Shown piece after piece: positions 1 to 64,000 of a stretch of DNA of 64,000 nucleotides (within the stretch, counting starts at the first letter, position 1; every line of letters starts with the position of its first letter). The notes beneath the pieces were generated by a model. That model did not search any database. It had not been told where the DNA came from and saw only the letters and a program-made list of their open reading frames with translations. This DNA is from Escherichia coli (GTDB taxonomy: Bacteria; Pseudomonadota; Gammaproteobacteria; Enterobacterales; Enterobacteriaceae). The stretch lies in NCBI RefSeq assembly GCF_003334405.1, contig NZ_QOWM01000005.1, one strand, 5' to 3'. The translations under genes and the position numbers were made by a program.

Positions 1-453
1 GAACTCGTTGATTTTGCCTGCACCTAACAGTTGGATCAGCTCCGCCAGCGCATTGTGATAAATATCGTAATTACGTTTGATCTCTGCCGCTGCGGCGGTG
101 CTCTGACGCGGGTCACGCGGCAACGCTTCGTAATCCGCCCAGTTTTTTTCCGCCTGTTTCAGCGAAATACTGGCACTCTCCATCAGCTCAGCAACGGTTG
201 AACCGCTACCAATATTATTCTGATCCATCATGTAGCGGATACCCGCGCGGTTGAGGGTGTTACGCGTCTGCAACAACGCGACCCAGCTGCCATTCAGCGT
301 GGATTGCTGCTGGCGAATGGTTTGTAAAACAGTGAAATTTTCTTTGTCATTCTTTAAGGCATTAAAGAACAGACCGCCTGATGTCAGTTGTAAAAGGCCA
401 AAAACGGCCAAAACCAGCAGTAAGCTGGTCACAATTTTGATACGTTTTAACAT
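1..453 (-). CDS. tsr: methyl-accepting chemotaxis protein I (serine sensor), N-terminal part; gene continues beyond window start
   Basis: Reverse translation from 453 gives [40 protein letters not shown]..., recognisable as the Tsr N-terminus; no stop before position 1. Confidence 0.85.
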
Positions 454-483
454 GGTTTCTCTTTCCTGTGGACCGATGCAAGA

Positions 484-510
484 TTTTCGGCCAGGAAAGG
501 AAAAACTTTA
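484..510 (-). promoter_or_regulatory. sigma-28 (FliA)-type promoter upstream of tsr
   Basis: On the minus strand reads TAAAGTTT-N11-GCCGAAAA, matching the class 3 flagellar promoter consensus TAAAGTTT-N11-GCCGATAA. Confidence 0.55.
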
Positions 511-601
511 TGAATATCCCGCGGAGATTACGCCGAGTAATTTTATTCACACTCTGAATTTAAAAAGCCATTATTTACATAAATTACTCACAATATAAAT
601 A

Positions 602-617
602 TGTGATATGAATCACA
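602..617. promoter_or_regulatory. CRP-like binding site in the tsr/btsT divergent intergenic region
   Basis: TGTGA-tatgaa-TCACA, perfect match to the CRP core consensus, embedded in a longer palindrome 597-623. Confidence 0.5.
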
Positions 618-681
618 TATTTATCGTCACTTAAACGACGCCTTTGCCGCTCAACCGCAAAACTGACCGCTTACATCCCTA

Positions 682-710
682 AAATAACCACTCAGTTATT
701 TACCTTACTT
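682..710 (+). promoter_or_regulatory. BtsR (YehT, LytTR-type) direct-repeat binding site upstream of btsT
   Basis: ACCGCTTA-N13-ACCACTCA, matching the recalled motif ACC(G/A)CT(C/T)A repeated with a 13 bp spacer. Confidence 0.5.
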
Positions 711-829
711 TACGCGCGCGTAACTCTGGCAACATCACTACAGGATAGCGGTCAATTTACCTCCTCAAACGCAACGCAAACCTAGAACGGCTTCGGCCAA
801 CTATTAATCAATACATGCCAGGTTTTACT

Positions 830-2980
830 ATGGATACTAAAAAGATATTCAAGCACATACCCTGGGTGATTCTCGGAATCATCGGTGCATTCTGCCTCGC
901 GGTAGTTGCATTACGTCGGGGGGAGCACGTCAGCGCCCTGTGGATCGTGGTCGCCTCTGTGTCGGTGTATCTGGTGGCGTATCGCTACTACAGTCTGTAC
1001 ATCGCCCAGAAGGTGATGAAACTCGACCCCACGCGCGCGACGCCTGCGGTTATTAACAACGACGGTTTGAACTACGTTCCGACCAACCGTTACGTGTTGT
1101 TTGGTCACCACTTCGCCGCTATCGCCGGTGCTGGTCCGCTGGTGGGTCCGGTTCTCGCCGCGCAGATGGGCTACCTGCCTGGCACGCTGTGGCTGCTGGC
1201 GGGGGTCGTGCTGGCCGGTGCGGTTCAGGACTTTATGGTGCTGTTTATCTCCTCTCGCCGTAATGGCGCATCTCTTGGTGAGATGATCAAAGAAGAGATG
1301 GGACCAGTACCGGGGACTATCGCGCTGTTTGGCTGTTTCTTAATCATGATCATCATCCTCGCCGTCCTGGCGCTGATTGTGGTTAAAGCCCTGGCCGAAA
1401 GTCCGTGGGGTGTCTTCACCGTTTGCTCAACCGTACCGATTGCGCTGTTTATGGGTATCTACATGCGCTTTATTCGTCCGGGGCGTGTGGGTGAAGTCTC
1501 TGTCATTGGTATCGTGCTGCTGGTTGCCTCTATCTACTTCGGTGGCGTGATTGCTCACGATCCGTACTGGGGTCCGGCACTGACCTTTAAAGACACCACC
1601 ATTACCTTCGCGCTGATTGGCTATGCGTTTGTTTCCGCACTGCTGCCAGTGTGGCTGATCCTCGCACCGCGCGACTATCTGGCAACCTTCCTGAAAATCG
1701 GCGTTATCGTCGGCCTGGCGCTGGGTATCGTGGTGCTGAACCCGGAACTGAAAATGCCTGCCATGACCCAGTACATTGACGGTACTGGCCCGCTGTGGAA
1801 AGGCGCTCTGTTCCCGTTCCTGTTCATCACCATCGCCTGTGGTGCGGTATCTGGCTTCCACGCGCTGATCTCTTCCGGTACGACGCCAAAACTGCTGGCT
1901 AATGAAACCGACGCGCGTTTCATCGGCTACGGCGCAATGCTGATGGAGTCCTTCGTGGCGATTATGGCGCTGGTTGCTGCGTCCATCATCGAACCGGGTC
2001 TTTACTTCGCGATGAACACCCCGCCTGCTGGCCTTGGCATCACCATGCCTAACCTGCATGAAATGGGGGGCGAGAACGCGCCGATCATCATGGCGCAGCT
2101 GAAAGACGTTACCGCACACGCGGCAGCGACCGTCAGCTCCTGGGGCTTCGTGATTTCGCCAGAGCAGATCCTGCAAACCGCGAAAGACATTGGTGAGCCT
2201 TCTGTCCTGAACCGTGCAGGTGGTGCGCCGACGCTGGCGGTAGGTATCGCTCACGTGTTCCACAAAGTGCTGCCGATGGCTGACATGGGCTTCTGGTATC
2301 ACTTCGGTATTCTGTTCGAAGCACTGTTCATCCTGACCGCGCTGGATGCGGGTACCCGTTCTGGCCGCTTTATGCTGCAAGACCTGCTGGGTAACTTCAT
2401 CCCGTTCCTGAAAAAAACCGACTCTCTGGTTGCCGGTATCATCGGTACTGCGGGCTGTGTGGGTCTGTGGGGCTACCTGCTGTATCAGGGCGTGGTCGAT
2501 CCGCTGGGCGGCGTTAAGAGCCTGTGGCCGCTGTTCGGTATTTCCAACCAGATGCTGGCAGCCGTAGCGCTGGTACTGGGCACCGTTGTGCTGATTAAGA
2601 TGAAGCGCACCCAATACATCTGGGTAACTGTTGTTCCGGCTGTATGGCTGCTTATCTGCACCACCTGGGCGCTGGGCCTGAAACTGTTCAGCACCAACCC
2701 GCAGATGGAAGGCTTCTTCTACATGGCAAGCCAGTACAAAGAGAAGATTGCTAACGGTACTGACCTGACGACGCAGCAGATTGCCAACATGAACCACATC
2801 GTTGTGAACAACTACACCAACGCAGGTCTGAGTATTCTGTTCCTGATTGTGGTGTACAGCATCATCTTCTACGGTTTCAAAACCTGGCTTGCGGTGCGTA
2901 ACAGCGACAAACGTACTGACAAAGAAACACCGTACGTTCCAATCCCGGAAGGCGGCGTGAAGATCTCTTCGCACCACTAA
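830..2980 (+). CDS. btsT: pyruvate/H+ symporter, CstA family
   Basis: ORF 815..2980; start placed at MDTKKIFKHIPWVILG to give 716 aa; polytopic membrane protein recognisable as YjiY/BtsT. Confidence 0.9.
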   Translation: MDTKKIFKHIPWVILGIIGAFCLAVVALRRGEHVSALWIVVASVSVYLVAYRYYSLYIAQKVMKLDPTRATPAVINNDGLNYVPTNRYVLFGHHFAAIAGAGPLVGPVLAAQMGYLPGTLWLLAGVVLAGAVQDFMVLFISSRRNGASLGEMIKEEMGPVPGTIALFGCFLIMIIILAVLALIVVKALAESPWGVFTVCSTVPIALFMGIYMRFIRPGRVGEVSVIGIVLLVASIYFGGVIAHDPYWGPALTFKDTTITFALIGYAFVSALLPVWLILAPRDYLATFLKIGVIVGLALGIVVLNPELKMPAMTQYIDGTGPLWKGALFPFLFITIACGAVSGFHALISSGTTPKLLANETDARFIGYGAMLMESFVAIMALVAASIIEPGLYFAMNTPPAGLGITMPNLHEMGGENAPIIMAQLKDVTAHAAATVSSWGFVISPEQILQTAKDIGEPSVLNRAGGAPTLAVGIAHVFHKVLPMADMGFWYHFGILFEALFILTALDAGTRSGRFMLQDLLGNFIPFLKKTDSLVAGIIGTAGCVGLWGYLLYQGVVDPLGGVKSLWPLFGISNQMLAAVALVLGTVVLIKMKRTQYIWVTVVPAVWLLICTTWALGLKLFSTNPQMEGFFYMASQYKEKIANGTDLTTQQIANMNHIVVNNYTNAGLSILFLIVVYSIIFYGFKTWLAVRNSDKRTDKETPYVPIPEGGVKISSHH

Positions 2981-2988
2981 CCGTGTTT

Positions 2989-3016
2989 AGCCCCGCTTCG
3001 GCGGGGCTTTGTTCTT
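2989..3016 (+). terminator. rho-independent terminator after btsT
   Basis: GC hairpin agccccgc-ttcg-gcggggct followed by a T-rich run. Confidence 0.55.
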
Positions 3017-3029
3017 ATCAGAGTGAACT

Positions 3030-3233
3030 ATGTTTGGTAACTTAGGACAGGCAAAAAAATATCTCGGCCAGGCGGCGAAGATGTTGATTGGCATTCCAGA
3101 CTACGACAACTACGTCGAGCATATGAAGACCAACCATCCCGACAAGCCGTACATGAGCTATGAAGAATTCTTCCGCGAACGCCAGAACGCACGCTACGGC
3201 GGCGATGGTAAAGGCGGTATGCGCTGTTGTTAA
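3030..3233 (+). CDS. yjiX: small conserved protein YjiX (DUF466 family)
   Basis: 67 aa ORF immediately downstream of btsT, same strand; conserved partner of cstA-like genes. Confidence 0.8.
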
Positions 3234-3243
3234 TGGAGAGAGC

Positions 3244-4200
3244 ATGAACCCGATTGCAGTTACCCTACTCACCGGTTTTTTAGGCGCGGGCAAAACCACC
3301 CTGCTGCGCCATATTCTTAACGAACAACACGGCTACAAGATTGCCGTGATTGAAAACGAATTCGGCGAAGTCTCCGTTGATGATCAACTGATTGGCGACC
3401 GCGCCACGCAGATCAAAACGCTGACCAACGGCTGCATCTGCTGTTCGCGCTCCAACGAGCTGGAAGACGCACTACTCGACCTGCTGGATAATCTCGACAA
3501 GGGCAATATTCAGTTCGACCGTCTGGTCATTGAATGCACCGGCATGGCCGATCCCGGCCCGATTATTCAGACCTTTTTCTCCCATGAGATTTTATGCCAG
3601 CGCTACCTGCTGGACGGCGTGATTGCGCTGGTGGATGCGGTACATGCCGATGAGCAGATGAACCAGTTCACCATCGCCCAGTCCCAGGTTGGCTACGCCG
3701 ACCGTATTCTGCTGACGAAAACCGACGTCGCAGGCGAAGCAGAGAAACTGCGTGAACGCCTGGCGCGCATCAACGCCCGCGCACCGGTCTACACCGTTAC
3801 CCACGGCGATATCGACCTGGGCCTTCTGTTCAACACCAACGGTTTTATGCTGGAAGAAAACGTCGTCAGCACCAAACCGCGTTTCCACTTTATCACGGAC
3901 AAACAAAACGATATTTCGTCGATTGTGGTGGAACTGGATTACCCGGTAGATATCAGCGAAGTTTCCCGGGTGATGGAAAACCTGCTGCTGGAGTCGGCGG
4001 ATAAACTACTGCGTTACAAAGGGATGCTATGGATTGACGGCGAACCTAACCGCCTGCTATTCCAGGGCGTCCAACGCCTCTACAGCGCCGACTGGGACCG
4101 CCCGTGGGGCGATGAAAAACCGCATAGCACGATGGTGTTTATCGGGATTCAGTTGCCGGAGGAAGAGATTCGGGCAGCGTTTGCGGGGTTGAGGAAGTAA
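3244..4200 (+). CDS. yjiA: COG0523/CobW-family GTPase (metal-binding)
   Basis: ORF 3160..4200; start at MNPIAVTLLTGFLGAGKTT (Walker A GAGKTT); CICC metal-binding motif. Confidence 0.9.
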   Translation: MNPIAVTLLTGFLGAGKTTLLRHILNEQHGYKIAVIENEFGEVSVDDQLIGDRATQIKTLTNGCICCSRSNELEDALLDLLDNLDKGNIQFDRLVIECTGMADPGPIIQTFFSHEILCQRYLLDGVIALVDAVHADEQMNQFTIAQSQVGYADRILLTKTDVAGEAEKLRERLARINARAPVYTVTHGDIDLGLLFNTNGFMLEENVVSTKPRFHFITDKQNDISSIVVELDYPVDISEVSRVMENLLLESADKLLRYKGMLWIDGEPNRLLFQGVQRLYSADWDRPWGDEKPHSTMVFIGIQLPEEEIRAAFAGLRK

Positions 4201-4210
4201 TTTTGGATGA

Positions 4211-4245
4211 TGGCCGCCATGTGGCGGCCTGAATTATTTTTTGTT
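4211..4245. terminator. hairpin plus T-tract between convergent yjiA and brnA
   Basis: ggccgccatgtggcggcc inverted repeat followed by ttattttttg. Confidence 0.45.
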
Positions 4246-4536
4246 CTGATCGCGCAGCATCGCTTCACGTAAAATTGCGTTCAGGCGAGTTTGATAGCCT
4301 TTACCTGGTCGCTTCAACCATTCCATCACATCAGCATCAATACGCACCGAAGCCTGAGTTTTCAATGGCCGATAAAACTTACCGCGTTCGGCGTTAGACC
4401 ATTGCTCATCGCTGGAAGGTGGGATATCACTGTAATCAATATCTTCGTCGGATTTATTCGCCAGCGCCTTCAGTTCGGCCTCATGCTGCACATCGAGTGT
4501 AGAGGAGGTCCCTCGTTTATGTTTAACCATGCTCAT
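4234..4536 (-). CDS. BrnA-like antitoxin (DUF4415-type)
   Basis: ORF 4234..4623 trimmed to MSMVKHKRG...; start overlaps the stop of the upstream toxin reading frame, typical toxin-antitoxin coupling. Confidence 0.65.
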   Translation of the reverse strand: MSMVKHKRGTSSTLDVQHEAELKALANKSDEDIDYSDIPPSSDEQWSNAERGKFYRPLKTQASVRIDADVMEWLKRPGKGYQTRLNAILREAMLRDQNKK

Positions 4537-4808
4537 AGCGATTCCTCTCTTTACGATCTGCTTTTCGTGCACTGATGATTCGAATAATTTCATTTCCGCT
4601 TTCGAAACGGATGGTATGCGCAACCAGAATAACCACGATGCCGTAATGTCTGCCAGCGATACTCACCGTTTTCTATGCGTTCTTGCTGTGACAAATGTTG
4701 TGGATCATCAAACAATAACACCGCATCTTCAAAGCGGATGCCATGTTTCACCCGATTACTTTTGGCCTTGTTTTCATCCCATTCAAACTCCATTGGCATA
4801 ATTGCCAT
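4523..4808 (-). pseudogene. BrnT-like toxin (DUF497 family) interrupted by a +1 frameshift
   Basis: N-terminal frame (ORF 4590..4826) gives MEFEWDENKAKSNRVKHGIRFEDA...WQTLRH then runs out of frame; the C-terminal part GIVVILVAHTIRFESGNEIIRIISARKADRKERNRYEHG is in another frame ending at 4523. Confidence 0.55.
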
Positions 4809-4997
4809 CCCTAATTGTATATACAAAAATGTATCTACAATTATTCTGCAATTATAGCGTTGATGTTGGAAATAGCATCACGTTTCGAATAATCAACCAT
4901 GAAATTGACAATGAGTAAGTTGGACTTGATTCATCCAATAGAATTTCTCGCCTGACATGGCACACTAAACACCTCGCTGTCGGGTAATGACTCCAAC

Positions 4998-5501
4998 TTA
5001 CTGATAGTGTTTTATGTTCAGATAATGCCCGATGACCTTGTCATGCAGCTCCACCGATTTTGAGAACGACAGTGACTTCCGTCCCAGCCTTGCCAGATGT
5101 TGTCTCAGATTCAGATTATGTCGCTCAATGCGCTGAGTGTAACGCTTGCTGATAACGTGCAGCTTTCCCTTCAGGCGTGATTCATACAGCGGCCAGCCAT
5201 CCGTCATCTATACCACGACCTCAAAGGCCGACAGCAGGCTCAGAAGACGTTCCAGTGTGGCCAGAGTGCGTTCACCGAAGACGTGCGCCACAACCGTCCT
5301 CCGTATCCTGTCATACGCGTAAAACAGCCAGCGCTGACGTGATTTAGCACCGACGTAGCCCCACTGTTCGTCCATTTCAGCGCAGACAATCACATCACTG
5401 CCCGGTTGTATGCGCGAGGTTACCGACTGCGGCCTGAGTTTTTTAAGTGACGTAAAACCGTGTTGAGGCCAACGCCCATAATGCGTGCACTGGCGCGACA
5501 T
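4998..5501 (-). pseudogene. insB: IS1 insB reading frame with an internal in-frame stop
   Basis: ORF track splits it into 5208..5501 (97 aa) and 4998..5207 (69 aa) in the same frame, separated by a TAG codon directly followed by ATG. Confidence 0.55.
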
Positions 5502-5695
5502 CCGACGCCATTCATGGCCATATCAATGATTTTCTGGTGCGTACCGGGCTGAGAGGCGGTGTAAGTGAACTGTAGTTGCCATGTTTTACGGCAATGAGAG
5601 CAGAGATAGCGCTGATGTCCGGCAGTGCTTTTGCCGTTACGCACCACGCCTTCAGTAGCGGAGCAGGAAGGACATCTGATGGAAATGGAAGCCAC
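5420..5695 (-). CDS. insA: IS1 InsA
   Basis: 91 aa [43 protein letters not shown]... Confidence 0.9.
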
Positions 5696-5751
5696 GCAAG
5701 CACCTTAAAATCACCATCATACACTAAATCAGTAAGTTGGCAGCATTACCC

Positions 5752-5847
5752 GGATTCCATAATGATTCCACGCCCCGTTATGACAAATCTGCCGCCGATC
5801 TTGCCTGGCAAAGGACACTGAAATGGTTCGATAAATATCTCTCCTGA
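5752..5847 (+). pseudogene. 3' remnant of a dienelactone-hydrolase-like gene truncated by IS1
   Basis: Frame directly abutting the IS1 end reads [35 protein letters not shown], resembling the C-terminus of DLH-family hydrolases; only 31 codons. Confidence 0.3.
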
Positions 5848-5992
5848 TAGGTTTATCTCTTACGGGATTACGTCTTAAACAAGCATGAAAAAATAGCGTG
5901 CGCAAAAGTCGTTCTTTGCCTAAAATATCGCTATATATGGCGATATATAGCGAATAAAGTGAACGATGAATAACCATTTTGGTAAAGGCTTA

Positions 5993-7225
5993 ATGGCGGG
6001 ATTAAAAGCAACGCATGCCGCCACGCTGTTTTTCCCGATGGAGTTGATTTTGTATGATTTTGCCGCGTACCTGTCGACGGACCTGATTCAGCCGGGGATC
6101 ATTAATGTGGTCCGTGATTTTAATGCCGATGTCAGTCTGGCCCCGGCAGCCGTCAGTCTCTATCTCGCGGGCGGTATGGCGTTACAGTGGCTGCTGGGGC
6201 CGCTTTCCGACAGGATTGGCCGCAGGCCGGTGCTGATTACCGGGGCGCTAATATTTACCCTTGCCTGCGCTGCGACAATGTTCACAACGTCTATGACACA
6301 GTTTCTTATCGCGCGTGCAATTCAGGGCACCAGTATCTGTTTTATTGCCACCGTTGGTTATGTCACGGTGCAGGAGGCGTTCGGCCAGACAAAAGGGATC
6401 AGGTTGATGGCGATTATCACCTCCATCGTACTGATTGCGCCGATTATTGGCCCGCTTTCCGGCGCAGCTCTGATGCACTTTGTGCACTGGAAAGTCCTTT
6501 TTGCCATCATTGCGGTTATGGGGTTTATCTCATTTGTTGGCTTACTGCTGGCGATGCCAGAGACGGTGAAGCGCGGCGCGGTTCCATTTAGCGCCAAAAG
6601 CGTCTTGCGCGATTTTCGTAATGTCTTTTGCAATCGGCTGTTCCTCTTTGGCGCAGCAACCATCTCTTTAAGCTATATCCCAATGATGAGTTGGGTGGCT
6701 GTCTCGCCGGTGATCCTGATCGACGCGGGCGGCTTAACAACTTCGCAGTTCGCCTGGACACAGGTTCCGGTGTTCGGCGCGGTGATTGTCGCGAATGCCA
6801 TCGTGGCGCGTTTCGTTAAAGATCCAACCGAACCGCGCTTCATCTGGCGTGCCGTACCCATTCAACTGGTCGGCCTCGCGCTGTTGATTATCGGCAATCT
6901 GCTGTCACCGCACGTCTGGCTGTGGTCGGTGCTGGGCACCAGTTTGTATGCTTTCGGGATTGGTTTGATCTTCCCGACCTTATTCCGCTTTACGCTTTTT
7001 TCCAATAACTTACCGAAAGGGACCGTCTCCGCATCGCTGAATATGGTGATCCTGATGGTGATGTCTGTCTCGGTCGAAATCGGCCGCTGGCTGTGGTTTA
7101 ACGGCGGTCGCTTGCCGTTTCATCTGTTAGCCGTCGTGGCGGGCGTTATCGTCGTTTTCACCCTGGCAGGATTGCTTAATCGCGTGCGCCAACATCAGGC
7201 TGCCGAGCTGGCGGAGGAGCGGTGA
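5993..7225 (+). CDS. mdtM: MFS multidrug efflux transporter
   Basis: ORF 5966..7225; 12-TMS MFS protein recognisable as MdtM (YjiO); start chosen to give 410 aa. Confidence 0.85.
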
Positions 7226-7265
7226 TTTTTGCGCGATCCTGCCGTCAGGCTCTATTCTTAACGTT

Positions 7266-8546
7266 ATGAATAAACTCATTGAACTCAGACGCGCCAAAAT
7301 GTTGGCGCTCTCTTTACTGCTTATCGCCGCTGCTACCTTTGTCGTTACGCTGTTTTTGCCGCCCAATTTTTGGGTGAGCGGCGTGAAGGCGATTGCTGAA
7401 GCGGCGATGGTCGGCGCGCTGGCGGACTGGTTTGCGGTGGTGGCGCTGTTTCGCCGCGTGCCGATTCCGATCATTTCTCGTCATACGGCGATTATCCCGC
7501 GTAATAAAGACCGGATTGGCGAAAATCTCGGCCAGTTCGTGCAGGAAAAATTTCTCGATACCCAGTCGCTGGTGGCATTGATTCGACGTCACGAACCGGC
7601 GTTGTTGATTGGCAACTGGTTTAGTCAGCCGGAGAACGCCCGCCGCGTTGGTCAGCATCTGTTGCAGATCATGAGCGGTTTTCTTGAACTGACCGATGAT
7701 GCGCGTATTCAGCGCCTGCTTAAGCGCGCGGTCCATCGGGCGATTGATAAGGTCGATCTTTCCGGCACCAGTGCGTTGATGCTGGAGAGTATGACCAAAA
7801 ACAATCGTCATCAGGTGCTGCTGGATACGCTGATCGCACAGTTGATCGCCCTTCTCCAGCGCGATAAATCGCGCAAGTTTATTGCCCAGCAAATTGTTCG
7901 CTGGCTGGAGAGCGAGCATCCGCTGAAAGCCAAAATTTTGCCTACTGAATGGCTGGGCGAACATAGCGCGGAGTTGGTTTCTGACGCGGTGAATTCTTTG
8001 CTTGATGATATCAGCCGCGATCGTGCGCATCAGATCCGCCATGCATTTGATCGCGCCACCTTTGCCCTGATCGACAAGTTGAAAAACGATCCGGAAATGG
8101 CAGCGCGAGCCGATGCCGTAAAAAGTTATCTGAAAGAAGATGAAGCTTTTAACCGCTATCTCAGTGAATTGTGGGGGGATTTACGGGAATGGCTGAAAGC
8201 GGATATCAACAGTGAAGATTCTCGTGTGAAAGAACGTATCGCGCGGGCGGGTCAATGGTTTGGCGAAACGTTAATTGCCGATGATGCCTTGCGGGCATCG
8301 TTAAATGGTCACCTGGAACAAGCCGCGCACCGCGTCGCGCCTGAGTTTTCCGCATTCCTGACGCGCCACATCAGCGATACAGTAAAAAGCTGGGATGCTC
8401 GGGATATGTCGCGGCAAATCGAGTTAAATATCGGCAAAGATCTGCAGTTTATCCGTGTCAACGGTACGCTGGTTGGCGGTTGTATTGGGCTAATTTTATA
8501 TTTGTTGTCGCAGCTCCCGGCCTTGTTCCCCCTCAGCAATTTTTAG
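7266..8546 (+). CDS. yjiN: DUF445-family inner membrane protein
   Basis: 426 aa ORF, conserved neighbour of mdtM. Confidence 0.8.
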
Positions 8547-8661
8547 AAATCCATGAAAAACTAAGTGGCTAACCGCGAGAGAGATCAAATAAACCACACT
8601 AAAAGAATGGTAATAATGTGGCCTCTTTTCATTATCTCCCGTGGTACGGGGAAGGAAAATC

Positions 8662-11769
<3,108 letters not shown>

Positions 11770-11836
11770 CAGGCTGGCATATTTCACCTTTTTGTTATTA
11801 ACTTGTTAACAACAAAAATGACATACAAGGTTAAAC

Positions 11837-13015
11837 ATGCCTTCGTCCTCGCATCCCGTAGAACGCTTTTCTTTCAGCACCGCGCTTTTCGGGATGCTGG
11901 TTCTGACCTTAGGTATGGGATTAGGTCGCTTCCTTTATACGCCTATGTTGCCCGTCATGATGGCGGAAGGGGCGTTTTCATTTAGCCAGCTCTCGTGGAT
12001 TGCCAGCGGCAACTATGCGGGGTATCTGGCTGGCAGTCTGCTATTTTCGTTTGGCGCATTTCACCAGCCGTCGCGCCTGCGCCCATTTCTGTTGGTTTCT
12101 GCCCTGGCGAGCGGGTTGTTGATCCTCGCAATGGCATGGTTGCCGCCATTTATTCTGGTGTTATTGATTCGCTTCCTGGCGGGTGTCGCCAGCGCCGGTA
12201 TGCTGATTTTTGGTTCGACGCTGATTATGCAGCACACGCGCCATCCTTTTGTGCTGGCAGCTTTGTTTTCTGGCGTTGGCATTGGCATTGCACTGGGCAA
12301 CGAATATGTTCTGGCAGGCCTGCATTTTGCCTTCTCCTCGCAAACGTTATGGCAAGGCGCCGGGGCGCTTTCTGGCATGATGCTGATTGCACTTACGCTT
12401 TTAATGCCCTCGAAAAAACACGCCATCGCACCAATGCCATTGGCAAAAACGGAGCAACAGATAATGAGCTGGTGGTTACTGGCTATTCTGTACGGCCTGG
12501 CGGGATTTGGTTATATCATCGTCGCGACTTACCTGCCGCTCATGGCGAAAGATGCAGGCTCACCATTGTTAACCGCCCATCTCTGGACGTTAGTCGGCTT
12601 ATCAATTGTGCCAGGCTGCTTTGGCTGGCTATGGGCAGCAAAACGTTGGGGGGCTTTGCCTTGCCTGACGGCGAATTTGCTGGTGCAGGCTATCAGTGTG
12701 CTGCTTACTCTCGCCAGCGACTCTCCTCTCTTGCTTATCATTAGTAGTATCGGTTTTGGCGGTACCTTTATGGGCACGACATCTCTGGTGATGACTATCG
12801 CCCGCCAACTGAGCGTTCCGGGAAATCTCAATCTTTTAGGCTTTGTGACGCTCATTTACGGCATTGGACAAATCCTCGGCCCGGCGCTGACCAGTATGCT
12901 CGGCAATGGAACATCGGCGCTTGCCAGCGCCACTCTCTGCGGCGCGGCGGCGTTGTTTATTGCTGCGCTTATCAGCACAGTGCAATTATTTAAGCTACAA
13001 GTGGTCACTTCATGA
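11837..13015 (+). CDS. yjiJ: MFS-type transporter (DUF1228)
   Basis: 392 aa hydrophobic ORF. Confidence 0.8.
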
Positions 13016-13027
13016 GGGAAGTTTCCC

Positions 13028-13582
13028 TTACCACTCAAGAAACTCAACCGCAACCGTTGATGTCAGCCAGACCCCGTTTTCCGCTTGCCAGAAAGGGAGG
13101 CCTCGTTTCGCCATTTCCTGTGCTTTGACGGTTAAAATAACCGGCGATCCGTGTCTTGCTCCCACTTTGCGTGCCGTTGCTTCATCAGCAGAGAGATGTA
13201 CGTAGTGACGCTCACCTGCAATCAGCCCCTGTTTTTTTATCTCGTCAAGGAAACGGCTTGCCGTACCGTGGTAGAGAAACTGTGGCGGTGTTTTTTCGGC
13301 AAAGGAAATAGCGACCTGCGAAGTCGAATGCCCCTGAACCGCGCGGATGCACCTACCATCACTGGAATAACTAAAACGCTTTTTATCGCTGGTGGCAACC
13401 ACAGTATCCAGCAATGCACGGGTTAACCGCTTGCCCGCTTTTTGGGCACAAAGTATGAGCTTATCGATATCCGCCCATCCTTCACGGTCCAGTACGATAC
13501 CAATCGCCTCCGGTTTGTGTCGGAGGACAAAACTTAAAAACTTGCTCGTATCCGCCAGCTCTTTTTCGTTGTACTTTGCCAT
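13028..13582 (-). CDS. kptA: RNA 2'-phosphotransferase (Tpt1/KptA family)
   Basis: 184 aa [25 protein letters not shown]... with the family's HGT...R motifs. Confidence 0.9.
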
Positions 13583-13831
13583 CGCGTTTTCGTCCCTGGA
13601 TTATCTGTTTTTTATTTACTATGTCATTGTCACTGGGTTTATGAATTTTCTGCAACTCAATCCTGCGTAGAACCTTTTCCACACAGCGTAATTTTACCGC
13701 TATGCAAAAAACGCATAGTCAGAAACATACTTGCATTTTCCCCATACCCACATGGCTGATAAGGTTTTTCAGCTCCAGGAATTTTCCTGGCTCAAGCAAC
13801 ACACAAACACAAAAAAACAATGGGGATTGTT

Positions 13832-14515
13832 ATGACACAACAAGGGGATGCTGTAGCCGGGGAGCTGGCGACAGAAAAAGTGGGCATTAAAGGGTATCTG
13901 GCTTTTTTTCTCACCATAATCTTTTTTTCCGGTGTTTTTTCCGGGACAGACAGTTGGTGGCGCGTTTTTGATTTTTCCGTTCTGAACGGATCGTTTGGGC
14001 AACTGCCTGGTGCGAACGGAGCCACCACCTCGTTTCGCGGCGCGGGTGGCGCGGGGGCTAAAGATGGCTTTCTCTTTGCGCTGGAGCTGGCACCGTCAGT
14101 CATTCTCTCTCTGGGGATTATTTCAATTACCGATGGTCTTGGCGGATTACGCGCCGCGCAGCAGTTAATGACGCCAGTGCTAAAACCGTTGTTGGGCATT
14201 CCAGGGATCTGCTCGCTGGCGCTGATCGCTAACCTGCAAAACACCGATGCCGCCGCAGGTATGACCAAAGAGCTGGCGCAGGAAGGTGAAATTACCGAAC
14301 GCGATAAAGTGATTTTCGCCGCATATCAAACCAGCGGTAGCGCCATTATCACCAACTACTTCTCTTCCGGCGTCGCGGTGTTTGCCTTTCTGGGCACGTC
14401 CGTAATCGTACCTTTAGCAGTCATCCTGGTGTTTAAATTTGTCGGAGCCAACATTTTGCGCGTCTGGCTTAACTTCGAAGAACGTCGCAACCCAACGCAA
14501 GGAGCGCAAGCATGA
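13832..14515 (+). CDS. yjiH: membrane protein, nucleoside-recognition-domain family
   Basis: ORF 13820..14515 trimmed to MTQQGD for 227 aa; overlaps yjiG start. Confidence 0.75.
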   Translation: MTQQGDAVAGELATEKVGIKGYLAFFLTIIFFSGVFSGTDSWWRVFDFSVLNGSFGQLPGANGATTSFRGAGGAGAKDGFLFALELAPSVILSLGIISITDGLGGLRAAQQLMTPVLKPLLGIPGICSLALIANLQNTDAAAGMTKELAQEGEITERDKVIFAAYQTSGSAIITNYFSSGVAVFAFLGTSVIVPLAVILVFKFVGANILRVWLNFEERRNPTQGAQA

Positions 14516-14973
14516 CAACTCAGGTCCGCAAAAACGTCATGGATATGTTTATCGATGGTGCGCGCCGTGGCTTTACTATCGCCACGACCAACCTGCTGCC
14601 AAACGTGGTGATGGCGTTTGTCATCATTCAGGCGCTGAAAATTACCGGCCTGCTCGACTGGGTGGGGCATATCTGTGAACCCGTAATGGCGCTGTGGGGA
14701 TTACCCGGTGAAGCGGCAACCGTCCTTTTAGCCGCATTAATGAGTATGGGTGGCGCAGTCGGTGTTGCCGCCAGTCTGGCAACCGCTGGCGCATTAACCG
14801 GTCACGATGTCACCGTTTTACTGCCCGCGATGTATTTAATGGGCAACCCGGTGCAAAATGTCGGTCGCTGCCTGGGGACAGCCGAAGTGAATGCCAAATA
14901 TTACCCGCATATCATTACGGTCTGCGTGATTAACGCATTGCTGTCGATCTGGGTTATGCAGCTTATTGTTTAA
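14512..14973 (+). CDS. yjiG: membrane protein (SpmB-like)
   Basis: 153 aa ORF with ATGA overlap to yjiH. Confidence 0.8.
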   Translation: MTTQVRKNVMDMFIDGARRGFTIATTNLLPNVVMAFVIIQALKITGLLDWVGHICEPVMALWGLPGEAATVLLAALMSMGGAVGVAASLATAGALTGHDVTVLLPAMYLMGNPVQNVGRCLGTAEVNAKYYPHIITVCVINALLSIWVMQLIV

Positions 14974-14985
14974 CAAGGAGTTACC

Positions 14986-16158
14986 ATGATTGATTATACC
15001 GCAGCCGGTTTTACCCTGCTGCAGGGAGCGCATTTGTATGCGCCGGAAGATCGGGGAATTTGCGATGTCCTCGTCGCTAACGGCAAAATTATCGCCGTTG
15101 CCAGTAATATCCCTTCTGACATTGTACCGGACTGCACGGTTGTCGATCTCAGCGGGCAGATCCTCTGCCCAGGTTTTATTGATCAACACGTCCATTTGAT
15201 TGGCGGTGGCGGCGAAGCAGGTCCCACGACGCGCACGCCGGAAGTGGCGTTAAGTCGTCTGACGGAAGCAGGCGTCACGTCAGTGGTTGGTCTGCTGGGC
15301 ACCGACTCTATCTCTCGCCACCCGGAATCCCTGCTCGCCAAGACCCGTGCGCTCAATGAAGAAGGCATCAGCGCCTGGATGCTGACCGGCGCTTATCATG
15401 TCCCTTCCCGCACTATTACGGGTTCCGTGGAAAAAGACGTGGCGATTATCGATCGCGTGATTGGCGTGAAATGCGCCATCTCTGATCACCGTTCTGCCGC
15501 ACCGGACGTTTATCACCTGGCTAATATGGCGGCGGAATCCCGCGTTGGCGGTTTGCTCGGCGGTAAACCTGGCGTCACCGTGTTCCACATGGGCGACAGC
15601 AAAAAGGCGTTACAGCCTGTCTATGACCTGCTGGAAAACTGCGATGTGCCGATTAGCAAGTTGCTGCCGACCCACGTTAACCGCAACGTTCCGTTGTTTG
15701 AGCAGGCGCTGGAGTTCGCGCGCAAAGGCGGCACCATCGATATCACCAGCAGCATTGACGAACCAGTCGCCCCTGCCGAAGGTATTGCCCGCGCCGTTCA
15801 GGCGGGTATTCCGCTGGCACGCGTCACCCTCAGCTCCGACGGCAACGGTAGCCAGCCGTTCTTCGATGACGAAGGGAATTTAACCCATATCGGTGTTGCC
15901 GGTTTTGAAACGTTGCTGGAAACCGTGCAGGTGCTGGTCAAAGATTATGATTTCAGTATCAGCGATGCCCTGCGCCCGCTCACCAGTAGCGTAGCCGGTT
16001 TCCTTAACCTGAGCGGGAAAGGCGAAATTCTGCCAGGCAATGACGCAGACTTACTGGTCATGACGCCAGAATTACGCATTGAGCAGGTATACGCTCGCGG
16101 CAAGCTGATGGTCAAAGACGGCAAAGCCTGCGTGAAAGGAACGTTTGAAACGGCATAA
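14986..16158 (+). CDS. iadA: isoaspartyl dipeptidase
   Basis: 390 aa amidohydrolase with HxH metal motif (DQHVHLIGGGGE). Confidence 0.9.
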   Translation: MIDYTAAGFTLLQGAHLYAPEDRGICDVLVANGKIIAVASNIPSDIVPDCTVVDLSGQILCPGFIDQHVHLIGGGGEAGPTTRTPEVALSRLTEAGVTSVVGLLGTDSISRHPESLLAKTRALNEEGISAWMLTGAYHVPSRTITGSVEKDVAIIDRVIGVKCAISDHRSAAPDVYHLANMAAESRVGGLLGGKPGVTVFHMGDSKKALQPVYDLLENCDVPISKLLPTHVNRNVPLFEQALEFARKGGTIDITSSIDEPVAPAEGIARAVQAGIPLARVTLSSDGNGSQPFFDDEGNLTHIGVAGFETLLETVQVLVKDYDFSISDALRPLTSSVAGFLNLSGKGEILPGNDADLLVMTPELRIEQVYARGKLMVKDGKACVKGTFETA

Positions 16159-16164
16159 ACGGTT

Positions 16165-16212
16165 GTCAGCCGCCCGAATGGACGTAGAATGCCCGCAAGG
16201 GCGGCTGACAGA
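16165..16212 (+). terminator. hairpin after iadA
   Basis: Inverted repeat gtcagccgccc ... gggcggctgac. Confidence 0.4.
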
Positions 16213-16222
16213 GTAAAACGTA

Positions 16223-17134
16223 ATGGATGACTGTGGTGCGGTTTTGCATAATATTGAAACTAAATGGCTTTATGATTTTCTGACCCTGGAAAAATGCCGC
16301 AATTTTTCCCAGGCAGCAGTCAGTCGCAACGTCTCGCAACCGGCATTCAGCCGCCGCATCCGTGCGCTGGAACAGGCGATTGGCGTTGAATTGTTTAACC
16401 GCCAGGTGACGCCGCTGCAACTCTCGGAACAAGGTAAAATATTCCATTCGCAGATCCGCCATCTGTTGCAACAGTTAGAGAGCAACCTTGCAGAACTCCG
16501 TGGTGGCAGCGATTACGCGCAACGCAAAATTAAAATAGCCGCTGCACACTCTCTTTCCCTCGGGCTGTTACCGTCCATTATCAGCCAGATGCCGCCGCTC
16601 TTTACCTGGGCAATTGAAGCTATTGATGTCGATGAAGCGGTCGATAAACTGCGTGAAGGGCAAAGTGACTGTATTTTTTCCTTTCACGACGAAGATTTGC
16701 TGGAAGCGCCGTTTGACCACATTCGCTTATTTGAATCTCAATTGTTCCCTGTCTGCGCCAGTGACGAACACGGAGAAGCACTTTTTAACCTCGCGCAGCC
16801 ACACTTTCCGTTACTGAATTACAGCCGCAACTCCTACATGGGGCGATTGATTAATCGCACCCTGACGCGCCACAGTGAGTTAAGTTTCAGCACCTTTTTT
16901 GTCTCTTCGATGAGCGAGCTTTTAAAGCAGGTTGCCCTCGACGGCTGTGGGATTGCCTGGCTGCCGGAGTACGCCATCCAACAAGAAATTCGCAGCGGGC
17001 AGCTCGTTGTACTGAATCGGGACGAACTGGTGATCCCGATTCAGGCCTATGCATACCGAATGAATACCCGCATGAATCCAGTTGCCGAACGCTTCTGGCG
17101 TGAACTGCGCGAGCTGGAGATTGTACTTAGCTGA
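16223..17134 (+). CDS. hypT: LysR-family transcriptional regulator (hypochlorite-responsive HypT)
   Basis: 303 aa, N-terminal LysR HTH. Confidence 0.85.
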
Positions 17135-17519
17135 CATTCTCGAGCGTCGCACTACGCCAACCGCCATTATCCCAGACCAGATCAAACGTTAGCGGTTCAT
17201 CGTCGTGGTACAGCATTATCTCAAGGCTGATCGCCAGCGTGTGGCTGTACGCTTCTTTCAGATTGACCTGCAACGCCGCAATCCGTGGCTCATGAAATAA
17301 CAGTGCAGAACGCAGCTGACGGCAATACCAGCTCTGGAGATGTTTGTCGCTCTGGTTATGCACTTGCCACTCGGGCATGCCTGAAACAAGTAATGACGGT
17401 AATGCCGAATGAGGAGAATTAAAAAGAGTGAGGAGATCGCTACATATTGATTTACGCAGCGATGACGTTTTATTGCCTGAAATTTCAGGTAAAACAGCCT
17501 GACGTGATTGGCGCATCAT
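17127..17519 (-). CDS. iraD: anti-adapter protein IraD
   Basis: ORF 17127..17528 trimmed to [12 protein letters not shown] for 130 aa. Confidence 0.8.
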
Positions 17520-18191
17520 TTTGCGCACTCCTGACGTTTAGCAACATATGCGGCTTGCCCTGAACACCGGGCACCACTGTATTGATGCTCATTTTCCATA
17601 GCCATTCCCTTTTGTTCATTACATCCATGTCAGTCTGAGACAGGCCTGAATCCTGTCAGCAAAGTATAAAACCTTACTTGCCTATGAATATCTACTGACT
17701 TTTCAGGAAAAAAGTCATGATTTGATAAAAATCATCAAACTCAAAAAAAAACCGCTAGTATATTCTGAATATTCCGAATAGTTACGTAGATGAAAATACT
17801 TGTCACCACCGCTACTTAATTCCGGTGTGAAATTATTTATTTCCGCATAATCAGCCATGTATTATTTGAAACAATTAGTTTGTAAATAATATAAATTGAT
17901 AACATATCAAATACATCAAAAATACCATTCACAGGCATTATTAATATAGACATCAATATAGCAACATCAAATTCCAATTAGTAATAAGATATGCTTTTAA
18001 ATTGCATGAAAATAATTTCAAATGAGCGTTTTTTGATACTTTAGAGTGTTTCCTACCCTTTAATATCACCGTGTAGAGTTGATATCACTACAACAGAAAC
18101 ATGCATGTCATTTGTTTACTTCTCATTTTACTACAGAAAAATTTATCTATTTTTCTAAACATCAGTGAAATACTCATAAAAGGTAACTATT

Positions 18192-19022
18192 ATGTCTATG
18201 CCATTAAGCAATACCCTTCAGAGCCAAATTATTACAGATAATCACTTCCTTCATCATCCAAAAGTCGACAGTGAGTTAACACGTAAATATGAACGTGCAC
18301 GCCTGGATACGGAAAATATCTATCTTCTGCCTCTTGCTCGTGGCAATAACCATAATTACGATGGAAAAAGCGTTGTCGAAATTAGAAAACTTGATATTAG
18401 TAAAGAGTCCTGGCCATTTAATTATGTGACAGAAGCATGCAGAGAATCCGATGGTATTACAACAACAGGACGTATGCTCTATCGAAACTTGAAAATCACC
18501 TCAGCTTTAGACGAAATATATGGTGGCATATGTAAAAAGGCGCATGCTGCTACAGAATTAGCAGAAGGTTTACGGCTAAATTTATTTATGAAGAGCCCTT
18601 TCGATCCTGTTGAGGACTATACAGTTCATGAAATAACATTAGGCCCTGGTTGCAATGTTCCAGGTTACGCCGGAACCACGATAGGATATATTTCAACCCT
18701 TCCAGTTTCTCAGGCAAAAAGATGGACCAATGAGCAGCCAAGAATTGATATCTATATTGATCAGATAATAACTGTCTCAGGGGTAGCAAATTCTTCCGGA
18801 TTCGCCCTTGCCGCATTACTTAATGCTAATATTGAGATGGGAAATGACCCAATCATTGGTATAGAAGCCTATCCTGGTACCGCGGAGATCCATGCAAAAA
18901 TGGGATATAAAGTTATCCCCGGTGATGAAGATGCGCCACTCAAACGCATGACTCTGCAACCGTCATCTCTTCCAGAACTGTTTGAATTAAAAAATGGTGA
19001 ATGGAATTATATTGGTAAATAG
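18192..19022 (+). CDS. yjiC: uncharacterised protein YjiC
   Basis: 276 aa ORF in a markedly AT-rich segment. Confidence 0.7.
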   Translation: MSMPLSNTLQSQIITDNHFLHHPKVDSELTRKYERARLDTENIYLLPLARGNNHNYDGKSVVEIRKLDISKESWPFNYVTEACRESDGITTTGRMLYRNLKITSALDEIYGGICKKAHAATELAEGLRLNLFMKSPFDPVEDYTVHEITLGPGCNVPGYAGTTIGYISTLPVSQAKRWTNEQPRIDIYIDQIITVSGVANSSGFALAALLNANIEMGNDPIIGIEAYPGTAEIHAKMGYKVIPGDEDAPLKRMTLQPSSLPELFELKNGEWNYIGK

Positions 19023-19115
19023 CAACTGAGAAGAATGAGTACTAATATTCAGGTTATACAGATATTTAAACAATACCCTGCAATTTACAAAGCAATACTC
19101 ATTGCGACTTCTTAA

Positions 19116-19150
19116 TTTAAGAAAGCGCAAGGAACGTTTACCCTTGCGCT
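19116..19150. terminator. inverted repeat between convergent yjiC and uxuR
   Basis: aagcgcaagg ... ccttgcgctt. Confidence 0.4.
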
Positions 19151-19162
19151 TATTATAATAAG

Positions 19163-19936
19163 TCAGACGTCGACTTTATCCAGCGGCCATGAATCAAACA
19201 GATAGCCGTCAAAATAAATATCGTCAACGTTCGAGAATTCCAGCAGACGTTGCTTAACGTTTTCCAGATGCTGCCACATTGCCAGCTTCGCCGCTCGGGC
19301 ATCTTTTTTGATTAACGCGGCGAGGATCTGTTTGTGATCGCCCAACCACTCTTTGCGATACAGGCTGTCATCCAGATGGCTGTGCAACTGGATCCACATT
19401 GGATTGTTTTCCCGCCACTGCCAGGACTGACGGAATAACTCCACCAGCATGCTGTTATGCGTTGCTTCGGCAATGGCGAGATGGAACTGCATATCACCGC
19501 TTTCGCTGCTACCCGGCGCGCTGGAAGCCAGTTCACGCTCTTCCAGTTGCAATGCCTGACGCATTTTGACGATATCTTCGCGGGTAGCCTGCAAAGCGGC
19601 AAATTCCGCGATGTTACTTTCCAGTAACTGACGCGCCTGTAACAGCTCAAAAGGACCCGCATCATTACAGACGTTGGCATCCGAACTGTCTGTGTTGTGG
19701 CTGCCTGAGCTATCAAGAACATAGATACCGGCACCCCGGCGCACTTCCACCAGCCCTTTGATCTCCAGCATGATCAGCGCTTCACGTACCACCGTCCGCG
19801 TGACATCAAGCATTTCTGCAATTTCACGCTCCGGCGGCAGCCGTTCGCCAGGATTGTACGGCGTCTTTATGATCAGATCGCGGATCATCGCCCCGACTTC
19901 CTGGTAAGGTCTTTGCGCAGAGGTGGCAGATTTCAT
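19163..19936 (-). CDS. uxuR: GntR-family repressor of the hexuronate regulon
   Basis: 257 aa with GntR HTH. Confidence 0.9.
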   Translation of the reverse strand: MKSATSAQRPYQEVGAMIRDLIIKTPYNPGERLPPEREIAEMLDVTRTVVREALIMLEIKGLVEVRRGAGIYVLDSSGSHNTDSSDANVCNDAGPFELLQARQLLESNIAEFAALQATREDIVKMRQALQLEERELASSAPGSSESGDMQFHLAIAEATHNSMLVELFRQSWQWRENNPMWIQLHSHLDDSLYRKEWLGDHKQILAALIKKDARAAKLAMWQHLENVKQRLLEFSNVDDIYFDGYLFDSWPLDKVDV

Positions 19937-19973
19937 GGTGTTGTGTCCGTTAGGTGCGGTTAATCAAATTTTT

Positions 19974-20008
19974 GCCGGATGCGGCGTGAACGCCTTATCC
20001 GGCCTACA
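19974..20008. repeat. REP (repetitive extragenic palindromic) element
   Basis: gccggatgcggcgtgaacgccttatccggcctaca, canonical REP. Confidence 0.6.
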
Positions 20009-20150
20009 ACGGGCAATTTTACGGCCCCTGTTAATCTCAAACTATACCATTAGCACTGGAAGTTGGCACGTACAGGTGGGCAAAAAAACGAAAACTGGTC
20101 AACCAAATATCAGTTTGATTGACCAGTAAGTCTGTAGGGTAATCAGTTAG

Positions 20151-21611
20151 TTACAGCGCAGCCACACACTCGCGCGCACCGCGTTCGCACAGCTGCTGAT
20201 ATGCCGCCGTCACCGCGCCAACAAAGTCGGCATTCTGCGGCAGATCATCGGCAAAAATACCGCTCAGGCCTAGCAGCGCTTTCACGCGGTCTGCGCCCTG
20301 ATACTGCGCGTTAATCTTCTGGAACTCGGCCAGCATCGGGTCGACCACGTCAATGGCATTACCCTGCTCATCCACGCCCTGGGTGTAACGCATCCAGCCA
20401 GCCACGCCCAGCGCCAGGTGACGCCAGCTGCCGCCGTTTTGCAGGTGCAGACGCACCGGGTCCAGCAGACGCTGCGGTAACTTCTGGCTGCCGTCCATCG
20501 CAATCTGCCAGGTACGGTGACGCAGAGACGGGTTGCTGAAACGCTCGATCAGCAGCGTCGCATAGGCGTTCAGGTCCGTACCTTCCGGCATCGACAGCGT
20601 TGGCGCTTGTTCCTGCATCATCAGGGCAAAGGCCGCTTTGCGATAATCCGGGTTAGTCATGGTGTCGGCAATAGTTTCATAGCCGCCGAGGTAACCGAGG
20701 TACGCCAGGAAAGAGTGGCTACCGTTCAGCATACGCAGCTTCATCATTTCGAACGGCACAACGTCTGCAACGAACTGTGCGCCCACTTTATCCCAGTCCG
20801 GGCGACCATTAACGAAATTATCTTCAATCACCCACTGACGGAACGGTTCGCAGGCAATGGCGCACGGGTCGTAAACGCCCAGCTGGTCAGCAATTTCCTG
20901 TAAGGTTTCTGGCGTCGCCGCCGGAACGATGCGGTCAACCATGGTGCACGGGAAGGTGACGTTCTCTTCAATCCATGCCGCTAGCTGCGGGTCACGCGCC
21001 TGAGCCAGCCCCAGTACCGCGACCTTCGCCACATGACCGTTTTCACGCACGTTATCGCAGGACATCACCGTAAATGCTTTCAGCCCTTTTTCACGACGCA
21101 GACGCAAGGCTTCGACGATGTAACCAATCGCGGACTTCGGCGCAGTCGGGTTTTCCAGATCGTGCTTGATCAGCGGGTTATTGAGATCCAGTTGACCGCT
21201 TGCCGCATCAGCGCAGTAGCCTTTTTCCGTGACCGTCAGAGAGACAATCGCCGTTTGCGGACGCGCCATCGCGTTGAGAATACCTTCGCAGCCGTCGATT
21301 TCCGGGTGCAGCGCTTCTTTCATCGAACCGATAATTTTCAGCTCGGTGCTTTCCGCGCCTTTTTCCGCCACGGTGTACAGCAGTTGCTGTTTTTTCAGGT
21401 TTTCGATCAGCACGCGGTCGTTGCCTGGCATCAGGTTAACTTCGCAGATACCCCAGTCGCTGTCGGTGCTTTCCAGCAGATGATGGGTGTACAGCGCCTG
21501 GTGCGCACGGTGAAACGCCCCGCAACCGAGATGCACAATGCGTGATTCCAGACGAGAATGATCCCATGACGGGCGGGCAACCGGCAGATTGCTGTCAACA
21601 ATAGTAGTCAT
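20151..21611 (-). CDS. uxuB: D-mannonate oxidoreductase
   Basis: 486 aa with N-terminal Rossmann motif LGCGAFHRAH. Confidence 0.9.
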   Translation of the reverse strand: MTTIVDSNLPVARPSWDHSRLESRIVHLGCGAFHRAHQALYTHHLLESTDSDWGICEVNLMPGNDRVLIENLKKQQLLYTVAEKGAESTELKIIGSMKEALHPEIDGCEGILNAMARPQTAIVSLTVTEKGYCADAASGQLDLNNPLIKHDLENPTAPKSAIGYIVEALRLRREKGLKAFTVMSCDNVRENGHVAKVAVLGLAQARDPQLAAWIEENVTFPCTMVDRIVPAATPETLQEIADQLGVYDPCAIACEPFRQWVIEDNFVNGRPDWDKVGAQFVADVVPFEMMKLRMLNGSHSFLAYLGYLGGYETIADTMTNPDYRKAAFALMMQEQAPTLSMPEGTDLNAYATLLIERFSNPSLRHRTWQIAMDGSQKLPQRLLDPVRLHLQNGGSWRHLALGVAGWMRYTQGVDEQGNAIDVVDPMLAEFQKINAQYQGADRVKALLGLSGIFADDLPQNADFVGAVTAAYQQLCERGARECVAAL

Positions 21612-21691
21612 CGTAAACTCCAGAATCCGTCTTCAGAGAGTGACGGCAAGGAAGAAGGAACCGGCACGGCGCGCAGCCATGCCGGTGGATA

Positions 21692-22876
21692 TTAACGGCT
21701 AAAGAAAGCGCGCTGGATCGCCAGTTCGACACCGCGAACTTCGGCCAGGCCTTTCAGACGACCAATTGCGGAGTAACCTGGGTTGGTTTTCTTCTTCAGG
21801 TCGTCCAGCATCTGATGACCGTGGTCCGGACGCATCGGGATCAGGTCTTCTTTGCCTTCCGCTTTACGACGGTGTTCTTCTTCAACAATCGCTTTCACCA
21901 CTTCGTACATATCAACGTCACCGTTCAGGTGCGCCGCTTCGTGGAAGGTTTTCGGGTTATCTTCACGCATGGTGGAGCGCAGATGGGTGAAGTAAATACG
22001 CGGACCGAACTGCTTGATCATATCAACCAGATCGTTGTCAGCACGCACGCCGTAGGAACCGGTGCACATGGTGAAACCGTTCGCCATGCTATTTACGGTA
22101 TCAACCATCCACTGCATATCTTCAATGGTAGAAACAATGCGCGGCAGGCCGAGGATTGGGCGCGGCGGATCGTCCGGGTGAACAGCCATACGCACGCCAA
22201 CTTCTTCGGCAACCGGAATAATCGCCTTCAGGAAGACGGCAAAGTTTTCGCGCAGTTTGGCTTTGTCGATATCTTTGTACAGCTCCAGGTGCTTACGGAA
22301 CTGGTCGAGGGTGTACCCTTCTTCCGCGCCCGGCAGACCGGCAATGATGTTACGGGTCAGACGCGCTTTGTCTTCGTCGCTCATAGTGGCGAAGCGTTCA
22401 GCTGCCTGAGCAATTTCTTCTTCGGTGTAATCCGCTTCCGCACCTGGGCGTTTCAGGATATGCATTTCGAATGCAGCGAATTCGATCTGGTCGAAGCGCA
22501 GAGCTTTGGAGCCGTCTGGCAGCACGTATTCGAGGTCAGTACGGGTCCAGTCGAGCACCGGCATGAAGTTGTAGCACACGGTGCGAATACCGCACTGCGC
22601 CAGGTTGCGCAGAGTCTGCTGATAGTTAGCGATCCACTGCTCATAGTTGCCAGTGTGGGTTTTGATATCTTCGTGAATTGGCACGCTTTCTACGACAGAC
22701 CACACCAGGCCTGCATCTTCAACGATAGCCTTGCGTTTGAGGATCTCTTCTACGGACCATACTTCACCGTTCGGGATATGGTGCAAAGCGGTAACCACGC
22801 CAGTCGCGCCCGCCTGACGGACATCAGCTAAAGAAACCGGATCGTTTGGGCCGTACCAGCGCCAGGTCTGTTCCAT
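21692..22876 (-). CDS. uxuA: mannonate dehydratase
   Basis: ORF 21692..22912 trimmed to [16 protein letters not shown] for 394 aa. Confidence 0.9.
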
Positions 22877-23036
22877 GATTTTTCCTCTTTCACATAGTGG
22901 GTTCCACAGCAAAGAGACGCGGAACCCTGGAGTTGTTTAGGTATCCGGATGAACAACCAGACCGCAGCCGTGGCGTTGCATCGGATGAGATGGCGTATAA
23001 GTTCTACCTTTTGGTAAGACATGTCAACCCGAATTC

Positions 23037-23054
23037 TGAAATTGGTTAACCACA
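23037..23054. promoter_or_regulatory. candidate UxuR/ExuR operator in the uxuA/gntP divergent region
   Basis: AAATTGGTTAACCACAT, half-site AAATTGGT matches the recalled hexuronate operator consensus. Confidence 0.3.
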
Positions 23055-23215
23055 TCACAAGAATTTCACTCTCCTGGTTGTTGCTGCAAATTGCAGCAAA
23101 AGGTAATCGATGGTTATTGATCAGAGGATGTGACATTCATCGCAACAATGGTTGACCAATTTACATAACATGTCGCCCAAAATAACAACGGTTCAACCAG
23201 GTAAGGTAAAACGTT

Positions 23216-24559
23216 ATGCATGTGCTTAACATTCTCTGGGTGGTATTCGGCATTGGTCTGATGCTGGTACTGAATTTGAAGTTCAAAATCAATTCAATGG
23301 TGGCCTTGTTGGTGGCGGCGCTGTCCGTCGGGATGCTGGCGGGCATGGATTTGATGTCGCTGCTGCACACCATGAAAGCGGGCTTCGGCAACACGCTGGG
23401 GGAACTGGCTATCATCGTGGTGTTCGGTGCGGTCATCGGTAAATTGATGGTCGACTCCGGCGCGGCTCACCAGATAGCGCATACGCTGCTGGCACGTCTC
23501 GGTCTGCGTTATGTACAGCTGTCGGTGATTATCATCGGCCTGATTTTCGGTCTGGCGATGTTCTATGAAGTGGCCTTTATCATGTTAGCACCGCTGGTTA
23601 TTGTTATTGCCGCCGAAGCTAAAATTCCGTTCCTGAAACTGGCGATCCCGGCAGTAGCAGCTGCCACTACCGCACATTCACTGTTCCCACCGCAGCCGGG
23701 TCCGGTGGCGCTGGTGAATGCTTATGGCGCGGATATGGGGATGGTTTATATCTATGGCGTACTGGTGACGATCCCAAGTGTCATCTGCGCAGGTCTGATC
23801 CTGCCGAAGTTCCTCGGCAATCTTGAGCGCCCAACGCCATCATTCCTGAAAGCAGATCAACCGGTAGATATGAATAATCTGCCCTCTTTCGGCGTTTCGA
23901 TTCTGGTGCCGTTGATCCCGGCGATCATTATGATCTCTACCACCATCGCCAATATCTGGCTGGTAAAAGATACCCCTGCGTGGGAAGTGGTTAACTTTAT
24001 CGGTTCCTCGCCGATTGCAATGTTTATTGCGATGGTGGTTGCATTCGTACTCTTTGGCACCGCGCGCGGGCACGATATGCAGTGGGTAATGAACGCTTTT
24101 GAAAGCGCGGTGAAAAGCATTGCAATGGTGATTCTGATCATCGGTGCAGGTGGCGTGCTGAAGCAGACCATCATCGACACCGGCATCGGCGACACCATCG
24201 GCATGCTGATGTCCCACGGCAATATCTCGCCCTACATCATGGCATGGCTGATCACCGTACTGATTCGTCTGGCGACGGGTCAGGGTGTGGTTTCAGCGAT
24301 GACCGCCGCCGGGATTATCAGTGCAGCAATCCTTGATCCAGCAACTGGTCAGCTGGTTGGCGTGAATCCGGCGCTGCTGGTACTGGCGACGGCTGCGGGT
24401 TCCAACACCCTCACCCACATTAACGATGCCTCATTCTGGTTGTTCAAAGGTTACTTTGACCTGTCAGTAAAAGACACGTTGAAAACCTGGGGTCTGCTGG
24501 AGCTGGTCAACTCCGTGGTTGGGCTGATTATTGTGCTGATTATTAGCATGGTAGCGTAA
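23216..24559 (+). CDS. gntP: GntP-family permease (gluconate/fructuronate)
   Basis: 447 aa polytopic membrane protein. Confidence 0.9.
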
Positions 24560-24623
24560 AAGAGCACCTGAGCCTGCCATTGGCAGGCTCTGTTCGGATT
24601 GTCGGTAAAGTGCGCTTTGTTTA

Positions 24624-24661
24624 TGCCAGATGCGACGCTGACGCGTCTTATCTGGCCTACA
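24624..24661. repeat. REP element
   Basis: gccagatgcgacgctgacgcgtcttatctggcctaca. Confidence 0.5.
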
Positions 24662-24731
24662 AAGGGCTAACGTGCAGGTTTTAGCTTCAGGTAATATTGC
24701 GTACCTGCATTAGCAATGCCCTGTGATTTCT

Positions 24732-25634
24732 TTATTGATAAACAAAAGTCACGGCAATAATCGATTGCACATTCCCTGCAGTCACCTGCCCTCCGGTACG
24801 TGCGTAATTTGCCGTTAATCCCAGACTTACCGCCGAAGTCCCTACTGCTCCTAACGATACCGTGTTATTCGCTGGAATAATCGTACCGTTGCGCGTCAAC
24901 TGTACGCCGACGCCCTGTGCAGGTGAAAACGACGCGGTATTGGTGAAAATCGAGTTGCCCGCATCTGCGGTTGTGCCGGAGAGGTAATACCCCAGGTTTT
25001 GGCTTTTCGCACAATAAACGGTAAGAGGAATCGGCACTGAACCAGGGTAGTCCGGCAGAGTAACGGTGACATCACGAGCAGAAACATCGCAGCCGCCAGT
25101 GGGCACCACCACATCATTATTGGCGTAAATATTCCACACAAACTGGAAATCATCGCTGTTATAGTTGTTGGTCTGTCGCAAAATAAGCACGGCAATTAAT
25201 GAGCCAGCTTTAATCACCACCCCGCCCGCACTGCTCACAGGCGTCAAATAAAGCGCCACCGGCCACGGCTTATCCGTTCTCGAATTATAAACAACCCGCG
25301 GCGTTTCACTGGTGGTCGGAAATGGATAGCTACTGCCACTATATTTTACGGTCCCGGAAAAATTAGATAACACGCCGCCATAAGCCGAGCCTCGTTGCAG
25401 TGTGACATAATCTGTAATGGTTTCCGGGTAATCGTTATGGCAAAAGATTTGCGTCGAAAGATCCACGACCAGGTTTTGCCCCACATTCACGGCGGGCGCA
25501 AGGTTTACATAAACATTGGCGCTGCCACCGCCAATAGGGATAGCGGTGCCATTGGCGGTTTTACAGGCGAATGACCAGGCATTTACCGACCAGCCCATCA
25601 GCAGTACAGCAAACAGGTTAATAACTCGTTTCAT
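24732..25634 (-). CDS. fimH: type 1 fimbrial adhesin (mannose-binding)
   Basis: Start at MKRVI for 300 aa; FACKTANGTAIPIGGGSANVYVNLAP lectin domain. Confidence 0.9.
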   Translation of the reverse strand: MKRVINLFAVLLMGWSVNAWSFACKTANGTAIPIGGGSANVYVNLAPAVNVGQNLVVDLSTQIFCHNDYPETITDYVTLQRGSAYGGVLSNFSGTVKYSGSSYPFPTTSETPRVVYNSRTDKPWPVALYLTPVSSAGGVVIKAGSLIAVLILRQTNNYNSDDFQFVWNIYANNDVVVPTGGCDVSARDVTVTLPDYPGSVPIPLTVYCAKSQNLGYYLSGTTADAGNSIFTNTASFSPAQGVGVQLTRNGTIIPANNTVSLGAVGTSAVSLGLTANYARTGGQVTAGNVQSIIAVTFVYQ

Positions 25635-25653
25635 TACAATCATCTCTTCGGCT

Positions 25654-26157
25654 TCAGCTGTAGGTATAGGTGATGCTAATCACTGCCTGAATGGTTCCCT
25701 GAGTGGCTCCGCCATTTACCGTCAATGCTCTGACCTGTAACGGGAAGTGCGCTGATTGTGAGGAATCATCCACCTGAACTGTTTTGGTTGCGCCACTATT
25801 CAATGTGTTGCCACTGTCATCCTGTAGCTCTAACTGGATGTTTTGCGCGGTCCCCTGGTTTTTATAATATCCGGTACTGTCGGCTGCCCCGCTGAAGCTG
25901 GCAGTGACCCTCGACGTTCCCACCGGACAATTAGTCAACTCAAGCGCAACATCATGCCAGGCCGATGCCGCCCCGGCAGACATCAGACTGAAAGAATAAA
26001 GATCGCCGAGATCTACCGTGGCATTGGTGGTGGAAACCGTGCACGGTTTGGCGACGACCTTACCGTTCACCGTGATGGTGACATCGGCTGCCTGTATCGT
26101 CGCACTTGCGAGCGCCAATATTGCCGCCAATACATACCCACGTTTGCACCATTTCAT
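25654..26157 (-). CDS. fimG: type 1 fimbrial minor subunit
   Basis: 167 aa pilin-like with signal peptide. Confidence 0.9.
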   Translation of the reverse strand: MKWCKRGYVLAAILALASATIQAADVTITVNGKVVAKPCTVSTTNATVDLGDLYSFSLMSAGAASAWHDVALELTNCPVGTSRVTASFSGAADSTGYYKNQGTAQNIQLELQDDSGNTLNSGATKTVQVDDSSQSAHFPLQVRALTVNGGATQGTIQAVISITYTYS

Positions 26158-26169
26158 GAGCCTCTCCAG

Positions 26170-26700
26170 TTACTGATATTCAAGAGTGAAGGTAGCCGTG
26201 GCATTGATATGCCCCGCAGTGACAGGCACCTGTGTCGCCATTAGCCGGGCGTAAAAATTCAGCGTATTTGGTTTACCCGGCGTCAGGGTCGTCCACGAAA
26301 TCGCGGACGATGGGGCATTAATGGGTATCTGATTTTGTTGCTCATTCAGAAGCTGTATTCCCAGTCCCGCAACCGCTGACACCGTATTTTCAAGTGCAAG
26401 CAGGTTGGCATTGTGGCTATCTGCAACACCGGTAAACCCAACTTTTACGGCAGAAACGGCATTACCACAGGGTGACAGCAAAATACGAAATGGAACGACA
26501 GGAGTCGTCGCGCCAATGTTGTTAAATTGCTTCGCCGCGTTTTCCATCAGATCAACAGTAAAATTGGTTGATTCAGCGGCCACACTACAGCCGTTATCTC
26601 TGACATAGCCGCGGATAGTAATCGTGCTATCCGCAGCCAAAGCGTGACTTACCGCCAGCCACAAAAAAGCGCACAGAAGATAAAAAGGTTTGTTTCTCAT
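26170..26700 (-). CDS. fimF: type 1 fimbrial minor subunit
   Basis: 176 aa from MRNKPFYLL. Confidence 0.9.
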
Positions 26701-26709
26701 CACGCCCCC

Positions 26710-29346
26710 TTAACGACATTCAGCTGATAGCTGAGTTAATAACTGCTGCTGACTCTCTGGTGGCAGTTGATAATTGGCGACACAGTGAGCATTTTCCTCT
26801 TCTCCCCATTTCACCTGAACTTTTCCCGCTAAAGGCATTCCGCTGAGGTAAACCTGACCATTATCCGCAACAATGCCGCTACTCTGGCTACTCTCTGATG
26901 TCACCATCGCCCCAAACGGCAGCGGCTTATTATTGTGGGTTAGCGTCATGAGCAGTTTTATCCCAACGCGCGCTTTAAACTCTGCTCGCACGATCGCCCC
27001 ACGGGTGGGAACAACGTTAGCGACCGCGTTATCTAAATCGACGTTATCAGCCAGGGTATTGGTATCCAGCGCTACTCTGTTCTCCCGATATTCAGTGGCA
27101 TAAGGCAGCACGGCATAACCGCGCCAGTCGGTACGCACCCCCGTCTGGTTTTCGACTTTTGCATCTTTTGCGCCAGGCGCTTTAACAAGCACCACCGTAT
27201 CGTTTAACGGCTGCCCCAGCGTTACGCCATTGGCATGAGCCAGTACCCCACCGCTGACTCCGTAATAGAGCTGCTTAATATCATCGCTATGGCTGTAACC
27301 GATGTTGGCATTGCCGTAACCACCGCGATAATTCAGCGTGGCGTAGCCTGTACTTCCGCTATTACCATCACCTCCCCCGGCGTAACCGGTTTGCACGCTA
27401 TAGCTGAGGTTGTTGTCTTCCAGCAACGTACCGTATACACCGACCAGATTGGTCATCCGACCGTTGAGATCGTGTGACATGCTGTAACTGGCACTGGCAT
27501 GTCGCCACTGAGATTTACTGTCAGAACGCAGCCAGTGGCTGAAAGGAATATTGACGTTAAGCGCTAACATCTGATCCCGTCCTTTTTGCCAGGCGTTTTT
27601 CGTCAGGCTATAGCTGAGCGTCCAGTTGATATCTTCGAATGCAGTATTTAAACCAGCCTGGAATTGCTCATCGACATTACTCGTTCCCCAATAAGTTTGA
27701 TGGCTACCACTCAAATACAGTGTTGATGTGCGCCCGAGTTGCTGAGTAACGGTGAGTTGTAATTTCCCGCGTTTGTTATAAGCGAGATTGTAATAGTCGG
27801 TGAATTTCGGCTTAACCTGAATAACACCATCCTGTGTTTCGATGTTGTAGCCATTCATTCGACTGTATGTTGTATCAGCGAAATTAAAATATCCGCTGGT
27901 CGAATAACGGTAACCCACTAACTGAATATTCGTGCCTGATTCATTGAGCGATTTGTTATAGAGAAAACGCACCGATTGTCCGTCATGCTGACTGTCATCG
28001 GGAAGTGTGGAATTAGCCTGCGTCATATCCACAGACAGAGCGCCCAGTGCCCCCATGTTTTTCCCGATACCGAAATTAAACGCACGATAACGATCCGCCA
28101 GTTGCGTTCCACCATATATTGTCCAGCCAGCCGGAAGGCCGTGGAGTAATGTACTCTGGAAAAAGCGGGGTTTTTCCTGCTGCGCATTTCCACTACGGTA
28201 TTCTCCTGCCGTAATGGAATAACGAGTATGCCCTTCACGTTGCAAAAGCGGGACTGACGAATAGGGTACGGTAAAGATCTGCGTGCTGCCGTCAGCCTCT
28301 TTAATCGTTACCTGCAAGTCACCACTATTACCTGCGGCATAGATATCGTTGATGGTAAAAGGCCCCGGCGGCACCGTACTATTATAAATGTCATACCCAT
28401 TTTGTTTAATAGTGACCTGTGCAGTACCACGAGCAATACCGTGGATCACCGGAGCAAATCCTCTTTGGCTATCGGGTAACATATTGTCATCTGAGGCCAA
28501 TTGTGCGCCGCGAAAGTTAATACCATCGAAAATATCGCCCTGGGTATAACCATCACCCAGCGTCAGCCGGGAACGTAACGGAATTATGTCTCGCTCAAGC
28601 CAGGTATTGATATGCTGCCATTTATTTTTGCTACCTGATGAACTGTCGCTACTGTTATAACTCCAGGTGGTATTGTCGCGTAAACGCCACGCACCAATAT
28701 TTAACCCACTCTGTAGGTTTAAATATGCATAATGGCTGTTACCCCCAATCCGATTCTGTACACTATTTCCGCTGAAATTATAATTGAGCAATCCGGCATT
28801 AATACCAGGATCCCATAACTCAGGAGGAATATAACCACGCGCGCGATTACTCATAAATGCCTGAGGGATCGTCAGGTTGAGTCGCTGCTGACCAACATCC
28901 AGATGCGCAGTAGCGTCATGGATCATTGAGGTTAATGGCACGCAGGCATCATCCGCCAGCAGATTCATACCGGAGACAGAAGCCGTATTCAGCTCCATAC
29001 TTGCAAGTTGCGCGCGTGTCAGGCAGGGAACAATCCCTTGTTCACTGTCGCCCGTATTAAATGTGACATCACGCGTTGCCATATAACCATTATTCAAATA
29101 GATATCGACACGATACGTCCCTGGCGGTAATTCTTGCCCATTTTCAAAACGCGATAAATCGGCCACAGCCTGGGGATCATCCGCTAAAAAGCGCGGATTA
29201 AAATAGAGTTCGGCAGATGACAAAGGTGCCTGTGCGGCAAAAGCACAGGCGACAAAGAGCCGGACAAAAAAACCAGCCAAACGATGCTTACGAATATGCA
29301 AGCATTGTGTGTTTCGCTGGTAAAGTCTTAAATTCAGATATGACAT
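26710..29346 (-). CDS. fimD: fimbrial outer membrane usher
   Basis: 878 aa usher. Confidence 0.9.
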   Translation of the reverse strand: MSYLNLRLYQRNTQCLHIRKHRLAGFFVRLFVACAFAAQAPLSSAELYFNPRFLADDPQAVADLSRFENGQELPPGTYRVDIYLNNGYMATRDVTFNTGDSEQGIVPCLTRAQLASMELNTASVSGMNLLADDACVPLTSMIHDATAHLDVGQQRLNLTIPQAFMSNRARGYIPPELWDPGINAGLLNYNFSGNSVQNRIGGNSHYAYLNLQSGLNIGAWRLRDNTTWSYNSSDSSSGSKNKWQHINTWLERDIIPLRSRLTLGDGYTQGDIFDGINFRGAQLASDDNMLPDSQRGFAPVIHGIARGTAQVTIKQNGYDIYNSTVPPGPFTINDIYAAGNSGDLQVTIKEADGSTQIFTVPYSSVPLLQREGHTRYSITAGEYRSGNAQQEKPRFFQSTLLHGLPAGWTIYGGTQLADRYRAFNFGIGKNMGALGALSVDMTQANSTLPDDSQHDGQSVRFLYNKSLNESGTNIQLVGYRYSTSGYFNFADTTYSRMNGYNIETQDGVIQVKPKFTDYYNLAYNKRGKLQLTVTQQLGRTSTLYLSGSHQTYWGTSNVDEQFQAGLNTAFEDINWTLSYSLTKNAWQKGRDQMLALNVNIPFSHWLRSDSKSQWRHASASYSMSHDLNGRMTNLVGVYGTLLEDNNLSYSVQTGYAGGGDGNSGSTGYATLNYRGGYGNANIGYSHSDDIKQLYYGVSGGVLAHANGVTLGQPLNDTVVLVKAPGAKDAKVENQTGVRTDWRGYAVLPYATEYRENRVALDTNTLADNVDLDNAVANVVPTRGAIVRAEFKARVGIKLLMTLTHNNKPLPFGAMVTSESSQSSGIVADNGQVYLSGMPLAGKVQVKWGEEENAHCVANYQLPPESQQQLLTQLSAECR

Positions 29347-29412
29347 TATTCCTCCGGTTTAAAATCACCCGGCAGTCAATTCTTTTTATTCAGGCGAAAA
29401 ATTCCCCCTGCG

Positions 29413-30138
29413 TTATTCCATTACGCCCGTCATTTTGGGGGTAAGTGCGCCATAATCATTTATTGTTCGGTAAGTAATATTGCTTCCTGCATCAGAAGGC
29501 AATTTAACCGTGCTTTCGCCCATTGGAGGCACCAATGCATTTTCAAGAACCCGGGTTCCGGCATTCAACTCTGTTACCGTCAGGTAATAGGGTGTCGGGT
29601 TAATCAGAGTCAGAGAATTCGCGCTACGACGAAATCTTAATTTTTCTGCGGCCTGATCGGGTGGCAACGCTAATTTAGCCGGGCGATAGTACAGTTTAAT
29701 GCGGCTGATAATTGCGAGCTGTAGCGTATTCTCAGTCAATTTTGATTTATCCATTGACGGAATCGCTTTAACGTTCATCCAGAATAAACTTTCCCGATCC
29801 TGTGGCAATTGGTTATTTGTTGCATCAAGAATACGTAAGGTATTCTCTTTTTTTCCCTTCATCGCAAACAGAGGTGGCGTCACGATAAAACGACCATCCT
29901 TTACACCATCGGCATTTTCCACCCATGATTGAATTAAATAGGTGCTATTTTCATCATTATTTGTCACGGCAAGTTGCACTTGTTTTTGCCCTGCCGGATA
30001 AATTACGCGAGTCGCACCTAAGGCCACTCCCGCTTCGGCGCGTCCGGCAACCATCATTGCCATGAACATCAGGATACCTGCCAGCAAGCAGAATGTTATT
30101 TCCTGCGATTTCCTTACATTGACGTTTTTATTACTCAC
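29413..30138 (-). CDS. fimC: periplasmic fimbrial chaperone
   Basis: 241 aa PapD-like. Confidence 0.9.
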   Translation of the reverse strand: MSNKNVNVRKSQEITFCLLAGILMFMAMMVAGRAEAGVALGATRVIYPAGQKQVQLAVTNNDENSTYLIQSWVENADGVKDGRFIVTPPLFAMKGKKENTLRILDATNNQLPQDRESLFWMNVKAIPSMDKSKLTENTLQLAIISRIKLYYRPAKLALPPDQAAEKLRFRRSANSLTLINPTPYYLTVTELNAGTRVLENALVPPMGESTVKLPSDAGSNITYRTINDYGALTPKMTGVME

Positions 30139-30174
30139 TGTCCTGTTCCTGTTATCACATTATCTGCTGAACAA

Positions 30175-30714
30175 TTACTGATAGGTTAAAGAGAACCAGG
30201 CCTGGGCATTGGCGATGCCGCCAGTAACCCGACGCCCGGTAGCACGATATTTGGCGATGAAATGTAGCGAAGTAGAGCCTGAGTAAAGCCGTTTCCAGTT
30301 TGCTGGAGGACGATTAATCGGTACGAGGTTTCCTTCATCATCAAACAACGCTACGCCAATATTGGTGGCTATCCCTGGCCCCTCTCCCACGGAAAGCACA
30401 TCTGGATTTTTACCATCCGCGACACCGTGAAACGCCACACCCACACGTTCACTCACCACCGTGCTACATTCCCGTAAATGAATAACAAAAGGCACCGGTG
30501 CGCTATCTTCCCCTACCGCATGAAACCGGTTACTGCTGATTTGCCCCATATTGACCGTCATTTGTTTATCACCGGCTTCAATCCGGCAAGTTTCCGCAAT
30601 AATGACGCCCTGAAATTGCATATTTCCGCCGGGCAGCGTGGTGTTCCATTTATTTCCGGCCAGAGCAAACATTGGCAGCAACGACGCTAATAGAAATAAT
30701 CTCTTCCTTTTCAT
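30175..30714 (-). CDS. fimI: fimbrin-like protein FimI
   Basis: ORF 30175..30846 trimmed to [19 protein letters not shown] for 179 aa. Confidence 0.8.
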
Positions 30715-30778
30715 CGTTATTTTTATCGCACAAGGGTGGGCATCCCTGCCCGTAATGACGTCCCTGAACCTGGGTAGG

Positions 30779-31333
30779 TTATTGATACTGAACCTTGAAG
30801 GTCGCATCCGCATTAGCAGCACCCGGGGTTGCCTCGCCGATTGCATAATAACGCGCCTGGAACGGAATGGTGTTGGTACCGTTATTCAGGGTTGTTTGTG
30901 CACTAAATGTCGCACCGTCCAGCGTCAGCTCATTTCCTGTTCTGTCCAGTATCTGCACACCAACATTTGTTGCGCTACCCGCAGCTGAACTCTGCAGAGC
31001 CAGTACTTTAGGATGAGCACTGTCAATCGCAGTCCCCAAGAAGGCAACAGCGGCTTTTGTGGCAACACTGGTATCGCAATCATTCAGCTGAATGTTAAAA
31101 CCGACAGCAGAGCTGGTTGCTCCAGTCTGCTTCAGACTAGCGGTACGAACCTGGCCCAACTGAACGGTTTGATCAACAGATCCTGCATCAACTGCGCAAG
31201 CGGCGTTAACAACTTCCCCTTTAAAGTGAACGGTCCCACCATTTACCGTCGTGGGTGTAGTTTCAGCCAGAGCCGCTGTAGAACTCAGGGACAGAGCCGA
31301 CAGAACAACAATTGCCAGAGTTTTAATTTTCAT
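30779..31333 (-). CDS. fimA: type 1 fimbrial major subunit
   Basis: 184 aa [23 protein letters not shown]...ATFKVQYQ. Confidence 0.9.
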
Positions 31334-31452
31334 ACTGCTTTCCTTTCAAAAAACTATTTCTAAATCGACATGGGCAGTCGTTCCGTACACTTTGTTTTGT
31401 CAACGAGTTTGACTGCCAACACTGCACAGTTTCCCCCCAAAAGATGAAACAT

Positions 31453-31767
31453 TTGGGGCCATTTTGACTCATAGAGGAAAGCATCGCGCACAAACTTTTT
31501 CAGTTTATTTGTTGGCTTTATATTCTATTGTTATCTTTATTTATAGATTTTTATATTGCATGAGGTGGTTTTTGGAGAGAAGAATGAGGAAGTTGCTTCG
31601 AGACACAGAAACGTTAGCTTTACATTTAGCGGAGGTGATGTGAAATTAATTTACAAGAGAAATGATTTACATATCAAACAGTTAGATGCTTTTTGTCGTT
31701 TTATAATATTTTTATGCTTGAGAAAAAATACGTAACTTATTTATGATATGGACAGTTTTGGCCCCAA
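31453..31767. promoter_or_regulatory. fimS: fimS invertible promoter element (fim switch), apparently in the OFF orientation
   Basis: 9 bp inverted repeats TTGGGGCCA at 31453-31461 and TGGCCCCAA at 31759-31767; internal TTGAGA-N18-TATGATA promoter (31718-31748) reads toward fimE, away from fimA. Confidence 0.7.
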
Positions 31768-31814
31768 TTGTCTTGTATTTATTTGTTTTTTACCTTTACT
31801 ATCAATAAGTTAAA

Positions 31815-32411
31815 TTAAACCTCTTCTCTTTTTAATTTTTCGTTTATAAGATTATTTCTTTCCCATAATCCGGCAAAACGAGCAGCATTACTGGCGGTAT
31901 AACGCACAGTATGGCGAATATTTCGATGCCCGAGATAATCCTGAATTAAACGGGTATCTGCACCACGCTCCGCCAGTTCATAACCGCAAGCATGCCTTAA
32001 CATATGAGGATGAGTCTGCGTTACGGTTCCAGCTTCAATACCGGCATCGCGAATAATGCGATAGGCCTGCTGGCGAGAAAGCCGACTCCCGCGGCGAGAA
32101 ATAAATATAGCGTCGGTCCGGTCAGCGCCTTTCCAGTTAGCACGTTCCTGGGTCCAGCGTTCCACGGCTTCACGCTCATCAAAACGTAACGGGTGAACGG
32201 TAGAAAATCCGTTCTTCAGTCGGCGAATATTTATTCGACCTTCATTAAGGTCAAGGTCCTGATAATGCAGATCAAGCAGTTCACTAATACGCATCCCATG
32301 CCGATATGCCAACAGAATAAGACAATAATCTCTGGCTCCCGTTGCCCCGTAACAAACCGCCTGCATCATGGCCTGAACTTCTTTACCGGTAAGATAACGA
32401 CGTTTACTCAC
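31815..32411 (-). CDS. fimE: fim switch tyrosine recombinase (ON-to-OFF)
   Basis: 198 aa tyrosine recombinase. Confidence 0.9.
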   Translation of the reverse strand: MSKRRYLTGKEVQAMMQAVCYGATGARDYCLILLAYRHGMRISELLDLHYQDLDLNEGRINIRRLKNGFSTVHPLRFDEREAVERWTQERANWKGADRTDAIFISRRGSRLSRQQAYRIIRDAGIEAGTVTQTHPHMLRHACGYELAERGADTRLIQDYLGHRNIRHTVRYTASNAARFAGLWERNNLINEKLKREEV

Positions 32412-32887
32412 AATAGTAGTACTCCTGACTGAGATATATTTGAATGAATACCTATAGGAAACCTCAATCGGTCAAAATTAGCCCAATAGATAAAAAGATA
32501 ACCACACACGAAGTGATGTGGCTATCAGTCAATTACATTAAATATCATACAAAAATAAAATATCACTGATGTGATAACATCTATTTTCATTGATTTGATT
32601 CAATATAACAATAGATTGCAGTGGATTAACTTCCAGTTGCTTAAAAAATAAAGAAAAAATGTGAAAACAGATGAATTTAAGTGATGTGTAAATTTATGAA
32701 TGATTTTGTTTATTTATTTTGAAGAACATAAACCATTGTATTTTGTATGGATATGGTTAACTTAATGTTTATTATTATAATTAAGAATCACACTTACAAT
32801 AACATCAATTAATAAATGGTTAATCATTTTTGATATATCGTAAGAATAATGTAGTTTTTAACACCATCCCTGGTATCTCAACTATCT

Positions 32888-33490
32888 CTATAAAACAGCG
32901 TGACGCTGTCGTCCTCTGGCCCTATCCCAGATGCCGTAAAAACGCCCTGCATTGCTGGCGGTATACCAGACAGTATGACGAATATTGCGATGCCCAAGAT
33001 AATCCTGGATAAGTCGCGTATCTATTCCCATATTCGCCAAAGCAAAACCACACGAATGGCGTAACATGTGCGGATGAATCTCCAGTGACAACCCGGCATT
33101 ACCACCGGAAGTCGAGATAATATGGTAAAACTGTTGCCGAGAAAGCGGATTCCCCTTACGCGATAAAAATACCCATTCGCTCTCAGCATGCGGGTACGAA
33201 GTACGGATACTCAACCAGTTTTTTAAAGCCTGAACTTCTTTGTTCAATAGCGGGTGCGTTGTTGAAAAGCCTTTTTTTAATCGATGGATATAGATACACT
33301 TTGCCTTAAGATCAATATCCGAAATCCTCAATCGACAAATTTCACTCGCCCGGAAACCATGAATAAAACAAAGCAAAGTCAGACAATAATTACGTGCTGC
33401 ATGAGGCCCGGTATTTGCTGCTTTAAGGAGTGATTCGATTTCACTATGGGTCAGGAAGTTCCTTTTTTTGTTATCAGCCTTATTCTTCAT
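32888..33490 (-). CDS. fimB: fim switch tyrosine recombinase (bidirectional)
   Basis: 200 aa tyrosine recombinase. Confidence 0.9.
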   Translation of the reverse strand: MKNKADNKKRNFLTHSEIESLLKAANTGPHAARNYCLTLLCFIHGFRASEICRLRISDIDLKAKCIYIHRLKKGFSTTHPLLNKEVQALKNWLSIRTSYPHAESEWVFLSRKGNPLSRQQFYHIISTSGGNAGLSLEIHPHMLRHSCGFALANMGIDTRLIQDYLGHRNIRHTVWYTASNAGRFYGIWDRARGRQRHAVL

Positions 33491-34503
33491 CGTTTTCCCT
33501 TATAATTACAGACGCGCACTAGCTGTGCTGGGTTAGCAATAATCCAACATTTTAATCCTGATTATGTTTATAAAAGCGAACGTTTGCTTAATAACTAACG
33601 TAAGTGGACCAGTTCTTCTGAGTGAACTTAAATGGAGTAGCGATAGTTACTTATAATAACTTTGCCATACAAACGCCATGCTCTTGCATGCTATGTACCT
33701 TTATATATTTATAAATCTGATACGAATCGAATAATAACCCTCATCATTAATGCAACTAATCTTATCTATATATCATGTGATATGTTCTGTAACAAGTAAA
33801 ATCAACATAAAAAATTCAGCAAAATTTAATATTCGTTCAACTAGCCGTCTCACATATGACATTATTAGTCAACTGCATTTGCCACAAAATGGCTATTTCA
33901 TGGAACGCAGTAATTTCTTAGTGGCTATTATCATGCTAATTCTTAGATCCCTAGCGATTATTCCTGCCTGGTTCGTCAGCTTAGGCCATGAGATTGTTAC
34001 ATTCCCTTTTATCCTGGAGATATGGGGGAACGCAGGCGACGCTTTTTCATCTACATCCGTTGGTAACTATGGCTTTGGTCACTACGACTTAAACCTTCCT
34101 CAATCACAGCTATTCGCCGGGCGATACGGCAAACAAACTAAGTGAAACATCATCCTGAAAACACCAACATCAACAAGCCTCTCCAGATCGACATCAGGAG
34201 TGACCAGTTACAAGCCACAAACCAAGAAACATATTTCATGATGAGAATTATACTCAGCCTGATGGCGGGTAAACACTTATTTTCACCAAGCTCACTGAGT
34301 TAGCTTGCAAAGCTTTCTTTGTTTAGATTCTAAATAAATTATTTACAAAACAGATTGTTAAAAGAAAACCTTTAGTTTTTGAAGACCAATGCAAGTGTTC
34401 GTCTGGCTTCACATGGCATCTGCTTCTTAGGAAAAGATCGACATATTTTGTGACACGAATTGCAAATCTGGTTTTGTTGTATGGATTGCGTGATTTTTGA
34501 TCT

Positions 34504-34523
34504 GGTATAACAGGTATAAAGGT
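34504..34523. promoter_or_regulatory. NanR operator-like GGTATA repeats upstream of nanC
   Basis: GGTATAACAGGTATAAAGGT: two exact GGTATA hexamers and a degenerate third. Confidence 0.5.
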
Positions 34524-34943
34524 GCACCGCGATAGTCAATGAGACTGGGCATCTCGTAATCTATGGCAAACATCACTTCAGTTCTTTCTCATCGGGTGAT
34601 GAAAACGCACTTCAGTCTGAAAGGAATATGAAAATGAGATCAACAGACACTCTATTTTATGACTCTGGGTAAAATGGATTGAGTAAGCGATATAGCTTAC
34701 GAAAATTCAAATCAATTAAACATCAGCAGAGATTTTATACTCAGGTATTTAATCTGGCCCTCTGTTTATTTAAATAATGTGGAAAGAGATTTTTCACAGG
34801 AGATATTATACAAAAAATATAAAATACAGCTACCGGTTGCCAAAGACACTATAAGCCTGGCAAAAAAATATTACACAACATAAATGCTAATTGTTTATGC
34901 GGGCTTTGTATTGCTTTCTGTATCCTACAAATGAGTGAAATTT

Positions 34944-35660
34944 ATGAAAAAGGCTAAAATACTTTCTAGCGTATTATTACTGTGCTTTTCGTCCCCATTA
35001 ATTTCTCAGGCTGCGACACTGGACGTACGTGGTGGATATCGTAGTGGAAGCCACGCCTATGAGACTCGACTCAAAGTCAGTGAGGGATGGCAAAATGGAT
35101 GGTGGGCAAGCATGGAAAGTAATACCTGGAATACCATTCATGATAATAAAAAGGAAAATGCCGCACTCAATGATGTTCAGGTTGAAGTTAATTACGCGAT
35201 TAAACTTGATGATCAATGGACGGTGCGCCCGGGAATGTTAACGCATTTTAGCAGCAATGGCACACGCTACGGACCCTACGTAAAACTGTCCTGGGACGCG
35301 ACAAAAGATCTTAATTTTGGCATTCGCTATCGTTACGACTGGAAAGCTTACCGACAACAAGACTTATCTGGTGATATGTCTCGTGATAACGTTCATCGTT
35401 GGGATGGATATGTCACTTACCATATTAATAGTGATTTCACCTTCGCATGGCAAACGACGCTATACAGTAAACAGAACGATTATCGCTATGCAAACCATAA
35501 GAAATGGGCGACGGAAAATGCATTTGTTCTACAATACCATATGACGCCCGATATTACGCCATACATAGAATATGACTACCTTGACCGTCAGGGTGTTTAC
35601 AACGGCAGAGATAATTTATCGGAAAACAGTTATCGCATTGGTGTGTCATTTAAACTGTAG
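34944..35660 (+). CDS. nanC: N-acetylneuraminic acid outer membrane channel (KdgM family)
   Basis: ORF 34935..35660, start at MKKAKILSSVLLLCF for 238 aa. Confidence 0.9.
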   Translation: MKKAKILSSVLLLCFSSPLISQAATLDVRGGYRSGSHAYETRLKVSEGWQNGWWASMESNTWNTIHDNKKENAALNDVQVEVNYAIKLDDQWTVRPGMLTHFSSNGTRYGPYVKLSWDATKDLNFGIRYRYDWKAYRQQDLSGDMSRDNVHRWDGYVTYHINSDFTFAWQTTLYSKQNDYRYANHKKWATENAFVLQYHMTPDITPYIEYDYLDRQGVYNGRDNLSENSYRIGVSFKL

Positions 35661-35679
35661 TAGACAGGAGACAGTCACA

Positions 35680-36786
35680 ATGAATAAAACAATAACGGCG
35701 CTTACTATCATAATGGCTTCATTTGCCGCAAACGCGTCTGTATTACCGGAAACTCCTGTGCCATTTAAAAGTGGTACCGGAGCAATTGATAACGACACTG
35801 TCTACATTGGTTTAGGTAGCGCAGGTACGGCATGGTACAAGCTGGATACACAGGCCAAAGATAAAAGATGGACAGCGTTAGCTGCATTCCCTGGCGGACC
35901 GAGAGATCAAGCAACCTCTGCATTTATTGATGGCAATCTGTATGTGTTTGGCGGCATTGGCAAAAACAGCGAGGGCTTGACTCAGGTATTTAATGACGTA
36001 CACAAATACAACCCCAAAACCAATAGCTGGGTTAAATTGATGTCGCACGCGCCGATGGGCATGGCGGGCCATGTGACTTTTGTACACAACGGCAAGGCTT
36101 ATGTTACTGGCGGTGTTAACCAGAATATCTTCAATGGCTATTTTGAAGATCTCAACGAAGCTGGAAAAGATTCAACCGCTATAGATAAAATCAACGCCTA
36201 CTATTTTGACAAAAAAGCAGAAGATTATTTCTTCAATAAGTTTCTGTTGTCTTTTGATCCCTCAACACAGCAATGGAGTTACGCTGGCGAATCTCCCTGG
36301 TACGGAACGGCTGGTGCGGCGGTTGTGAATAAAGGTGATAAAACCTGGCTTATTAATGGCGAAGCCAAACCAGGATTGCGAACGGATGCCGTATTTGAAC
36401 TTGACTTCACCGGTGATAATTTAAAATGGAATAAGCTTGATCCCGTCTCATCACCAGATGGCGTCGCTGGCGGTTTTGCGGGGATAAGCAATGATTCTCT
36501 TATATTTGCTGGAGGGGCCGGATTCAAAGGTTCACGAGAAAATTACCAGAACGGTAAGAACTATGCGCATGAAGGCCTGAAAAAATCATATAGCGTTGAT
36601 ATTCATCTTTGGTATAACGGGAAATGGGATAAATCGGGTGAATTATCGCAAGGTCGGGCCTACGGAGTATCATTGCCCTGGAATAATAGTTTATTAATTA
36701 TTGGCGGTGAAACTGCAGGCGGCAAAGCAGTGATGGATTCAGTTTTAATTTCTGTGAAGGATAATAAAGTCACAGTACAAAACTAA
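35680..36786 (+). CDS. nanM: N-acetylneuraminate mutarotase (Kelch-repeat)
   Basis: ORF 35572..36786 trimmed to MNKTITALTIIMASFAANA for 368 aa. Confidence 0.9.
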   Translation: MNKTITALTIIMASFAANASVLPETPVPFKSGTGAIDNDTVYIGLGSAGTAWYKLDTQAKDKRWTALAAFPGGPRDQATSAFIDGNLYVFGGIGKNSEGLTQVFNDVHKYNPKTNSWVKLMSHAPMGMAGHVTFVHNGKAYVTGGVNQNIFNGYFEDLNEAGKDSTAIDKINAYYFDKKAEDYFFNKFLLSFDPSTQQWSYAGESPWYGTAGAAVVNKGDKTWLINGEAKPGLRTDAVFELDFTGDNLKWNKLDPVSSPDGVAGGFAGISNDSLIFAGGAGFKGSRENYQNGKNYAHEGLKKSYSVDIHLWYNGKWDKSGELSQGRAYGVSLPWNNSLLIIGGETAGGKAVMDSVLISVKDNKVTVQN

Positions 36787-36850
36787 CGCTTCAGGGCCCC
36801 GGTAAAGGGGCCCTGCTATCAATTTGTCATTTCAATTACGCGAAATTTAT

Positions 36851-37831
36851 ATGAACGCAATAATATCGCCTGATTATTACTATATTCTTACCGTTGCTGG
36901 TCAGTCTAATGCCATGGCGTATGGCGAAGGACTGCCATTACCGGACAGGGAAGATGCGCCTCATCCCAGAATTAAACAATTAGCGAGATTTGCGCATACG
37001 CATCCCGGAGGCCCGTCATGTCACTTTAACGACATTATTCCACTGACTCACTGCCCACACGATGTTCAGGATATGCAGGGTTATCACCATCCTCTGGCAA
37101 CGAATCATCAAACACAGTACGGCACCGTTGGCCAGGCACTGCATATAGCACGGAAATTACTGCCCTTTATTCCTGATAATGCAGGGGTTCTCATCGTTCC
37201 GTGTTGCCGTGGCGGATCGGCTTTTACCGCGGGCAGCGAAGGAACATATTCAGAACGGCACGGAGCCAGCCATGATGCTTGTCGTTGGGGAACGGATACT
37301 CCGCTATACCAGGATTTAGTCAGCAGAACGCGAGCCGCACTGGCAAAAAATCCGCATAACAAATTCCTCGGCGTATGCTGGATGCAAGGCGAATTTGACT
37401 TAATGACCAGTGACTACGCGTCACACCCTCAACACTTTAATCATATGGTTGAAGCCTTTCGTAGGGATCTAAAACAATACCATTCTCAGCTTAATAATAT
37501 TACTGACGCACCGTGGTTTTGCGGCGATACCACCTGGTACTGGAAAGAAAATTTCCCTCATGCGTATGAAGTTATTTATGGCAATTATCAAAATAATGTT
37601 TTAGCCAATATTATTTTCGTCGACTTCCAGCAACAAGGTGAAAGAGGACTGACGAACGCGCCTGATGAAGACCCGGACGATTTAAGCACGGGATATTACG
37701 GTTCAGCGTACCGGTCACCGGAGAACTGGACGACGGCACTGCGAAGCAGTCATTTCAGCACGGCAGCCCGTCGGGGGATTATTTCTGACAAGTTTGTAGA
37801 AGCAATTTTGCAGTTTTGGCGCGAAAGGTGA
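36851..37831 (+). CDS. nanS: 9-O-acetyl-N-acetylneuraminate esterase
   Basis: ORF 36824..37831 trimmed to MNAIISPDYYYIL for 326 aa. Confidence 0.85.
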   Translation: MNAIISPDYYYILTVAGQSNAMAYGEGLPLPDREDAPHPRIKQLARFAHTHPGGPSCHFNDIIPLTHCPHDVQDMQGYHHPLATNHQTQYGTVGQALHIARKLLPFIPDNAGVLIVPCCRGGSAFTAGSEGTYSERHGASHDACRWGTDTPLYQDLVSRTRAALAKNPHNKFLGVCWMQGEFDLMTSDYASHPQHFNHMVEAFRRDLKQYHSQLNNITDAPWFCGDTTWYWKENFPHAYEVIYGNYQNNVLANIIFVDFQQQGERGLTNAPDEDPDDLSTGYYGSAYRSPENWTTALRSSHFSTAARRGIISDKFVEAILQFWRER

Positions 37832-37838
37832 GCGTTCA

Positions 37839-38489
37839 TTAATTTGATTTATTCGCATCCATCAGCGCTTTTAACTGCTCCGGCGTAAACGGTGGTTTGC
37901 GTCGGTGCAACATCGCATGGCAATTAGGGTACACAGGCAGCAAATCATTAACTGGATCCAGCTGGTAATCCTCTTTAATGGCTGACAGCGGCACCAGGTG
38001 ATGCACATGGATAAAGCCTTCAGCGATATCACCATAGATCTTCACCAGATCAACACCGCATACGTTGCACTGGCATCCATGATGTTCGACCGCTTTATCT
38101 CGGGCCTTTTTATCGCGTTCATAGCGGTTTACTGTCACCTTTATCGCCGCACCTTCAAGGTATGTCTCCTGCGACGGCAACTCATCCGGGAACAGAACGT
38201 CGGCTATGGGAGCCGCAGCGGCTTTATCCAGATGAATATGAAATCCCTGCTCTATGAGTAGCTTGACACATTTAGATTTTATTCCGCCGGTGAAATCCGC
38301 AGGGGTAAATTGCGTCCCCGTCATCAATGTCGCTGCGATGCCAGCAATCGCCTTCGAGGGGTAACGTCGGCCATGATATTCAATCTCATACAACCGCGCA
38401 GGCTGGAACTGATGAGTTTCTCCCGCATCCCATAAATGGATAGCTTCGATGATATACCGCCGCGGAAGATGATCAGGGAGTTTATTCAT
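37839..38489 (-). CDS. HNH-family nuclease with an uncharacterised ~135 aa N-terminal domain
   Basis: 216 aa; C-terminal GCQCNVCG...IHVHHLVPL...NDLLPVYPNCHAMLH is a zinc-ribbon HNH motif; convergent with nanS. Confidence 0.6.
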   Translation of the reverse strand: MNKLPDHLPRRYIIEAIHLWDAGETHQFQPARLYEIEYHGRRYPSKAIAGIAATLMTGTQFTPADFTGGIKSKCVKLLIEQGFHIHLDKAAAAPIADVLFPDELPSQETYLEGAAIKVTVNRYERDKKARDKAVEHHGCQCNVCGVDLVKIYGDIAEGFIHVHHLVPLSAIKEDYQLDPVNDLLPVYPNCHAMLHRRKPPFTPEQLKALMDANKSN

Positions 38490-38568
38490 GGAGAATGTCC
38501 TTATACGTTCTCAGAACAGGCAGCAAAAAAACAAATGAGATCAAGGTAATATATCTTCACTTGCAGGC

Positions 38569-38811
38569 TTGAACAGCAGAAAATTTGCGAGCATGATCGC
38601 AATTATTTCACTGCCAGGGATATCAATAGCTTCCAGTAAATCGCTACAGCAGGCAATTGCCAATATAAAAATCTGGCACAAGGGTGAACAGCGCGCGCCG
38701 CATAAGCCATTGTTATTGCTATACGTATTAGCGGGATACCTGAATGGACATCCGCGCCTTTTCGATTATTGTAGTGGAACAGTCTACGAGGATGCAGTTC
38801 GAAGTGAGTAA
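38569..38811 (+). other. unassigned 80 aa ORF divergent from the HNH gene
   Basis: Contains ...KIWHKGEQRAPHKPLLLLYVLAGYLNGHPRLF...; no confident family assignment. Confidence 0.25.
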
Positions 38812-39255
38812 GTAAAGGTTGCTGGAAACGATCAATGCCGCCATACAATGATTTTTTAGGATCAACAATGAGTAATAAAAACTACGAAAGTCACCGCAAA
38901 GCGATTGTTAGTAAAGGTATACCACCCGCTCTATTAAATAGGCTCACCAATTCGGATGTTCAGGTGATCAATACCTTCTTAACACGAGTGAGCAAACTGG
39001 AACTATCTCAACAAGAGAAAGACTGGATCATAAAAATCATCTCTATGGTTTAGACAATTTCAGCCTTGTAGCCTTTCAAGGGTTTTGTGTGGGTACAAAC
39101 ATTATCGAATCGGGGTATAGCCGCAGCTGTAGCTGTATCCACATCAGTAAGTTGATGTAGGTTGACTTAGGTTGAGCGAAAAATAGCGAAAAGCCTTGTG
39201 TGGCGCGGATTTCAGTCATAAAAAAACGTCCGTTGATGTCTATTGATGTTCCGAT

Positions 39256-39293
39256 GGTGCGAAGGTGCAAAGGTGCGAAGGCCGGACTCAAAC
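39256..39293. repeat. degenerate tRNA-Leu 3'-end-like sequence with a partial tandem duplication; probable island attachment-site remnant
   Basis: ggtgcgaaggccggactcaaac resembles the reverse complement of a tRNA-Leu acceptor/T-arm end (TGGTGCCGAAGGCCGGACTCGAACC); ggtgcgaagg also occurs immediately upstream. Confidence 0.4.
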
Positions 39294-39770
39294 ATGTGAC
39301 TTAACCTCATGATTTAAAATTGTTAATAATAAACAATATCATCTTATACCAACACAGATACCAACACGAAAAATCACTGGTTTTCGGCATCGAACCAGGA
39401 CAATCAGCTCCTGATTGAGATACCGAGCTCTGTTACTCGTCATCTTCCTCGACAGGCTTCATTGCATCAAGTAGTACTCGCACCATCGCGATAGAACCAA
39501 TCCGGATAAAAGCATCTTCTCCATCTATATCTGTTAACTGATATCGCTCACTTGATGCCGGATAATTGTGTCGATTTGCAGCAGTGAACTCTTTCGTACA
39601 GCCAGAATGCGGCGGATGCTGGTTGAGCAGATAACGTCCGTATTCTCGTTGACCACTTCCGGACGGTAGGCTGTGATATCAGACATAATCGATATTCCTT
39701 TTTGCAGATAAATGAAAATGCCAGCCCTGTTCAGGCTGGCGTCAGTGGAATGAAGTCTGGTGAGTAAGAC

Positions 39771-39968
39771 TCACCGGTTCTGGTGCTGAAGCTGCAGTTG
39801 GCGCAGGGTACGGATATCCTCTCTGGCCTGTTCGATACAGGGCAACAGTGCTGCTGAATCCGTTTTATCCTCATTGTTGTCAAAGATAATTCCCGATTCG
39901 CAGTCGATATTGTCCTGCAGCCACGCAATCAGAATATCCAGTGCGGTTTCCGTGGTTAATGATTTCAT
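39771..39968 (-). CDS. small DUF957-like island protein
   Basis: 65 aa MKSLTTETALDILIAWLQDNIDCESG..., typical last gene of CP4-type toxin-antitoxin modules. Confidence 0.4.
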   Translation of the reverse strand: MKSLTTETALDILIAWLQDNIDCESGIIFDNNEDKTDSAALLPCIEQAREDIRTLRQLQLQHQNR

Positions 39969-39979
39969 GTTGTTCCTGG

Positions 39980-40468
39980 TTACCAGTTGAAAGTGGGTAA
40001 ACCCGGCAGGCATTCAGCGCTGGCATCCAGATGAATGAGACTGACGCCATAACGTCGGGTAAGTGTGATAACCAGACGACGGAACGTTTTTGACAGCCCC
40101 AGGCGTTTAAGCCGCAGAACCGGATATGACCACGCATCGGTACGTAACAGATATCCGCTACCTGTGAAATGAATCCATTCTGATTCACCAACGTCACTGG
40201 TCTGATGCGACAGCGAGTACAGCCAGGCGTTATCCTTTTCCGTGATATGTGCGGTACTGCAGCGTATGCCGGCAAGGGTTGCAAACGGTGGTAGTGTGCA
40301 GGTTGACTGTTGGTCGGATTCCTCCACCACGCGGAGTGAATAACCGTTTTCAGCGACCTTGTTAATCAGTTCAGTGAGATTAACACCATCGACGTCAACG
40401 ACAATTCGCCCCATGTTCAGTGCCTGCACATTAATTCTGTCGGCTTCCAGCATCAGGGAAAGTTTCAT
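39980..40468 (-). CDS. YeeW-like (DUF5983-type) protein
   Basis: 162 aa, start overlaps the toxin gene stop by 4 nt. Confidence 0.45.
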
Positions 40469-40839
40469 CGTTTCTCCGGATGCTTACCCAGGGTAATGTT
40501 ATTTACCGTTCTGTAATTGTCGCGGGTCATCAGGCCGGTCGCCCTGCGAGCCCGGAGGATATCAATACTGTTTATTAACTGAGAGCGGGGACAAGTGCTG
40601 AATCCCGGCTGGTCGGTACGCACCAGCGCGTATTTTTCCACGAGAAAATTCACCGCATCACACAGTGAAATGCCAGCTTCAATATGCTGCTCAATCACAC
40701 GTTCATCGGCGAACGGTGTGTCATTCAGTGTAAGGCCGTAATGCTGGCCCAGTAGTCGGGAGAGCAGAGTCTGCCAGATGGTGACGGGAGACGGGCAGCT
40801 CGATGCCTCCCGTACGTGTGTATCGGGTAATGTTTTCAT
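40465..40839 (-). CDS. CbtA/YkfI/YpjF-family toxin
   Basis: 124 aa; [45 protein letters not shown] highly similar to recalled CbtA. Confidence 0.8.
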
Positions 40840-40928
40840 ACTGAAGGTTTTCCTGATATGCAGAGATGAAAAATGGAAAAGTGGCGTGGTGAAAGCACCA
40901 GGCCGGAGCAGAAGGTTATTCCGGTGGT

Positions 40929-41297
40929 TTACTTTTTCGTTTCGGGCGTCGGATAAACAGCCAGATAAACGTAACCACCGCTACCGAGAGTGTCAGCTTT
41001 GCAGGTCAGACCTTTTGCATACAGCGTGACGGTATGCTGATGGCGGGGATTCAGTTCACCGCTGGTGAGCATGAGTTCCAGTTGTTTCATCAGCAGCGGA
41101 AAGGCCTGGTCCAGGTGGTACGCATCTGCATCGCTGAACAGGCCTCTGATACCGGCGCGGTCGGCAAGGTAATGCAGGCGGTTACCCTCCTGCACCAGAC
41201 GGGCGCCGAAACAGGGCGTCACTGTGCAGGGTAGTCTCCACCAGGGATGGTCGTCATTGTCATCGGGATGCGTTGTCCCGGAAAGTGTGTCTGACAC
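40929..41297 (-). CDS. CbeA/YeeU-family antitoxin
   Basis: ORF 40929..41405 trimmed to GTG start (VSDTLSGTT...) for 122 aa; [34 protein letters not shown]. Confidence 0.8.
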
Positions 41298-41459
41298 GAT
41301 AAAATCCTCACAGAAAATCGGTGAATGATAGTTTAACGATGACGGGTCAGCCGGCGCGCAGACCGGCTTCGGTAAAGGTGTATTCGTTGATGAGCAGGAC
41401 CTCATCCACAGCGGCGTCTGAGCTCAGCCAGTCGTACTCGTTTTCCGGGTGACGGAACA

Positions 41460-41681
41460 TCAGTTCAGGGTGACGCTCATCAGCCGGACATACGGACCAA
41501 AACTGTCCTTACGGCGTTCTGCAAACACGGCCAGCACACCGGGAATATCCTGCACTTCACGACCGGTATACGCTTCAGCACTGCCGTGCCAGCGGTATTT
41601 GCCGGTACAGAACGGAAAAAGACGGGATGCCGGATGCTGACGGTGAATACGCATGGCTTCGCCACGGGTGATGATTTTCAT
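41460..41681 (-). CDS. YeeT-like (DUF987) protein
   Basis: 73 aa MKIITRGEAMRIHRQHPASRLFPFCTGKYRWHGSAEAYTGREVQDIPG... Confidence 0.65.
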   Translation of the reverse strand: MKIITRGEAMRIHRQHPASRLFPFCTGKYRWHGSAEAYTGREVQDIPGVLAVFAERRKDSFGPYVRLMSVTLN

Positions 41682-42149
41682 AGTGGGATACCTCTGAAGA
41701 CAGAAGATAAAAGTGAAAACAGGTGTGATGTGGTTGTGACGGGTTAAAGCAGACCATGTTCGGCAAAGGAGAAAACCTGGCTGCCACCGACTATCAGATG
41801 GTCCGGCACCCGGATAGCTGGAGGTACCGTCATGAGAGTTGAGCAGAATAATTTCAGGGACATGTTCTCCGTTTATCTCTCCGGCCCGCCGCAGACGCAG
41901 CATGTGTTTTGTGTATCCCCGGCGGCCCGGGTCGCGCACACGGGTCTGGCAGGCGAAGAATGGCTGAAAGCCTTCCCGCTGCAGGCTTTCCAGTACGGTG
42001 ATGGTGGGGATGTACGTATAGTTCTGGCTTCGGGACGTGTGTTTATCTTCCCCGAAAATCCCCGGCACATAGTGCATCAGTTCTTCGTGTGTCAGCGGAC
42101 GGTCACGGCGTATCTGGTTCGCATAACCAAAACGACTGGCTAGTCGCAT
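41682..42149 (-). pseudogene. 5' fragment of a DUF932-like (YfjQ-type) gene, frameshifted and fused in-frame to the yeeT-like ORF
   Basis: First ~120 codons of ORF 41460..42149 (MRLASRFGYANQIRRDRPL...LLNSHDGTSSY) look DUF932-like, then lose resemblance. Confidence 0.4.
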
Positions 42150-42560
42150 AATTTGCTCCTTATCGGTGGTTAAGATTTACTGGTGTAATAAATGAAAAAG
42201 CCACGTCTCCCGGAGAAGACGCGGCCTGATGGGTGAAATGAATGACGTTTATTGTCTGAGAAGACCGTCACTGGCGAGCCGCGTATTAAGCACCTTTCCG
42301 GCATCGGGTTCAGAATTCCGGCAGCGCCAGCGTCGCTGACCTTCCGCGTTGCGGATAACCCGACGGAAATGCATTCCCGGGTCATCCTGGATAAACACAT
42401 TGCGGTAAGCGGTTATGACAGCAACCGCCTGCCCGTATGAGAAAGATCCTTCAGCCAGGACATACTCTGTGTAACCCGGCATATCTGTTTTCTCCTGATA
42501 AATAAAAAGCCTCTGCCACGCGTTGTGACAGAGGCTGAAGCATGAAACTGACTTCAGGGA

Positions 42561-43016
42561 TCAGTTAACGTTTTTTCCGGAAACGGTAATCAGCAGTGGA
42601 TGGTAGTCCTGGGGATTGAAAACCGATAACGGCAGACTGACACGATGGCCGTTACTTTCTTCAGTTGCTTTGATGATTTCGGTTGTGGCGACATTTTCCA
42701 CGCACTCCGTTTCCAGAAATGCGTCTGTGGTTCGCGTGGCATTACTGTCACCAAAAGCTTCCGTTTCCATTTTTCTGGTCACCAGCGTCTGACCATATTT
42801 GTCTTTGAGTTGCAGAGTGATGGTGAGGGGGCCAAATCCTTCATCGTTTCCGCCATTATCCAGCCGGAACTGGTAAGCACAAATATTTCCCGGGAGCCAT
42901 ATCGTATCTGTATTGCGTATACTGATGTAACGTTGATCCTGTGCCCGGAGTGGGGCAGACCACGTTAACCCCAGAATGAAGGCGGTAATCATGCAGGTTT
43001 TGAACAGGTGAATCAT
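42561..43016 (-). CDS. hypothetical secreted protein
   Basis: 151 aa with N-terminal signal-peptide-like hydrophobic segment ending ...APLRAQ. Confidence 0.45.
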   Translation of the reverse strand: MIHLFKTCMITAFILGLTWSAPLRAQDQRYISIRNTDTIWLPGNICAYQFRLDNGGNDEGFGPLTITLQLKDKYGQTLVTRKMETEAFGDSNATRTTDAFLETECVENVATTEIIKATEESNGHRVSLPLSVFNPQDYHPLLITVSGKNVN

Positions 43017-43091
43017 GGTATTTACCTCTCTGAGTCATGACGATGACACTGACAAATCAGGTGATAAAGCGTAAAAGGCGCAGAATAGCCG

Positions 43092-44057
43092 TTATGCCGG
43101 TAACTCCGGGGGTAATGCTTCTTCCAGTCGGTTAACCATATTGCCGAGATGGGATGCATCATATTCCATGACGGGGCGTTGCCTGATGATACTGACCACC
43201 AGTGGTTTGATTAACATATTGGTCGCGGCCCGTTGTTGTATACCGGCGGCGAAAATGATCTCCAGAGCATTCTGATCGATAACACGGGCCAGATTCTCGT
43301 TCAGATTTTCAATCTCATGTCCGGTCAGCAGGAAACTGCCGGCAAGCCATGTCACCTGCTCCTGAATCATTGCCAGAATTTTGACGCGATCTTCTTCAAC
43401 CAGCGCTCCGGCAATTTTTCCTGATACAGCGGAGGCAATCATTCCCCCCAGAACACCGCCAACCACACGCCCTGTCAGTGCACCAAATGGTCCCAGTGGA
43501 CTGAACAGTATTCCGCCCGCCACTGACCCGACAGCACCACCTGCCACACCGGAAGATGCCACGGCAAGATTCCTGATGAACTGCGTACCGGAGATCCGTC
43601 CCCGCAACATTTTGATCATGTCAGGGCCGGTTGTGACAGCTACCAGTGCCAGAGATGTCACCAGCGTACCCTTCATCACTTTGTTCAGGGCACTGATATT
43701 TCCTGCACCGGTCCCCTTCTGAAGAGCCAGTCGAACAGTCGGGCTGGCAGTCGAAAAATCAATGTGCTTCAGCATACCCTGAACAACACTGAGCCGGTGG
43801 AGTTGCTGGGTTGTGACGTAGACAGCCAGTGTGCGGGTGAAGGTTTTTCCTGCCTGGACAGCAGCTGTCTGCAGGGCAGCATCGCGATCGCCGGTGCTGA
43901 GCCAGAAGACCGATGCCGTCAGGGCAAAACTGATCCCTCCGGCCGCCAGACTGACAACCGAACCCTCGGCAATATCATAAGTGACCGATTCGATGGTCCC
44001 GAACCGGGTGATATTACGGGCCTGAGTATAAGTCAGATGAGCCATACACGCGGCTTC
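43092..44057 (-). pseudogene. C-terminal fragment of an unidentified glycine-zipper-rich island protein, fused in-frame to a truncated IS66 tnpC
   Basis: Last ~320 codons of ORF 43092..45068; [41 protein letters not shown]; unlike IS66 TnpC C-termini. Confidence 0.35.
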
Positions 44058-45950
44058 CGTTATTCTGCCGGATTCGTATAACGCCCGGTAACCACCGTAA
44101 GCATCGGCCTGAAGCACACCGCTGTAACCGGCCAGGTGATTTTGTGGATGGATACCTTTCCGGTCCGGACTGTACGCGAACCAGACCGCCGGGGGCATCT
44201 GTGAACCGGCGTTACGGTCATCACGGACGTAGACCCACAGCCGGGCTGTCCGGGTTTTACCGCTGCCCGGCTCCTGGACCGGGACGGGGATATCATCAGC
44301 ATGGACTTTACCGGGCATCAGCACATACTGGCGCAGGACGTCATACAGCGGCTCCAGCAGTTCAGCAACAGCACCTGTCCAGCGCCCCAGTGTGGCACGG
44401 CTCAGCTCCACTCCCTGACGACGGTATATTTCTGACTGGCGGTATAACGGCAGATGGTCTGCATATTTCCCGGTGACAACATGGGCCAGAAGCCCCGCTC
44501 CGGCATAACTGCGTGCAATGGGTTTTGAAGGTACTGGTGCCTGCACGATATGGTCGCACCGGCAACAGGCCTGTTTCGGACGTTGTGTTTCGATAACCTT
44601 AAAGGCGCTGCTGATAAGCTCCAGTTGCTCTGACACATCACATCCCAGAGAACTGAGTTCACCACCACAGGCAGGACAGCATTCCTCTTCCGGCCGGATA
44701 ACCCGGGTTTCACGGGGAAGTGAGGCCGGTAACGGTTTACGGGCTGAAGACTGGCGCAGGGCGGATGGCAGTACCGGGTCATATTGCTCACCCAGCGTTT
44801 CCGCCATTTCTTCCTGAAGTGCGCTGATTCGCTCCTGTGCTTCCTGTATCTGCCGTTCGGTTTTTGCACGAAGTTTTTCTGAGCTTTTACCGAACTGCAT
44901 ACGTTGCAGTTTCGCAACCAGCGCCTTCAGCCGGTTGATTTCGGAAGCATAAGCCGCCACCCGCTGTGAGAGCAGGCGGTTGTATTCAGCCATCTGGCGG
45001 ATGGTGTCCTGTTGCGTCTGCAACAGTGCCCGCAGGCGGGCGTTCTCATGAGCAAGTGAGGTGTCCATATCCTCACTTTACAACGGGTTATATGCGGATT
45101 CCAGCGCGTTCCGTTCGTTTCGGGTGCTTCCAGTTGATACCTTCAAGAAGCATGGATAACTGAGCCGGAGTAAGGTGCACCTTGCCGTCACGGGTGACTG
45201 GCCAGACGAAGCGGCCCCGCTCCAGGCGTTTGGTGAAGAGGCACAGTCCGTCACTGTCAGCCCACAACACTTTTATCTGGTCACCCCGGCGTCCGCGGAA
45301 GATGAACAGGTGTCCGGAGAACGGGTCATCCTTCAGGACGTTCTGAACTTTTGATGCCAGGCCGTTAAAGCCATTTCGCATATCGGTGATACCTGCAACC
45401 AGCCAGATACGCGAACCTGCAGGGAGAGATATCATCAGTGGCTGCTCCCTTTTATTTCGCGGATAAGTGTCTGTAATAACGCCGGCGTCAGTTTACCTTT
45501 AAGCCTGAGAGTTCCGGCCGGCAGAACCAGCTCACAACACAGACTGTCGGACGGTGTATTTATCTGCTCTGGTTCCTGTGCGGGGGCCGGGATTTTATTA
45601 TCCGGCTCCGGCGTTAACGTCACGGGAAGCAGTGCCGGCATATTTTTTCCGGAAGGCAGCAGGCCACCTTTCCGGTATTGATGGCGCCAGTTGAAGAGCA
45701 GGTTATCGTTGATTCCGTTTTCCCGGGCGATCTGCGCCACACAGGCTCCGGGCTGCAGTGACTGCTCCACTAAGGCGATTTTAAACTCATAAGGGAAGTT
45801 GGGCCGCCGGGGACGTTTTTTTACCACGGGGGCTTCGGATATAACGGTGCTTTCAGGACGTACGACTGGTACCGTGGAAAATTGTCCGTAACCCTCAGTA
45901 TCAGCTGTGAGGTAACGTTCCGGCACGGGACGCTCCGCTTCAATGGCAAT
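44058..45950 (-). mobile_element. IS66-family element, copy 1, truncated at the tnpC 3' side
   Basis: tnpA-like (45435..45926), tnpB (45088..45435; WLVAGITDMRNGFNGL) and first ~337 codons of tnpC (CCPACGG zinc-finger, through EAACMAHL); boundaries approximate. Confidence 0.65.
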
Positions 45951-47811
45951 GTCAGCGAAAAGCTCCTGACTCTGCTGATACAGGAACTGAAGCGATGATC
46001 CCGTTACCTTCCGGGACCAAAATTTGGCTGGTTGCCGGTATCACCGATATGAGAAATGGCTTCAACGGCCTGGCTGCGAAAGTACAAACGGCGCTGAAAG
46101 ACGATCCCATGTCCGGCCATGTTTTCATTTTCCGGGGCCGCAGCGGCAGTCAGGTTAAACTGCTGTGGTCCACCGGTGACGGACTGTGCCTCCTGACCAA
46201 ACGGCTGGAGCGTGGGCGCTTCGCCTGGCCGTCAGCCCGTGATGGCAAAGTGTTCCTTACGCAGGCGCAGCTGGCGATGCTGCTGGAAGGTATCGACTGG
46301 CGACAGCCCAAGCGGCTGCTGACCTCCCTGACCATGCTGTAAATCTCTTTATCCTGGTTGTCACAGAATAAGCCCGGTAAAATACGGGCTTATGAACGAC
46401 ATCTCTTCTGACGACATCTTCCTGCTAAAACAGCGCCTGGCCGAACAGGAAGCGCTGATCCACGCCCTGCAGGAAAAGCTGAGCAACCGGGAGCGCGAAA
46501 TAGACCATCTGCAGGCGCAGCTGGATAAACTCCGCCGGATGAACTTCGGCAGTCGTTCCGAAAAAGTCTCCCGCCGTATCGCACAAATGGAAGCCGATCT
46601 GAACCGGCTTCAGAAAGAGAGCGATACGCTGACTGGTAGGGTGTATGACCCGGCAGTACAGCGTCCGTTGCGTCAGACCCGCACCCGTAAGCCGTTCCCT
46701 GAATCACTACCCCGTGACGAAAAGCGACTGTTGCCTGCGGCGCCGTGCTGCCCGAACTGCGGCGGTTCACTGAGCTATCTGGGCGAGGATACCGCCGAAC
46801 AGCTGGAGTTGATGCGTAGCGCATTCCGGGTTATCCGGACGGTACGGGAAAAACATGCCTGTACTCAGTGCGATGCCATCGTGCAGGCACCTGCACCTTC
46901 GCGGCCCATCGAGCGGGGTATCGCCGGACCGGGGCTGCTGGCCCGCGTGCTGACCTCGAAGTATGCAGAGCACACCCCGCTGTATTGCCAGTCAGAAATA
47001 TACGGCCGGCAAGGTGTGGAGCTGAGCCGTTCACTGCTGTCAGGCTGGGTGGATGCATGCTGCCGGCTGCTGTCTCCGCTGGAAGAGGCGCTTCATGGCT
47101 ATGTCATGACTGACGGCAAACTCCATGCCGATGATACCCCGGTCCAGGTACTGCTGCCGGGTAATAAGAAGACGAGGACCGGGCGGTTGTGGGCGTATGT
47201 TCGTGATGACCGCAATGCCGGGTCAGCGTTGGCACCTGCAGTGTGGTTCGCTTACAGCCCGGACAGAAAAGGCATCCATCCGCAGACTCATCTTGCTTGC
47301 TTCAGCGGTGTGCTGCAAGCGGATGCGTACGCCGGGTTCAACGAGCTGTATCGCAATGGTGGGATAACGGAAGCTGCCTGCTGGGCTCATGCCCGCCGAA
47401 AGATCCACGATGTGCACGTCCGCATCCCGTCAGCACTGACGGAAGAAGCCCTGGAGCAGATCGGTCAGTTGTACGCCATAGAGGCGGATATAAGGGGAAT
47501 GCCGGCAGAGCAGCGGCTTGCTGAACGTCAGCGAAAAACGAAACCGCTGTTGAAATCCCTGGAAAGCTGGTTGCGTGAAAAGATGAAGACCCTGTTCTTC
47601 GGCTCTGGCCATGGTGGTGAGCGGGGAGCGCTACTGTACAGCCTGATCGGGACGTGCAAACTGAATGACGTGGATCCAGAAAGCTACCTTCGCCATGTGC
47701 CTGGCGTCATAGCAGACTGGCCGGTCAACCGGGTCAGCGAACTGCTTCCGTGGCGCATAGCACTGCCAGCTGAATAACACATCCCCGTCAATACGGCCCT
47801 CGCTGTACGCT
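45951..47811 (+). mobile_element. IS66-family element, copy 2, lacking most of tnpA
   Basis: tnpA C-terminal tail (...EKLLTLLIQELKR), tnpB 45995..46342, tnpC 46392..47777 (461 aa), terminal GTAAGCG-type end at about 47805-47811; TnpB only ~75% identical to copy 1. Confidence 0.65.
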
Positions 47812-48015
47812 TACTTTTGTTCGGACTGCTTATGGCCTTTTTCCACTGGTGTAGCAGGAAAGTTAACCGGCTGCCACCATGAGATGACGTGTAAACCGTG
47901 CAGGCATGTTTTCACGTGGTGACGCTTTCATTGGGGGTCTACGCCGGAACCCCAATATTGTTCACATACATGAATTTGAAAAACTAAGCGATACTGCTGT
48001 CCGTACCTTATAAAC

Positions 48016-49374
48016 TTATTTCAACGCTTCCGGCAGCGTCACAATCCACAGTTCACTGTCAGACTCCGGTTTCTCCAGTGGCTTCACTCTGAGGGTCGTT
48101 TCAACCTGCTTGTCGTCAAGCGTCAGCTTTCCTTCCGCGTTCACCCGATAATCCTTGAATGTCTTGCCCTCGACCGGATGTTGCATCGCCACCTTCACGC
48201 CAAAGTCGTTATCGTTCGCCACCGCCAGCGTTTTGCTGTCGATCAGCGCCAACCCTTCAGCCTTCTCCTGCTGCCAGCCCAAGGAGCGCAGATCAACAAC
48301 CTGCGTTTTCTGCGCAAGGGTAATGCCGCGCTGTGACAGGGTTTTCTCATCATCAAACTCCGGATACTCACCCGGCTTGTCGAAGCCTGACAGGTCGCTC
48401 GCCTTATTGAGATCGACCTCGTAAATCAGGTTACGCATTCTGTTGTTTTTATCTCTTCCCTGTTCGATCAGCAGGATGTGCTGGTTATCGAGCGCCACGA
48501 TGTCTCCGATTTTAGCGTCGCTGTTTTTGCTGTAGGCCGCGCTGTCGATAGGATAACCGTACATCGCGGTTTTTCCGCTTGCCGGATCGAAGCTCACCAG
48601 ACGCGTAAACAGCGCCTTTTTCTTGCTCTTAGCGTCGATATCCAGCGTACTTTGCACGGCGACAATAATACGCCCGTCCGGCATACGGGTGAGGCCTTCA
48701 AAGCCGCGGTTCGCCTGACGCCATTTGAGGATATTTGGCAAACCGCCCGCAATCGCTTTTTCCCCTTCCGCCGCCTGCGGACCGTGGATTGCCAGGATTT
48801 TCCCTTTACTGTCGATGTTAATCAGGAACGGGCCATACTCATCGCACAGCCAGTAACCTCCTTTACCATCCGGAGTGATCCCTTCCGTATCCAGCCCGCG
48901 ATTATCCCCCTTCAGTCTATGTAACGTGTCGCTGAAGGCCACTTCATTGGTGGAGCCAATCACGTCGCTTGCCAGCGGCAGACCGTTGATCGCGCCTTTA
49001 TCGTCATGCAGAGGACGAGGATCGATGGCCTCCGCTTTGCCGTTTTGTACACGAATCGTCATCAGCAGCGGCGCGAAATCTGGCGTAACGAAAATTTTAG
49101 TTTCGTTTTTCCCCTCTTTCGGTGAATCCGCGTTCGGACCGCGATCGGTAATGGTTGCGAATGTCAGGGCATCGCCCTGTTTACCGGTGAACAGCAGGCC
49201 AGAACCTATCCCAACCGGAAGGCCGTTCGGGAATGCACTGGCAAATGCGCCGGCGTAGTTCACGTGCGTGCCTTCTGGAAAACTGACGACATAGCGCTCA
49301 GCCGTAGGTTGTGCCGCCAGGGCAGAGAAAGAGAGCGTACAACCGATTAGCACGGGAATAATTTTTCTTTTCAT
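48016..49374 (-). CDS. secreted phytase-like (esterase-like-activity-of-phytase family) protein
   Basis: ORF 48016..49389, start at MKRKIIPVLIGCTLSFSALAA signal peptide; repeated beta-propeller-like segments. Confidence 0.45.
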   Translation of the reverse strand: MKRKIIPVLIGCTLSFSALAAQPTAERYVVSFPEGTHVNYAGAFASAFPNGLPVGIGSGLLFTGKQGDALTFATITDRGPNADSPKEGKNETKIFVTPDFAPLLMTIRVQNGKAEAIDPRPLHDDKGAINGLPLASDVIGSTNEVAFSDTLHRLKGDNRGLDTEGITPDGKGGYWLCDEYGPFLINIDSKGKILAIHGPQAAEGEKAIAGGLPNILKWRQANRGFEGLTRMPDGRIIVAVQSTLDIDAKSKKKALFTRLVSFDPASGKTAMYGYPIDSAAYSKNSDAKIGDIVALDNQHILLIEQGRDKNNRMRNLIYEVDLNKASDLSGFDKPGEYPEFDDEKTLSQRGITLAQKTQVVDLRSLGWQQEKAEGLALIDSKTLAVANDNDFGVKVAMQHPVEGKTFKDYRVNAEGKLTLDDKQVETTLRVKPLEKPESDSELWIVTLPEALK

Positions 49375-49637
49375 ATTGTTAGCATCCATAAAGTGAAGAT
49401 CACACTACACCATAAAGAAGAAACGAGTCAGGAAAATGACATCGAATGGCAACATGCGCGGGCCTGAGGCCAAAGAAATGTAAAACACTGTTGTTATTTG
49501 TAACAACGGAAACATTTACGGAAATTATTTGTCTTTCTTCGTGATCAAAAATGCTGTGTCTTGTTGGATTGGAGTGATGAGGGCTGCGTTTAGGAAACGC
49601 CCTATATTGTACGGTTGCATTATCGCGGTAGGGGTAA

Positions 49638-49790
49638 TGCACGTGTCAGTATGATGAGCTGACCACACTCACGTGGGTGGACTGGTATAACAATCGACGA
49701 TTGCTGGAAAGGCAGGGCCATATCCCACCGGCAGAAGCAGAAAAAGCTTATTATGCTTCCATCGGAAACGATGATCTGGCAGCCTGAGTT
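49638..49790 (+). pseudogene. 3' remnant of an IS3-family transposase (integrase-core C-terminus)
   Basis: Frame reads ...WVDWYNNRRLLERQGHIPPAEAEKAYYASIG...stop, the conserved W-x-x-WYN-x-R-R-x-H...PAE transposase tail with no upstream part. Confidence 0.4.
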
Positions 49791-50013
49791 CACAGATAAA
49801 ACACTCTCCAGGAAACCCGGGGCGGTTCACTTAGCCGCGTGTCCATTATTGCTGGATAAGATCAGTCAATAATAGCAGACCAACCACATCATGAGTCATT
49901 CTGACCGACACATGCCAGAAGCAGAGGCTCCATCCCATTTTATACCTACCTTATAACACTTAGAAAAACAACATGTTAAAAATGTCTATTGGAAACAATT
50001 TTATTTCCAATTG

Positions 50014-50032
50014 TAATGATAACCATTCTCAT
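50014..50032. promoter_or_regulatory. Fur box upstream of fecI
   Basis: taatgataaccattctcat versus Fur consensus GATAATGATAATCATTATC. Confidence 0.6.
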
Positions 50033-50074
50033 ATTAATATGACTACGTGATAATTAACTTTTGATGCACTCCGC

Positions 50075-50592
50075 ATGTCTGACCGCGCCACTACCACAGC
50101 TTCCTTAACGTTCGAGTCGCTTTATGGCACACATCACGGCTGGTTGAAAAGCTGGCTGACGCGCAAACTCCAGTCTGCTTTTGATGCAGATGACATTGCC
50201 CAGGACACTTTTTTGCGGGTAATGGTCAGCGAAACGCTCTCGACGATCCGCGATCCTCGCTCCTTCCTCTGCACTATCGCCAAACGCGTGATGGTGGACC
50301 TGTTTCGCCGAAACGCGCTGGAAAAAGCGTATCTGGAGATGCTGGCGCTTATGCCGGAGGGGGGAGCGTCTTCACCTGAGGAACGCGAAAGCCAACTCGA
50401 GACCCTACAACTCCTCGACAGCATGCTGGACGGGCTAAACGGCAAAACACGTGAAGCGTTTCTGCTTTCGCAACTGGATGGTCTGACATACAGCGAGATT
50501 GCGCACAAACTCGGTGTTTCCATCAGCTCCGTGAAAAAATACGTGGCGAAAGCCGTCGAGCACTGCCTGCTGTTCCGTCTGGAGTATGGGTT

Positions 50593-50596
<4 letters not shown>
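50075..50596 (+). CDS. fecI: ECF sigma factor for ferric citrate transport
   Basis: 173 aa, recognisable FecI. Confidence 0.9.
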
Positions 50597-53957
<3,361 letters not shown>

Positions 53958-54001
53958 TGTGTTAACGCCCGGCTTGCCGGGCTTTTAGCTGGAATGTGAT
54001 T

Positions 54002-54904
54002 ATGTTGGCATTTATCCGTTTTGTTTTTGCAGGCCTGCTGCTGGTGATCAGCCACGCCTTTGCCGCCACGGTTCAGGACGAACACGGCACGTTTACACTC
54101 GAAAAAACGCCACAACGGATTGTGGTGCTGGAACTCTCGTTCGCCGATGCGCTGGCCGCCGTGGACGTCAGCCCGATCGGTATTGCCGACGATAACGATG
54201 CAAAACGCATCCTGCCCGAAGTGCGTGCGCACCTGAAACCGTGGCAGTCCGTCGGAACGCGCGCGCAGCCGAGCCTGGAAGCCATTGCCGCTCTGAAACC
54301 AGACCTGATCATTGCCGACAGCAGTCGCCATGCGGGGGTTTACATCGCCTTGCAGCAAATCGCGCCGGTACTGCTGCTTAAGTCCCGCAACGAAACCTAC
54401 GCTGAAAATTTGCAATCTGCGGCTATCATCGGCGAAATGGTGGGTAAAAAGCGAGAGATGCAGGCACGCCTGGAACAACATAAAGAGAGGATGGCGCAGT
54501 GGGCCAGCCAGCTTCCCAAAGGGACACGCGTGGCCTTTGGCACATCACGCGAACAGCAATTCAACCTGCATACTCAGGAGACCTGGACCGGCAGCGTGCT
54601 GGCCTCTCTGGGGCTGAACGTTCCCGCTGCGATGGCGGGTGCGTCCATGCCGTCCATCGGCCTGGAGCAACTGCTGGCGGTCAATCCTGCCTGGCTGCTG
54701 GTTGCCCACTATCGCGAAGAGAGCATTGTTAAACGCTGGCAACAAGATCCGCTCTGGCAGATGTTAACCGCCGCGCAGAAGCAGCAGGTTGCTTCGGTCG
54801 ACAGTAACACCTGGGCGCGGATGCGCGGTATTTTTGCTGCAGAGCGTATTGCCGCTGACACGGTAAAAATCTTCCACCATCAGCCGCTTACCGTTGTGAA
54901 ATGA
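54002..54904 (+). CDS. fecB: periplasmic ferric citrate-binding protein
   Basis: ORF 53996..54904, start at MLAFIRF for 300 aa. Confidence 0.9.
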   Translation: MLAFIRFVFAGLLLVISHAFAATVQDEHGTFTLEKTPQRIVVLELSFADALAAVDVSPIGIADDNDAKRILPEVRAHLKPWQSVGTRAQPSLEAIAALKPDLIIADSSRHAGVYIALQQIAPVLLLKSRNETYAENLQSAAIIGEMVGKKREMQARLEQHKERMAQWASQLPKGTRVAFGTSREQQFNLHTQETWTGSVLASLGLNVPAAMAGASMPSIGLEQLLAVNPAWLLVAHYREESIVKRWQQDPLWQMLTAAQKQQVASVDSNTWARMRGIFAAERIAADTVKIFHHQPLTVVK

Positions 54905-55899
54905 CCGCGATAAAACACCCGGTGCTGCTGTGGGGGCTTCCCGTTGCAGCACTTATTATTATTTTCTGGCTGAGTCTGTTTTGCTACTCGGCCATTCCTG
55001 TTTCCGGAGCAGATGCAACCCGCGCCCTGCTGCCTGGACACACGCCAACGCTACCAGAAGCGCTGGTGCAAAACCTTCGTTTGCCACGAAGCCTGGTCGC
55101 CGTTCTGATCGGCGCAAGCCTGGCGCTCGCGGGCACGCTGCTGCAAACCCTGACCCACAACCCAATGGCCTCTCCTTCACTGCTCGGCATTAACAGCGGC
55201 GCGGCGCTGGCTATGGCGCTTACCAGCGCGCTGAGTCCGACGCCGATTGCAGGCTATTCTCTGTCGTTCATCGCGGCATGCGGGGGCGGCGTGAGCTGGC
55301 TGCTGGTCATGACCGCAGGAGGCGGATTTCGTCATACCCATGACAGAAACAAACTGATCCTCGCGGGTATCGCGCTGTCGGCCTTTTGTATGGGCCTTAC
55401 CCGCATCACCCTGCTGCTGGCCGAAGATCATGCTTACGGCATCTTTTACTGGCTGGCAGGCGGAGTGTCCCACGCCCGCTGGCAGGATGTCTGGCAGCTC
55501 TTGCCGGTGGTGGTCACTGCAGTCCCTGTCGTGTTGCTGCTGGCGAATCAACTGAACCTGCTCAACCTCAGCGACAGCACCGCCCATACGCTGGGAGTGA
55601 ACCTGACGAGGCTACGTTTGGTCATCAATATGTTAGTGCTGCTTCTGGTTGGTGCGTGCGTCAGCGTGGCAGGTCCGGTGGCGTTTATCGGTCTGCTGGT
55701 GCCACATCTGGCGCGCTTCTGGGCAGGCTTCGATCAGCGCAACGTACTGCCAGTGAGCATGCTGCTGGGGGCCACGCTGATGCTGCTGGCAGATGTACTC
55801 GCACGCGCGCTGGCCTTCCCCGGAGATCTGCCCGCAGGCGCAGTGCTGGCGCTGATTGGCAGCCCTTGCTTTGTCTGGCTTGTGAGGAGGCGAGGATGA
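54901..55899 (+). CDS. fecC: ferric citrate ABC permease
   Basis: 332 aa FecCD-family permease. Confidence 0.9.
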   Translation: MTAIKHPVLLWGLPVAALIIIFWLSLFCYSAIPVSGADATRALLPGHTPTLPEALVQNLRLPRSLVAVLIGASLALAGTLLQTLTHNPMASPSLLGINSGAALAMALTSALSPTPIAGYSLSFIAACGGGVSWLLVMTAGGGFRHTHDRNKLILAGIALSAFCMGLTRITLLLAEDHAYGIFYWLAGGVSHARWQDVWQLLPVVVTAVPVVLLLANQLNLLNLSDSTAHTLGVNLTRLRLVINMLVLLLVGACVSVAGPVAFIGLLVPHLARFWAGFDQRNVLPVSMLLGATLMLLADVLARALAFPGDLPAGAVLALIGSPCFVWLVRRRG

Positions 55900-56852
55900 A
55901 AATTGCGCTGGTTATTTTCATCACCCTTGCCCTGGCGGGCTGTGCGCTGTTATCACTCCATATGGGAGTGATCCCCGTGCCGTGGCGCGCGCTGCTGACC
56001 GACTGGCAGGCCGGACGCGAGCATTATTATGTATTGATGGAGTACCGACTGCCGCGCTTGCTGCTGGCACTGTTTGTCGGTGCAGCCCTCGCCGTGGCGG
56101 GCGTGCTGATACAGGGGATTGTGCGCAACCCTCTGGCATCACCGGATATTCTCGGCGTTAACCATGCCGCCAGCCTGGCCTCTGTGGGGGCTCTACTTCT
56201 TATGCCGTCACTGCCCGTGATGGTGCTGCCGCTGCTGGCCTTTGCGGGCGGCATGGCGGGGTTGATATTGCTGAAGATGCTGGCAAAGACCCACCAGCCG
56301 ATGAAGCTGGCGCTCACCGGCGTGGCGCTTTCTGCATGCTGGGCCAGCCTGACGGATTATCTGATGCTCTCGCGCCCGCAGGATGTGAACAACGCCCTGC
56401 TGTGGCTGACCGGCAGCTTATGGGGCCGTGACTGGAGCTTTGTGAAGATTGCCATCCCGCTGATGATTTTATTTCTGCCGCTGAGCCTGAGTTTTTGCCG
56501 CGATCTCGACCTCCTTGCACTCGGCGATGCGCGCGCCACCACGCTCGGTGTGTCGGTGCCCCATACCCGATTCTGGGCTTTGTTACTAGCTGTCGCCATG
56601 ACATCTACCGGCGTGGCCGCCTGCGGCCCGATTAGCTTTATTGGTCTCGTGGTGCCGCATATGATGCGTAGCATCACCGGTGGACGTCACCGCAGACTGC
56701 TGCCTGTTTCAGCCCTGACAGGTGCGTTGCTGTTGGTGGTTGCCGATCTGCTGGCGAGAATTATTCATCCCCCACTGGAGCTCCCGGTTGGCGTGCTGAC
56801 CGCCATTATCGGTGCGCCGTGGTTTGTCTGGTTGCTTGTGAGAATGCGATAA
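55896..56852 (+). CDS. fecD: ferric citrate ABC permease
   Basis: ORF 55386..56852 trimmed to MKIALVIFITLALAG for 318 aa, ATGA overlap with fecC. Confidence 0.85.
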   Translation: MKIALVIFITLALAGCALLSLHMGVIPVPWRALLTDWQAGREHYYVLMEYRLPRLLLALFVGAALAVAGVLIQGIVRNPLASPDILGVNHAASLASVGALLLMPSLPVMVLPLLAFAGGMAGLILLKMLAKTHQPMKLALTGVALSACWASLTDYLMLSRPQDVNNALLWLTGSLWGRDWSFVKIAIPLMILFLPLSLSFCRDLDLLALGDARATTLGVSVPHTRFWALLLAVAMTSTGVAACGPISFIGLVVPHMMRSITGGRHRRLLPVSALTGALLLVVADLLARIIHPPLELPVGVLTAIIGAPWFVWLLVRMR

Positions 56853-57620
56853 ATGACTTTACGAACTGAAAATCTGACGGTCAGTTACGGGACAGACAAG
56901 GTACTTAACGACGTTTCACTCTCACTGCCAACGGGGAAGATCACCGCCCTGATCGGTCCTAACGGTTGCGGGAAATCGACGCTGTTAAACTGTTTTTCGC
57001 GGCTTTTAATGCCGCAGTCTGGCACCGTATTTCTCGGCGATAATCCCATAAATATGCTCTCATCGCGCCAGTTGGCCCGCAGGCTTTCGCTGCTGCCTCA
57101 GCACCATTTAACGCCAGAGGGGATCACAGTCCAAGAGCTGGTTTCGTATGGTCGTAATCCCTGGCTGTCACTCTGGGGGCGTCTCTCCGCTGAAGACAAT
57201 GCACGAGTTAATGTCGCCATGAACCAGACCCGGATCAATCATCTTGCCGGTCGTCGGTTAACCGAGCTTTCCGGCGGTCAGCGCCAGCGCGTATTTCTGG
57301 CGATGGTCCTGGCCCAGAATACGCCCGTTGTATTACTTGATGAGCCAACCACCTATCTTGATATCAATCACCAGGTGGACCTGATGCGGTTGATGGGCGA
57401 ACTCCGGACTCAGGGGAAAACGGTGGTCGCTGTGCTGCACGACCTTAATCAGGCTAGCCGGTACTGCGATCAACTGGTGGTAATGGCAAACGGACATGTT
57501 ATGGCGCAAGGCACACCAGAAGAGGTGATGACCCCAGGATTGCTGAGAACAGTATTCAGCGTGGAAGCGGAAATACACCCCGAGCCGGTATCTGGCAGGC
57601 CGATGTGCCTAATGAGGTAG
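56853..57620 (+). CDS. fecE: ferric citrate ABC ATPase
   Basis: 255 aa; Walker A GPNGCGKST and LSGGQRQR signature. Confidence 0.9.
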   Translation: MTLRTENLTVSYGTDKVLNDVSLSLPTGKITALIGPNGCGKSTLLNCFSRLLMPQSGTVFLGDNPINMLSSRQLARRLSLLPQHHLTPEGITVQELVSYGRNPWLSLWGRLSAEDNARVNVAMNQTRINHLAGRRLTELSGGQRQRVFLAMVLAQNTPVVLLDEPTTYLDINHQVDLMRLMGELRTQGKTVVAVLHDLNQASRYCDQLVVMANGHVMAQGTPEEVMTPGLLRTVFSVEAEIHPEPVSGRPMCLMR

Positions 57621-58177
57621 ATTGCACAGGCCGTAAGAACCAAACCACGACTGAATGAAACTGGACTGGCGCCAGCAAGCCTGTTCAGACTGGGGCTGAA
57701 CTTTTCCGGACTCTGAAAGATTACCAATACTCATCGTCCATCCGCTTGCTTTAGGCTGACAGGTTCATAATCAACGCAAACCAGAGCTGTACAGGCTTGG
57801 GCGCGGCTTTCAAACCAGTCGTGATCACGGCAATCAATTTTGAACTCTGCTTAACGGACATTTCTGTATAACCCTTACGGCAACGAAAAACGCGAAGTTA
57901 AAATTTTAGAAACCCAAAAACGTGACATGACTAAGTTTAGATTTCAGGGGGGGAGATCAAAAAATTTCGCTCTGTGCCAGAGCGGACATTCACGGAGCTG
58001 GTTCATTACCAATGAGGTTGGGCTTTTGAGGATAAATCAATGATCAGACGCCAACGTAAATCAAAAGCAACCCTGGAACGGAATTGCTAATCCAGTTTCT
58101 GACCATCGATTTTTCTAAAAAGTGTGCGTTTGCTACTACTTAGGTAGGTGCAGCTTTCTTAATCACCGGCAGCCACG

Positions 58178-58519
58178 TTATACAGGCCAGTTGATGGATC
58201 GATTGTTATCAATGATATCTTCATGAGTCGGTGTCTCACCCAGCTTACCGAAGCTGGCATAAAGTGAAGGCAGACGGGCCCGTCCTTCTCCCTTTTTCGC
58301 CAGAGGGAAAGCGCGAAGCATGGTGGCAGCCTCCCAGTCACAACAATAGGATGGTGTGCACGGCTGCTGACGCCATGATTCAGCGATAGAGCCGGAAAAT
58401 ACGGGGTCAAAGCCGGTATCATTAACCAGAGTCATCGTGACCTGTACTGCGGCTGGATGATCTCCTGCTACTGCAACTGCTAGGCGACCGCGGCTCCCTT
58501 CAGGTAGTGAAGTGGTCAA
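58178..58519 (-). pseudogene. C-terminal fragment of an NAD(P)-binding oxidoreductase-like gene
   Basis: 113 aa ORF resembling only the C-terminal part of F420/NADP-type oxidoreductases (VAGDHPAAVQVTMTLVNDTGFDPV); no N-terminal Rossmann motif. Confidence 0.3.
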
Positions 58520-58795
58520 CTTAAACTGGCCACCGATTTAGAGTTTTTCCAGTAGCGGTGTTCCGATTCGTTTGGGGGCAACCCGCCGTTATTGTCATGC
58601 GGTCTTAGCGAGCTGTAATACCCGATGATATAGTCTGTGATCGCATGAGCAGCTTCGCTAAAGCTTATGCGTTAGCGCTCTACAGAAGTACAGAGCATGT
58701 CTGCACGGTTGCTCTGGGTTATAGAGCAAAATTGCGGGTATATTGAAAGGTGGTACGCAATTTATTACGTGAAAAAGCTGTAATTTCTAGCCAGT

Positions 58796-58817
58796 GTTAC
58801 GTAAAATATAACGTAAC
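58796..58817. promoter_or_regulatory. palindrome at the dnd promoter, candidate DndB operator
   Basis: GTTACGT-aaaatata-ACGTAAC containing TACG-N10-CGTA, overlapping a TAAAAT -10-like hexamer 21 bp upstream of dndB. Confidence 0.35.
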
Positions 58818-58837
58818 AAAATTCACCTTATGCTTTT

Positions 58838-59935
58838 ATGGATTACAGCATGGCTAGTGTTGATGCAGATTACTGCTACTCGTTTCCGGCTATACGTGGC
58901 ATTCAGGCTGGTCGCCCTTTCTATATCGCCACATGCCCGATGCGTATCATCCCGAAAATATTCAGTTTTGATGAAAATGATGTGCCACCGGAATTACGCG
59001 CACAGCGCACGCTAAATAAATCGCGCATTCCCGAGATGGTACGTTATTTGTTGGAAAACCCTAAAGATTATGTGTTTTCAGCTCTGACGGCTTCCATTGC
59101 CGTAGACGTTCAATTTGATGAGTTTCCAGGTTCTAACAATCTGGGGACGTTGTGCGTACCAATGGATGCGCAAATTCTAATCAATGATGGACAACATCGC
59201 CGTAAAGCGATTGAAGACGCTTTAGACGCTCGTCCGGAGCTGGGCCAGGATAATATCCCGGTGTTGTTCTTTGTCGATGAAGGCTTAAAGCGTAGCCAGC
59301 AGATGTTCGCCGATCTGAATAAATACGCCATTCGCCCCAGCCCATCGCTGGCGTCGCTATACGATCATCGCGATGCCTGTTCGAATCTGGCGCGTTATCT
59401 GGCAATGTCAGTAGAGCCGTTTGTTGGGATGACGGAACTGGAAAAATCTGGCATTAGCCAGAGGTCGAATAAGCTATTTACGTTGAGCAGCATCAAGCAG
59501 GCTACCCGCGCATTGTTGGGCAAAGATCCCAAAGAGGATAACTTTGAGGAATGCACCCACATTGCTACCCAATATTGGCAGGCTATTTTTAGTGTAATGC
59601 CTGATTGGCAATTAGCGGCTAAAAAGGAAGTTTCACCGGTTCAATTGCGACAAGATTATGTTCACGCTCATGGCATTGGATTGCAGGCACTTGGGCAACT
59701 AGGATATACCCTGCTGACGGATTATCCTGAGCAATGGCCGGAGAAAATCGCTGCACTCAAAACATTTAACTGGCGTAGAAACAATCCGGACCTCATCAAG
59801 CGAGCGATGCAGCATGGGAAGTTGAGTAAAACCAGTACCGCGATCCAGTTAACCTGCAATGCGCTAAAAACCGCACTCTCAATTCCCCTCACTCCTGAAG
59901 AACAGGAGCTTGAAGCTCAAATGGTTGTCTCATGA
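58838..59935 (+). CDS. dndB: DndB-like DGQHR-domain protein (regulator of DNA phosphorothioation)
   Basis: 365 aa with exact DGQHR motif (LINDGQHRRKAIEDAL); first gene of a four-gene coupled operon. Confidence 0.8.
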   Translation: MDYSMASVDADYCYSFPAIRGIQAGRPFYIATCPMRIIPKIFSFDENDVPPELRAQRTLNKSRIPEMVRYLLENPKDYVFSALTASIAVDVQFDEFPGSNNLGTLCVPMDAQILINDGQHRRKAIEDALDARPELGQDNIPVLFFVDEGLKRSQQMFADLNKYAIRPSPSLASLYDHRDACSNLARYLAMSVEPFVGMTELEKSGISQRSNKLFTLSSIKQATRALLGKDPKEDNFEECTHIATQYWQAIFSVMPDWQLAAKKEVSPVQLRQDYVHAHGIGLQALGQLGYTLLTDYPEQWPEKIAALKTFNWRRNNPDLIKRAMQHGKLSKTSTAIQLTCNALKTALSIPLTPEEQELEAQMVVS

Positions 59936-61554
59936 GTAAATTAGTTCAGGCCTATGATTTGGCCGAATACGAAGATTTTATTAATCAGGAACAGTTCGCC
60001 GGACGTCCTCTGGCCGAATATGTTGCTGAGGTTCAACGAATTTATTGTGCGGATAAACGTCCGTGGGTGATTGGCTACAGCGGTGGGAAAGATTCTTCCG
60101 CTGTGATCACGCTGGTGTATCTGGCCTTGCTCGGCCTGCCCCCGGAAATGCGCAGCAAAGATATTTTTGTGGTGTCGTCCGATACGCTGGTCGAAACACC
60201 GGTAGTCGTGGATCTGATTAAGAAAACGATGTTGCAGATTGAGGCGGGAGCGAAGCGTAACGGCTTGCCGATCACTCAACACGCGGTAACGCCTAAAACG
60301 AATGAAACCTTCTGGGTCAATTTGCTGGGGAAAGGTTATCCGGCTCCAACTCGTAGTTTCCGTTGGTGCACTGAGCGCATGAAAATCAACCCGGTGAGTG
60401 ACTTTATTAAAGATAAGGTCAGCCAGTTTGATGAAGTCATCGTCGTACTTGGTTCGCGCAGTAGTGAAAGTGCTTCTCGTGCGCAGGTGATCGCAAAGCA
60501 CAAGATTGATGGATCACGCCTTGCCCGGCATACCACGCTGGCAAATGCATTCATCTATACCCCCATTGATACCTGGGATGTAGAAGATGTCTGGAAGCTG
60601 CTGCGGGGCGCGTTCCGCTATGCCCCTGAAGATATCGACGAGTGGGAAAGCCCGTGGGGTGGAAACAACCGTCCACTGTGGACGTTGTATATGGATTCTT
60701 CCGCACAGGGTGAATGTCCTCTGGTAATTGATGATAGTACCCCTTCCTGCGGCAACTCGCGTTTTGGCTGTTGGACCTGTACCGTTGTCACTAAAGATAA
60801 GGCGATGGAAAGCCTGATCAAAAACGGTGAAGAATGGATGTCTCCGTTGCTGAAATATCGTGATCTGCTGGCATTTACCACCGATCCGGTGAATAAAGAC
60901 ACGTTTCGAAACTATAAGCGCCGTACTGGTAAGGTGAGCTATCAGTACGCTAAAGAAAGTGATGAGCCGGGGGCTGAGCGTAAGCATGTTCCAGGTCCTT
61001 ACTGGCTAAAATACCGTCAGCAATGGCTCAAAGAATTGCTGGAGATAGAGCGCGATTTGAATGCTCAAGGCCATACCATTACGTTAATTACCAAACCAGA
61101 GCTGCATGCGATTCGTCAGGAGTGGTTGAAAGATCCTAATGAACCAGACTGGTATGACACGCTGCCGGGTATTTACCGTGAAGTGTATCAACAGGATTTA
61201 GACTGGGTGGTGGACGATCAGTCGCGCTTTGATGCCAGCGATGCAGATCTGTTGGTGCAGATAGCGCAGGGATTTGACGTTGTGCCTGAAATGGTGATGA
61301 AACTCATCGAGCTGGAAGTTTCAATGGAAGGCTTAAGCCGTCGTCAGGGCATTTTTGACAAACTTGGCACGATTTTAAAGCAGGACTGGGGCACTCTCGA
61401 AGAAATTGAACAACAACAGGTCACTCTGCAAAAACGAGTTGAACGAGATATTCATCAGGAAGAACTTACAAAGCTGGAAACTGAACTTCAGGTTTTACAG
61501 CGCAGAATTGTTGATGCCAGTGAATCCTCGTTACTGATTGGGGAGGAGAAATAA
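59932..61554 (+). CDS. dndC: DndC-like PAPS-reductase-fold sulfurtransferase
   Basis: 540 aa; PP-loop SGGKDSS; cysteine cluster CGNSRFGCWTC; ATGA overlap with dndB. Confidence 0.85.
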   Translation: MSKLVQAYDLAEYEDFINQEQFAGRPLAEYVAEVQRIYCADKRPWVIGYSGGKDSSAVITLVYLALLGLPPEMRSKDIFVVSSDTLVETPVVVDLIKKTMLQIEAGAKRNGLPITQHAVTPKTNETFWVNLLGKGYPAPTRSFRWCTERMKINPVSDFIKDKVSQFDEVIVVLGSRSSESASRAQVIAKHKIDGSRLARHTTLANAFIYTPIDTWDVEDVWKLLRGAFRYAPEDIDEWESPWGGNNRPLWTLYMDSSAQGECPLVIDDSTPSCGNSRFGCWTCTVVTKDKAMESLIKNGEEWMSPLLKYRDLLAFTTDPVNKDTFRNYKRRTGKVSYQYAKESDEPGAERKHVPGPYWLKYRQQWLKELLEIERDLNAQGHTITLITKPELHAIRQEWLKDPNEPDWYDTLPGIYREVYQQDLDWVVDDQSRFDASDADLLVQIAQGFDVVPEMVMKLIELEVSMEGLSRRQGIFDKLGTILKQDWGTLEEIEQQQVTLQKRVERDIHQEELTKLETELQVLQRRIVDASESSLLIGEEK

Positions 61555-61555
61555 C

Positions 61556-63556
61556 GTGCTCATTAAACAGCTGGTATTACATAATTTTCGGGTATTTAAC
61601 GGTACACATACCATTGATCTGGCACCCAGAAAGCGTCCGCACGATTTGAATCCACGACCTATTGTGCTGTTTGGTGGTTTAAACGGCGCAGGGAAAACGT
61701 CTATCCTGTCGGCGATCCGCATAGCGTTGTATGGACGACTGGCGTTTGGGCTAGCGACTCAACAGCAAGAGTATATCGAACAACTCAGTGCATTGATTCA
61801 TAACGGCGCGTACTATATTGAGCAGCCGGAAGAAGCATCTGTAGAACTGACGTTTACCTATAATAAAGGCGGTCATGAGGCCGAATTTACCGTTACGCGA
61901 ACCTGGAAAAAGGGGAAGAGGGACCGCCTTTCTCTGCAACAGGATGGGCAGCCACTCAGTGAGCTGGATTACGATCAGTGCCAGGGATTTCTAAATGAGT
62001 TAATTCCGCATGGCATTGCTGATTTGTTCTTTTTCGATGGCGAGAAAATTGCAGAACTTGCTGAGGACGAATCCGGTAATATTTTACGTACTGCCGTACG
62101 ACGCTTATTGGGGCTGGATCTCATCTCTAAACTGCGTAACGATTTAATGATTTTTGTTAAGCGTCAGCAATCCAGCCAGCTAGCAAGTTCTCAGCAACAA
62201 CAGATTGCAGAGCTTGAAAAACAGAGTAAAGAATTAGCCTGCCAGACAGAAGCACTGCTGGAAAGCGCCGATTTTGCCAAATCGCGGATTGAGTTTCTAT
62301 CTAAAGATATAACCCATTATGAAGGCTTGCTAAATGCTCAGGGGGGCGCTTTTGCCCAGACTAAAGCGCAGGAAAAACAGAAAGTCGAAACGCTGCTAAA
62401 AGATAAAGAACATCTGGAAAAAGCACTGAGACAAGAATGCGATGGCTCGCTACCTTATGCGCTTGCGCCCACTATTTTGTCTCATTTGCTGCAACAAATT
62501 GCTGATGAAACGCAAATTAAACAGGCAAAAAGCTTTGAAAAAGAGCTGAGCCAGTTTTTAACGCAACTCAGAAATGATATTGCATTTCGTTCTGCGGGGA
62601 CTGGCAAAATAGCAGCTGAAGCGATTACCGATAATCTAAAAGATTATATGGCAACGAAACCAAAAGGTGATTTGCTCTTTGATATCTCTGAGCGTGAAGC
62701 AGGTATGCTTCAACAGTCTATTGAGATAGATAGTAAAAGAGCATGGCAGCGTTTCGAGCTTTATCGCACACAGTTATCTGAGATTGAACAACAGTTAGAA
62801 CAAGCGGCTGCTAATATTGCCCGCGCTCCTGAAGATGAGCAGCTGATGGATCTCTTTGAAAAATTACGTGACCTGGATAGGCAGCGCGAAGCCCAATTGC
62901 AGAAATATCGGTCATTGCTAGAAGATGCTAAACGTAAAAAACAGCAGCAACTGGATTGTGTTCGTCAGATTCAAAAAGCGCATGACGCCGCTCGTTATCA
63001 GCACAGTTATAGCAGTGCGTTTAAGAATGCTCAGGAAACGATAAATTTACTCGATCGCTACAGCGATGTATTAACCCAGGCTCGGGTAAAAACGCTGTCG
63101 ACAAACTTCGAGCTTGCTTACCGTAAGTTGGCTCGCAAAGAGGATTTACAACTTAGTGCGCATATCAACCCTCAAACGTTTGATGTTGAATTAATTGATG
63201 AGAATGGCTCAGTAATTAACCGTAAGTTACTTTCTGCTGGTGAAAAACAGATTTATGCAATTGCTATTCTTGAGGCGCTGGCGAAAACCTCTGGCCGTGA
63301 TTTACCAGTGATCATTGATACACCATTGGGTCGTCTGGACTCTCAACATCGAGATAAATTGATTAATCACTACTTCCCTGAAGCCAGTCATCAGGTTGTG
63401 TTGCTTTCTACCGATACTGAAGTAGATGAACGTTATTTTGTTGATCAGTTGCGTGATGATATCTCTCATGCTTATGAGATTGTGTTTAATGCACATACTA
63501 AGTCATCAACGCTGAAGCCTGGTTATTTCTGGGAATTAACTAAGGAGGCTATCTGA
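61556..63556 (+). CDS. dndD: DndD-like SMC/ABC-type ATPase
   Basis: GTG start after SD gggaggag; Walker A GGLNGAGKTS; long coiled-coil middle; C-terminal DTPLGRLD signature-like segment. Confidence 0.8.
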   Translation: MLIKQLVLHNFRVFNGTHTIDLAPRKRPHDLNPRPIVLFGGLNGAGKTSILSAIRIALYGRLAFGLATQQQEYIEQLSALIHNGAYYIEQPEEASVELTFTYNKGGHEAEFTVTRTWKKGKRDRLSLQQDGQPLSELDYDQCQGFLNELIPHGIADLFFFDGEKIAELAEDESGNILRTAVRRLLGLDLISKLRNDLMIFVKRQQSSQLASSQQQQIAELEKQSKELACQTEALLESADFAKSRIEFLSKDITHYEGLLNAQGGAFAQTKAQEKQKVETLLKDKEHLEKALRQECDGSLPYALAPTILSHLLQQIADETQIKQAKSFEKELSQFLTQLRNDIAFRSAGTGKIAAEAITDNLKDYMATKPKGDLLFDISEREAGMLQQSIEIDSKRAWQRFELYRTQLSEIEQQLEQAAANIARAPEDEQLMDLFEKLRDLDRQREAQLQKYRSLLEDAKRKKQQQLDCVRQIQKAHDAARYQHSYSSAFKNAQETINLLDRYSDVLTQARVKTLSTNFELAYRKLARKEDLQLSAHINPQTFDVELIDENGSVINRKLLSAGEKQIYAIAILEALAKTSGRDLPVIIDTPLGRLDSQHRDKLINHYFPEASHQVVLLSTDTEVDERYFVDQLRDDISHAYEIVFNAHTKSSTLKPGYFWELTKEAI

Positions 63557-63909
63557 TGCTCCCGAATCGAATGGCGCTTAGCCGTCAGACTGAAGATCAG
63601 CTTAAAAAGCTTAAAGGGTATACTGGGATTACACCCAATATTGCTGCCCGGCTAGCATTTTTCCGCTCGGTGGAGAGTGAGTTTCGCTATTCACCTGAAC
63701 GAGATAGTAAGAAGCTGGATGGTACGCTGGTGCTGGATAAAATTACGTGGCTGGGGGAGACACTACAAGCTACAGAATTGGTGCTGAAGATGCTTTATCC
63801 ACAATTAGAGCAAAAGGCGTTGATTAAGGCATGGGCTGCTCATGTTGAGGATGGGATTGCGGCATTGAGAAATCATAAAAGTTTAATTAGCTTATTAAAT
63901 GCTATATAA
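63556..63909 (+). CDS. dndE: DndE-like small protein
   Basis: 117 aa, start overlaps dndD stop; position and size match DndE. Confidence 0.7.
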   Translation: MLPNRMALSRQTEDQLKKLKGYTGITPNIAARLAFFRSVESEFRYSPERDSKKLDGTLVLDKITWLGETLQATELVLKMLYPQLEQKALIKAWAAHVEDGIAALRNHKSLISLLNAI

Positions 63910-63953
63910 AACATTTAAATTTATTGGTATGACCTTTTGTTTTCAACCTAAAA

Positions 63954-63977
63954 CCACCTCCTAGGGAGGTGGTGATT
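63954..63977 (+). terminator. hairpin after dndE
   Basis: ccacctcc-tagg-gaggtgg inverted repeat. Confidence 0.4.
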
Positions 63978-64000
63978 GAGTTTTATAATTGTCATATTGC

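Follow-up and report, generated by a model that had tools for sequence, protein, structure and literature searches.

A truncated oxidoreductase gene and an orphan IS911-family end between the fec and dnd genes of Escherichia coli

Within a 64,000-nucleotide stretch of an Escherichia coli genome (contig NZ_QOWM01000005.1 of assembly GCF_003334405.1, here called the window), the fecIRABCDE genes are separated from the dndBCDE genes by about 1.2 kb of DNA in which an earlier note, made from the letters of the sequence, had recognised a single open reading frame, similar to the tail of an oxidoreductase. That note proposed that the dnd cluster was inserted next to fec and that the truncated gene is the scar of this event. 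The locus raises two questions: what this DNA consists of, and which event cut the oxidoreductase gene. The left anchor of the interval is fecE (56853-57620, plus strand), the last gene of fecIRABCDE, located from the list of open reading frames and from the RefSeq annotation of the identical sequence of E. coli B7A. The right anchor is dndB (58850-59935, plus strand, 361 aa), located from the RefSeq start and the lengths of its homologues. An in-frame ATG is found upstream of the RefSeq start, at 58838; from the sequence comparison, the start is most likely at 58850 rather than at this codon, and most homologues among the matches listed have a DndB of 361 aa. With dndB starting at 58850, the gene-free interval is 57621-58849; the right limit given previously, 58837, is moved accordingly, while the gene-free stretch itself stands, as neither the list of open reading frames nor the RefSeq annotation holds one intact gene between these positions and the description of a gene-poor fec/dnd junction is fully borne out.

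From position 45890 to 64000 the window is 99.97% identical to the B7A chromosome, and the 1,217 bases of 57621-58837 are present at 100% identity in B7A and in eleven other complete genomes. The two sequences part ways left of 45.9 kb, which led to the rejection of the simpler assumption that the window corresponds to the complete B7A genome throughout, and for the same reason the coordinates of the B7A annotation were re-mapped. For E. coli, the survey described below drew on 5,426 complete genomes; to these were added plasmids and some draft contigs. The likely donors are Salmonella, Klebsiella and Citrobacter.

The open reading frame noticed previously (58178-58519, minus strand) encodes 113 aa and begins with a TTG codon. 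Its residues 6-113 align with residues 141-248 of a 248-aa Pantoea protein annotated as 'NAD(P)-binding domain' (80% identity over 108 aa, E=1e-68), confirming that it represents the C-terminal tail of an oxidoreductase, namely the last 44% of a 248-aa NADP oxidoreductase. The TTG start and the first four codons (58508-58519) belong to the inverted repeat of an insertion sequence and not to the gene; thus, the gene-derived part is restricted to 58178-58507 on the minus strand, and comprises the last 109 codons and the stop codon, for residues about 141-248. This stretch equals the 330-nt pseudogene yjhV (b4286) of K-12, which is located between fecE and IS911B. The sole strong Pfam domain of the Pantoea homologue is F420_oxidored (PF03807), a Rossmann, NADP-binding domain that occupies residues 2-93; it is wholly absent from the fragment in the window, which keeps residues 141-248 only. 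Since this domain is missing, the yjhV fragment is a pseudogene and not a functional member of the F420/NADP-dependent oxidoreductase family.

When the full-length Pantoea gene was used as a blastn query, 2,686 E. coli genomes gave matches, all of them limited to the 3' 43-45% of the query; the matches cover about nt 415-747 of the 747-nt gene in every case (2,686/2,686). The 5' half of the gene was not found by blastn in any E. coli genome, the maximum coverage being about 45% of the gene, and an intact copy with conserved flanks in related genomes, which had been envisaged as the finding that would overturn the insertion scenario, was looked for and none was present among the E. coli genomes. 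Protein searches with yjhV retrieved fragments and read-through fusions between the C-terminus of IS911 orfB and yjhV, with no close full-length homologue; a scan of contigs with the yjhV fragment gave, among the matches listed, distant relatives only (at most 53% identity).

The distribution of the truncated gene answers the question of its age. Of the 5,426 complete genomes, 2,604, K-12 included, share at about 97% identity the stretch formed by fecE, the adjoining spacer, yjhV and the IS sequence (57621-58667), while the full fec-to-dnd junction is found in 12. In about 2,600 of the 5,426 genomes yjhV breaks off where an IS911-family element begins with its tip, and the position of the break varies by 1-2 nt at most; in YJ4 and K-12, yjhV is followed by IS911, full or disrupted, and then by KpLE2 genes (nanXY etc.), and no dnd genes are found at the locus. 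The same stretch also occurs on plasmids, including one Klebsiella resistance plasmid that carries it without fec. All the 2,686 matches to the oxidoreductase gene contain its 3' part only, and thus the truncation is fixed throughout the distribution of the fec module; it was produced by an IS and preceded dnd. As about 2,600 genomes share the truncation, nearly all without the dnd junction, the oxidoreductase tail is an older IS scar of the mobile fec module and not a scar of dnd; that the truncation of yjhV is independent of dnd can be held with near certainty. Of the former proposal, therefore, the junction of two horizontally acquired modules, with no functional product encoded in between, is retained, and the oxidoreductase tail as its scar is not. 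The comparison with fec loci of dnd-negative strains, which had been suggested as the way to find the limits of the insertion, does provide the dnd breakpoints: they lie at 58507|58508, the tip of the IS, and at about 58668|58669, inside it.

The locus can be best appreciated by comparison with KpLE2 of K-12. Both share the fecE stop codon, the 557-bp spacer and the 330-nt oxidoreductase fragment, which ends in both at an IS911-family right end in the same orientation. However, in K-12 this end belongs to an IS911 that IS30 and IS600 have split, with yjhD/E, nanXY and intB beyond it, whereas in the window it belongs to a 161-bp stub of another isoform, which is fused to dndB; the two tips are 2 nt apart.

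The non-coding spacer (57621-58177, 557 bp) accompanies fecE and contains no open reading frame longer than 41 aa. Spacer and fecE are found together in 2,744 E. coli genomes and also on plasmids, and the spacer is about 99% conserved wherever fec is found; its GC content is 0.46, versus 0.58 in the fec genes. It includes a relic of a transposase similar to that of ISKpn21, of the ISNCY family (57770-57844, minus strand), whose 25 codons match residues 147-171 of the transposase (467 aa). The relic was identified both by tblastn (68% identity, E=3e-7) and by blastn, with 80% identity to ISKpn21 transposase genes over 57762-57840, and this stretch accounts for most of the 1,285 plasmid records that fall in the 80-90% identity band. 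The interval is thus richer than the 113-aa reading frame alone, to which its content had been reduced, since it holds this relic and the IS911-family stub as well. A consensus scan also indicated a terminator-like hairpin followed by a T-run (57958-57984, minus strand), with a 7-bp stem containing 5 G-C pairs and the tail AAATTTTTTG; it is located about 195 nt downstream of the yjhV stop codon, and, judging from its sequence and strand, may once have terminated transcription of the oxidoreductase gene. In the scan for promoter and terminator consensus sequences the counts were within the shuffled expectation and no promoter-like site exceeded it, while an Rfam scan of 57400-59000 returned no family, the lone match, to a plant microRNA (E=0.46), being treated as noise. 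On the other side of the fec genes, an IS3-family fragment is present upstream of fecI (49656-49787); it is unlike both IS911 and the stub, and the possibility that fec constitutes a composite transposon was rejected.

Between yjhV and the DNA upstream of dndB lies an orphan right-end stub of 161 bp (58508-58668, minus strand), which belongs to the IS911 family within the IS3 family, according to alignments and to the RefSeq annotation 'IS3 family transposase, incomplete'. Its 36-bp right inverted repeat (IRR; 58508-58543; TGAAGTGGTCAACTTAAACTGGCCACCGATTTAGAG) has the 5'-TG start of the family and was aligned to the IRR of IS911 from YJ4 and SE11 and to that of a Klebsiella IS3-family element; it begins with TGAAGTGGTCAAC and its outer tip is TGAAGTGG, which places the tip of the IS at 58508. 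The stub resembles IS911 in that its 36-bp terminal repeat starts with TGAAGTGG and the C-terminus of orfB ends within the inverted repeat: the last 50 codons of orfB are found at 58516-58668 on the minus strand, with the stop codon inside the IRR. Conversely, while IS911 is a copy-out/paste-in element of the IS3 family, the stub retains 161 of about 1,250 bp. It has no orfA, no catalytic domain and no left inverted repeat (IRL), and the match to full elements ends at 58668; on this gene content, the stub is to be considered a remnant and not an element, and it cannot move on its own.

The stub shares 94% identity at the nucleotide and 88% at the amino-acid level with an IS3-family element that a Klebsiella michiganensis plasmid carries, and its best relatives are plasmid elements of Klebsiella and Salmonella; alignments place it clearly further from the IS911 of E. 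coli, the mismatches being scattered along the sequence from nt 14. The stub is found in 15 of the 5,426 complete E. coli genomes, in one copy each, and in all of these 15 it is fused to the DNA upstream of dndB at an identical breakpoint; no full-length copy of this isoform is present in the 5,426 genomes. The match to a 91%-identical dnd island, which has Zorya as its left neighbour, begins at 58670. With the IS homology ending at 58668 and the homology to dnd islands starting from 58670, the inner breakpoint is therefore set at 58668|58669, with an uncertainty of 1 nt on either side; the sequence of this stub-dndB junction is GCTTCGCTAAAGCTTATGCGTTAGCGCTCTACAG. It seems quite probable that the stub is a scar associated with dnd, belonging to the dnd lineage.

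The remaining part of the interval (58669-58849, plus strand, GC 0.39) is native to the dnd island, as indicated by homology to other dnd islands, and contains the promoter/operator region of dndB; the match to an 85%-identical island of the SE11 type begins at 58720. A -10 element, TAAAAT, can be proposed from the sequence at 58802-58807 on the plus strand. A pattern search revealed two putative DndB operator boxes on the same strand: box 1 (TACGCAATTTATTACGTG, 58754-58771) fits TACG-N10-CGTA with one mismatch, CGTG, and box 2 (TACGTAAAATATAACGTA, 58798-58815) is a perfect TACG-N10-CGTA that overlaps the proposed -10. Box 1 is perfect in the SE11-type island and box 2 is kept in islands of the KE55 and SE11 types; both are kept in E. 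coli dnd islands that are 9% and 15% diverged. The boxes are 44 bp apart, start to start, and lie within 100 bp of the dndB start. As a single box is no rarer than chance in the window (12 found versus 16.7 expected), the evidence for the operators resides in their pairing and position. In Salmonella enterica Cerro 87, footprinting has shown that DndB binds two TACG-N10-CGTA boxes and represses dndBCDE, the footprints extending from -72 to -40 and from -14 to +4 (PMC4507180). By analogy with this promoter, the positions of the boxes in the window would fit the footprints if transcription starts near 58815; the difference is the single mismatch, CGTG, in box 1. The two boxes would thus let DndB repress dndBCDE, and the last roughly 100 bp would be the only part of the interval with a present function.

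The other end of the dnd module lies outside the window and was examined in B7A. Past the window, the B7A gene order is dndE, an ATP-dependent nuclease and a DUF262 gene, dptHGF, a tyrosine integrase and tRNA-Leu (leuX), followed by the core genes ahr and idn; leuX is about 12.5 kb beyond the window end, and the tyrosine recombinase comes directly after dptF, 200 bp from the tRNA-Leu. In the dndDB database the B7A island appears as a leuX-proximal segment of 17.9 kb (PMC2663466), in agreement with the distance from the stub (58.6 kb) to leuX, and leuX islands are listed there also for Salmonella SARA23 (19.7 kb) and Enterobacter 638 (PMC2663466). The leuX site corresponds to defence hotspot #37 of E. 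coli, at which Dnd is present in about 2% of isolates (PMC12707154), and islands at leuX frequently carry fec (PMC7545054). The dnd genes are not a simple insertion beside fec, as had been supposed, but form, within a composite island at leuX, the module nearest to the tRNA gene, which has an integrase of its own (PMC2663466).

The dndBCDE genes of the window are those of the B7A island (99.97% identity) and, as in the known dnd/dpt islands at leuX, they are leuX-anchored and have their own integrase; however, the literature deals with the tRNA-proximal end, whereas the distal edge present in the window is an IS stub with no att repeat. The earlier note had found no direct repeats flanking dnd, and this holds within the window, as is to be expected because the end with the integrase and leuX is about 12.5 kb outside. 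The 3' end of leuX has no match in the window within 3 mismatches and none at the left edge of dnd, and tblastn of the integrase against the window gave no match. A degenerate leuX-like repeat is located at about 39270-39292, and the 96 nt before it are 77% identical to the int-leuX spacer; such a repeat, at about 39.27 kb, would enclose fec and dnd together.

The left neighbours of the stub are not always the same. It is preceded by yjhV and fec in 12 complete genomes and in many draft assemblies, by the upstream region of mtnK in UMB200201_11 and in one draft assembly, by a 5' (orfA) fragment of another IS3-family element in FORC_041 and JNE082640, and by IS66 tnpB in one draft assembly. In these four unrelated left flanks the similarity starts every time exactly at the T of TGAAGTGG, which indicates that the IS tip is the recombining edge. 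In one dnd-negative strain, Eco-15, the mtnK site consists of continuous DNA with no IS, and thus the mtnK junction is a join of the tip to naive DNA and not an exchange between two IS. At yjhV, the tip junctions read GTAG|TG in the window, GTAGT|TG in YJ4 and GTAGTC|TG in K-12, with offsets of 0, 1 and 2 nt. Alignments of the stubs revealed no chimerism with IS911 beyond nt 13, and this lack of IS911-like patches argues against a RecA crossover with a resident IS911.

The explanation that we favour, and consider likely, is that the interval is made of dead pieces stacked at the seam of two modules in a composite leuX island; the anatomy of the interval, as mapped here, is hardly in doubt. As the comparison shows, the fecIRABCDE genes, the 557-bp spacer and yjhV form one old mobile module, in which an IS911-family insertion removed the NADP-binding half of the oxidoreductase before the module spread through E. 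coli. The dndBCDE-dptFGH-integrase block is a separate defence island anchored at leuX, with a foreign IS911-family right end, found only with dnd, as its distal edge. The two modules would have been joined at the very tip of the orphan end, with the loss of the resident IS911 and of all DNA up to dnd. As for the mechanism, IS911 reportedly prefers target sites next to sequences resembling its inverted repeats; an IS911-type transposase acting in trans could use the orphan IRR and attack beside the end of the resident IS911, with deletion of the intervening DNA. This joining of the tip by a transposase is a tentative proposal, which may well turn out to be wrong.

Other explanations have to be weighed against this one. 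The main rival takes the stub as the remnant of the IS that first cut yjhV, thus as a part of the fec module, with IS911 gene conversion having overwritten that IS elsewhere; a deletion from nt 161 of the IS to just upstream of dndB would have fused fec to dnd, and the resulting unit would then have moved. Descent alone would explain why the tip lies 1 nt off that of IS911 in YJ4-type strains and 2 nt off that in K-12; moreover, the IS annotated at this site varies (IS911, ISEc52, 'IS3 family') while the flank is about 99% identical, and in SE11-type dnd islands, too, dndB is preceded by an IS911 with this orientation. However, the isoform is found beside yjhV in no fec-positive genome without the dnd junction, where it would outrank the 97.5% matches; the stub occurs without fec in three other contexts and never without dnd, and tip-precise relocations would still be needed for those contexts. 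This reading is considered unlikely, and a lower probability still is given to RecA recombination of the stub with same-orientation IS911-family copies further left, deleting the DNA in between with no contribution of a transposase. Deletion between directly repeated IS copies is the commonest way in which islands shrink, and a full IS911, rightly placed and oriented, is available in K-12-type and YJ4-type strains; against it, IS911 differs from the stub from nt 14 on, yet the stubs are all of pure isoform, this isoform is full length in none of the 5,426 genomes, and dnd-negative Eco-15 lacks an IS at the mtnK site.

Far less credit can be given to the view from which the question started, that the insertion of dnd beside fec truncated the oxidoreductase gene and left the 113-aa tail as its scar. 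The tail does lie between both modules, with its 5' end toward dnd, but the same truncation is found in about 2,600 genomes, only 12 of which have the fec-to-dnd junction, the missing half of the gene is in no E. coli genome, and the break adjoins the IS stub rather than dnd DNA; this view can be practically dismissed. Scarcely better placed is the idea that the interval has been conserved because something functional is hidden in it, for instance a small RNA, a small protein or a site regulating fec, as might be suggested by a 557-bp spacer about 99% conserved wherever fec is present. This level of conservation equals that of the whole, recently spread module, and the content is recognisable debris, namely the ISKpn21 relic and the pseudogene; in addition, the scans gave no Rfam family and no promoter-like site above the shuffled expectation, and the K-12 annotation shows no gene here. 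A module boundary within a composite leuX island remains the preferred explanation for the interval.

Mobile-element debris at a module boundary is ordinary and in itself matters little, and the main content of the interval is already annotated or published; what is new, on a minor scale, is that the stub is restricted to the dnd lineage and occurs in four contexts, each joined precisely at its tip. The seam at which the fec module meets the dnd defence island now has exact coordinates, and the pseudogene proves to be older than dnd and common to half of all E. coli, which corrects an attractive but wrong inference. The 161-bp stub is a mildly useful lineage marker for this type of dnd island. 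Remodelling of its distal edge takes place at an IS tip rather than at an att site, providing a small data point on the shuffling of modules in the leuX hotspot. A further possibility, which goes beyond the single event in the window and is held to be rather improbable, is that the orphan right end is a standing site of rearrangement, where IS911-type transposases acting in trans would recognise the intact terminal repeat and repeatedly join the tip to new targets, some of them beside resident IS911 ends, with loss of the DNA in between, thereby trimming the dnd module and changing its neighbours. If this were true, a dead IS end would provide the dnd module with ever new neighbours in the leuX hotspot, and this would explain both the four tip-precise contexts and the offsets of 0, 1 and 2 nt.

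Leftward of 45.9 kb (window 1-45889), the sequence is no longer collinear with the complete chromosome of E. coli strain B7A (NZ_CP035812.1). The B7A counterpart of window 14821-40085 lies at 433341-458604; for window 44040-45889 no counterpart was found among the B7A loci compared. Compared with B7A, the window lacks an IS2 copy and about 14 kb containing Ag43, a GTPase, yfjI and other genes.

In window 39151-39292, left of the fec module, the leuX 3' end recurs in degenerate form (GGTGCGAAGGCCGGACTCAAAC); the 96 nt that precede this copy share 77% identity with the integrase-leuX spacer of the dnd island, and no integrase gene is found near this region. The region has the appearance of a fossil att junction from an older tandem island; such a junction would enclose fec and dnd jointly. 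Another remnant is found at window 38626-38790 (plus strand), where the first 54 codons of a gene for a "phosphorothioated DNA-binding restriction endonuclease" are 91% identical to an intact 290-aa gene, annotated as full-length, in E. coli FORC_041; the same protein is present in strain JNE082640, and both strains also carry dndBCDE. A PT-modifying host with a PT-dependent nuclease is an odd pairing; the copy in the window is truncated.

Directly upstream of fecI, a C-terminal fragment of an IS3-family transposase is present at window 49656-49787 (plus strand), whereas in K-12 this place is occupied by IS1F. The fragment is unrelated to IS911 and to the stub, the orphan right end of an IS911-family element upstream of dndB; thus, fec as a composite transposon in the window is ruled out. 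On the other side of the module, the spacer between fecE and yjhV, a truncated oxidoreductase pseudogene, contains 25 codons left over from an ISKpn21-like (ISNCY) transposase gene (57770-57844, minus strand), with 80% DNA identity to ISKpn21 copies on many plasmids of Klebsiella and other enterobacteria. This relic hints that an ISKpn21-bearing replicon was an earlier stopover of the fec module.

In other E. coli strains, ones that carry IS911, called ORFs of 116-181 aa (P0001-P0004) run from the C-terminus of IS911 orfB through the inverted repeat into yjhV and match window 58178-58507 plus IS911; some are labelled "3-hydroxyisobutyrate dehydrogenase, partial". These read-through ORFs are annotation artefacts.

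Strain SE11, whose dnd island is of the 85%-diverged type, has a full-length but frameshifted IS911 upstream of dndB (L018 5680-6904), in the same orientation as the stub, and its outer tip adjoins the region downstream of nanM. Therefore, IS911-family elements mark the distal edge in two independent lineages of E. coli dnd islands. Within these islands, the cargo of the slot between dndE and dptH differs (L001 18372-21178, L007 14463-16156 and L008 14249-14534): in B7A (L001), just past the window end, it comprises an AAA_15 ATP-dependent nuclease and a DUF262/GmrSD_N gene, in FORC_041 a DGQHR protein and a hypothetical gene, and in SE11 a hypothetical gene and a restriction endonuclease, while in KE55 it is empty. 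The slot appears to be a variable accessory-defence site within the dnd island.

Follow-up and report, generated by a model that had tools for sequence, protein, structure and literature searches.

The question raised by this locus was whether a perfect palindrome just upstream of dndB, in the dndBCDE operon for DNA sulfur modification, served as an operator through which DndB represses its own transcription. The stretch of DNA analyzed (the window) comprised 64,000 nucleotides of an Escherichia coli contig (accession number NZ_QOWM01000005.1). A sequence-only reading had described a perfect 7-8-7 palindrome with a TACG-N10-CGTA motif over the dndB -10 region and had proposed it as a plausible DndB operator. 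The observation was confirmed: positions 58796 to 58817 read GTTACGT-AAAATATA-ACGTAAC, and the arms gained one further pair (T58795/A58818), giving a perfect 8-8-8 palindrome at 58795 to 58818 (TGTTACGT-aaaatata-ACGTAACA in full). Within it were located the exact TACG-N10-CGTA core (58798 to 58815), two ACGT cores (58799 to 58802 and 58811 to 58814), and the hexamer TAAAAT (58802 to 58807, inside the spacer). As argued below, this palindrome was almost certainly the promoter-proximal DndB site autorepressing the DNA-sulfur-modification operon.

Rarity of the palindrome was considered as evidence and rejected, motif counts and inverted-repeat counts both being unremarkable: (i) the exact TACG-N10-CGTA motif was found twice in 64 kb versus 0.57 expected, and at least two copies were found in 7 of 100 shuffles; (ii) with one mismatch allowed, the motif was found 12 times in the window versus 16.7 expected; and (iii) perfect inverted repeats with 8-bp arms and 4- to 12-bp spacers were common in the window, with 36 raw matches versus about 10 in Markov simulations. 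The palindrome alone was therefore not beyond chance, and the case rested on its position and its conservation. That the palindrome and motif counts stood within chance expectation was also what could be said for a different account of the site, namely, a binding site for a host transcription factor unrelated to Dnd, or a palindrome that arose by chance in AT-rich intergenic sequence (weighed below against the distribution of the site). Apart from the palindrome, the window had a single exact TACG-N10-CGTA, at 35026 to 35043 (TACGTGGTGGATATCGTA), probably a chance match because its spacer was GC rich and no second copy lay nearby.

The position of the palindrome depended on where dndB starts. 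The operon was composed of the following features:

58850 to 59935, plus strand: dndB, encoding a 361-aa DGQHR/ParB-superfamily regulator (WP_000179013.1; TIGR03233 score of 460.9 bits versus a cut-off of 328)
59932 to 61554, plus strand: dndC, above the NCBIfam equivalog cut-off, the presumed co-transcribed target of repression
61556 to 63556, plus strand: dndD, above the NCBIfam equivalog cut-off, and annotated as such
63556 to 63909, plus strand: dndE, above the NCBIfam equivalog cut-off, and annotated as such
58840 to 58842, plus strand: probable Shine-Dalgarno sequence GGA, with G58840 invariant and G58841 present in at least 90% of 19 promoters

The longest dndB open reading frame opened at ATG 58838, from which the distance of 21 bp between palindrome and dndB start in the sequence-only reading had been counted, while the RefSeq start was ATG 58850. 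ATG 58850 was invariant in 19 aligned Enterobacterales promoters, and 58838 was ACG in most relatives; counting from 58850 alone gave cysteines at positions 9, 29, 102, 235, and 336, which is the published numbering. The lacZ fusion primer used in the Salmonella study had GGATTACAGC joined directly to the ATG (PMC4507180). Judged by these comparisons, the true dndB start is 58850, so the palindrome ends 31 to 32 bp before the real start, and the shorter distance has to be given up.

The dndBCDE locus was 100% identical to that of E. coli B7A, with annotation in agreement, and over a 381-bp region, B7A and another eleven complete E. coli genomes were 100% identical to the window. The closest experimental precedent was provided by Salmonella enterica Cerro 87 (He et al. 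2015, Sci Rep 5:12368; PMC4507180): DndB from this strain was a homodimer, shifted only the 123-bp fragment B1 (-85 to +38), and protected two regions, BB1 (-72 to -40) and BB2 (-14 to +4), in DNase I footprinting; BB1 and BB2 each carried a 5'-TACGN10CGTA-3' palindrome, and most binding in EMSA was lost when TACG in BB1 and CGTA in BB2 were mutated; a B1-lacZ fusion was repressed by DndB, with a more than 2-fold rise in a dndB mutant. A 15-fold derepression of operon transcription without DndB is given in a review. The motif assignment of the sequence-only reading and its description of DndB as an autorepressor agreed with the literature (PMC4507180), in which the sites are palindromic inverted repeats, two in number, and not simply short repeats.

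The published coordinates were transferred to the window by means of the published primers. Primer B1-R and the fusion primer placed the end of B1 at GGATTACAGC, the base before the dndB ATG. Since B1 ended directly before the ATG, the published +1 corresponded to ATG-38 (about 58812 in the window), so that BB2 mapped to about 58798 to 58815, that is, to the palindrome, and BB1 mapped to about 58740 to 58772, a segment containing a second motif copy at 58754 to 58771. Because the Cerro 87 primer B1-F had no meaningful match in the window or in 82 loci, this mapping was made by coordinates rather than by base-by-base alignment, and it assumes no large indels. The resulting two-site layout was collinear with the published footprint coordinates:

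58795 to 58818, no strand assigned: putative proximal DndB operator, equivalent of BB2, TGTTACGT-AAAATATA-ACGTAACA, recognized by motif, conservation, and coordinate mapping
58754 to 58771, no strand assigned: putative distal DndB operator, equivalent of BB1, TACGCAATTTATTACGTG (TACG-N10-CGTG), recognized by a one-mismatch motif, conservation, and mapping

There were two operators at the dndB promoter, not one, and the distal site had been overlooked in the sequence-only reading. The distal operator was centered 44 bp upstream of the proximal center, a spacing found in 10 species loci; it was imperfect (CGTG), and the one-mismatch motif alone was no rarer than chance. Among the closest Enterobacterales relatives, its conserved form was GTACGCAA-N-(T/C)ACGT(A/G), and its left half was lost in Leminorella, Pectobacterium, and Photorhabdus. 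The four ACGT-type cores at 58755 (ACGC), 58767, 58799, and 58811 made up two dyads, with the cores 12 bp apart in each.

The window and Cerro 87 shared the TACG-N10-CGTA motif, the two-site layout upstream of dndB, the operon order, and the placement of the sites with respect to both start codon and predicted transcription start. DndB of the window was 99% identical to DndB of S. enterica subsp. diarizonae and had a cysteine at all five positions mutated in Cerro 87 DndB. The differences were as follows: (i) the distal site ended with CGTG in B7A but with CGTA in BB1 of Cerro 87; (ii) DNA upstream of the operators differed, as seen from the unmatched primer B1-F and from an IS3 remnant at 58516 to 58665 in the window; and (iii) B7A DndB had a sixth cysteine, Cys177, beyond the five studied in Cerro 87. 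No report on binding of B7A DndB to the exact DNA of the window was found in the accessible literature. The palindrome is the B7A counterpart of an experimentally characterized operator, and it was counted as already known because that operator has been published experimentally in a near-identical Salmonella system.

Conservation was assessed by scanning a genome collection for DndB, which gave 80 loci from different species with 55% to 99% protein identity. Within 150 bp upstream of dndB, 26 of the 80 loci contained 35 copies of TACG-N10-CGTA (2.9 per kb), versus a single match in the other ~470 kb of surrounding DNA, amounting to an about 1000-fold enrichment upstream of dndB across the 80 species; the variant TACG-N11-CGTA was found upstream of dndB in 14 further loci, versus two background matches. 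In 19 Enterobacterales promoters, the proximal site took the form T(T/C)ACGTAAAATAT-(A/C/T)(A/G)C(G/A)T(A/C)A, with most positions invariant: T-ACGTAAAATAT and ACGT-A were invariant or nearly so, and the flanks varied. The distal site and an AAAAA-CTnTnA block were also conserved across the 19 promoters, and the word ACGTAA/TTACGT was observed 88 times in 23 Enterobacterales promoters versus 2.2 expected. By these alignments and counts, the promoter carries a strong phylogenetic footprint, one that follows dndB rather than the host or the neighboring genes. The earlier proposal of a plausible DndB operator was thereby upheld, given a site that mapped to BB2, was nearly invariant in 19 promoters, and belonged to a motif so enriched upstream of dndB.

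The spacing between operators was also compared in the 220 bp upstream of dndB. In loci with two operators, center-to-center distances were 31.5 to 32.5 bp in Shewanella, Photobacterium, and relatives, 41 to 45 bp in Enterobacterales, and 53 bp in two unrelated taxa; further values were 73 bp and 94 bp. At 10.5 bp per turn, these correspond to about 3, 4, 5, 7, and 9 helical turns, none deviating from a whole number by more than about 0.3 turn; the vector strength was 0.81 at a 10.5-bp period, with only about five spacing classes independent because the loci were phylogenetically related. This phasing is suggestive of cooperative binding on one face of the helix.

The motif itself varied with taxon. 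The spacer was N10 in Enterobacterales and Aeromonas and N11 in Alteromonadales; in Shewanella and Photobacterium, one site of each kind, N11 and N10, lay near the start codon, with about 32 bp between them. Promoters of the Vibrio clade (Vibrio, Grimontia, and Aliivibrio) were without ACGT dyads and were enriched for ACATAC, ATAACA, and ACAAAC, with AACAAAC-type words also present among their promoter words, and those of the deepest clade, likewise without ACGT dyads, were enriched for ACTTCC. The operator may thus have diverged with the DndB clade; a search of the DndB alignment for candidate specificity determinants, taken as columns constant among ACGT-type species and changed in those of the Vibrio type, found none. 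The combined proposal, that the operators lie on the same helix face (through cooperative binding or looping of two dimers) and that the operator co-diversified with DndB, was considered tentative, its chances being put a little below even. The whole-turn operator spacings, the N11 spacer in Alteromonadales, and the other half-site words in Vibrio and the deepest clades go beyond published work as modest additions.

The genomic surroundings of the promoter differed between carriers. The gene order in B7A was fecIRABCDE, an IS3 remnant, and dndBCDE, followed by dptFGH, convergent on the opposite strand; in the window, the IS3 transposase remnant (58516 to 58665) and the fec iron-citrate operon (56853 to 57620) lay just upstream of the dnd promoter. 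In E. coli ST2747, a type I Zorya defense system replaced the IS3/fec context, homology to the window started at about 58666, and both operators were identical to those of B7A. From these comparisons, the regulatory region moves together with the dnd module. The dnd/dpt island of B7A ended with a tyrosine integrase gene adjoining a tRNA-Leu gene, as genomic islands typically do. The 209-bp dptF upstream region of B7A contained no DndB operator, and no other exact motif copies were found in 24 kb around the B7A locus. For a host-factor site or a chance palindrome, the distribution would be hard to explain: the site traveled with dndB in horizontally transferred islands across many genera and families with different neighbors, the enrichment upstream of dndB was about 1000-fold, and the repeated words changed with DndB clade rather than staying fixed. 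This account was considered the least credible of all, with next to no probability left to it.

Since a DndB operator at the palindrome could act on transcription in more than one geometry, the promoter elements were examined:

58802 to 58807, plus strand: candidate -10 element TAAAAT, predicted, the top or a top-3 sigma-70 candidate in 16 of 19 promoters by position weight matrix
58778 to 58783, plus strand: CTGTAA, a candidate -35 element (weak), part of the conserved AAAAA-CTrTrA block and 18 bp upstream of TAAAAT

TAAAAT and CTGTAA at a distance of 18 bp made 8 of 12 consensus matches, and TAAAAT agreed with the published predicted +1 at ATG-38; a sigma-70 promoter and terminator consensus scan of 58400 to 59000 gave none passing the threshold. 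The claim that the palindrome lay over the dndB -10 region thus stood as far as TAAAAT was found in the spacer, but the -10 status of this hexamer was a prediction only. A conserved A-tract plus CTrTrA block (GAAAAAG-CTGTAAT, 58772 to 58784) was observed in the DNA separating the operators and may represent either a weak -35 accompanied by an UP-like element or an alternative -10 (TGTAAT, 58779 to 58784).

If TGTAAT were the -10, transcription would start at about 58791, the palindrome would occupy +4 to +27 as a downstream roadblock, and the distal operator would overlap the -35 region; the operator would be the same, the geometry different. Such an arrangement would fit C-T-n-T-n-A at 58778 to 58783 being invariant or nearly so in the 19 promoters (C58778, T58779, and A58783 were invariant), as well as the block reading TATAAT or TATAAA in several species, with TATAAT scoring well in Mixta. 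It would conflict with the second base of the hexamer being G in many species including the window (TGTAAT and TGTGAT); this base matters more than any other in sigma-70 -10 elements. The position weight matrix scan, moreover, favored TAAAAT in 16 of 19 promoters. The published transcription start, being only software-predicted (BPROM/NNPP, with neither RACE nor primer extension mentioned; PMC4507180), left some room for the roadblock arrangement, but the published BB2 numbering (-14 to +4) agreed with TAAAAT. On balance, the roadblock geometry was judged unlikely, and occlusion at TAAAAT was preferred.

A further possibility was that the palindrome acts as RNA, forming a hairpin of 8 bp within the 5' leader of dndB and affecting stability or translation. 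The predicted folding energy was -8.6 kcal/mol (z = -4.5 versus shuffles), and the two outermost pairs showed some double changes, but any perfect palindrome folds so, and the variable outer positions failed to pair in half of the cells, about half of the sequences. Because the six core pairs never varied, they gave no covariation signal, and the invariance of the 8-nt 'loop' suited an element of the DNA or the promoter better than it would a loop. With the predicted start located inside the right arm, the hairpin would not be transcribed. The motif also had a second copy upstream, and the footprints covered both copies in Salmonella (PMC4507180). An Rfam scan of 58400 to 58950 gave no match, and no T-run for a terminator was present at the palindrome. 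The RNA-hairpin reading was rejected as highly improbable, given the invariant core pairs and loop and the uninformative covariation.

The protein side was compatible with a DNA-binding regulator. DndB of the window was a full-length orthologue containing Cys29, with cysteines at positions 9, 29, 102, 235, and 336 plus 177, and its DGQHR domain scored 297 bits. A PDB sequence search with DndB gave no homologue. An AlphaFold2 model of DndB, built from a 46-sequence alignment (mean pLDDT 83.7), gave weak Foldseek matches to Noc in its site-bound form, ParB, and PadC (best E-value 6e-3, probability 0.97), together with further weak fold matches to pNOB8 ParB-N and KorB; these model-based matches agree with the assignment of DndB to the DGQHR/ParB superfamily. 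The comparison established no counterpart in DndB to a palindrome-reading helix-turn-helix. In later papers describing Xia et al. 2019, DndB is called an ATP-dependent, negatively acting regulator of transcription. Its role as a transcription factor was referred to as 'claimed' in a comparative-genomics paper, with NTPase or nuclease among the other roles proposed (PMC10853773).

The palindrome is very probably the promoter-proximal operator of dndBCDE, mediating negative autoregulation by DndB together with the distal operator. In the proposed mechanism, B7A DndB would bind as its Salmonella Cerro 87 orthologue does: one DndB homodimer would sit on the two ACGT-centered half-sites of the proximal operator, 12 bp apart, and a second dimer on the weaker distal operator (58754 to 58771). 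The proximal site would cover both TAAAAT, the predicted -10, and the predicted start (about 58812 to 58814), and both dimers together would occlude the weak sigma-70 promoter and block RNA polymerase, presumably by occlusion of the -10 rather than by a downstream roadblock; binding of the two dimers may be cooperative and on the same face. DndB might be released by nucleotide (ATP), as the later accounts of Xia et al. 2019 would suggest. The outcome would be negative autoregulation of dndB and dndCDE, by which the level of phosphorothioate modification would be capped.

Several known systems resemble this arrangement in part. ParB-parS, Noc-NBS, and KorB-OB of plasmid RK2 (KorB being a repressor) pair NTP-switched DNA binders of the ParB superfamily with palindromic sites; DndB has a DGQHR/ParB-type N-terminal domain, binds a palindrome as a dimer (in Cerro 87), and is described, in the accounts mentioned above, as nucleotide-modulated. 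In Streptomyces lividans (Dai et al. 2018; PMC6186775), dndB is likewise regulated via elements of its own promoter including an inverted repeat, with two phosphorothioate-modified sites repressing and an 'R repeat' acting positively; unlike in S. lividans, no GAAC/GTTC modification site was found in the promoter of the window (58720 to 58850).

The C protein/C-box systems of type II restriction-modification are a second point of comparison: there, as with DndB, adjacent palindromic operators overlap the regulator's own promoter, and both kinds of system tune a modification or restriction module carried on mobile DNA. C proteins have an Xre-type helix-turn-helix, both activate and repress, and time restriction against methylation, whereas DndB, which belongs to the ParB superfamily and controls modification genes, is not known to act other than as a repressor.

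DndB sets the extent of genome phosphorothioation, and both excessive and insufficient modification do harm in the presence of the restriction partner DndFGH. The motif, the two-site layout, and autorepression had already been published for a near-identical Salmonella system; locating the operator in the model strain E. coli B7A helps when dnd expression is to be engineered or partial modification interpreted. The comparative data add independent support, drawn solely from DNA and protein sequences, for DndB as a site-specific autoregulator in many gammaproteobacteria. If the same-face arrangement of the operators and their co-diversification with DndB both prove true, the published doubts on DndB as a transcription factor would be answered, and DndB autoregulation would be an ancestral, family-wide property of gammaproteobacterial dnd modules.

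Follow-up and report, generated by a model that had tools for sequence, protein, structure and literature searches.

A dndBCDE operon of the Escherichia coli B7A type, very probably the modification half of a Dnd/Dpt restriction-modification system

The window analyzed here, a 64-kb stretch of Escherichia coli DNA, contains four intact genes that run in the same direction at 58.8–63.9 kb in its open reading frame list: dndB, dndC, dndD, and dndE (Table 1). RefSeq prefers the ATG at 58850 as the start of dndB, and an alternative ATG at 58838 would give a product of 365 aa (58838–59935). The start of dndD is most likely the GTG at 61556, not the mechanically assigned TTG at 61538, because the GTG is the RefSeq start and has a strong Shine-Dalgarno sequence (GGAGGAG) on its 5′ side. 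The dndB and dndC genes overlap by ATGA, dndC and dndD meet at TAA-C-GTG, and dndD and dndE overlap by TGATG with AAGGAGG 5′ of the overlap; these junctions appear consistent with translational coupling. The original prediction, which described four co-directional, coupled dnd genes and named their motifs, thus agrees with the sequence: the motifs are all present, the reading frames are intact, and the junctions fit coupling. Only 91 nt of the window remain beyond dndE.

Table 1. Features of the dnd locus and its boundaries, in window coordinates.
Feature	Coordinates	Strand	Description
Upstream DndB operator-like box TACGCAATTTATTACGTG	58754..58771	+	One mismatch to TACGN10CGTA; predicted
Proximal DndB operator box TACGTAAAATATAACGTA	58798..58815	+	Exact TACGN10CGTA; predicted
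dndB	58850..59935	+	361 aa from RefSeq start; DGQHR/ParB-like negative regulator of operon
dndC	59932..61554	+	540 aa; PP-loop ATP pyrophosphatase / sulfurtransferase
dndD	61556..63556	+	666 aa, GTG start; SMC/ABC-type ATPase
dndE	63556..63909	+	117 aa; small DNA-binding subunit
GC-rich hairpin ACCACCTCC-TAG-GGAGGTGGT	63953..63973	.	Between convergent operons
3′ end of convergent "ATP-dependent nuclease" gene	63992..64000	-	Last two codons + stop codon

The profile-HMM check proposed with the original prediction placed all four proteins above the cut-offs of NCBIfam equivalogs, and all four also matched PADLOC Dnd models. DndB scored 460.9 bits against the TIGR03233 equivalog (cut-off 328; residues 12–361 aligned) and 582 bits against the PADLOC DndB model, with its DGQHR motif at residue 117. 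Its Cys33 in the 365-aa form becomes Cys29 when translation starts at 58850, and Cys29 matters in Salmonella DndB (PMC4507180). DndC scored 538.8 bits against TIGR03183 (cut-off 290.4) and 721.5 bits against NF005316 (cut-off 536), both from NCBIfam. It has the PP-loop SGGKDS at residue 50, CGNSRFGCWTC at residues 273–283, and cysteines at 262, 273, 280, and 283; Cys280 corresponds to the residue whose C280S substitution in Salmonella DndC abolishes phosphorothioation (PT; PMC11662687). DndD matched TIGR03185 over its full length (507.1 bits, cut-off 245.85; residues 8–664 of the 672-aa ORF form) and the PADLOC DndD model at 1010 bits, and it carries a Walker A motif, GLNGAGKT, and an LSAGE signature. 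DndE matched TIGR03184 of NCBIfam at 83.3 bits (cut-off 71.85), and it was the only one of the four with a solved relative, since PDB sequence searches with DndB, DndC, and DndD gave no match at the thresholds used. Its matches were 4LRV, the crystal structure of B7A DndE (228.8 bits, residues 1–108), and 5WTU (225 bits), both titled "DNA sulfur modification protein DndE." The top PADLOC label for DndC and DndE was "MTase_II," which we treated as a labeling quirk because the DndC and DndE models and the NCBIfam equivalogs agree on Dnd. The family assignments made originally from the letters alone are borne out by NCBIfam, PADLOC, the motifs, and the 4LRV match.

Two candidate DndB operators lie 5′ of dndB. 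The TACGN10CGTA motif comes from footprinting in Salmonella Cerro 87, where two boxes are arranged at the promoter (PMC4507180). Exact matches number two in the 64 kb, against 0.57 expected, and the proximal one is 23–35 nt 5′ of the candidate dndB start codons. The upstream box is 44 nt 5′ of this exact box. It counts for its position and not for the quality of its match, since one-mismatch sites are not above chance in the window (12 found, 16.7 expected). Together, the two candidates seem to fit the reported two-box arrangement.

At the other end of the operon, the hairpin has a 9-bp stem with six GC pairs, followed immediately by a T-run on the minus strand and, 7 nt later, by TTT on the plus strand; it reads as a predicted terminator on both strands. 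The convergent gene beyond it, the first one past the window, encodes an ABC ATPase whose C-terminus is TOPRIM-like. It was placed by the end of the corresponding B7A coding sequence, at position 26393 of the B7A locus (L001), which equals window position 63992; the window is 100% identical there.

The original prediction pointed out that no cysteine desulfurase gene lies between fecE and dndB, and this gap indeed holds only one short hypothetical ORF and an IS3 remnant. None was found elsewhere in the window either, where tblastn over all 64 kb with E. coli IscS gave a best E of 0.5. The absence of dndA is unremarkable because housekeeping IscS covers the sulfur supply: published dnd clusters of Enterobacteriaceae normally lack dndA, and no E. 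coli desulfurase other than IscS supports dptBCDE (PMC3519819), in agreement with the earlier statement that it can stand in for DndA.

The closest known system is that of E. coli B7A, which serves as model strain for GpsAAC/GpsTTC phosphorothioation. The four Dnd proteins are identical to those of B7A (DndB being WP_000179013.1), neither the promoter boxes nor the junction to the convergent operon differs, and positions 57600–64000 are 100% identical to B7A and 11 other complete genomes. Further upstream the two differ, as BLAST showed the window to lack about 14.8 kb of the B7A island, a segment that contains a copy of IS2 and the Ag43 region; 39–47 kb had no collinear counterpart among the complete genomes searched. 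The window therefore does not come from the B7A assembly but from a close relative or another assembly. The proposed placement on a variable island together with fec is upheld, the B7A island being located at tRNA-Leu (PMC4373003). According to the literature, Salmonella enterica Cerro 87 dptBCDE-dptFGH(I) shares the four-gene operon without dndA and its dependence on IscS, and it also shares the GAAC/GTTC motif and the DndB TACGN10CGTA operators. Streptomyces lividans dndABCDE has homologous DndB, DndC, DndD, and DndE and the same chemistry, but it differs in its linked dndA, its GpsG context, and its lack of dptFGH (PMC6435447, PMC4373003). The locus is thus already known, and is among the best-characterized phosphorothioation loci.

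The restriction partner dptFGH is not found inside the 64-kb window, as the original prediction had reported, and taken alone the window could describe a solitary R-minus, M-plus module whose roles would be purely epigenetic or antioxidant; Dnd modules occur commonly in decoupled form among prokaryotes (PMC10853773). We consider this reading very improbable. Only 13 genomes, those with the B7A-type junction, contained the last 119 nt of the window, and dptFGH was present in every one. In each of these complete E. coli genomes, dptFGH lies a few kb past the dndE junction, and the order after dndE is ATPase-nuclease, DUF262, dptH, dptG, dptF, tyrosine integrase, and tRNA-Leu, with dptH-dptG-dptF on the strand opposite to dndBCDE, i.e. 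convergent. The downstream proteins scored 780, 640, and 2832 bits against PADLOC DndF, DndG, and DndH. With its final 9 nt, the window has already entered the 3′ end of the first convergent gene. Across E. coli genomes, dndBCDE (counted by dndD/E) and dptFG are nearly equal in number (207 vs 212), and none of the E. coli dnd islands examined by Ho et al. lacked dptFGH (PMC4373003). Judging from these sequence comparisons, the "missing" restriction partner is an artifact of the window edge, which falls before dptFGH, and we infer from the 13 of 13 matching genomes that the source genome continues into dptFGH. The earlier caution that a restriction partner might lie downstream was correct. The oddity it implied, a cluster with neither dndA nor a restriction partner, does not stand, as the first absence is normal for enterobacterial dnd clusters and the second gene set is present in all 13 genomes.

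Even less probable, in our assessment, is that the operon has decayed into a non-functional remnant. In favor of decay, the island is an IS-rich mosaic with IS3 remnants immediately 5′ of the operon; against it, the four full-length ORFs encode proteins identical to those of B7A, in which PT has been measured, and neither the promoter boxes nor the Shine-Dalgarno sequences are disrupted. The locus is almost certainly the dndBCDE operon of a B7A-type leuX (tRNA-Leu) island and the modification half of a Dnd/Dpt restriction-modification defense. Its mode of action, which we infer for the present strain from published work on proteins that are identical or nearly so, would be as follows. Housekeeping IscS, encoded elsewhere, would draw sulfur from cysteine, and a DndC-DndD-DndE complex would swap a non-bridging phosphate oxygen for sulfur at GAAC/GTTC to give GpsAAC/GpsTTC. 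DndB would bind the two TACGN10CGTA boxes of the promoter and repress the operon, and DptF-DptG-DptH, encoded convergently just past the window end, would attack DNA without the sulfur mark. B7A DNA carries Rp phosphorothioate as GpsAAC/GpsTTC (PMC4507180; PMC6435447), with about 12% of GAAC/GTTC sites modified; DndB is a regulator (PMC4507180), and the B7A cluster protects against phages (PMC10470545).

The locus serves as an annotation anchor, assigning the window to a B7A-type tRNA-Leu defense island, and the presence of dndBCDE predicts a DNA-degradation phenotype on PFGE. Separately, a truncated PT-dependent restriction endonuclease is located at ~38.6 kb. That it was inactivated because of dnd is unsupported, as ~859 genomes carry the stretch (match to at least 80% of 1.6 kb around the fragment), a number well above the 207 that have dnd.

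In B7A-type genomes, the slot between dndE and dptH holds an uncharacterized gene pair: a DUF262-only gene and a separate ABC-ATPase/TOPRIM-like gene. Salmonella Cerro 87 has dndI in this slot, with DUF262 fused to HNH. Pfam matched GmrSD_N at residues 11–159 only of the DUF262 protein and no HNH domain, and a phmmer search of the PDB found no DndI, SspE, or BrxU at E <= 1. We therefore rejected orthology to DndI, since HNH is absent and the phmmer search detected no similarity to the DndI structure (PDB 9JFL). The DUF262 protein did match PADLOC NsnA (113 bits, good coverage), and the ATPase/TOPRIM-like protein matched HEC-04 (94 bits) and, weakly, NsnB (52 bits over about 80 residues, with no DUF3696 match). 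NsnA (DUF262) and NsnB (ABC ATPase with DUF3696) form the Menshen system with an effector, NsnC. In Menshen, a DUF262 protein is joined by an OLD-type ATPase and often by a TOPRIM effector, but it has three genes against two here, where the TOPRIM-like region is fused to the ATPase; the pair also differs in lying within the dpt operon and in its consistent linkage to dndBCDE among Proteobacteria. The literature, incompletely covered, gave no relevant named Dnd-linked DUF262/TOPRIM pair (dndJ, dndK, dptI).

These genes may extend the main interpretation, not truly rival it. The restriction arm could consist of DptFGH and this pair as a second PT-coupled effector comparable to Salmonella DndI, a suggestion we make tentatively. 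The pair occupies the dndI position, and in the B7A annotation its DUF262 gene shares 4 nt with dptH and 10 nt with the ATPase gene; Salmonella dndI is itself co-transcribed with dndFGH. The DUF262 protein combines the GmrSD_N match with a DGQQR NTPase motif, and in DndI and SspE it is the DUF262 domain that senses PT (PMC11662687). The pair adjoins dndBCDE in 11 of 11 proteobacterial loci sampled (43–80% identity), at four of which no dptFGH was seen. Homologs of the DUF262 protein number roughly 1,900. Against this, similarity to DndI or SspE was undetectable by phmmer, the best family matches, the defense proteins NsnA and HEC-04, have no described PT link, dnd genes are absent from the surroundings of homologous pairs in Bacillus, Paenibacillus, and Hymenobacter, and defense genes cluster for reasons besides shared function. 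That the pair is an undescribed two-protein effector, reading or depending on phosphorothioate and partnering dndBCDE with or without DptFGH, is to us conceivable but somewhat doubtful.

The pair next door is the only forward-looking point of this locus. By primer mapping, the published B7A "dndBCDE-FGH" clone pWHU4387 contains both genes, which were thus carried unnoticed in a functional construct; if they do act with phosphorothioation, they would account for some of the phage resistance that has been attributed to B7A DndBCDE-FGH.

Four intact genes running in the same direction, dndB, dndC, dndD and dndE, were recovered in the ORF listing where the original prediction had placed them, and all of the motifs it had named for the Dnd proteins were present. 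In a profile search against DndB, DndC, DndD and DndE models, which had been proposed as a check, each protein scored above the curated NCBIfam equivalog cut-off (see table). All four also matched PADLOC Dnd models, and DndE matched the crystallised DndE entries 4LRV and 5WTU. The top PADLOC models for DndC (PDLC03333, 1240 bits) and DndE (PDLC03334, 236 bits) are labelled "Type II methyltransferase," which looks like a labelling quirk that could mislead automated annotation.

The gene junctions are ATGA for dndB/dndC, TAA-C-GTG preceded by GGAGGAG for dndC/dndD, and TGATG preceded by AAGGAGG for dndD/dndE, making the proposed translational coupling reasonable. A mechanical call started dndD at TTG 61538, which is probably wrong: GTG 61556 is preceded by a ribosome-binding site, and RefSeq uses it as the start. 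The G + C content falls from 55–62% across the fec genes to 41–51% across the dnd genes, which fits a separately acquired module. The gap between fecE and dndB contains a short minus-strand ORF, annotated as hypothetical in E. coli B7A and, in certain other genomes, as an NAD(P)-binding-domain protein, together with an IS3 transposase remnant; these contents mark a module boundary inside the island.

Features of the dnd region and related loci (window coordinates unless a locus is named; bit scores with NCBIfam cut-offs in brackets where applicable)
Feature	Position	Strand	Score	Remark
dndB	58838/58850-59935	+	460.9 (328)	ORF listing
dndC	59932-61554	+	538.8 (290.4)	ORF listing
dndD	end 63556	+	507.1 (245.85)	ORF listing
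dndE	63556-63909	+	83.3 (71.85)	ORF listing
fecE-dndB gap	57621-58837			
TACGN10CGTA, exact	58798-58815			
TACGN10CGTA, one mismatch	58754-58771			44 nt upstream of exact box
Hairpin	63953-63973			9-bp, GC-rich
Gene pair beyond window	B7A dnd locus (L001) 26393-29199	-		last 9 nt are window 63992-64000
PT-DNA-binding endonuclease fragment	38569-38811	+	60	best-matching part ~38641-38772
HNH endonuclease gene	37839-38489	-		intact, 216 aa; adjoins fragment
ScoMcrA-type gene	Shewanella violacea locus (L013) 8909-9778			289 aa

Precisely this form of the dndBCDE system has been described before. Over window 57600-64000 the sequence matches E. coli B7A and 11 further complete genomes at 100% identity and a thirteenth at 99.7%, and its four Dnd proteins are the B7A proteins. 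The system's reference strain is B7A: in its DNA, d(GpsA) and d(GpsT) occur in the GpsAAC/GpsTTC context at ~12% of sites (PMC4507180; PMC6435447), its cluster confers phage protection (PMC10470545), and structures have been solved for B7A DndE, DndG, and part of DndH. The predicted cluster was confirmed as an observation and its interpretation was supported. The window and the B7A assembly are distinct: the window's island (window 14821-50000, upstream of dnd) is ~14.8 kb shorter, with one IS2 copy, a stretch of 1.4 kb, and an Ag43/GTPase/YfjI block missing. Conversely, window 44039-45890, beside an IS66 element, is without a B7A counterpart, and none of the complete genomes compared was collinear with the window across 39–47 kb.

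The absence of dndA held up: tblastn with an IscS query found no cysteine desulfurase in the whole window. Enterobacterial clusters consist of dndBCDE only, with IscS as the sole supporting desulfurase in E. coli (PMC3519819; PMC4373003), so this absence is ordinary and is the documented norm. Gene content, motifs, operator boxes and identity with proteins characterised by experiment are direct observations; the pathway itself we take from the literature. Cysteine would yield a persulfide on IscS, and a complex of DndC (PP-loop, cysteine cluster), DndD (ABC ATPase) and DndE (DNA-binding) would insert the sulfur at GAAC/GTTC. The operon would be repressed by DndB, and DptFGH would translocate along and nick PT-less DNA.

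The DndB operator TACGN10CGTA, defined by footprinting in Salmonella, has one of its two exact matches in the 64 kb (0.57 expected) upstream of dndB. With the one-mismatch copy, the two predicted boxes mirror the two-box Salmonella promoter (PMC4507180). The RefSeq dndB start places the conserved cysteine at position 29, as in Salmonella DndB. At the other end, the hairpin between the convergent operons reads as a terminator in both directions.

The original prediction had also noted that no restriction partner was visible. None lies inside the window, but the orphan appearance of dndBCDE is a window-edge effect, with the sequence ending 91 nt past dndE, within the 3′ end of the first convergent gene. 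In B7A and FDAARGOS_1077, dndE is followed on the opposite strand by an "ATP-dependent nuclease," a DUF262 protein, dptH, dptG, dptF, a tyrosine integrase, and tRNA-Leu; the restriction proteins score 780 (DndF), 640 (DndG) and 2832 bits (DndH) in PADLOC. Exactly 13 genomes cover the junction, a set identical to that matching dndBCDE at ≥99.7%, and similarity to other E. coli dnd lineages ends at the end of dndE. Thus, the last 119 nt of the window are diagnostic of the B7A-type arrangement. Among complete E. coli genomes, dndD/E occur in 207 and dptFG in 212, and all of the E. coli dnd islands studied by Ho et al. contained dptFGH.

The first two convergent genes form an uncharacterised two-gene module at the dndI position. 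In Salmonella Cerro 87, dndI, which encodes a DUF262-HNH protein, lies between dndE and dptH; it is co-transcribed with dndFGH, and DndI senses PT and restricts phage alone with IscS-DndBCDE (PMC11662687). B7A-type genomes instead carry two genes there. One encodes a 401-aa DUF262-only protein (Pfam GmrSD_N, DGQQR motif; 113 bits to PADLOC NsnA), which we rejected as a DndI orthologue because it has neither an HNH domain nor PDB similarity. Its gene shares 4 nt with dptH and 10 nt with the partner gene. The partner is a 536-aa ABC ATPase (AAA_15/AAA_21) that weakly matches the structure of an OLD-family nuclease and has HEC-04 as its best PADLOC match (94 bits); the E...DxD pattern in its translated C-terminal half is typical of TOPRIM domains. 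Menshen and HEC-04 come closest among described systems: the former combines a DUF262 protein with an OLD-type ATPase and, in many cases, a TOPRIM effector, and the latter is an ATPase-TOPRIM fusion that has been validated. No PT link is described for either, and among the papers searched none named a Dnd-linked version of the pair.

The position is variable. In E. coli S51 this place is filled by a gene pair of the same architecture, whose two proteins are only 43% and 30% identical to those of B7A while the flanking Dnd/Dpt proteins are 81–95% identical; the O157:H7/55989 type carries DGQHR-domain proteins and an AgrB-like protein instead of the pair. Across the three E. coli loci compared, flanking proteins remain 81–96% identical. 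A DUF262- or DGQHR-domain (ParB-superfamily) protein is encoded there in all three of these lineages and in Salmonella. Among chosen homologues of the B7A DUF262 protein, the pair also adjoins dndBCDE in Yersinia, Aeromonas, two Vibrio species, Shewanella, two Pseudomonas strains, and two Salmonella conjugative elements. Once the B7A and S51 lineages are counted, all 11 proteobacterial loci sampled show this adjacency; dptFGH was not seen in four of these within the available sequence. Three loci, from Bacillus, Paenibacillus and Hymenobacter (44–45% identity), keep the pair with no dnd genes within 10 kb. Given a small sample weighted towards relatives, Dnd linkage is a lead rather than a result.

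Primers for pWHU4387, the B7A "dndBCDE-FGH" clone (PMC10470545), map to L001 20933-37481 (left primer site, window 58532-58556), an unbroken 16.5-kb stretch that therefore carries both the DUF262 and ATPase genes in full. Phage resistance credited to DndBCDE-FGH on the basis of that clone may include a contribution from them.

In Shewanella violacea, a dnd-dpt cluster contains the gene for a ScoMcrA-type sulfur-binding-domain/HNH protein (PF26340 and HNH_2), with dptH on one side and the DUF262/ATPase pair on the other; this organism's own DNA is presumably PT-modified. Within the window, a fragment assigned to NF045808 ("phosphorothioated DNA-binding restriction endonuclease") retains 44 N-terminal residues. 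Matches to 80% or more of the surrounding 1.6 kb occur in about 859 genomes; the truncation is therefore not confined to dnd-positive strains. E. coli EC21Z-147 has an intact 290-aa version at the same locus.
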